Shown: positions 1 through 27,150, counted from the stretch's first letter. The stretch is 27,150 bases of DNA from Terriglobales bacterium (GCA_035604095.1 DATNJE010000191.1:1-27150); one strand, 5' to 3'. Program-made: numbers and translations. Notes: generated by a model not told the origin, from the sequence alone.

Positions 1-15
1 AGAATTATCCCGTCT

Positions 16-1218
16 CTATTTTGCTACAACGGGACGGCCTGTGCCTGCCTTTCTGGATTTCAACTGCTCGACCTGTTCCCTTGCCCGTTGCCGGGCTTCG
101 GCGTCCATCGTCAGCACGTGGTTAATAGATTCCGGAGGCCGGGCGCCAGTTGCTTTAAGTACGCCGCGGATCACCCGGGGGATTTCGTCAAATCCAATGG
201 AACCGTCGAGGAACGCGGCCACCGCCACCTCGTCGGCGGCATTCAGGGCCACGGTCCTGGCGCCTCCAGCTTCCGCGGCCTCATAGGCCAGGGCCAGACA
301 GGGAAACTTTTGCATGTTGGGCGGGCGGAAATCCAGATGACGTAAGTCACTGACCGAGTAACGCAGGTCGGACGGGATGCGCTCCGGCCAAGTCAGGGCA
401 CAGAGGATGGGCAAGCGCATGTCGGTGACCGAGAGCTGCGCCAGGATGCTGCCATCCACGAACTCCACCAGCGAGTGGATGGTGGACTGCGGGTGCACCA
501 TCACCTTCACCCGGCTGGGCGGCAGGCCGAACAAGCGGCAGGCCTCGATCACCTCGAAGCCCTTGTTCATCAGCGTGGCCGAATCGATGGTGATACGCTG
601 CCCCATCTTCCAGGTGGGATGGTTCAGCGCTTCCTCCACCGTGATGCGCGAGAACTGGGAGGCGGGAGTGTCGAGAAACGGGCCGCCCGAGGCCGTCAGC
701 CACACCGACTGGACTTCTTCGAGGCGGCCGCCGCGCATGCACTGGTGGACGGCGTTGTGCTCGCTGTCGATCGGAAGTAGCGGCTTGCCGTGCTTCTTGG
801 CTTCCGCGGTGATGAGCTCGCCCGCCGCGACCAGGCATTCCTTGTTTGCCAGCCCCACGCTCTTGCCCGCGCGCACCGCTTCGTAGGTGGCCTCGAGTCC
901 CGCGACGCCCACGATGGCGCTGACCACGAAGTCAACGTCAGGATGGGTGGCAACGCGTATCGCGCCGGCGGTACCTTCCACGACTTCGATGTCCGCGATG
1001 TCGGCGGTCTTCAGCCTTCTCCGCAGTCTCTCAGCGCCCTCGGCGTTGCTCATCGAAAAGACGCGCGGACGCCAGCGCTTGGCTTGCTCGAAAGCCGCTT
1101 CCAGGTTGCCGCCGGCGGCGAGCGAGGCGACGGAGAACCGCTCCGGGTGGGCTTCTACGACGCTCAAGGTGCTGCGCCCGATGGAGCCGGTGGATCCCAG
1201 GATGGCAATGCGCTTCAT
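16..1218 (-). CDS. dxr: 1-deoxy-D-xylulose 5-phosphate reductoisomerase
   Basis: Starts MKRIAILGSTGSIG (ATG 1218). Has LANKE, LPIDSEH, LTASGGPF, HPTWKMG and DSATLMNKGFE motifs. The ORF-track extension to 1686 overlaps cdsA and is not real. Confidence 0.97.
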   Translation of the reverse strand: MKRIAILGSTGSIGRSTLSVVEAHPERFSVASLAAGGNLEAAFEQAKRWRPRVFSMSNAEGAERLRRRLKTADIADIEVVEGTAGAIRVATHPDVDFVVSAIVGVAGLEATYEAVRAGKSVGLANKECLVAAGELITAEAKKHGKPLLPIDSEHNAVHQCMRGGRLEEVQSVWLTASGGPFLDTPASQFSRITVEEALNHPTWKMGQRITIDSATLMNKGFEVIEACRLFGLPPSRVKVMVHPQSTIHSLVEFVDGSILAQLSVTDMRLPILCALTWPERIPSDLRYSVSDLRHLDFRPPNMQKFPCLALAYEAAEAGGARTVALNAADEVAVAAFLDGSIGFDEIPRVIRGVLKATGARPPESINHVLTMDAEARQRAREQVEQLKSRKAGTGRPVVAK

Positions 1219-1226
1219 GAAGACGA

Positions 1227-2207
1227 TTACGGGCTGTGGACCGCAGCGAGGATCAGCGCATAGTACCACAGCACCGGAGCCGCGAAGAGCAGCGCGTCGA
1301 TGCGGTCGAGCATGCCTCCGTGGCCGGGCAGGAGCGAGCCGGAATCCTTCACCCCGGCCCCGCGCTTCAGCATGGATTCGACCAGGTCGCCGAGTTGCGC
1401 CGCCACGTTCAGCGCCGCCGACAGCAGAATGTACACCCACAGCGGATGCGGGGATGGATACGGTCCAACGCTCATGATGCTCTCTTGTTGTGCCGCCAGC
1501 AGATTCGTGTTCCGCAGGAATCCCACGATCGCGTTTCCGTAGGCCAGAACGACAGTTCCCAGCGCGGTGGCGCCAACGAGGGAAGCTACCGTGCCCTCCC
1601 AGCTCTTGTTGGGACTGATCCTGGGAGCAAGTTTGTGCTTGCCCACGGACCGGCCCACCAGGAAGGCAAGAATGTCGCCGGCCCACACCACCACCAGCAG
1701 GTAGAACACATAGAACGCTCCCGCCGCGCGGGCGCGCACGTTGATGAGCAGCGTAAAAGGCAGGCTGATGTAAACCAGCGCCAGAGCCGACGCCGCGGCG
1801 CCGGGCAGCGAGGAGCGCAGGTCGGCGCGCTTCAGCATGGCCGCCAGGAACGCCAACGCGGCCAGCAGCACGGAATCTCTCGCGATCGAGGTCACGCCGA
1901 TCGCGGCCAGCAGGTATGGGTGATCGCGCGGGCTGATGCCCCGCAGCAGCACCTGCGACGAGAGCCGGCTCATCTGCGCTTCAATGACGAATCCTGCAAC
2001 CGCGCTGGCGAACAGGATCGTGGTGAACAGGTAGGTCAGCGCCCGGCTGGGCTTGATCTCATACGCCCCGGCCAGGCCCAGGTACTCGCGGGTGGTGATC
2101 AGCGCAATCACGCCAACCACCGACGCAAACAGCCACAGCGGCGCCCGGAAGACGATCAGCAGAACGATGGGAATGAGGACGACCGCGGTCGCGACGCGCT
2201 TGATCAC
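1227..2207 (-). CDS. cdsA: phosphatidate cytidylyltransferase
   Basis: Hydrophobic protein with SPNKSWEG and GDLVESMLKRGAGVKDSGSLLPGHGGMLDRID signature. GTG start 2207 overlaps the uppS stop (GTGA). Confidence 0.95.
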   Translation of the reverse strand: MIKRVATAVVLIPIVLLIVFRAPLWLFASVVGVIALITTREYLGLAGAYEIKPSRALTYLFTTILFASAVAGFVIEAQMSRLSSQVLLRGISPRDHPYLLAAIGVTSIARDSVLLAALAFLAAMLKRADLRSSLPGAAASALALVYISLPFTLLINVRARAAGAFYVFYLLVVVWAGDILAFLVGRSVGKHKLAPRISPNKSWEGTVASLVGATALGTVVLAYGNAIVGFLRNTNLLAAQQESIMSVGPYPSPHPLWVYILLSAALNVAAQLGDLVESMLKRGAGVKDSGSLLPGHGGMLDRIDALLFAAPVLWYYALILAAVHSP

Positions 2208-3019
2208 GGGTGCGCGCCGTTGCCGTCGCCCAGGCCGCCGTAGCGGCGCTCGCGGGTCTGGTACTCGGCGATGGCTTCCAGCAGATGGCGTCCGCGGAAC
2301 TCCGGCCAGTGGGTGGGCGTGACGTAGATCTCGGCGTAGGCCACTTGCCACAGCAGAAAATTGGAGAGCCGCATTTCGCCGGAAGTGCGGATCACCAGGT
2401 CGGGATCGGGCAGATGGCGCGTGTAGAGATGCTGGTCGATGAGTTCCTCGTCGATCTTCAGGTGGCTCAATCCGCCGTTATTGGCGGCGGCGTTCACGAT
2501 GGCGGTGAAGGCGTCCACCAGTTCCATGCGCGCGCCGTAATTCAGGGCCAGCGTCAGCACCATGCCGGTGTTCCTGGCGGTAGCGTCTTGCGCCCACGCC
2601 ATCCGCTCCTGCACCGCTTCCGGCAGCTCGTGGCGGCGGCCGATATATTCCAGGCGGATGTTGTTCTTGTTGAGCGTGGGGACTTCGGCCTTCAGGTAGC
2701 GCCGCAACAGGCGCATGAGGAAGGCCACTTCGGTCGCCGGGCGCTTCCTCCAGTTCTCCGAAGAAAAGGCATACAGCGTGAGCGCGGGCAGGTGGATGCG
2801 GGCGGCGGTCTCGACCGTGGAGCGCACCGACGCCACCCCGGCGCGGTGGCCGGCGATGCGTGGCAGGTGGCGCTGCCGGGCCCAACGCCCGTTGCCGTCC
2901 ATGATGATTGCGATGTGCCGCGGGAGCTGCCGGGGATCGAGCCTGGAGTAGATCTCAGACTCTTTGCGGTCCAATCCTTGGGATATGTGCAAGGCTACCT
3001 CGGAATCCATAAGTAGCAT
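2204..3019 (-). CDS. uppS: isoprenyl transferase (undecaprenyl diphosphate synthase)
   Basis: HIAIIMDGNGRWA, YAFSSENW and RTSGEMRLSNFLLWQ motifs; uppS-cdsA-dxr synteny. Start is ATG 3019 or 3010. Confidence 0.95.
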   Translation of the reverse strand: MLLMDSEVALHISQGLDRKESEIYSRLDPRQLPRHIAIIMDGNGRWARQRHLPRIAGHRAGVASVRSTVETAARIHLPALTLYAFSSENWRKRPATEVAFLMRLLRRYLKAEVPTLNKNNIRLEYIGRRHELPEAVQERMAWAQDATARNTGMVLTLALNYGARMELVDAFTAIVNAAANNGGLSHLKIDEELIDQHLYTRHLPDPDLVIRTSGEMRLSNFLLWQVAYAEIYVTPTHWPEFRGRHLLEAIAEYQTRERRYGGLGDGNGAHP

Positions 3020-3087
3020 AGCGCCGGTTTCTGCGCAATGAAAGTGCCGGGAGTGCGACGGGAACCCATATTCAACAAGCGTGTGAT

Positions 3088-3115
3088 AAAAAGGGCCGGG
3101 GCAATGGCCCCGGCC
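3088..3115 (-). terminator. probable intrinsic terminator downstream of the XRE gene
   Basis: Perfect 9-bp stem GGCCGGGGC/GCCCCGGCC (3094-3115) with 4-nt loop, followed on the minus strand by CTTTTT. Confidence 0.55.
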
Positions 3116-3187
3116 GGGGGGAGGGTAGAAGCCGCATTTCGGGCCCGGAGCCCGAGCCGGCACGCGCAGGGTGCTTGCGATGAGTCC

Positions 3188-3727
3188 CTAGGCGTGCCGG
3201 CGCGGACGTAAAGTCAGGTCGCGCACCTGGCCCAGAATGCTGGCCTTCTGCAGTGCGTCGAGCGTCGAAAGGAAAGGCACCAGTTGCGCCACGAAATCGT
3301 CCTGCATCAGCTCGTGGATCTCGTCCTGACGAGCGCGGTCGCCGCCGCTAAGCAGGTCGGGCACGGTGACTTCCAGCGCGCGCGCCAGGCGCGCCAGCGA
3401 CGACAGCGTAGGTGTGGCCTTCTCGTTCTCGATCTTGGAGACGTAGGTGCGCGGCACTTGCATGCGCAGCGCCAGTTGCCGCTGGCTTAAGCCGCCACGC
3501 TGGCGCAGGGTGCGGATGGCCGAGGCGATCTGCAGATGGGCACGGCCATTGCCGTTGGCGGGCTCAGCCGCGGGCGCCGGCGCCGCCAGGATCATGGGCG
3601 GTTCCTCGGCGTCCAGCGAGGTGCGGCATTTTCTGCAAAGACTGTTGGTGGTCCGGAATTGAACCAGGTGACAGCGGTCGCACCGCACTACTTCTCGTGA
3701 ATCAACCGGGGCAAGAGTCGTTGCCAT
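3188..3727 (-). CDS. XRE-family HTH regulator with N-terminal CxxC...CxxC zinc ribbon
   Basis: MATTLAP start (ATG 3727); CDRC and CRKC motifs; HTH IRTLRQRGGLSQRQLALRMQVPRTYVSKIENEKATPTLSSL. Confidence 0.88.
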   Translation of the reverse strand: MATTLAPVDSREVVRCDRCHLVQFRTTNSLCRKCRTSLDAEEPPMILAAPAPAAEPANGNGRAHLQIASAIRTLRQRGGLSQRQLALRMQVPRTYVSKIENEKATPTLSSLARLARALEVTVPDLLSGGDRARQDEIHELMQDDFVAQLVPFLSTLDALQKASILGQVRDLTLRPRRHA

Positions 3728-3793
3728 CAATGGTGCGCGAGATGCCAGAGCGGGCACTTCGCCTTGCAAGGGCCCAACAACCTGCGCCCCCCA

Positions 3794-3816
3794 TGGGTCA
3801 ACTTTTAAGTGACCCA
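3794..3816. promoter_or_regulatory. palindrome TGGGTCA-N9-TGACCCA, candidate operator
   Basis: 7-bp perfect inverted repeat in the AT-richer divergent intergenic region between the XRE and HD genes. Confidence 0.35.
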
Positions 3817-3955
3817 AAATAGGTGCACAACCTGATGCGTACTTTCGGCGAATACTGCTGTGGAAGTCAAGGAAATAATTGCTAAAAACAAGCACAAATC
3901 GCCCTTGATGCCGTAAGTTATCCGGAGAAAACATAGAGAAGACAGGGAAGGTTCC

Positions 3956-4528
3956 ATGAATGACCGCACGGCCGCGTGGAGTTTACTAACCGAGTTCACC
4001 GCGTCGGAGAATCTGCGCAAGCACGCGCTCGCCGTCGAAGCCTGCATGCGCGCCTACGCCCGCAAGTTCACCGAGGACGAAGCCGTGTGGGGCGTCACCG
4101 GGCTGATCCACGATTTCGATTATGAAAAGTATCCGACGCCCGAAGAGCACCCGTTCGCGGGCAACAAAATCCTCGAAGAGCGCGGCTGGCCCGAGCCCGT
4201 CCGCCGGGCCATCCTCTCGCACGCGCAGTACTCGGGCGTCGCGCGCGTGAGCAACATGGAGAAAGCTCTGTTCGCCTGCGACGAACTGGCCGGGCTGATC
4301 ACCGCCACCGCGCTGGTGAAGCCGGGCAAATCGCTGGCCGAGGTGGACGCCAAGTCAGTCCGAAAGAAGATGAAGGACAAAGCCTTCGCCCGCAGCGTCA
4401 GCCGCGAAGACATCATCCAGGGCGCGCAGGAGCTGGGCGTGGACCTCGATGAGCACATCGCTTTCTGCATCGAGGCGATGAAGGGGATCGCCGGGGAACT
4501 GGGGCTGGCGGGGCAGACCGGCTCGTAG
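3956..4528 (+). CDS. HD/HDIG-domain metal-dependent phosphohydrolase
   Basis: LRKHALAVE...GLIHDFDYE, ILSHA and ACDELAG motifs; GGAAGG SD upstream. Confidence 0.9.
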   Translation: MNDRTAAWSLLTEFTASENLRKHALAVEACMRAYARKFTEDEAVWGVTGLIHDFDYEKYPTPEEHPFAGNKILEERGWPEPVRRAILSHAQYSGVARVSNMEKALFACDELAGLITATALVKPGKSLAEVDAKSVRKKMKDKAFARSVSREDIIQGAQELGVDLDEHIAFCIEAMKGIAGELGLAGQTGS

Positions 4529-4573
4529 CTGTTGGCTGTTGGCTCTTGGCTTTTGGCTCTTGGCTTTTGGCTC
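4529..4573 (+). repeat. heptamer tandem array (CTNTTGG)x6 starting right after the stop codon
   Basis: ctgttgg ctgttgg ctcttgg cttttgg ctcttgg cttttgg ctc. Confidence 0.9.
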
Positions 4574-4591
4574 GCTATGATTTGGCAATAA

Positions 4592-4726
4592 GCAGGGTGT
4601 CATTCTTCCGCGGAGCGAAGCGAAGCGGGAGAATCTGAGAATGCAGTTTGCGCAACCAGTACCGGTGGTCTTGGGTTATCGCCGGATCCTCCGCTCGCCT
4701 TCGGCTCGCGAAGGATGACACCTTGC
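4592..4726. repeat. REPIN-like element: two inverted TGTCAT-tagged REP halves with ~46 nt spacer
   Basis: gcagggTGTCATTCTTCCGC...GAGAATCT left half and GGATCCTCCGC...GAAGGATGACAccttgc right half. Same family as 11712-12005. Confidence 0.9.
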
Positions 4727-4772
4727 ATGGGTGGGATGGGGCCGCAAGGGCGACACCACCACCAGGCACGCC

Positions 4773-6293
4773 CTAGCGTAAGACCTCCGCCAGCTTGCCC
4801 GCCGCGATCAGCTCCGCCACTCGCGCGAAATCGGGCGCCAGCACGCGGTCCTGCTCCACTGGCGCGCACACCGAACGAACAGCCGCGACTGCCTTCTGCC
4901 CGCGCATGCTGGTCTTAAGCGGAGCGAGAAAGTCCAGCGCCTGCGCGGCGGCGATGGCTTCGATGGCCAGCACGTAGCGTGCGTTGGTGAGGATGCGCTT
5001 CAGCTTGAGCGCGCCCGTCATCCCCATGGAGACGTAGTCTTCCTTGTTGCCCGAGGTGGTGATCGAATCCACCGACGCCGGATGCGCCAGCACTTTGTTC
5101 TCGCTGGCCAGCGCCGCGGCCGTGACCTGGGCCATCATGAAGCCGGAGTGCAGGCCGGCGCCGGGCGCGAGAAACGGCGGCAGGCCTTCGTTCAGCGTGG
5201 GATTCACCAGCCGCTCGATGCGCCGCTCCGAGATGCCAGCCAGCGACGCGAGCGCGATCCCCAAAAAATCCAGCGCGAACGCCACCGGCTCGCCGTGGAA
5301 GTTGCCGCCGGAGAGGATGTCGCCGCCGCCGTTCTTCGCCGGGAAGACAAGTGGGTTGTCCACCGCCGAGTTCATCTCGGTATCGAAGACGCGGCGGCAG
5401 TGGGCAAGGGTGTCGCGCACGGCGCCGTGTACCTGCGGCATGCAGCGCAGGGAGTAGGCGTCCTGGACACGGGTGCAGGCGCGGTGCGATTCGCGGATCT
5501 GGCTGCCGGCGAGCATCCGCGTGAGGTTCTCCGCGGTGTACGCCTGTCCGGCGTGCGGGCGGACCCTCTGAATGCGCGGATCGAAGGCCACGTCGGTACC
5601 CTGCAGGGCGTCGAGGGTGAGCGCGCCCACCACGTCGGCGGTATCGGCCAGGGTCTCGGCGGCGAGCAGCGCCAGCGTTCCGACTGCCAGCATAGCCTGG
5701 GTGCCATTGATGAGCGAGACGGCTTCCTTGGCTTCGAGTACCAGCGGCTGGATACTGGCGCGCCGCAGCGCTTCGGCGCCGGAGACGCGCGCGCCTTCGA
5801 GCACAGCTTCGCCTTCGCCGATCGCCACCAGGCCCAGGTGCGCCAGGGGGGCCAGGTCGCCGCTCGCGCCCACGCTGCCCTGCGACGGAACCACGGGATG
5901 CACGCCGCGATTGAGCATCTCGCAGAGCGTGTCGATCACCACCGGCCGCACGCCGGAGAAGCCCTTGGCCAGGGAGTTGGCGCGTAGCAGCATGATGGCG
6001 CGGGTCTCGATCTCGCTCAGCGGATCGCCGACCCCGGCCGCGTGCGAGCGCATCAGGTTGATCTGCAACTCGCGGATATTTTCTGCGGGAATGCGCACGG
6101 TGGCCAGCTTGCCGACGCCGGTGTTGACGGCATAGGCCACGCACTCCTGGGCGAGCTGGTCTTCGACCACGGCCCGGGCGCGCTCCACCGCGTGCCGCGC
6201 GTCGGCGGCCAGCAGCACCGGACGGCGGTCGTACACGGCCTCTCTTAGGTCTTCGAGGGTAAGGTCGTTGCCGTTGATGTGGAGAGCTTGCAT
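4773..6293 (-). CDS. hutH: histidine ammonia-lyase
   Basis: MIO-forming ASG (GSVGASGDLAPL), YAVNTGVG, RSHAAG (SH as in HAL), QDAYSLRC, GGNFHGEP, KEDYVSM. ATG 6293. Confidence 0.93.
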   Translation of the reverse strand: MQALHINGNDLTLEDLREAVYDRRPVLLAADARHAVERARAVVEDQLAQECVAYAVNTGVGKLATVRIPAENIRELQINLMRSHAAGVGDPLSEIETRAIMLLRANSLAKGFSGVRPVVIDTLCEMLNRGVHPVVPSQGSVGASGDLAPLAHLGLVAIGEGEAVLEGARVSGAEALRRASIQPLVLEAKEAVSLINGTQAMLAVGTLALLAAETLADTADVVGALTLDALQGTDVAFDPRIQRVRPHAGQAYTAENLTRMLAGSQIRESHRACTRVQDAYSLRCMPQVHGAVRDTLAHCRRVFDTEMNSAVDNPLVFPAKNGGGDILSGGNFHGEPVAFALDFLGIALASLAGISERRIERLVNPTLNEGLPPFLAPGAGLHSGFMMAQVTAAALASENKVLAHPASVDSITTSGNKEDYVSMGMTGALKLKRILTNARYVLAIEAIAAAQALDFLAPLKTSMRGQKAVAAVRSVCAPVEQDRVLAPDFARVAELIAAGKLAEVLR

Positions 6294-6297
6294 GGAT

Positions 6298-6735
6298 TCA
6301 TCCCAGGGCCCGCGCGAACGCCTCCCGATACTTCCTCGGCAGCTCACGGCGCTGCAACTGGGCGTCGGTGACGATGTGCGTGGTTTCGCCCTCGGCCAGC
6401 AGCGTCATGTCCGGCTCGCGCAGGATCTCGTAGCCGAAGTGGATCAACGAGGCGCGCAGGTTCTTGAAGAAGGTGCGCACCAGGATCTGGTCGTCGTAGC
6501 GCGCCGGGGCCTTGTAGCGGCAGCGGACGTCCACCACGGCAATATAGCAGCCGTCGTCGCGCTCCATGTCGCGATAGGTGAAGCCGAGCTGGCGCAGGAA
6601 CTCGACGCGTCCCACCTCGAACCAGATCAGATAGTTGGTGTGATAGGCCACGCCCATCTGGTCGGTTTCGACGTATCGCACGCGCAGCCGCGTCTCGTTC
6701 ACGGCGGAACGGCGCGCTGGTTCGGGAGCGGACAT
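6298..6735 (-). CDS. acyl-CoA thioesterase, YbgC/FadM (hot-dog) family
   Basis: RVRYVETDQMGVAYHTNYLIWFEVGR motif. Confidence 0.9.
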   Translation of the reverse strand: MSAPEPARRSAVNETRLRVRYVETDQMGVAYHTNYLIWFEVGRVEFLRQLGFTYRDMERDDGCYIAVVDVRCRYKAPARYDDQILVRTFFKNLRASLIHFGYEILREPDMTLLAEGETTHIVTDAQLQRRELPRKYREAFARALG

Positions 6736-7518
6736 TTACTTGCCGCTCCAGTGTGGCTTGCGCTTTTCGAGGAACGCGGTGATGCCCTCGCGGAAGTCGT
6801 CGCTGGTGCGGATGCGCGCATTTTCCTGGACCGCGAGTTCGAGGCGGCGGTCGAGCAAATCCTTGGCGAAAGCCGAGAGCAGGCGCTTGGTGGCGCGCAG
6901 GGATGTAGGACTCGACTGCATGAGCGTCCCGGCCAGCTCGCGCGCCCATTCCATGAGCTGCTCGCCGGAGATGACGTCGGTGACGATCCCCAGGTGCTTG
7001 GCCTCTTCGGCGGAGAAGATGCGCCCGGTCATCAGCAGGTCGCGGGCGCGCTTCTCGCCGACCTGCTGGATGAGGAACGTGGAGACGATGGCCGGCAGAA
7101 AGCCGATCTTCACCTCGGTGTAGCCAAACTTGGCCTCATCGGATGCAACGGTGAAATCACAGAGCGTGGCGATACCGCATCCGCCGCCCATGGCTGCCCC
7201 GTTGACCGCCGCGATCGTGGGCTTGGGAAACTCGTAGATGGTGCGGAACAGCTTGGCCATGGTCTGCGAATCGACGAGATTCTGCGAGTGCGAGCGCGTG
7301 GTAACGGCGCGTAGGTTGTCGAGGTCCATGCCGGAGCAGAACGCCATGCCCGCGCCGGTGATGATGAGCACTTGCGCGTCGGAGCGCTCGACGGCGGCAA
7401 GCGCGAGAAACATCTCGTCAATCAGCTCATAGCTGATGGCGTTGCGCTTTTCCGGACGATTGAAGGCCAGGGTGGCGATGCAGTCGGATTCGGTGAGGAG
7501 GATGGTTCTTAGATCCAT
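6736..7518 (-). CDS. enoyl-CoA hydratase/crotonase, probably methylglutaconyl-CoA hydratase (LiuC-like)
   Basis: AFCSGMDL, AMGGGCG, TEVKIG; adjacent to HMG-CoA lyase and MCC-beta-like genes. Substrate is inferred from context. Confidence 0.85.
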   Translation of the reverse strand: MDLRTILLTESDCIATLAFNRPEKRNAISYELIDEMFLALAAVERSDAQVLIITGAGMAFCSGMDLDNLRAVTTRSHSQNLVDSQTMAKLFRTIYEFPKPTIAAVNGAAMGGGCGIATLCDFTVASDEAKFGYTEVKIGFLPAIVSTFLIQQVGEKRARDLLMTGRIFSAEEAKHLGIVTDVISGEQLMEWARELAGTLMQSSPTSLRATKRLLSAFAKDLLDRRLELAVQENARIRTSDDFREGITAFLEKRKPHWSGK

Positions 7519-7540
7519 GAGCGTCCAACAATCGCTGTGG

Positions 7541-7801
7541 CTATTCGTAAGCGTGGCGCCGGTGTGCGATCCGCGTCACATCCACTGTTTTCCCCGCGTC
7601 GTCAATCTCATATACAATACGGTAGTCACCAACGCGAACCCGCCATTCCTTATCGCCGCCTTTGAGTTTCCTGCAACCGGGAGGCCGAGGAGCCGCCGCG
7701 AGACGCTCCAGACGCGGCAGGATTCGCGCAATCACTTTCGCGGGCAGTTCATGCAGTTCTTTTGTCGCGCTTGCGGTTAAAGCGACGCGATAACTATTCA
7801 C
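7541..7801 (-). CDS. RelE/ParE-superfamily (RelE-like) toxin
   Basis: 86 aa; PRPPGCRKLKG..EWRVRVGDYRIVYEIDD....V.RIAHRR. GTG start overlaps the antitoxin stop. Confidence 0.9.
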   Translation of the reverse strand: MNSYRVALTASATKELHELPAKVIARILPRLERLAAAPRPPGCRKLKGGDKEWRVRVGDYRIVYEIDDAGKTVDVTRIAHRRHAYE

Positions 7802-7988
7802 GCGCGAGCTTGCCGCTCTTGATGAGGTCCGCTTTTACTTTGTCCAGTGGAATGCGCTTTTCGCGCCGCCGCGACCGGGAGACAAGCACATCCTCAATGT
7901 CTTGCCACAGTTCCCGATGCTTCTTCAGGTCGATTTGAACGGCCACCTTGCGGCCCTTGTCATCGGTCACGTATTGGATTCCGGTCAT
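7794..7988 (-). CDS. putative antitoxin, 64 aa
   Basis: MTGIQYVTDDKGRKVAVQIDLKKHRELWQDIEDVLVSRSRRREKRIPLDKVKADLIKSGKLARE; directly upstream of the toxin with an 8-bp overlap. Confidence 0.75.
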   Translation of the reverse strand: MTGIQYVTDDKGRKVAVQIDLKKHRELWQDIEDVLVSRSRRREKRIPLDKVKADLIKSGKLARE

Positions 7989-8068
7989 GGCTTCATTTTC
8001 TTTCAGGTGACGGTTTCCGTCTACTCCTATTTCGCTGCCCCCGGCAATTTCCAGGATTAAACCTGCTT

Positions 8069-8944
8069 CTACTGCTTCACCGGCGCGGCATGCTTGTCCG
8101 CGATGTCGGCATTCATCTTGAGCACCGAGTCGAGTGGTTTGCGGATGGGCAGAGCGACTTCGCGGCTGGCCAGCGCCTCCAGCACGACCTCCGTCGGGAT
8201 GTTGCCGACCAGCAGATCCTGCGCGAAGGGACATCCCCCCAATCCGCCGATGGCCGAATCGAAGCGGCGGCAACCGGCATCGTAAGCCGCCAGAATCTTC
8301 TCGGCAGCGTCGTCGCGCCGGCTGTGGAGGTGCACACCGACCTCCACCTCGGAGAACTGCGGGATCACGGACGACACCAGATCGTCGATGCGGTCGGCAT
8401 CGGCCAACCCCACGGTATCGGCCAGCGAGATGGTTTCGATGCCCATGTCGGTAAGCAGGCGAACGGCCTCGACCACTTCGCCTGAGTTCCAGGGCTCGCC
8501 GTACGGATTGCCGAAGGCCATGGAGATGTAGGCGACCACGCCCATGCCCACGCTGTCGGCGTCCTGCTTGATCTTCTCCAGCACCTCGATGGATTCTTCC
8601 AGCGTCTGGTGCACGTTGTTCTTGAGGAAAGTCTCGGAGACCGAATAGGGATAGCCGACCACGGTCACCGTCTCGCTGTTGATGGCGCGCTCCATGCCGC
8701 GCTCGTTGGCCACGATGCCGAGGATCTCCACGTCGTCGGGAGGATCGAGCTCGCGCAGCACCTCCTCGGAGTCGGCCATCTGCGGCACCGCTTTGGGCGA
8801 GACGAAAGAGACAGCATCCAGGTGCTTGAAGCCGGCGCCGATCAGCGCGCGCAGGTAGGCCACCTTCACCGCGGTGGGGATCACGCCCGCCAAGCCTTGC
8901 CAGGCGTCGCGCGGGCATTCGATCAGTTTGACGCGCTCAATCAT
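8069..8944 (-). CDS. hydroxymethylglutaryl-CoA lyase
   Basis: DRE-TIM ECPRDAWQG, SFVSPKAVPQMAD, HLH, GGLGGCPFA. Confidence 0.92.
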   Translation of the reverse strand: MIERVKLIECPRDAWQGLAGVIPTAVKVAYLRALIGAGFKHLDAVSFVSPKAVPQMADSEEVLRELDPPDDVEILGIVANERGMERAINSETVTVVGYPYSVSETFLKNNVHQTLEESIEVLEKIKQDADSVGMGVVAYISMAFGNPYGEPWNSGEVVEAVRLLTDMGIETISLADTVGLADADRIDDLVSSVIPQFSEVEVGVHLHSRRDDAAEKILAAYDAGCRRFDSAIGGLGGCPFAQDLLVGNIPTEVVLEALASREVALPIRKPLDSVLKMNADIADKHAAPVKQ

Positions 8945-8964
8945 GCGAGGACTTTTCGCCGCGC

Positions 8965-8984
8965 ATCAACGCGGATTCACGCGG
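8965..8984 (+). repeat. decamer tandem (NNACGCGGAT)x2
   Basis: caacgcggat tcacgcggat; related copy at 24937-24956. Confidence 0.6.
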
Positions 8985-9012
8985 ATCGTGCCTCCGTGGT
9001 GGATGTCGTCGT

Positions 9013-10719
9013 TCACGTTTGCAGCACCCCCACCTTGAACTCCGGCACATCCGGGTTGAGCGCTGCGGCTTCCAGGGCACGCACAATAGCATCGCGCGTT
9101 TCCATAGGATCGATGATGCGGTCGATCCACAGCCGGGCGGCTCCGTAGCGCGGATCCTGCTGCGCGTCGTAGGTCTGCTTCACCGATTCGTACAGCTCTT
9201 TCTTCTCCTCCTCGCTCAGCTTCTTGCCGCCGCGCTCCAGTTGCTTGATCTTGATCTCGACCAGGGTGCCGGCGGCCGAGTCGCCGCTCATGACGGCGTA
9301 GCGCGCGCTCGGCCAGGCGAACAGAAAGCGCGGATCGTAGGCTTTGCCGCACATCGCATAGTGCCCCGCGCCGAAGGAGCCGCCGATGATGATGGCGATC
9401 TTCGGCACCACCGAGTTGGAGACGGCATTCACCATCTTGGCGCCCGCCTTGATGATGCCGCTCCACTCCGCGTCGCGCCCCACCATGAAGCCGTTGACGT
9501 CGTGCAGGAATACCAGCGGCACCAGGTTCTGGTTGCAGTCCATGATGAAGCGCGCGGCTTTCTCCGCCGATTCGGTATAGATCACGCCGCCGAACTCAAC
9601 GCGCTTCTGGCCGTGGTCGTCGAGCACGGTGACGTGCTTCTTCTGGTTGGCGACGATGCCCACGGCGAAGCCGCCGATGCGCGCGAAGCCGCAGAGCAGC
9701 GTCTGGCCGTACTCGGGCTTGTACTCGTCGAAGCGGCCGGCGTCCAGGAGGCGCGCCAGAATGTCCTTCATGTCGTAAGGACGCGCGGGATCGGCCTCGA
9801 AGATGCCGTAGAGTTCTTCCGCGGAATAGAGCGGCGGCTCGGGCTGCTTGCGGTCCCACACCGACTGGCGGCGGTAGCCCATCTTCTCCACCAGCGAGCG
9901 GATGCGCGCAATGCAGGCTTCGTCGCTGGGCTCGCGGTAGTCGATGGTGCCGGAGATCTGCGCGTGCATGGCGGCGCCGCCCAGCGTCTCGGCGTCCACC
10001 TGCTGGCCGATGGCGGCCTGCACCAGCGCCGGCCCGGCGAGGAAGAGGCCGCTGCCGTCGGTCATCAGGATGTGGTCGCACATCACCGGCAGGTATCCGC
10101 CGCCGGCCACACACATGCCCATGATGGCGGCGATCTGCGGGATGCCCTGGGCCGACATCACGGCGTTGTTGCGGAAGACGCGGCCGAAATCATCGGTGTC
10201 AGGGAATACGTCCTCCTGCAAAGGCAGGAAGACGCCGGCGGAGTCCACCAGGTAAATCGTGGGAATTCGGTTCTCGAGGGCGATGTTCTGGGCGCGGATC
10301 ACCTTCTTCGCGGTCATGGGAAAGAAAGCTCCGGCCTTTACGGTGGCGTCGTTGGCGATGATCATCAGCAGCCGGCTGTGAATGCGACCCAGACCGGTGA
10401 TCACGCCCGCCGCCGGCGCGCCGCCCCACTCTTCGTACATGCCGTGCGCAGCGAAGAGGCCGAGCTCGAACAGTTCGCTGCCCGGATCGAGCAGCAAGGC
10501 GATGCGCTGGCGCGCGGTGAGGCGTTTTTTCTTGTGCTGGGCCTCGATGGCTTTCGCCCCGCCGCCCTCGCGGATCTTCTCTTCGTCGTTGCGGAAGCTG
10601 GCCACCAGCTCGGCCATGGCGCGCATGTTCTTCTCGTAGCGCGCCGAGGTCGCGTCCACGGTGGATTTCAGGAGGTTCGATGGCAGTTCGGCCGAGGCGT
10701 GCTGGGAATGGTCCGTCAT
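9013..10719 (-). CDS. acyl-CoA carboxylase carboxyltransferase (methylcrotonyl-CoA carboxylase beta-like)
   Basis: ANDATVKAGA, LVDSAGVFLP, GMCVAGGGY, HDVNGFMVG, GSFGAGHYAMCGKAYDPRF. Confidence 0.92.
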   Translation of the reverse strand: MTDHSQHASAELPSNLLKSTVDATSARYEKNMRAMAELVASFRNDEEKIREGGGAKAIEAQHKKKRLTARQRIALLLDPGSELFELGLFAAHGMYEEWGGAPAAGVITGLGRIHSRLLMIIANDATVKAGAFFPMTAKKVIRAQNIALENRIPTIYLVDSAGVFLPLQEDVFPDTDDFGRVFRNNAVMSAQGIPQIAAIMGMCVAGGGYLPVMCDHILMTDGSGLFLAGPALVQAAIGQQVDAETLGGAAMHAQISGTIDYREPSDEACIARIRSLVEKMGYRRQSVWDRKQPEPPLYSAEELYGIFEADPARPYDMKDILARLLDAGRFDEYKPEYGQTLLCGFARIGGFAVGIVANQKKHVTVLDDHGQKRVEFGGVIYTESAEKAARFIMDCNQNLVPLVFLHDVNGFMVGRDAEWSGIIKAGAKMVNAVSNSVVPKIAIIIGGSFGAGHYAMCGKAYDPRFLFAWPSARYAVMSGDSAAGTLVEIKIKQLERGGKKLSEEEKKELYESVKQTYDAQQDPRYGAARLWIDRIIDPMETRDAIVRALEAAALNPDVPEFKVGVLQT

Positions 10720-10786
10720 CGGGGGCGCGGGGGCAAACGGTAACGGTACAACAGCGGCGCGAGCGGGCGCAAACCCGGGGCGCGAA

Positions 10787-11365
10787 CTAGGCGAGCCGCC
10801 CGATGGCGGCGGCCAGCGGATCGTCGGCTACGGCGTCGACCAGTCCGTAGAGCAACGCGTGAGCGGCATTCACCTTCTCGGCGGCGATGAACATCTCGGT
10901 GGCCCGCGCCCGCCCCACCAAGCGCGCCAGCCGCTGCGTGCCACCCCAGCCGGTGATCAGGCCGAGCGCAGCGCCGCGATGGCCGAAGATGGCATGTGGC
11001 GAGGCGATGCGGCAATCGCACGCCAGCACCAGGTCTAGGCCGCCTCCCATGCAGTAGCCGTTCACGGCCGCGATTACCAGCGTGGGGAACTCGTCAACGG
11101 CGTCGGTCATCATCTGCCCGGCCTTCGAAAAGACGAACGCCTCCGTGCCGTTGAGGGCAACAATCTCGTGGAGGTCGGCTCCGGCGGAAAAGAACTTCTG
11201 GTTGCCGGTGATGATGAGGGGGCGCGGGTCGAGGGCCAATTCGCGGACGGCGCTGGCGAGGGAGATGACGCAGGCGCGGGTAAGGCGGTTGGTGCCGTCC
11301 TGCGAGGTCAGGCGCAGGATGTCGCAGCGGTCCTTCGGCTCAATGATAAAACCAATCCCTGCCAT
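10787..11365 (-). CDS. enoyl-CoA hydratase/isomerase family protein (also the C-terminal part of the 10787-11701 fusion ORF)
   Basis: FFSAGADL, YCMGGGLDLVLACD, GLITGWGGTQRL. Own ATG at 11365. Confidence 0.85.
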   Translation of the reverse strand: MAGIGFIIEPKDRCDILRLTSQDGTNRLTRACVISLASAVRELALDPRPLIITGNQKFFSAGADLHEIVALNGTEAFVFSKAGQMMTDAVDEFPTLVIAAVNGYCMGGGLDLVLACDCRIASPHAIFGHRGAALGLITGWGGTQRLARLVGRARATEMFIAAEKVNAAHALLYGLVDAVADDPLAAAIGRLA

Positions 11366-11701
11366 GCTGTCATTCCTTCTTCGGGCAAGGCTCGGCGGGA
11401 GAACCTTGGCTTCTCGTCCGCAGCCTGCACTCAGGTCGCGCCATTTTGGATTCCTTGATTCGATCAGCGCAACCTTCTCGGCGCGGGTAAAGTGCTTGAG
11501 CTTCTTCTCTCGGGCGATCGCCGCCACGATGTTGGAGTACGTTTCAAAGTAAACCAGCTTGTGAACCCGATAGCGGGCCGTAAACGACCACGGGTGCACA
11601 TTGTGCTGGTGCTGCCAAACGCGCTTGTCCAAGTCCCTGGTCACACCGATGTAAAGGATACGGCGATGGCTGGCCATGATGTAGACGCAGTAAGACTTCA
11701 T
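11366..11701 (-). CDS. standalone GIY-YIG nuclease (YhbQ/UPF0213-like); no own stop codon, reads into the hydratase
   Basis: YCVYIM...LYIGVT, conserved R (KRVWQH), FTARY, AIAREKKLK, NPKWRDL in residues 1-90. Confidence 0.88.
11367..11406 (+). repeat. degenerate single REP half
   Basis: CTGTCATTCCTTCTTCGGGCAAGGCTCGGCGGGAGAACCT resembles the left half of the 11712/11882 units. Confidence 0.75.
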
Positions 11702-11711
11702 ATCACTTAAA

Positions 11712-11838
11712 CTGTCATTCTTCCGCCGACCGAAGCGAGGCGGGGAGAATCTGACGATACTGGCCGCACCACCGGCAGCGGTAGCCCAGGCATTCCCGTC
11801 AGATCCTCCGCTCGGCTTCGCCTCGCGAAGGATGACAG
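11712..11838. repeat. REPIN-like unit B1
   Basis: CTGTCATTCTTCCGCC...GAGAATCTGACG - inner spacer - CGTCAGATCCTCCGC...GAAGGATGACAG; long imperfect inverted repeat 10 bp upstream of the nuclease ATG. Confidence 0.93.
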
Positions 11839-11881
11839 CCTCGTTGGGGATAGAGTGTCTGCGACGCGTACTGCCTCCGTT

Positions 11882-12005
11882 CTGTCATTCTTCCGCCGAC
11901 CGAAGGGAGGCGGGAGAATCTGACGATGCTGGCCGCACCCGGCAGCGGTAGCCCAGGCATTCCCGTTAGATCCTCCGCTCGGCTTCGCCTCGCTAAGGAT
12001 GACAG
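11882..12005. repeat. REPIN-like unit B2, near-identical direct copy of B1
   Basis: Same halves and nearly the same inner spacer as B1; separated from B1 by 43 unique bp. Confidence 0.93.
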
Positions 12006-12013
12006 CTGGCGGT

Positions 12014-12715
12014 TCATTCCAGCCACCTCTCCAGCCCCGTCCCATCCTCCGTCAGCTCGAAGTCGCGGATACGGATGCCGCTGCCGATGATCCTGCCGGT
12101 CGCAAGATCGCGCGTCACGCGAGTTATCCACTGGTACCCAATATCGCACTTGTTCGCTGTGTACCAGGTCTGCGGCAGCACCGACACCTCTCCCGCCCTG
12201 GGATGGAGCACGAGGATAGCGCAGGCAGCGTCGTCGTTGCTGGTTGACGGGTAGGGGCCGACCAGCAGCAGTTCGTCGATGCCGCGGAATTCCGGCGCAA
12301 CTTCGACCGCATGCTTGCCGGCAGCGAGGAGAGAACTGATCTCGATTTCGGCCAGGGGCGCGGTCGCGGAGTAGATGCGGTCCTGGGAACGCTTGAACCA
12401 GCCGGCAACATCGCTCAAGGGGAACGCTGCCAACTGGTCGGGATCGAAGCACATCAGGCGCAGGTAGCCGGGCTCGGGACACCATATCCCCAGCCGCGAC
12501 TCGGGCACGACGAACGGGCTGCAATACGTATTCAGCGCCAGCAGCGCTGCGTTCGGCTCCTGCCGCCGGTGCAATGTGACCAGGCGCTCGATCTCAGCTT
12601 CGCTGTGGCAGGTCCAGGTGTAGCGCTGGCCGGAAGCGCCGGTGATTTCAGGGAAGGTCTGCCAGTACCACGGCGCCGGGCCGATGGTCTGCTCGATGAG
12701 TTGCTGTTGCCGGAT
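12014..12715 (-). CDS. hypothetical protein, start codon uncertain
   Basis: Frame open from 12748 to TGA 12014. Protein-like sequence (IEQTIGPAPWYWQTFPEI...) extends ~47 codons upstream of the first TTG (12574). Candidate ATC start at 12715 after GAGGA. Confidence 0.65.
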   Translation of the reverse strand: MRQQQLIEQTIGPAPWYWQTFPEITGASGQRYTWTCHSEAEIERLVTLHRRQEPNAALLALNTYCSPFVVPESRLGIWCPEPGYLRLMCFDPDQLAAFPLSDVAGWFKRSQDRIYSATAPLAEIEISSLLAAGKHAVEVAPEFRGIDELLLVGPYPSTSNDDAACAILVLHPRAGEVSVLPQTWYTANKCDIGYQWITRVTRDLATGRIIGSGIRIRDFELTEDGTGLERWLE

Positions 12716-12722
12716 GGCGTCC

Positions 12723-13142
12723 TCAGACGGCGGCGACGCCGCGCGGCTTCACGTTCTTGCGAATGAACTCCACGATGTCGTTCATGGGCGTGCCCGGCAG
12801 GAAGATGCCGTCAACTCCGGCCTGCTTGAGGCCGGGGATGTCCTGGTCGGGAATGATGCCGCCGATGACCACCAGAACGTCCTCCATCTTGTTCTGGCGG
12901 AGCAGGTCCATGACCCGCGGCATGATGGCGTTGTGCGCGCCGGAGAGAATGGAGAGGCCGATGACGTTCACGTCTTCCTGCAGCGCGGCGCTGACCACCA
13001 TTTCCGGAGTCTGGCGCAGGCCGGTATAGATGACCTCCATGCCGGCATCGCGCAGGGCGCGCGCGATCACCTTGGCGCCGCGGTCGTGGCCGTCCAAGCC
13101 GGGCTTGGCGACAAGAACACGGATCTTTCTCTCAGCAGGCAT
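12723..13142 (-). CDS. cobalamin-binding small subunit of acyl-CoA mutase (IcmB/MCM C-terminal-like)
   Basis: [12 protein letters not shown] (DxHxxG), [14 protein letters not shown]. Confidence 0.95.
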
Positions 13143-13177
13143 TTGACGGGGCTTCCAACTGACTAGGATACAACATG

Positions 13178-13253
13178 GATTTGTGATTTGCGATTGGTGA
13201 TTTGTGATTGGGCCATTCGCAAATCACAAATCAGAAATCACAAATCGCAAATC
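13178..13253. repeat. inverted heptamer-array hairpin, unit GATTTGT
   Basis: gatttgt gatttgc gattggt gatttgt gatt / gcaaatc acaaatc agaaatc acaaatc gcaaatc; overlaps the glycosylase TGA. Confidence 0.92.
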
Positions 13254-13848
13254 AGAGTATCGTTTCCCCGCTTCTCCACAGGTACCAGCACGCCACCGAG
13301 CAGTAGGGATGCCAGACGCGGGCGAGCTTCACGATCTGTTTGTGATCGGGGAGCTTGCGCTTCCGGTAATGCTTCTTGATGGCGGCGCGCACACCGTAAT
13401 CGGCGGTGGGCAGGATGTTGGGGCGGCGCAGGGCGAACATCAGGAACATCTGCGCGGACCACTCGCCGATGCCCTTCACGCGGGTGAGGTGCTCGATCAC
13501 ATCTTCGTCGGACATCGCGGGCAGAAGCGCAAAATCGATCTCACCCGAGCGGGTGCGCTCCGCCAGGTCGCGGACGTAGGAGAGCTTCTGCCGCGAGAGT
13601 CCGGCGGCGCGCATTTGCTCAGTCGTCAGCGCGAGGATTGATTCAGGCGTCAGCGTGCCACCCGCAGCCGCAACCAGGCGGTCGAAGATGGTCTTCGCAG
13701 CCTTGCCGTTCAGTTGCTGGAAGGCGATGGAGCGCACCAGGGTCTCGAACGTCGGCTCGCGAAACGTCAGGCGGTAAGGGCCGACGCGTTCGATGATCGC
13801 GGCCAGCACGGGATCGGACTTTTTCAGATGGCTGACGGCATGTCGCAT
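13252..13848 (-). CDS. DNA-3-methyladenine glycosylase II (AlkA/HhH-GPD family)
   Basis: LVRSIAFQQL, GLSRQK, HhH VKGIGEWSAQMFLMF, LPTADYG, WHPYCSVACWYLW. Confidence 0.92.
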   Translation of the reverse strand: MRHAVSHLKKSDPVLAAIIERVGPYRLTFREPTFETLVRSIAFQQLNGKAAKTIFDRLVAAAGGTLTPESILALTTEQMRAAGLSRQKLSYVRDLAERTRSGEIDFALLPAMSDEDVIEHLTRVKGIGEWSAQMFLMFALRRPNILPTADYGVRAAIKKHYRKRKLPDHKQIVKLARVWHPYCSVACWYLWRSGETIL

Positions 13849-13866
13849 CGCGAGTTATAGATTCAC

Positions 13867-13890
13867 CACGGACGCACGGAGACACGGAAA
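13867..13890 (+). repeat. octamer tandem (CACGGANN)x3
   Basis: cacggacg cacggaga cacggaaa. Confidence 0.7.
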
Positions 13891-13972
13891 ATCGGGTGAT
13901 CGGGTCATCGGGTCATCGGGTCAACACCCGGGGGTGCAAATCACCCGATGACCCGGCCTCCCGATGCCCCGA

Positions 13973-13973
<1 letters not shown>
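13891..13973. repeat. inverted octamer-array hairpin, unit ATCGGGTC
   Basis: atcgggtg atcgggtc atcgggtc atcgggtc / cacccgat gacccggc ctcccgat gccccgat; overlaps the mutase TAA. Confidence 0.9.
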
Positions 13974-15775
<1,802 letters not shown>

Positions 15776-15797
15776 GACGGAGGCCAGTTACTTAGCA

Positions 15798-15826
15798 ATC
15801 ATAGAGGATGCAGAAAACCGGGGCAA
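15798..15826 (-). promoter_or_regulatory. sigma70-type promoter TTGCCC-N17-TATGAT for the mutase gene
   Basis: -35 at 15821-15826, -10 at 15798-15803, exact 17-bp spacer, 22 nt upstream of ATG 15775. Confidence 0.6.
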
Positions 15827-15863
15827 GAACACAAAGGTGTGACCGCCGACACTGCGTCCCGTG

Positions 15864-16628
15864 CTACCGGGTTTCACGCTGGCGGGCCCGCGCCAGTTCC
15901 CACACCTTGGCGTACTTCCAGCTCACGTAGGCAGAATGGTAGAGGTGCAGCAGCAGGCTTTCGCGGCCGTCCAGCAGCCCAAGACGGAAGAAGTAGTTGT
16001 AGAGGAAAGTCGCCAGGGGATTGATGACGATGTTCAACAGGCTGAAGCCGCCGCGGCCCTCGGCGACGGCGATCTCCGCCCCCAGCGACGAATAGCGATT
16101 CATGTGCTGGATGTAGCCCTCGAGCGTGGGGTAGGCGTTGTGTATCAAGGCGTGGTTGAGCGTGGCCGTTGGGCCGTCCACGTGAACGACCTCGTGCACC
16201 GGACGTTCTCCGAAGCGGCCCAGGCCGCGGCGGAACAGGCGCAGTTTGCGGTCGGGATAGAAGCCGCCGTGGCGCATCCAGCGGCCGAGGAAGTAATTCT
16301 TGCGCGGCATGTAATAGCCATTCACCGGCGGGTTGTGGCCGAGGACATCGCGGATCTCGGCCATCAGCTCGGGCTCGACCGCCTCGTCGGCATCGAGCGA
16401 CAGCACCCAGTCGCCGCTGGCCTTGTCGATGGCGGAATTTTTCTGGGCTGAGTAGCCCTGCCATTTCTCTGAAAAAGTCCGGGCGCCGAAGGCGCGTGCG
16501 ATCTCCAGGGTGCGGTCGGTCGAGCCGCAATCCAGGACGATGTGCTCATCCGCCAGCCGCACGCTTTCCAGCACGCGACCGATGTTGGCTTCTTCGTTAT
16601 GAGTGATGACCACGACGGACAGGGTCAC
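15864..16628 (-). CDS. family 2 glycosyltransferase (WaaE/KdtX-like)
   Basis: LSVVVITHNEE, VLDCGSTD, SLDADE, LRLFRR, RPVHE. GTG start. Confidence 0.92.
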   Translation of the reverse strand: MTLSVVVITHNEEANIGRVLESVRLADEHIVLDCGSTDRTLEIARAFGARTFSEKWQGYSAQKNSAIDKASGDWVLSLDADEAVEPELMAEIRDVLGHNPPVNGYYMPRKNYFLGRWMRHGGFYPDRKLRLFRRGLGRFGERPVHEVVHVDGPTATLNHALIHNAYPTLEGYIQHMNRYSSLGAEIAVAEGRGGFSLLNIVINPLATFLYNYFFRLGLLDGRESLLLHLYHSAYVSWKYAKVWELARARQRETR

Positions 16629-16640
16629 GGCGAAAGCATA

Positions 16641-16711
16641 GAGTACCGAGTACCGAGTACCTAGTACCGAGTCAGCCTCACTCGGTACTCGGTACTGGGT
16701 ACTTGGTACTG
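16641..16711. repeat. inverted heptamer-array hairpin, unit GAGTACC
   Basis: gagtacc x3 tagtacc gagt - cagcctc loop - actc ggtactc ggtactg ggtactt ggtactg; ends 1 bp from the tolC stop. Confidence 0.95.
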
Positions 16712-16712
16712 G

Positions 16713-18707
16713 CTACTTCGGCGGCTGCATTGAAGGCTGCTGGTTCGGCTCCTGCCGCTGCTGGATGCCGGGCACGCTGGGCATGCGCGTGACCTTGCCG
16801 CTTTCGGCGTCGGCGATGTCGATGCCGTTGTGGGTGAGCGTCAGCCCCATCACCCGGTCCAGCTCGACCCTGGACTTCTCATAGGCGGCCATGCCGATGA
16901 CCACGTTGGCTTCCGCCTGCGCCAAGTCGCGCTGGGCTTGCAGCACCAGGGTGTTGGTGGACGCGCCGAGCGCGTATTTCTTCTGCTCGGCGTCCAGCGA
17001 TTCGGAGGCGAGCTGGCGCGCGCTGCTGGCCGCGTCCACGCGGGCGCGGTTCTGCTGCACCGAGAACTGCGCGTTGCGCACCTGGATAGCGATCTGGTTC
17101 TGGAGTTGCTGCAGCCGCATCTGCGCCTGGCGATACTCCAGCTCGGAGCGCACCTGGTCGGCCTGCGCCGAGCGGTTGCGGATGGGGATGGTCACATTCA
17201 GCCCGACAGCGTAGTCGGGCGCGTTGTAGCCGAACAGGTTGGAGAACGCGTCGTTGAAACCGGTAGGCGGTAGCTGGCCTGGTGTGCAGATGGAGCTGGG
17301 CACCCCTGTGCATAGGAAGGGGTTGGTGTTGCCGGCCAGCGCGCTGGCGCCATACCAGGCGACCAGGTCCACGGTGGGCAGCAGCTCATTGCGTGCCGCT
17401 CTCTTGGTGATGTCGCGGTTGGTCAAGTCGATACGCGACTGGGCCAGGTCCGGACTGTGTTGCAGCGCGTCGCTGATCAGGTCCTGCACGGGCACCACCG
17501 GCTCCTGCCTCGGCAGTTCCATGGCGCTGGTAGGGATGACGGGAGCGGCCGCCAATTGCGGATCGGTCATGTTACGCGTGAGCGCGTTCTTCATCAGCAA
17601 CTGCTGCAGTTGAAGGTTGGTCTGGGAGACGATCAGGTCCTGCTGTCCGGAGGCCACTGCGGACTCGGCGCGCGTGACCTCGATGGGCGCCAGGGTGCCG
17701 ATCTCCACCTGCTTCTTGTTGTCGGAGAGCGTTTTCTGCGCCAGCCCCAGAGAGCGCTCCTTCACCCGCACGTCGTCATAGGCACTGACCAGGTCCCAGT
17801 AGATGTTCTCGATCTGCGCCACGGTGTTGATCGCCTGCGCGCGGAAGGCCACGTCGGAGATCTCGCGGTTGTTCCTGGCGATGGTGATGAAACGCCGGTT
17901 GGCGTTGATGCTCAGCCCCTGCAACAGGTGCTGGGTGAAGGTGATCCGCATGCCGCTGTTGATGACCGGGCTAAATTGGCTGAAGACGTCGTTGGTGGTC
18001 TGCCGCTGATTGTTGAAGGTGACCGAATAGGTGGTGCCCGTGGGCAAGTATTGCGTCCATCCGAAATTGACGGTGCCGGTGTTCTGAGTCAGACTCGACG
18101 AGCCGGAGGTGAACAAACTGGACGTGGGCTGCACGAAGTGCTCGAGGCTAAGTGTCGAGGTCAAGATGGGATCGTAGGAGCCGATGGGCGGACCGGCGCC
18201 GAGGGTTGAGGTCACCAGTCCGGAAGCGCCGGTGCCGGCGCCGCCAGTGGCCGCGGTGGTGCCGCCTGCGCCCGCCCCGGTCGAGGTGGCGCCAACTCCG
18301 CCCGCGCCGATGGTACCCACGCCGCCGCCGGGCGTCCCCTGCACCAGTCCGGTGTTGACGCCGCGTGTGGAGGCGCCCGACTTGGCGCGCAGGATGTCGG
18401 TGTCGGCGATGGGCAGGTTGTAACGCGCGATGGCCAAGTCGAGGTTATTCTCCAGCGCCAGCGCGATGGCGTCATCCAGCGACAGGTAGATTTTCCCCTC
18501 CTTGATCAACTGGTCGATGCGCGCGCTGTTGGCGAGGTTGGGCTCAGGCACATACCGGGGCATGTACGGACCCACCACGTTGGGGAACTGCGAAACCGAC
18601 TTGGAATAATCGGTGGCCTGGGCGAGCGCCGGCGGGCAAAGAACCGCCATCAGCAGGCCCGCGGCCAGCAACCACGCCAGGAGTAACAGGACTCGGGGAA
18701 AGCGCAT
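16713..18707 (-). CDS. TolC-family outer membrane efflux protein
   Basis: Signal peptide; LSLDDAIALALENNLDL, IENIYWDL, LLPTVDL, AEQKKYALGAST helical repeats. Confidence 0.92.
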   Translation of the reverse strand: MRFPRVLLLLAWLLAAGLLMAVLCPPALAQATDYSKSVSQFPNVVGPYMPRYVPEPNLANSARIDQLIKEGKIYLSLDDAIALALENNLDLAIARYNLPIADTDILRAKSGASTRGVNTGLVQGTPGGGVGTIGAGGVGATSTGAGAGGTTAATGGAGTGASGLVTSTLGAGPPIGSYDPILTSTLSLEHFVQPTSSLFTSGSSSLTQNTGTVNFGWTQYLPTGTTYSVTFNNQRQTTNDVFSQFSPVINSGMRITFTQHLLQGLSINANRRFITIARNNREISDVAFRAQAINTVAQIENIYWDLVSAYDDVRVKERSLGLAQKTLSDNKKQVEIGTLAPIEVTRAESAVASGQQDLIVSQTNLQLQQLLMKNALTRNMTDPQLAAAPVIPTSAMELPRQEPVVPVQDLISDALQHSPDLAQSRIDLTNRDITKRAARNELLPTVDLVAWYGASALAGNTNPFLCTGVPSSICTPGQLPPTGFNDAFSNLFGYNAPDYAVGLNVTIPIRNRSAQADQVRSELEYRQAQMRLQQLQNQIAIQVRNAQFSVQQNRARVDAASSARQLASESLDAEQKKYALGASTNTLVLQAQRDLAQAEANVVIGMAAYEKSRVELDRVMGLTLTHNGIDIADAESGKVTRMPSVPGIQQRQEPNQQPSMQPPK

Positions 18708-18925
18708 TCGGTTATCTCCGGAAAAGAATCAGTTCCAACCTCAATACAGACTGCGAGCCACGAGAATCGTCACCCGCTGATACGCAAGGAAGTCACCGAT
18801 GGTTTCATTTTTCTGCCGCGCGGCGCGCCGGTCGTCGCCGCGCATGTCACTCGCGGGAAGTGGGATAGTATAAACCACCGGTCCGCGTGGCCTGCGTGCG
18901 CGCGGGGCCGCGGACATCGGCAGCG

Positions 18926-19687
18926 ATGGTGCGCAACCTGAAAATCACGCTGGCTTACGATGGCAGTGACTTCTACGGATGGCAGGTGCAGCCGGAGCGC
19001 GCGACCATCCAGGGCACGCTGGCAGCGGCGATCGAGCGGGTAACCGGCTCCAAGGCTCTGCCGCAGGGATCGGGCCGCACCGACGCCGGCGTGCATGCGA
19101 TGGCGCAGGTGGCTTCCTGCCAGATAGACGCAGACGCCGGTATTCCCACCAAGAACCTCGCGCGTGCGCTCAACCACGTGCTGCCGCCGGCCATTCGTGT
19201 GCTGAGCGTGGAGGAGGTCACGCCGGAGTTCCACGCCCGCAAGTCGGCGCGCGCCAAGACTTACCGCTATCGCATCTACCGCGGCGAGATCTGCCCGCCG
19301 TTTCTGGCGCGATACGTCCATCACCACCTTTATCCGCTCGACGAAGAGGCGATGCAAGACGCGGCGGCGGCCATTGCCGGCGAGCACGACTTCACTTCAT
19401 TCGCCGCCGTCGATCCGGAGCGCGGCCGGGAAGAGGAAGAGTCCTCGAACGTGCGCACGATTTATTCTTCAGAATGGACTCGCGCAGGAGAAGAGTTTGT
19501 TTACACCGTGCGCGGCAGCGGCTTTCTGCACTACATGGTGCGGAACCTGGTAGGGACGTTCCTGCTGGTGGGAAAAAGCACGCTGGATCGCGCGGGCATG
19601 AAGCGCATTCTGGAGGCGCGCGACCGCTCCACCGCCGGTCCCACGGCCCCGGCCTGCGGGCTGTCTTTGGTGAGCGTGGAATATTGA
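18926..19687 (+). CDS. truA: tRNA pseudouridine(38-40) synthase
   Basis: LAYDGSDFYGWQVQ, GSGRTDAGVHA, FHARKSA, GFLHYMVRNLVG, TAPACGL. ATG 18926. Confidence 0.97.
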   Translation: MVRNLKITLAYDGSDFYGWQVQPERATIQGTLAAAIERVTGSKALPQGSGRTDAGVHAMAQVASCQIDADAGIPTKNLARALNHVLPPAIRVLSVEEVTPEFHARKSARAKTYRYRIYRGEICPPFLARYVHHHLYPLDEEAMQDAAAAIAGEHDFTSFAAVDPERGREEEESSNVRTIYSSEWTRAGEEFVYTVRGSGFLHYMVRNLVGTFLLVGKSTLDRAGMKRILEARDRSTAGPTAPACGLSLVSVEY

Positions 19688-19689
19688 GG

Positions 19690-19710
19690 ATCGGGTCATC
19701 GGGTGATCGG
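19690..19710 (+). repeat. single-arm octamer array ATCGGGTC/G
   Basis: atcgggtc atcgggtg atcgg, 2 bp after the truA stop; same unit as 13891-13973. Confidence 0.75.
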
Positions 19711-19726
19711 AACGGGTAAATGAAAA

Positions 19727-19814
19727 CACGCGAAGCGTGCGGAATAACGTAGCCCACGGGCGTAAGCCGTGGGACTCGAAGTGGAATGAAGTAGAAGCCC
19801 GCGAAGCGGGCGAC
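19727..19814. repeat. GTAG-type REP cluster
   Basis: CACGC-GAA-GCGTG (19727-19739), GTAG-CCCACGG..CCGTGGG (19749-19773), GCCCGC-GAA-GCGGGC-GAC (19797-19814). Confidence 0.7.
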
Positions 19815-19837
19815 GGAATGTTGTAGGCTAGGCCAAC

Positions 19838-21412
19838 ATGGCGACAGACATCCAAATCGGCATGCGACGGGTGATCTCGCGCAATCCCGCCACAGGGGAA
19901 ACCCTGCGCGAATTTGAATGCGCGAGCGCAGCCGAGGTCGGCGCCGCGGTCGCGCGCGCGCGGGCCGCGCAACCTGCCTGGGCGGAACTTGGAGTGCGGG
20001 CGCGAGCCGACATCCTGCGGCGATTCCAGCGCCTGCTGCACCAAAACAAAGACGACGTCGCCCGCACCATCACCCGCGAGAACGGCAAGCCGCAGGTCGA
20101 GGCGCTGCTGACCGAGGTGCTGGTGGTGCTGGATGCGGCGCGCTTCCTCATCGAGAACGCGCACGCCCTGCTCAAGCCTGAGCCCGTGCCCCACGGGAAC
20201 TTGATCATGAAGACCAAGTCGGCGCACCTGATCCGCGAACCCTACGGGGTAATCGGGATCATCTCTCCGTGGAATTATCCGTTTTCGACGCCAGCAACGG
20301 AAGGACTGGCGGCGCTGGTTGCGGGGAACGCCGTGGTAATCAAGCCCTCGGAATTCACGCCGCTGGCGGCGCTGGAGCTGGCGTCACTGCTGCACCAAGC
20401 CGGTGTGCCGCGCGAGGTCTTCCAGGTAGTGGTCGGCGATGGCTCGGCCGGCGGGGCGCTGGTGGAAGCGCCCATCGACAAGATCATCTTCACCGGCAGC
20501 GTGCGCACGGGCAAGCGCGTCGCCGAGACCGCCGCCGGGAAACTGCTTCCCATAGTGCTGGAGCTGGGCGGCAAGGATCCCATGCTGGTGCTGGAAGACG
20601 CCGACCTGGACGTGGTCACCAGCGCCGCTCTCTGGGGCGCGTTCATGAACGCCGGGCAGACGTGTCTCTCGGTCGAGCGCTGCTACGTGCACCGCAGCCT
20701 GTACGAGAAATTCCTCGCAGCAGTCGTGGAGAAGACCCGCAAGCTGCGCGTGGGAAACGGCCTGGCCCCCGAGGCCGACATCGGGCCCATGATCCACGAG
20801 CAGCAGTTGCAGGTGGTGGAAGCCCACGTCGCGGATGCCATCGCGCGCGGCGCTCGCCTGCTCGCGGGCGGACGGCGCTTGCCCGAACTCGGCCCGAACT
20901 TCTACGCGCCCACCGTGCTCGCCGACGTCACGCACGAAATGCTGATCATGCGCGAGGAGACCTTCGGGCCGGTCCTGCCGGTGATGCTCTTCACTAACGA
21001 CGACGAGGCGGTGCGGCTGGCCAACGACTCCGAGTTCGGCCTGGCGGCCAGCGTATGGACCAGCGACCGCCGGCGCGGCGAAGCCCTTGCCCGCCGCATC
21101 CAGGCGGGCACGGTCATGGTCAACGACGTGATCAGTTGCTTCGGCATCAGCGAAGCTCCGCACGGCGGCGTAAAGTCGAGCGGACTGGGCCGCGCCCACG
21201 GCCGCCTGGGCCTGGAGGAAATGGTCCGCATCAAGTATGTGGATTCCGACCTGCTGCCACGCGTGCGCAAAGTGTGGTGGTTCGGCTACGGCGGGGAGTT
21301 CGCGCGGCAGATGGAAGGGTTCGTCGACTTTCTATTCGCGGAGACCTGGGGCCAGCGGATCAGCGGCGGGATGCGGTCAATGAAAGCTTATTTCCGCAAG
21401 GGGAGACTCTAG
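19838..21412 (+). CDS. NAD(P)-dependent aldehyde dehydrogenase
   Basis: ISPWNYP, KPSE, FTGS, LELGGKDP, GQTC, EETFGP. Substrate not assignable. Confidence 0.95.
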   Translation: MATDIQIGMRRVISRNPATGETLREFECASAAEVGAAVARARAAQPAWAELGVRARADILRRFQRLLHQNKDDVARTITRENGKPQVEALLTEVLVVLDAARFLIENAHALLKPEPVPHGNLIMKTKSAHLIREPYGVIGIISPWNYPFSTPATEGLAALVAGNAVVIKPSEFTPLAALELASLLHQAGVPREVFQVVVGDGSAGGALVEAPIDKIIFTGSVRTGKRVAETAAGKLLPIVLELGGKDPMLVLEDADLDVVTSAALWGAFMNAGQTCLSVERCYVHRSLYEKFLAAVVEKTRKLRVGNGLAPEADIGPMIHEQQLQVVEAHVADAIARGARLLAGGRRLPELGPNFYAPTVLADVTHEMLIMREETFGPVLPVMLFTNDDEAVRLANDSEFGLAASVWTSDRRRGEALARRIQAGTVMVNDVISCFGISEAPHGGVKSSGLGRAHGRLGLEEMVRIKYVDSDLLPRVRKVWWFGYGGEFARQMEGFVDFLFAETWGQRISGGMRSMKAYFRKGRL

Positions 21413-21466
21413 TAAAATAGCCTGCACTGGTGAGGGTGCAACGTCATCATAGGAGATTGAGAGTCC

Positions 21467-21793
21467 GTGGCCACATCCCAAACGCAATTAGCCCAGCTCC
21501 CCAACCACAAAGTGAAGATCAAGAAGCCGGGACAGCGCGCCTGCAACGAGAAGGACGCCAAGGGCAAGCTCTGCGGCGGGCACCTGAAGCGTTGGTTCTA
21601 CATGGCCGACGTCAAGGAGAAGGCCTGCGGCGACGTAGCCAAGGCCTTCGGGCCCAACGCCGAGATCTACCGGTGCGAGCATTGCAAGACGCTCTACCTG
21701 CCGAATGCGGAGGATCCCAGCGGGCTCAACGTGGCGGGCCAGGGGCAGATCTCGACCTTCGGGCTGACGCTGCCGCCGAAGGACGCGAAGTAG
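21467..21793 (+). CDS. small Cys-rich hypothetical protein (possible zinc ribbon)
   Basis: GTG start, AGGAG upstream, TAAAAT at 21413-21418; C-x9-CGGH ... C ... YRCEHC; GC3-rich codon usage. Confidence 0.75.
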   Translation: MATSQTQLAQLPNHKVKIKKPGQRACNEKDAKGKLCGGHLKRWFYMADVKEKACGDVAKAFGPNAEIYRCEHCKTLYLPNAEDPSGLNVAGQGQISTFGLTLPPKDAK

Positions 21794-21815
21794 AAGGCGG
21801 CGCGGTGAGGAGAAC

Positions 21816-23057
21816 CTGAACCGTTCGGACCTGATCTACGACTGGAACCAGGTATCGGCGCCGCAACTGGCGCCGCGCGGACCGGTCCTGCTCAACGACG
21901 AATCCCTGCGCGACGGCTTGCAGTCGCCTTCCGTCCGCGATCCTTCCATCGAAGAGAAGATCGAGATCCTCCACCTGATGGAGTCGCTGGGAATCGATTC
22001 CCTCGACCTGGGACTGCCGGGCGCCGGCCCGCGTGCAGTGGCGCACGTAGAGGCGCTGGCGCGGGAGATCGCCCGAGCTCGCCTGAAGATCAAGGGCAAC
22101 TGCGCCGCCCGCACCCACCAGAACGACATCCGCCCCATCGCCGAGATCGTGGAGAGGACCGGCGTTCCAATCGAGGCGGCCACCTTCATCGGCTCCAGCC
22201 CCATCCGCCGCTATACCGAGGATTGGACCGACGATTTTCTGCTGCGCACCACCGAGAACGCGGTCAAGTATGCGCGCTCGCTCGGCCTGGAGGTGATGTA
22301 CGTCACCGAGGACACCTCGCGCTGCGATCCCGCCACCATCAAGCGGCTGTACTCGACCGCCATCCACGCCGGGGCGCGCGCTATCGTTGTCTGCGACACC
22401 TGCGGGCACGCCACGCCCATGGGCGTTTTCGCGCTGGTGCGGTTCGTGCTGGAGGAGGTGGTCAAACCTTCGGGCGAGAACATCCGCGTGGATTGGCACG
22501 GCCACTGTGACCGCGGCCTGGCGGTGGCGAACTCGCTGGCGGCGCTGGCCGCGGGCGCCGATTGCGTGCACGCCTGCGCCATCGGGATCGGCGAACGCGT
22601 CGGCAACACCCAGATGGACCTGATGCTGGTGAACCTGAAGCTGATGGGCGTGGAGCCCTGGGCCAAGCAGGACCTGACCAGGCTGAAGGACTACTGCCAG
22701 GCGGTTTCGCGCGCCACCGGCGTGCCTATCCCCAAGAACTATCCGGTGATGGGTGAGGACGCCTTCCGCACCGCTACGGGCGTGCACGCTGCCGCCGTGA
22801 TCAAAGCGCTCCGCAAGAAGGACATCGAACTGGCCAACACCGTCTATTCCGGTGTACCCTCGCACTTCTTCGGTCTGGATCAGGTGATCGAGATTGGGCC
22901 CATGAGCGGCAAGTCCAACGTCCTGTTCTGGCTGGAACGCAAAGGACTGCCGGCGTCGGAAGAAACGGTGAACCGCATTTTCGAGCGCGCCAAGCAGTCC
23001 AACCGCCTGCTCACCGAACAGGAGATTCTGGCCTGTTGCAATGGGACCTCCGCCTAG
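21816..23057 (+). CDS. DRE-TIM 2-isopropylmalate/homocitrate-synthase-like enzyme without regulatory domain; CTG start
   Basis: DESLRDGLQS lies upstream of the ORF-track TTG; EDTSR, DTCG, HGHCD, GIGERVGN, GVHAAA, GPMSGKSN motifs. Confidence 0.88.
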   Translation: MNRSDLIYDWNQVSAPQLAPRGPVLLNDESLRDGLQSPSVRDPSIEEKIEILHLMESLGIDSLDLGLPGAGPRAVAHVEALAREIARARLKIKGNCAARTHQNDIRPIAEIVERTGVPIEAATFIGSSPIRRYTEDWTDDFLLRTTENAVKYARSLGLEVMYVTEDTSRCDPATIKRLYSTAIHAGARAIVVCDTCGHATPMGVFALVRFVLEEVVKPSGENIRVDWHGHCDRGLAVANSLAALAAGADCVHACAIGIGERVGNTQMDLMLVNLKLMGVEPWAKQDLTRLKDYCQAVSRATGVPIPKNYPVMGEDAFRTATGVHAAAVIKALRKKDIELANTVYSGVPSHFFGLDQVIEIGPMSGKSNVLFWLERKGLPASEETVNRIFERAKQSNRLLTEQEILACCNGTSA

Positions 23058-23066
23058 AGCCGCGCC

Positions 23067-23507
23067 ATGTCCAAACCCTCCGCTCCGGACGCCGGCCAAG
23101 CCCAACCGCACACCAAGCTGGACATCACCTTTCCTGCGCAGGTGGACCGCATCGCCGGGGTGGTAGAGAAAGTGGTTGCCCTCGCGCGCCAGTTGCACGG
23201 CGAAACCGACAAGGAACAGGAGCTCGCCCTGGCGCTGACCGAGGCTCTGGCCAATGCCGTCAAGCACGGCAGCAAGAACGATCCCTCGCTCCAGGTGCAG
23301 TGCCAGGTGATCGCCGAGGGCTCCGCCCTGACCCTGATCGTGCGCGATTCCGGGCCGGGATTCGACCCGACCAGCGTCGCCAATCCCATGGAAAGCGCCG
23401 GCTTGACTGCCGATCACGGCCGCGGCCTGTTCATGATCCGCCAGCTCGTGGACGAGGTGCGCTTCGAGCGCCGCGGGGCGGAAATTCGGATGACCAAGCG
23501 GTTCTGA
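23067..23507 (+). CDS. RsbW-like anti-sigma factor / ATP-binding Ser kinase (HATPase)
   Basis: EALANAVKHG (N box), DSGPGF (G1), GRGLFMI (G2). Confidence 0.9.
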   Translation: MSKPSAPDAGQAQPHTKLDITFPAQVDRIAGVVEKVVALARQLHGETDKEQELALALTEALANAVKHGSKNDPSLQVQCQVIAEGSALTLIVRDSGPGFDPTSVANPMESAGLTADHGRGLFMIRQLVDEVRFERRGAEIRMTKRF

Positions 23508-23510
23508 AAG

Positions 23511-23642
23511 CAGCAGTCAGCATTCAGCGGTCAGCAATCAGCAAAAACCTTTTAGACCGAAAGGCCGCGGCAGGGGCGCGCTCCGCTCCCGGCGTGAACA
23601 GCCCTGTTTTGCTGAATGCTGACTGCTGATTGCTGACTGCTA
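23511..23642. repeat. inverted heptamer-array hairpin, unit CAGCA(A/G/T)T, 62-nt spacer
   Basis: cagcagt cagcatt cagcggt cagcaat cagcaaa / tttgctg aatgctg actgctg attgctg actgcta. Confidence 0.92.
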
Positions 23643-23677
23643 CTGCGGAGTGCTGTTGTAGTATTGAGCCTCCCAGC

Positions 23678-24916
23678 ATGGCCCTTCCCGCCTCCATTAA
23701 CGCCCATACAGCGGTTCAGCATGAAATCGTACGGCTGGCCGGTCTGCGGGAGGTCCACCTTGCCATGGAGTGGTTCCGCTCCCACGAGCCCGAACTGCGC
23801 GACTGGCAACTCGAAGTGGCCGCCATTCCCGCGCCGCCGTTCGGAGAGGGCCCGCGCGCCGAGTGGCTGCGCTCCAGATTCGTCGAATTGGGGCTGGAAA
23901 ACGTCCAGGTAGACGCTGTGGGCAATGTGCTGGGCGCGCTCCCCGGCTCGGAAGCAGAGGAAACGCTGGTCGCGGTGACCGCGCACATCGACACCGTGTT
24001 CGCCGCCGGCACGCCTCTGAACGTCCGCCGCGAAAGCGGCCGCCTGCATGGCGCCGGCATCTCCGACAACGGCGCGGGTATCGTCGGGCTGCTGGCGCTG
24101 GCTTCGGCCTTGCGTTCGGCGAGGGTGCGCCATTCCGCCGGCCTGCTGCTCATCGGCAACGTCGGCGAAGAAGGCGAGGGCGACCTGCGCGGCATGCGGC
24201 ACATCTTTTGCGAATCTCCCTGGAAGGACCGCATTGGCCCCACGGTCGTGCTCGACGGCGCCGCCACCGATACCGTCGTCACCCAGGCGCTGGGGAGCCG
24301 GCGCTTCCAGGTGACCATCACCGGTCCCGGGGGACATTCCTGGAGCGACTTCGGAGCGCCCAACCCGATTGTGGTGCTGGCGCGCGCCATCTCCCGTTTC
24401 AGCCGCACCGAGCTGCCGGTCGAACCCAAGATCAGCGCCAACGTGGGCGTGATCGGCGGGGGCACTTCGGTGAATTCCATCCCTGAATCGGCGAGCATGC
24501 GGGTGGACATCCGCTCGGCTTCCCCGGAGGAGATGGACCGGGTGGAACGCGCGTTGCGGGAATCGGTGGCGGAGGCGGCCGCGGAATATCCGAAGCGCGC
24601 GCGCAACGGCAACAAGGGGATCGGCTTTGAGATCCAGCTCATCGGCTGCCGTCCAGCGGCGGAACTGGACCCCAACGCGCGCATCCTGCACGTGATCCGC
24701 GCCGTGGACGCCCACCTCGGCAACCGCGCCCGGCCCCATCGCGCCTCTACCGACGCCAATATTCCGCTGTCCCTGGGGCGGGAGGCCATCTCCATCGGCG
24801 CCGGCGGCAGCGGCGGCGGCGCCCACACCCTGCAGGAATGGTATGACCCCGCCGAGCGCGATCTAGGCTTGAAGCGCGTCCTGCTCGCGGTGCTGGCGCT
24901 CGCCGGCGTGAAATGA
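23678..24916 (+). CDS. M20/M25/M40 family metallo-hydrolase
   Basis: AHIDTV, GISDN, GEEGEG, GGHSW, STDAN. ATG 23678 preferred because 23630 lies inside the repeat. Confidence 0.9.
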   Translation: MALPASINAHTAVQHEIVRLAGLREVHLAMEWFRSHEPELRDWQLEVAAIPAPPFGEGPRAEWLRSRFVELGLENVQVDAVGNVLGALPGSEAEETLVAVTAHIDTVFAAGTPLNVRRESGRLHGAGISDNGAGIVGLLALASALRSARVRHSAGLLLIGNVGEEGEGDLRGMRHIFCESPWKDRIGPTVVLDGAATDTVVTQALGSRRFQVTITGPGGHSWSDFGAPNPIVVLARAISRFSRTELPVEPKISANVGVIGGGTSVNSIPESASMRVDIRSASPEEMDRVERALRESVAEAAAEYPKRARNGNKGIGFEIQLIGCRPAAELDPNARILHVIRAVDAHLGNRARPHRASTDANIPLSLGREAISIGAGGSGGGAHTLQEWYDPAERDLGLKRVLLAVLALAGVK

Positions 24917-26634
24917 AGGACCCCTTTGCCAGGGATTTACGCGGATTCGCGCGGATTTTTTCTTGTGTTCCTCTGCTCTTCCTGCTTCTGGGTGGCGCTG
25001 TGAATGTTAACGGCGCGGAGAAGACAAACCCGGCCGACACGATCTTTCTTCACGGCGACATCTACACCGGCACGACGGGCAAGCGGGCGCAAGCCATGGC
25101 GGTGCGCGGCGAGCGCATTGTTGCCGTCGGCTCGGATACTGAGATTCAGAAGCTGAAGGGCAAGCGCACGCAGGTCGTCGACCTGGGCGGGCACTTCGTA
25201 ATGCCGGGGTTTAATGACGCCCACGTCCATCTGGCCAACGCCGGCTTCGAGAGGCTTTACATCAACCTGACCGGTGTGCGCTCGCTGGCCGAGATGCAGG
25301 ATCGCATCGCCGCGCGCGCCAAAACCACGCCAGCGGGAGACTGGCTCACCGGACGCGGGTGGGACCACACGCTGTGGCTCGGGCAGAAGCTGCCCACTCG
25401 CCAGGATCTCGACCAGGTTACCGGCGAGCACCCGGCGATCTTCACGCGCGTGGATGGCCACATCTCGGTGGCAAATTCGGCGGCGCTGAAGTTTGCCGGG
25501 ATCACCGCATCTACCCCAAATCCCGCGGGCGGAAAGATCGATCGCGATCCGCAGGGCGAGCCCACCGGTATTCTGCGGGAGACGGTAAAAGATGAGTTGC
25601 TCGCCAAGCTTCCGCCGCCTTCGCTGGCACAACGCCGCCGCGGGCTGGAGCTTGCTCTGGCCGACGCCGCGCGTTGGGGCATCACCTCGGCGCAGGATAA
25701 TTCCCAGTGGGAAGATTTCCTGATCTTCGAGGAACTGGAGCGGGAAGGCAAGCTGACGGTGCGAATCGCGGAATGGCTGCTGTTCAACGCGTCTTTGGAG
25801 TTGCTCCAGGCACACCGTTCCCATCATTCACAAGACGACGAAATGCTTCACACCACCATGCTGAAGGGCTTCATGGACGGGTCGCTCGGTTCACGCACCG
25901 CCGCCATGCTGGCGCCCTACGCCGACGATCCCGGCAACACCGGCCTTGCGCGGTACGACCAGGCAAAGCTCGACCAGATGGCGATCGAGCGGGTGCAGGC
26001 TGGGTTCCAGCTCGGGTTCCACGCCATCGGCGACCGCGCCGTCGAAATGGCGCTCAATGCTTTTGCCGAGGCCGAGCGCGATGCCCGCCAGCACGGCGAA
26101 GTCCCAGCCCAGGGCTTCCGTTTCCGCGTCGAGCACGCGCAGATCACCACGCCGGAGCAGATGAAGCGCTGTAGAGAGCTGGGAGTGATCGCCTCCATGC
26201 AGCCCAGCCACCTTTTGACCGACATGCGGTGGGTGGAAGCGCGCCTGGGCAAAGAACGGCTCGCCCATTCCTACGCCTGGAAGGAATTCCTGGACGCCGG
26301 TGTTCCGCTCGCCTTCGGGACTGACTATCCCGTCGAGCTGATCACGCCGTTCCGCGGCCTGTACGCGGCGGTGACGCGCCGCAGCGAAGACGGCAAACAG
26401 GAATATTTTCCTGCTCAGAAGCTGACCATCGAGCAGGCCATTGCCGCCTACACCAAGGGTTCGGCATACGCGGAGTTCGCCGAGCACGACAAGGGACTGC
26501 TCCAGCCCGGCATGCTGGCCGATTTCGTGGTGCTCGACCGGGACATCACCCGAGTCGAACCCGCCGCAATTCTCAAAACACAGGTGTTGCGGACCGTCGT
26601 GGGAGGCAAGACGGTTTATGAATTGAGTCATTGA
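24913..26634 (+). CDS. exported amidohydrolase (YtcJ-like)
   Basis: ATGA overlap with the upstream gene; signal peptide; [37 protein letters not shown]. Confidence 0.92.
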
Positions 26635-26647
26635 TTCATTGGGTAGG

Positions 26648-26738
26648 ATTGGTAATTTGTATTTGGTAGTTTGTAAATTTCGGAACGGCGCCGAGTGCGC
26701 GCGCCAATTTACAAATTACAAATCACCAATTACAAATT
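26648..26738. repeat. inverted heptamer-array hairpin, unit GTAATTT/AAATTAC
   Basis: attggtaatttgtatttggtagtttgtaaatt - GC-rich spacer with ggcgc/gcgcc - aatttac aaattac aaatcac caattac aaatt. Confidence 0.9.
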
Positions 26739-26742
26739 CCCC

Positions 26743-27150
26743 GTGTCCCGCTCCCTCAAAGCCCATCTGCTGCTGGTCCTCGTGACCTTGGTCTGGGGGG
26801 TGACCTTCGTCCAGATCAAGGATGCGCTCAACGACGTCTCGCCCCTGCTGTTCAATGCGGTGCGCATGACCGTGGCAGGGACGGCCCTACTGCTCATCTT
26901 CCGCAAACACCTGCGAATGACCGTCGCTGCGCTGCGCACCGGCCTCTGGATGGGAACGCTGTTGTGGATGGGTTACGAATTCCAGACCACCGGCCTGGTT
27001 TACACCACACCCTCCAAGTCGGCGTTCCTCACCGGAGTGTCGGTGGTGCTGGTGCCGCTTTTTCTGGCGCTGATCTGGCGCCGGCACATCAACCGCTGGA
27101 CCGCGCTCGGCGTGCTGGCCGCCTTGATCGGCCTGTACCTGCTCACCGTC
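26743..27150 (+). CDS. DMT/EamA family transporter, truncated by the window end
   Basis: GTG start; SRSLKAHLLLVLVTLVWGVTF...QTTGL.YTTPSKSAFLTG.SVVLVP. Absent from the ORF track because it has no stop in the window. Confidence 0.9.
   Translation, partial: MSRSLKAHLLLVLVTLVWGVTFVQIKDALNDVSPLLFNAVRMTVAGTALLLIFRKHLRMTVAALRTGLWMGTLLWMGYEFQTTGLVYTTPSKSAFLTGVSVVLVPLFLALIWRRHINRWTALGVLAALIGLYLLTV

What the first reader, a model, noticed from the sequence alone, without database searches (positions are those of the whole stretch)
11366..12006. Standalone GIY-YIG nuclease packaged in TGTC/CGTC-type REP palindromes: candidate RAYT-independent repeat-mobilising system
Seen: a ~90-aa GIY-YIG domain has two ~125-bp REPIN-like hairpin units just upstream (10 bp from the ATG) and a degenerate REP half at its 3' end. 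The outermost halves form inverted termini GCTGTCAT(T)CCTT around ~640 bp. There is no transposase in the window and no direct target duplication; the flanks are inverted-complementary (GCCA / TGGC). Established: GTAG-type REP/REPINs are linked to RAYT HUH tyrosine transposases, and to my knowledge no dedicated mobiliser is established for CGTC-type REPs. Inference: this nuclease may recognise the hairpins and drive their spread or maintenance, as RAYTs do for REPINs.
Basis: partly seen in the sequence, partly recalled or inferred. Interest (0 to 1): 0.88.

Follow-up and report, generated by a model that had tools for sequence, protein, structure and literature searches.

The report
Ssn nuclease gene with hairpin repeats
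A small GIY-YIG nuclease gene sits among copies of a tagged DNA hairpin repeat that is scattered through this acidobacterial genome; the pairing is real, but it belongs to the Ssn nuclease / hairpin-repeat system published in 2025, so it is a new example of a known kind and not a new system.

Summary
A 92-100 aa GIY-YIG domain (minus strand, ATG at 11701) lies 10 bp from two ~125-bp hairpin dimers (11712-11839, 11882-12006). A degenerate repeat half (11367-11412) follows it.

The protein-repeat link is real and does not involve RAYT. Among 77 homologue loci from more than 15 phyla, 31 are bracketed by outward-facing (T/C)GTCAT-tagged hairpins, against 2 hits in about 150 control windows. This genome's eight Y1 (RAYT-like) transposase genes carry a different hairpin (TAG-CCC...GGG).

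The pairing is already published. Chenal et al. 2025 (PMC11893778) showed that Ssn nucleases bind and cut single-stranded DNA at CGTC/TGTC-tagged hairpins (NTS/SRM) and noted the IS-like NTS-ssnA-NTS layout. This scan has also noted it on other DNA many times.

New here:
- a hairpin variant the published search pattern misses (long stem, tandem G·A, GAA triloop);
- three Ssn paralogues, each beside a different hairpin subfamily;
- long vertical residence under strong purifying selection (dN/dS 0.05-0.08);
- presence/absence by replacement of whole spacers, not clean insertion.

Mobilisation by the nuclease remains unproven. Verdict: new member of a known kind, modest interest.

The parts
11402..11701 (-). 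Ssn-type GIY-YIG nuclease domain ORF. ATG at 11701; conserved domain to about 11426. There is no stop codon, so the frame continues into the hydratase.
   Evidence: PF01541 E 1.3e-9. 3734 homologues, all PF01541, mostly 87-120 aa. Residues Y7, Y17, R27, H31, E65 and N84 are conserved in alignment A1. 56% identity, E 7e-34, to a Gallionella protein flanked by literal NTS repeats. dN/dS 0.05-0.08 against the orthologues in G001 and G009.
11367..11412 (+). Degenerate R-type hairpin half at the 3' end of the nuclease gene, tag CTGTCAT at 11367-11373. It is translated as the linker between the nuclease and the hydratase.
   Evidence: 70% identity to the R-type half. It does not fold (z 0 and -0.9). 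It is further decayed and 9 nt shorter in G001.
11712..11839 (.). Hairpin dimer unit 1 (REPIN-like). R-type half 11712-11757 is read on the + strand and L-type half 11795-11839 on the - strand. Tags face outward.
11840..11881 (.). Spacer duplicated together with the units (period 167-170 bp).
   Evidence: A conserved spacer recurs between the units in G001 (3 units) and G009 (2 units).
11882..12006 (.). Hairpin dimer unit 2, 94.5% identical to unit 1. Its outer L half has a weakened stem.
   Evidence: Homology with relative L085 ends exactly at its outer tag.
10787..11366 (-). Enoyl-CoA hydratase gene directly downstream, in the same frame as the nuclease ORF. Its first ~15 codons are specific to genomes that carry the cassette.
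   Evidence: PF00378 E 6.9e-36. N-terminus MAGIGF... in G000, L085 and G001 against SEYFQIE... in the cassette-free G007 and G008.
4597..4729 (.). Solo copy of the same dimer family, between convergent genes.
   Evidence: At the same site, G001 has the same unit, G007 and G009 have different TGTCAT-tagged dimers, and G004 has none.

Best explanation
The ORF encodes a member of the Ssn family: single-domain GIY-YIG endonucleases that act on single-stranded DNA at a specific site. The surrounding repeats are its likely recognition sites. They are a lineage-specific variant of the CGTC/TGTC-tagged REP hairpins (NTS/SRM).

Mechanism, inferred from the characterised Neisseria, N. elongata, N. wadsworthii and Wolbachia enzymes and not shown here: when DNA is single-stranded (replication, repair, incoming DNA), each half folds into a hairpin. 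The monomeric nuclease binds the stem, reads the unpaired 5' tag, and hydrolyses that strand a few nucleotides 5' of the tag. Only one strand of each half is a substrate, so outward-facing halves place cuts at the two outer edges on opposite strands.

Shown here: this cassette has been inherited vertically within the genus for a long time with the protein under strong purifying selection. The two adjacent units arose by local tandem duplication. Cassettes and dimers come and go by replacement of whole intergenic spacers between conserved genes.

I put about 0.3-0.4 on the further step that the nuclease's nicks drive the copying and spread of its own hairpin family by recombination. The alternative is a host-serving role in recombination or DNA uptake.
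For: Identity of the protein:
- PF01541 domain, catalytic residues conserved, about 90-aa single-domain relatives.
- 56% identity / E 7e-34 to a homologue bracketed by sequences that match the published NTS consensus literally.

Link between protein and hairpins:
- 31/77 homologue loci are bracketed by outward tagged hairpins, against 2 hits in about 150 control windows. Flanking inverted-repeat score is >=14 in 57% of loci against 1% of controls.
- Outward orientation is twice as common as inward.
- Hairpin class clusters on the protein tree, and some clades mix phyla while sharing one hairpin class.
- In this genome the three paralogues sit next to three different hairpin subfamilies, each with other dispersed copies.
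- 16 of 18 relatives with the nuclease have >=8 tagged hairpins. None of the 16 genomes of the sister family has either.

Literature: ssDNA-specific binding and cleavage at these repeats is shown for four homologues (PMC11893778).

History of this locus:
- The same cassette is present in L085, G001 and G009.
- dN/dS is 0.05-0.08 at dS 0.4-1.0.
- Unit number is 2 here and 3 in G001.
Against: - No biochemical test of this protein was possible.
- The published SRM search pattern does not match the window's repeats (0 hits). It is not enriched in this genome either (19 hits against 18-30 in simulated sequence). It hits only 5 of 77 homologue loci. Assignment of the repeats therefore rests on shared architecture, not the literal motif.
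- I could not compare the protein with N. meningitidis SsnA or with CDD cd10448 directly.
- The gene lacks its own stop codon, and the proximal upstream half faces inward. The local layout is not the canonical hairpin-gene-hairpin.
- The 3' half no longer folds.
- Two of the four orthologous copies are damaged: an internal deletion in L085 and a C-terminal truncation by a 2.3-kb insertion in G009.
Confidence: 0.8

Rival explanations
1. Selfish propagation. The nuclease plus its hairpins is a mobile cassette, and the ~125-bp dimers are its gene-less derivatives. Nicks made by the nuclease at hairpin edges in single-stranded DNA start recombination or repair synthesis that copies the hairpins, and sometimes the gene, into new intergenic sites. 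This would be a hydrolytic-nuclease counterpart of REPIN/RAYT.
For: - Hairpin-gene-hairpin layout with tags outward in 31/77 loci and in this genome's C49 copy.
- The dimers share the same termini.
- Related proteins with the same hairpin class occur in different phyla.
- Different tagged dimers occupy the same intergenic site in sister species.
- One hairpin is nested in the apical loop of another.
- Hairpin counts range from 0 to 165 among relatives and track presence of the nuclease.
- The RAYTs present use other hairpins.
Against: - No clean filled-versus-empty junction and no target duplication was found at any of the five sites compared; whole spacers differ.
- At this locus the polymorphism boundary lies inside the hydratase gene.
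- The two units here are a tandem duplication.
- The gene has stayed at one locus under strong purifying selection for dS up to about 1.
- GIY-YIG enzymes hydrolyse DNA and have no known strand-transfer chemistry (established knowledge).
- Similarity between the unit interior and the 3' end of the gene is weak (p about 0.01-0.02 for two units, not for the third).
Confidence: 0.33
2. Domesticated host function. The nuclease restricts or shapes recombination with single-stranded DNA that carries the hairpins (incoming DNA, replication or repair intermediates), as proposed for Neisseria. The hairpins are kept as marks, and their spread is due to other processes.
For: - In N. meningitidis SsnA lowers integration of NTS-flanked transforming DNA (PMC11893778).
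- Strong purifying selection and long vertical residence at one locus.
- The locus units are 82-91% identical to their counterparts in G001 and G009, while the raw synonymous difference in the adjacent gene is about 40%. This suggests constraint or gene conversion.
- Polymorphic cassettes are exchanged by recombination in the flanking genes.
Against: - Nothing is known here about natural competence in this lineage.
- The gene is lost or decayed in close relatives without obvious replacement at the locus (G007, G008, L085).
- Several paralogues with different hairpin subfamilies in one genome look more like competing elements than one host system.
Confidence: 0.3
3. Incidental association. The hairpins are ordinary RNA-level elements (terminators or mRNA stabilisers) that pile up in intergenic DNA and merely happen to lie next to a small nuclease gene.
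For: The hairpins lie mostly after stop codons and between convergent genes. Di Nocera et al. 2013 note that REPs are mostly downstream of genes (PMC3733652).
Against: - The association is orientation-specific and about 20-fold above nearby control windows across phyla.
- Hairpin type follows the protein tree.
- Published direct binding and cleavage.
- No terminator-like T tracts in the region.
Confidence: 0.04

Closest known systems
Ssn nucleases with NTS/SRM hairpin repeats (SsnA of Neisseria meningitidis; Chenal et al. 2025, Nat Commun 16:2388, PMC11893778)
   Same: - Single-domain GIY-YIG protein of about 94 aa.
- The gene is flanked by inverted hairpin repeats that carry a (C/T)GTCAT 5' tag, a stem that starts with AT, and a C-starting tail.
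- The same repeat is dispersed through the genome.
- Wide phyletic spread.
- Homologues 50-56% identical to the window protein are flanked by literal or near-literal NTS (L024, L082, L048, L055, L071).
   Different: - The hairpins here have 9-11 bp stems plus a tandem G-A internal loop, a 2-3 bp GC stem and a GAA triloop. The published degenerate SRM pattern misses them.
- The repeats are organised as ~125-bp dimers, duplicated in tandem.
- The gene has no stop codon and reads into the next gene.
- The host is an acidobacterium (Terriglobales-like) with at least three paralogues.
- Activity is untested here.
CGTC/TGTC-tagged REP superfamily (Di Nocera, De Gregorio and Rocco 2013, PMC3733652)
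   Same: A terminal CGTC tag that often changes to TGTC, a stem with A-T at the first two positions, head-to-head dimers, and location downstream of genes.
   Different: The published families have 8-9 bp stems with 4-5 nt loops and CCA-like tails. Here the apical part is 12-13 nt with its own mini-hairpin and the tail is CTGA. That paper concluded these repeats lack a dedicated enzyme.
REP/REPIN elements with RAYT (TnpA-REP, Y1 HUH transposases)
   Same: - Short hairpin repeats in inverted dimers that flank a single small enzyme gene.
- The enzyme acts on single-stranded hairpins.
- One gene serves many gene-less copies.
- This genome has such a system in parallel (8 Y1 genes with TAG-CCC...GGG hairpins).
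   Different: - The enzyme here is a hydrolytic GIY-YIG nuclease, not a HUH tyrosine transposase, so it has no covalent intermediate or strand-transfer chemistry.
- The tag differs (TGTC, not GTAG).
- The two hairpin sets do not mix around their genes.
Free-standing GIY-YIG homing endonuclease genes (for example phage T4 Seg proteins, I-TevI)
   Same: The GIY-YIG catalytic core, selfish-gene-like distribution, and spread that would depend on host recombination after a nuclease cut.
   Different: Homing enzymes carry a separate DNA-binding domain and cut double-stranded DNA at long asymmetric sites in cognate empty alleles. Here there is a bare catalytic domain, a hairpin target in single-stranded DNA, and many dispersed targets.

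Membership tests
Ssn nuclease family (Chenal et al. 2025) | Single-domain GIY-YIG protein of about 90-100 residues with no extra DNA-binding domain | tested here: met
   PF01541 covers residues 4-74 and no other domain was found within the first 100 residues. Homologues are 87-120 aa. Caveat: the ORF lacks a stop and continues into the hydratase.
Ssn nuclease family (Chenal et al. 2025) | Conserved catalytic residues of the GIY-YIG core (two Tyr, Arg, His, Glu, Asn) | tested here: met
   Y7, Y17, R27, H31, E65 and N84 are invariant or >=90% conserved in 25 homologues and are present in the window protein. Their catalytic roles are assigned from established knowledge of GIY-YIG enzymes.
Ssn nuclease family (Chenal et al. 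2025) | Homology to N. meningitidis SsnA (paper's criterion: tblastn E < 1e-10) / CDD cd10448 assignment | not testable with these tools
   Neither the Neisseria sequence nor CDD was available, and no Neisseria-named hit appeared among the top 120 hits. Proxy: 56% identity, E 7e-34, to a Gallionella protein whose gene is flanked by literal NTS. Only a weak match (E 0.03) to the UPF0213 structure 1zg2, so it is not that sister group.
Ssn nuclease family (Chenal et al. 2025) | Gene flanked by repeats matching the published SRM search pattern HGTCWY N0-2 YYVSBRH N0-5 WNVSBRG N0-2 RNCYNB | tested here: not met
   0 matches in the window. 19 in the genome against 18-30 in Markov-simulated genomes. 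Only 5 of 77 homologue loci have a match within 300 bp.
Ssn nuclease family (Chenal et al. 2025) | Gene flanked by, and genome populated with, 20-50 nt hairpin repeats that carry the oriented (C/T)GTCAT tag | tested here: met
   Tagged hairpins lie 10 nt upstream of this gene and at its 3' end. 77 in the genome against 1 in the reversed control. The same architecture brackets 31/77 homologues.
Ssn nuclease family (Chenal et al. 2025) | Binds and cuts only single-stranded DNA next to its hairpin, on one strand only | not testable with these tools
   Needs purified protein and oligonucleotide assays.
REP/REPIN-RAYT system | Y1 HUH (RAYT) transposase gene flanked by the repeats | tested here: not met
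   No PF01797 match on the window's contig. The 8 Y1 genes elsewhere in the genome are flanked by a different hairpin (6 of 8 within 68-97 bp), and no strict TGTCAT hairpin lies within 2.7 kb of them.
REP/REPIN-RAYT system | GTAG tag on the repeat | tested here: not met
   The tag here is TGTC(AT).
CGTC-tagged REP superfamily (Di Nocera 2013) | Terminal CGTC/TGTC tag followed by a stem that starts with A-T | tested here: met
   definition
CGTC-tagged REP superfamily (Di Nocera 2013) | Stem of 8-9 bp with a loop of 4-5 nt | tested here: not met
   Stems are 9-11 bp with a 12-13 nt apical part that forms its own GAA-triloop mini-hairpin.
Insertion sequence / MITE pair | Terminal inverted repeats plus target-site duplication and clean filled/empty alleles | tested here: not met
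   Inverted termini are present. There is no duplication, and none of the five sites compared gave a clean junction.

The most novel reading that the evidence does not exclude
Ssn nucleases may be the long-missing propagating enzyme of the CGTC/TGTC-tagged REP superfamily. Strand-specific nicks at hairpin edges in single-stranded DNA would recruit host recombination or repair synthesis, which copies hairpin dimers and occasionally the gene. This would be a second, chemically different repeat-spreading system running in parallel with RAYT/GTAG REPINs, here within one genome.
Probability: 0.3. Interest if true: 0.75.

Novelty: new member of a known kind. Interest (0 to 1): 0.3.

Why it matters
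The locus confirms that the Ssn/hairpin pairing extends to Acidobacteriota. It also shows that the published motif under-detects the commonest hairpin variant around close homologues: tandem G-A plus a GNA triloop, seen at most of the 77 loci examined. That matters for anyone mining Ssn enzymes as programmable single-stranded-DNA cutters.

The genome carries two non-overlapping repeat/enzyme systems, RAYT with GTAG-like hairpins and Ssn with TGTC hairpins. It is therefore a natural place to test whether Ssn spreads its repeats, which the 2025 paper left open.

As a discovery claim, though, the core idea is already in print.

Tried and rejected
- Published SRM pattern: run on the window, the genome and 77 homologue loci. 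It does not describe these repeats, so I used an architecture-based pattern with a reversed-sequence control instead.
- Direct link to N. meningitidis SsnA: there is no solved Ssn structure by sequence, no NCBIfam model, the paper's supplements are not held, and no Neisseria-named hit was among the top 120 relatives of the NTS-flanked Gallionella protein.
- First broad alignment (A1): too diverse for the locus search, so I used a narrower one (A2).
- First permissive tag+hairpin scan: too noisy (355 against 168 in the control), so I dropped it.
- Clean empty sites: sought at five places, namely the cassette, the solo unit at 4597-4729, a second cassette site at 7519-8068, and the units on contigs C247 and C72. 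All show wholesale spacer turnover.
- The dimers as internal-deletion derivatives of the cassette: only weak interior similarity, so left open.
- GCCA/TGGC flanks as meaningful: rejected.
- Sigma-70 promoter and intrinsic terminator scans of 11250-12150: nothing found.
- The 2.3-kb insertion in G009 between the nuclease and the hydratase: its 399-aa ORF has no Pfam match.

Full report
**What is in the sequence**

On the minus strand an ORF starts at ATG 11701. Its first ~92 residues are a GIY-YIG domain (Pfam PF01541, E 1.3e-9). Ten nucleotides upstream of the ATG begin two ~125-bp units, 11712-11839 and 11882-12006. They are 94.5% identical and separated by a 42-nt spacer.

Each unit is an inverted pair of two related halves, and the tag TGTCAT faces outward at both ends. 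As single-stranded DNA, unit 1 folds as one long hairpin on both strands (z -4.2 and -4.5). Unit 2, folded on one strand only, does not stand out from shuffles (z -1.3). Three of the four halves fold alone as a 9-11 bp stem, a 2x2 G-A/G-A internal loop, a 2-3 bp GC stem and a GAA triloop. The R half of unit 1 gives a stem with a large open loop instead. Only one half beats its shuffles clearly (z -4.2).

A third, decayed half with the same tag lies at 11367-11412. It no longer folds.

One feature it did not stress: the nuclease ORF has no stop codon. It runs through the decayed half straight into the enoyl-CoA hydratase gene (PF00378) in the same frame, giving a 304-aa ORF.

**More than chance**

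The assembly is a 2.7-Mb, 376-contig, 69%-complete genome of 63% G+C. The best protein hits point to Terriglobales / Acidobacteriaceae.

BLAST finds about ten copies of the unit on eight other contigs, plus a solo copy in the window at 4597-4729. I then used a stricter architecture test: [CT]GTC, a stem opening ATYCY, 6-46 nt, a closing RGRAT that pairs with the opening, then Y. This finds 77 hairpins, against 1 in the reversed (not complemented) genome.

The hairpins fall into subfamilies that share tag, stem start and tail:
- a short type of about 27 nt (about 14 copies);
- the window's medium L and R types (about 18 halves);
- a long type of about 58 nt (about 30 copies, mostly in inverted pairs);
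- a fourth type beginning TGTCATCCTGAGCGACCGAGG.

**The nuclease-hairpin link is specific**

The genome has three paralogues of this nuclease.
- The copy on contig C49 is bracketed by two perfect inverted short-type hairpins with tags outward.
- The copy on C288 is followed by the fourth type.
- The window copy sits among the medium type.

Across public genomes, 592 candidate stretches encoded relatives and I examined the best 80, from more than 15 phyla, at 47-61% identity. A flanking inverted repeat scoring >=14 occurs in 57% of 77 usable loci, against 1% of shifted controls. Tagged, properly paired hairpins in outward orientation lie upstream in 40, downstream in 40 and on both sides in 31 of 77. 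About 150 control windows 1 kb away gave 2 hits. Inward-facing copies are half as frequent.

On a tree of 79 of these proteins (poorly resolved, 93 columns), the hairpin class changes 25 times, against 34.4 +/- 1.6 in 1000 label shuffles. The split between G-A-type and NTS-like hairpins changes 5 times, against 10.1. Host phylum also clusters on that tree (30 against 44), so part of this signal is shared ancestry. Even so, several clades join different phyla that carry the same hairpin class.

Among 40 relatives, 16 of the 18 with a nuclease match have >=8 pattern hits (up to 165), and the backward control gave 0 everywhere. Of the 22 without a match, only two incomplete assemblies reach that level. 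The whole sister family (16 genomes) has neither feature. These genomes are kin, so the tally is descriptive only. G011, an unpublished genome, is one of the 18; leaving it out changes nothing.

**It is independent of RAYT**

The genome does contain Y1 (IS200/RAYT-type) transposase genes: eight matches to PF01797, and 13 each in G001 and G009. Six of the eight have a different hairpin, TAG-CCCnnnn...nnnnGGG, 68-97 bp away. That hairpin occurs 41 times in the genome, against 6 in the control. None of the eight has a strict TGTCAT hairpin within 2.7 kb, although one has a loose fourth-type copy just downstream. Conversely, no nuclease paralogue has a TAG-CCC hairpin within 8 kb. Two repeat/enzyme systems therefore coexist without mixing.

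**It is already known**

They define the Ssn family: single-domain GIY-YIG proteins of about 94 aa, CDD cd10448.
- They show that SsnA of N. meningitidis and three homologues bind a hairpin repeat (NTS, consensus CGTCATTCCCGCGMAVGCGGGAATCYRG, the old dRS3) only as single-stranded DNA.
- The enzymes cut only one strand, a few nucleotides 5' of the repeat.
- 71% of homologue loci have at least one related motif (SRM), and 42% have one on both sides.
- They state that NTS-ssnA-NTS looks like an insertion sequence and compare it with RAYT/REP.

dRS3 is the CGTC-1 family of Di Nocera et al. 2013 (PMC3733652).

The window protein is 56% identical (E 7e-34) to a Gallionella protein whose gene is flanked by a literal NTS. 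Other homologues at about 50% identity carry near-literal NTS. I found no other paper on the subject. The scan itself holds hundreds of notes on the same pairing in other genomes.

**How this case differs**

The published degenerate SRM pattern does not match the window's repeats. It is not enriched in this genome (19 hits against 18-30 simulated), and it hits only 5 of the 77 homologue loci. The dominant hairpin around close homologues is tag-ATYCY-GA-GC-GNA-GC-GA-RGRAT-C. The window's version extends the stem. Membership of the repeats thus rests on shared architecture. Membership of the protein rests on homology by proxy, because I could obtain neither the Neisseria sequence nor CDD.

**History of the locus**

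A related assembly (L085, about 90% identical) has the same two units, nuclease, decayed half and hydratase. Its nuclease has lost about 50 nt and is a pseudogene, and homology with the window stops exactly at the outer tag of unit 2.

G001 (85%) has three units with a conserved spacer, so the array grows by tandem duplication with a 167-170 bp period. Its nuclease is intact and again lacks a stop, in frame with the hydratase, even though the linker is 9 nt shorter. In G009 the nuclease is truncated after NPKWR by a 2.3-kb insertion.

G007 has the closest flanks (93.7% and 89.3%) and lacks the cassette altogether. Homology breaks at window 11319, inside the hydratase, whose first ~15 codons differ (SEYFQIE... 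against MAGIGF...), and resumes at 12013. G008 has the SEYFQIE form directly beside the mutase small-subunit gene. The polymorphic block is therefore bounded by recombination points in or next to the neighbouring genes, not by the repeat ends.

Orthologous nuclease copies give dN/dS of 0.05-0.08 at dS 0.4-1.0. This indicates a long vertical stay under strong purifying selection. The locus units are 82-91% identical to their counterparts in G001 and G009, more than the ~60% raw identity at synonymous sites in the adjacent gene. That suggests constraint or gene conversion on the hairpins.

**Other sites**

Between the HMG-CoA lyase-like gene (8069-8944) and the second hydratase (6736-7518) the genomes differ:
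- the window has a ParE/RelB toxin-antitoxin pair;
- G007, G001 and G002 have a second, canonical Ssn cassette, with one hairpin 6 nt before the ATG and the other overlapping the ORF end;
- L085 has only a 95-nt spacer.

At the solo-unit site (4597-4729), G001 has the same unit, G007 and G009 have different tagged dimers, and G004 has none.

At the site of the unit on contig C247, G007 has a 3-nt spacer where this genome has 211 nt. G001 has another tagged dimer there, and G009 has the same unit with a further hairpin nested in its apical loop.

At none of the five sites is there a clean filled/empty junction or a target duplication. Tagged dimers clearly turn over, but how they do so cannot be read from these comparisons.

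**Conclusion**

The stretch is an Ssn-type nuclease gene with a lineage-specific variant of its tagged hairpin repeats. My confidence in that is about 0.8.

The biochemical mechanism is inferred from characterised homologues: hairpin binding in single-stranded DNA, with a strand-specific cut just 5' of the tag.

The biological role is open. The candidates are spreading its own repeats, about 0.3, and a host-serving role in recombination, about 0.3.

Noticed in passing
window 10787-11701 (-): The nuclease ORF has no stop codon and is in frame with the enoyl-CoA hydratase (304-aa ORF). The same is true in G001, although its linker is 9 nt shorter and diverged. This could be chance (about 0.2 per genome), or the fusion protein may really be made. 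The hairpin end GAAGGAATGACAGC just before the hydratase ATG also looks like a ribosome-binding site.
   Followed up: partly
window 7541-7988 (-): A ParE-family toxin (PF05016, E 8.6e-14) and a RelB-like antitoxin occupy the spacer between the HMG-CoA lyase-like gene and a second hydratase. Sister genomes G007, G001 and G002 carry a second Ssn cassette at exactly this site, and L085 has only a 95-nt spacer. The site is a hot spot for small selfish modules.
   Followed up: yes
genome contigs C2, C364, C228, C308 (e.g. L112): Eight Y1 (RAYT/IS200-type) transposase genes, six of them flanked at 68-97 bp by TAG-CCCnnnn...nnnnGGG hairpins (41 copies in the genome against 6 in the control). This is a separate GTAG-like REP/RAYT system alongside the Ssn/TGTC system.
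   Followed up: partly
genome contig C319:2521-3055 (L116): One hairpin dimer is split by about 400 bp that encodes the C-terminal part of an IS110-family transposase (PF02371, 22.3 bits). IS110-type elements are known to target REP sequences.
   Followed up: partly
L126 (G009:C1:3838130-3838260): A tagged hairpin carries another hairpin element nested in its apical loop. The long (~58-nt) hairpin subfamily of this genome may have arisen this way.
   Followed up: no
window 4527-4575; L085:7585-7680; L090 (G007:C7:7050-7090): Spacers next to the tagged dimers often hold arrays of 7-mer units (e.g. GTTGGCT, CCAGTTG, AGTACCG) and their inverted copies. The unit differs from site to site and from genome to genome.
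   Followed up: no
window 12014-12574 (-): A 186-aa ORF with no Pfam match lies between the cassette and the mutase small subunit. It is present in G007 and weakly in G015 but absent in G008, so it is part of the variable block.
   Followed up: partly
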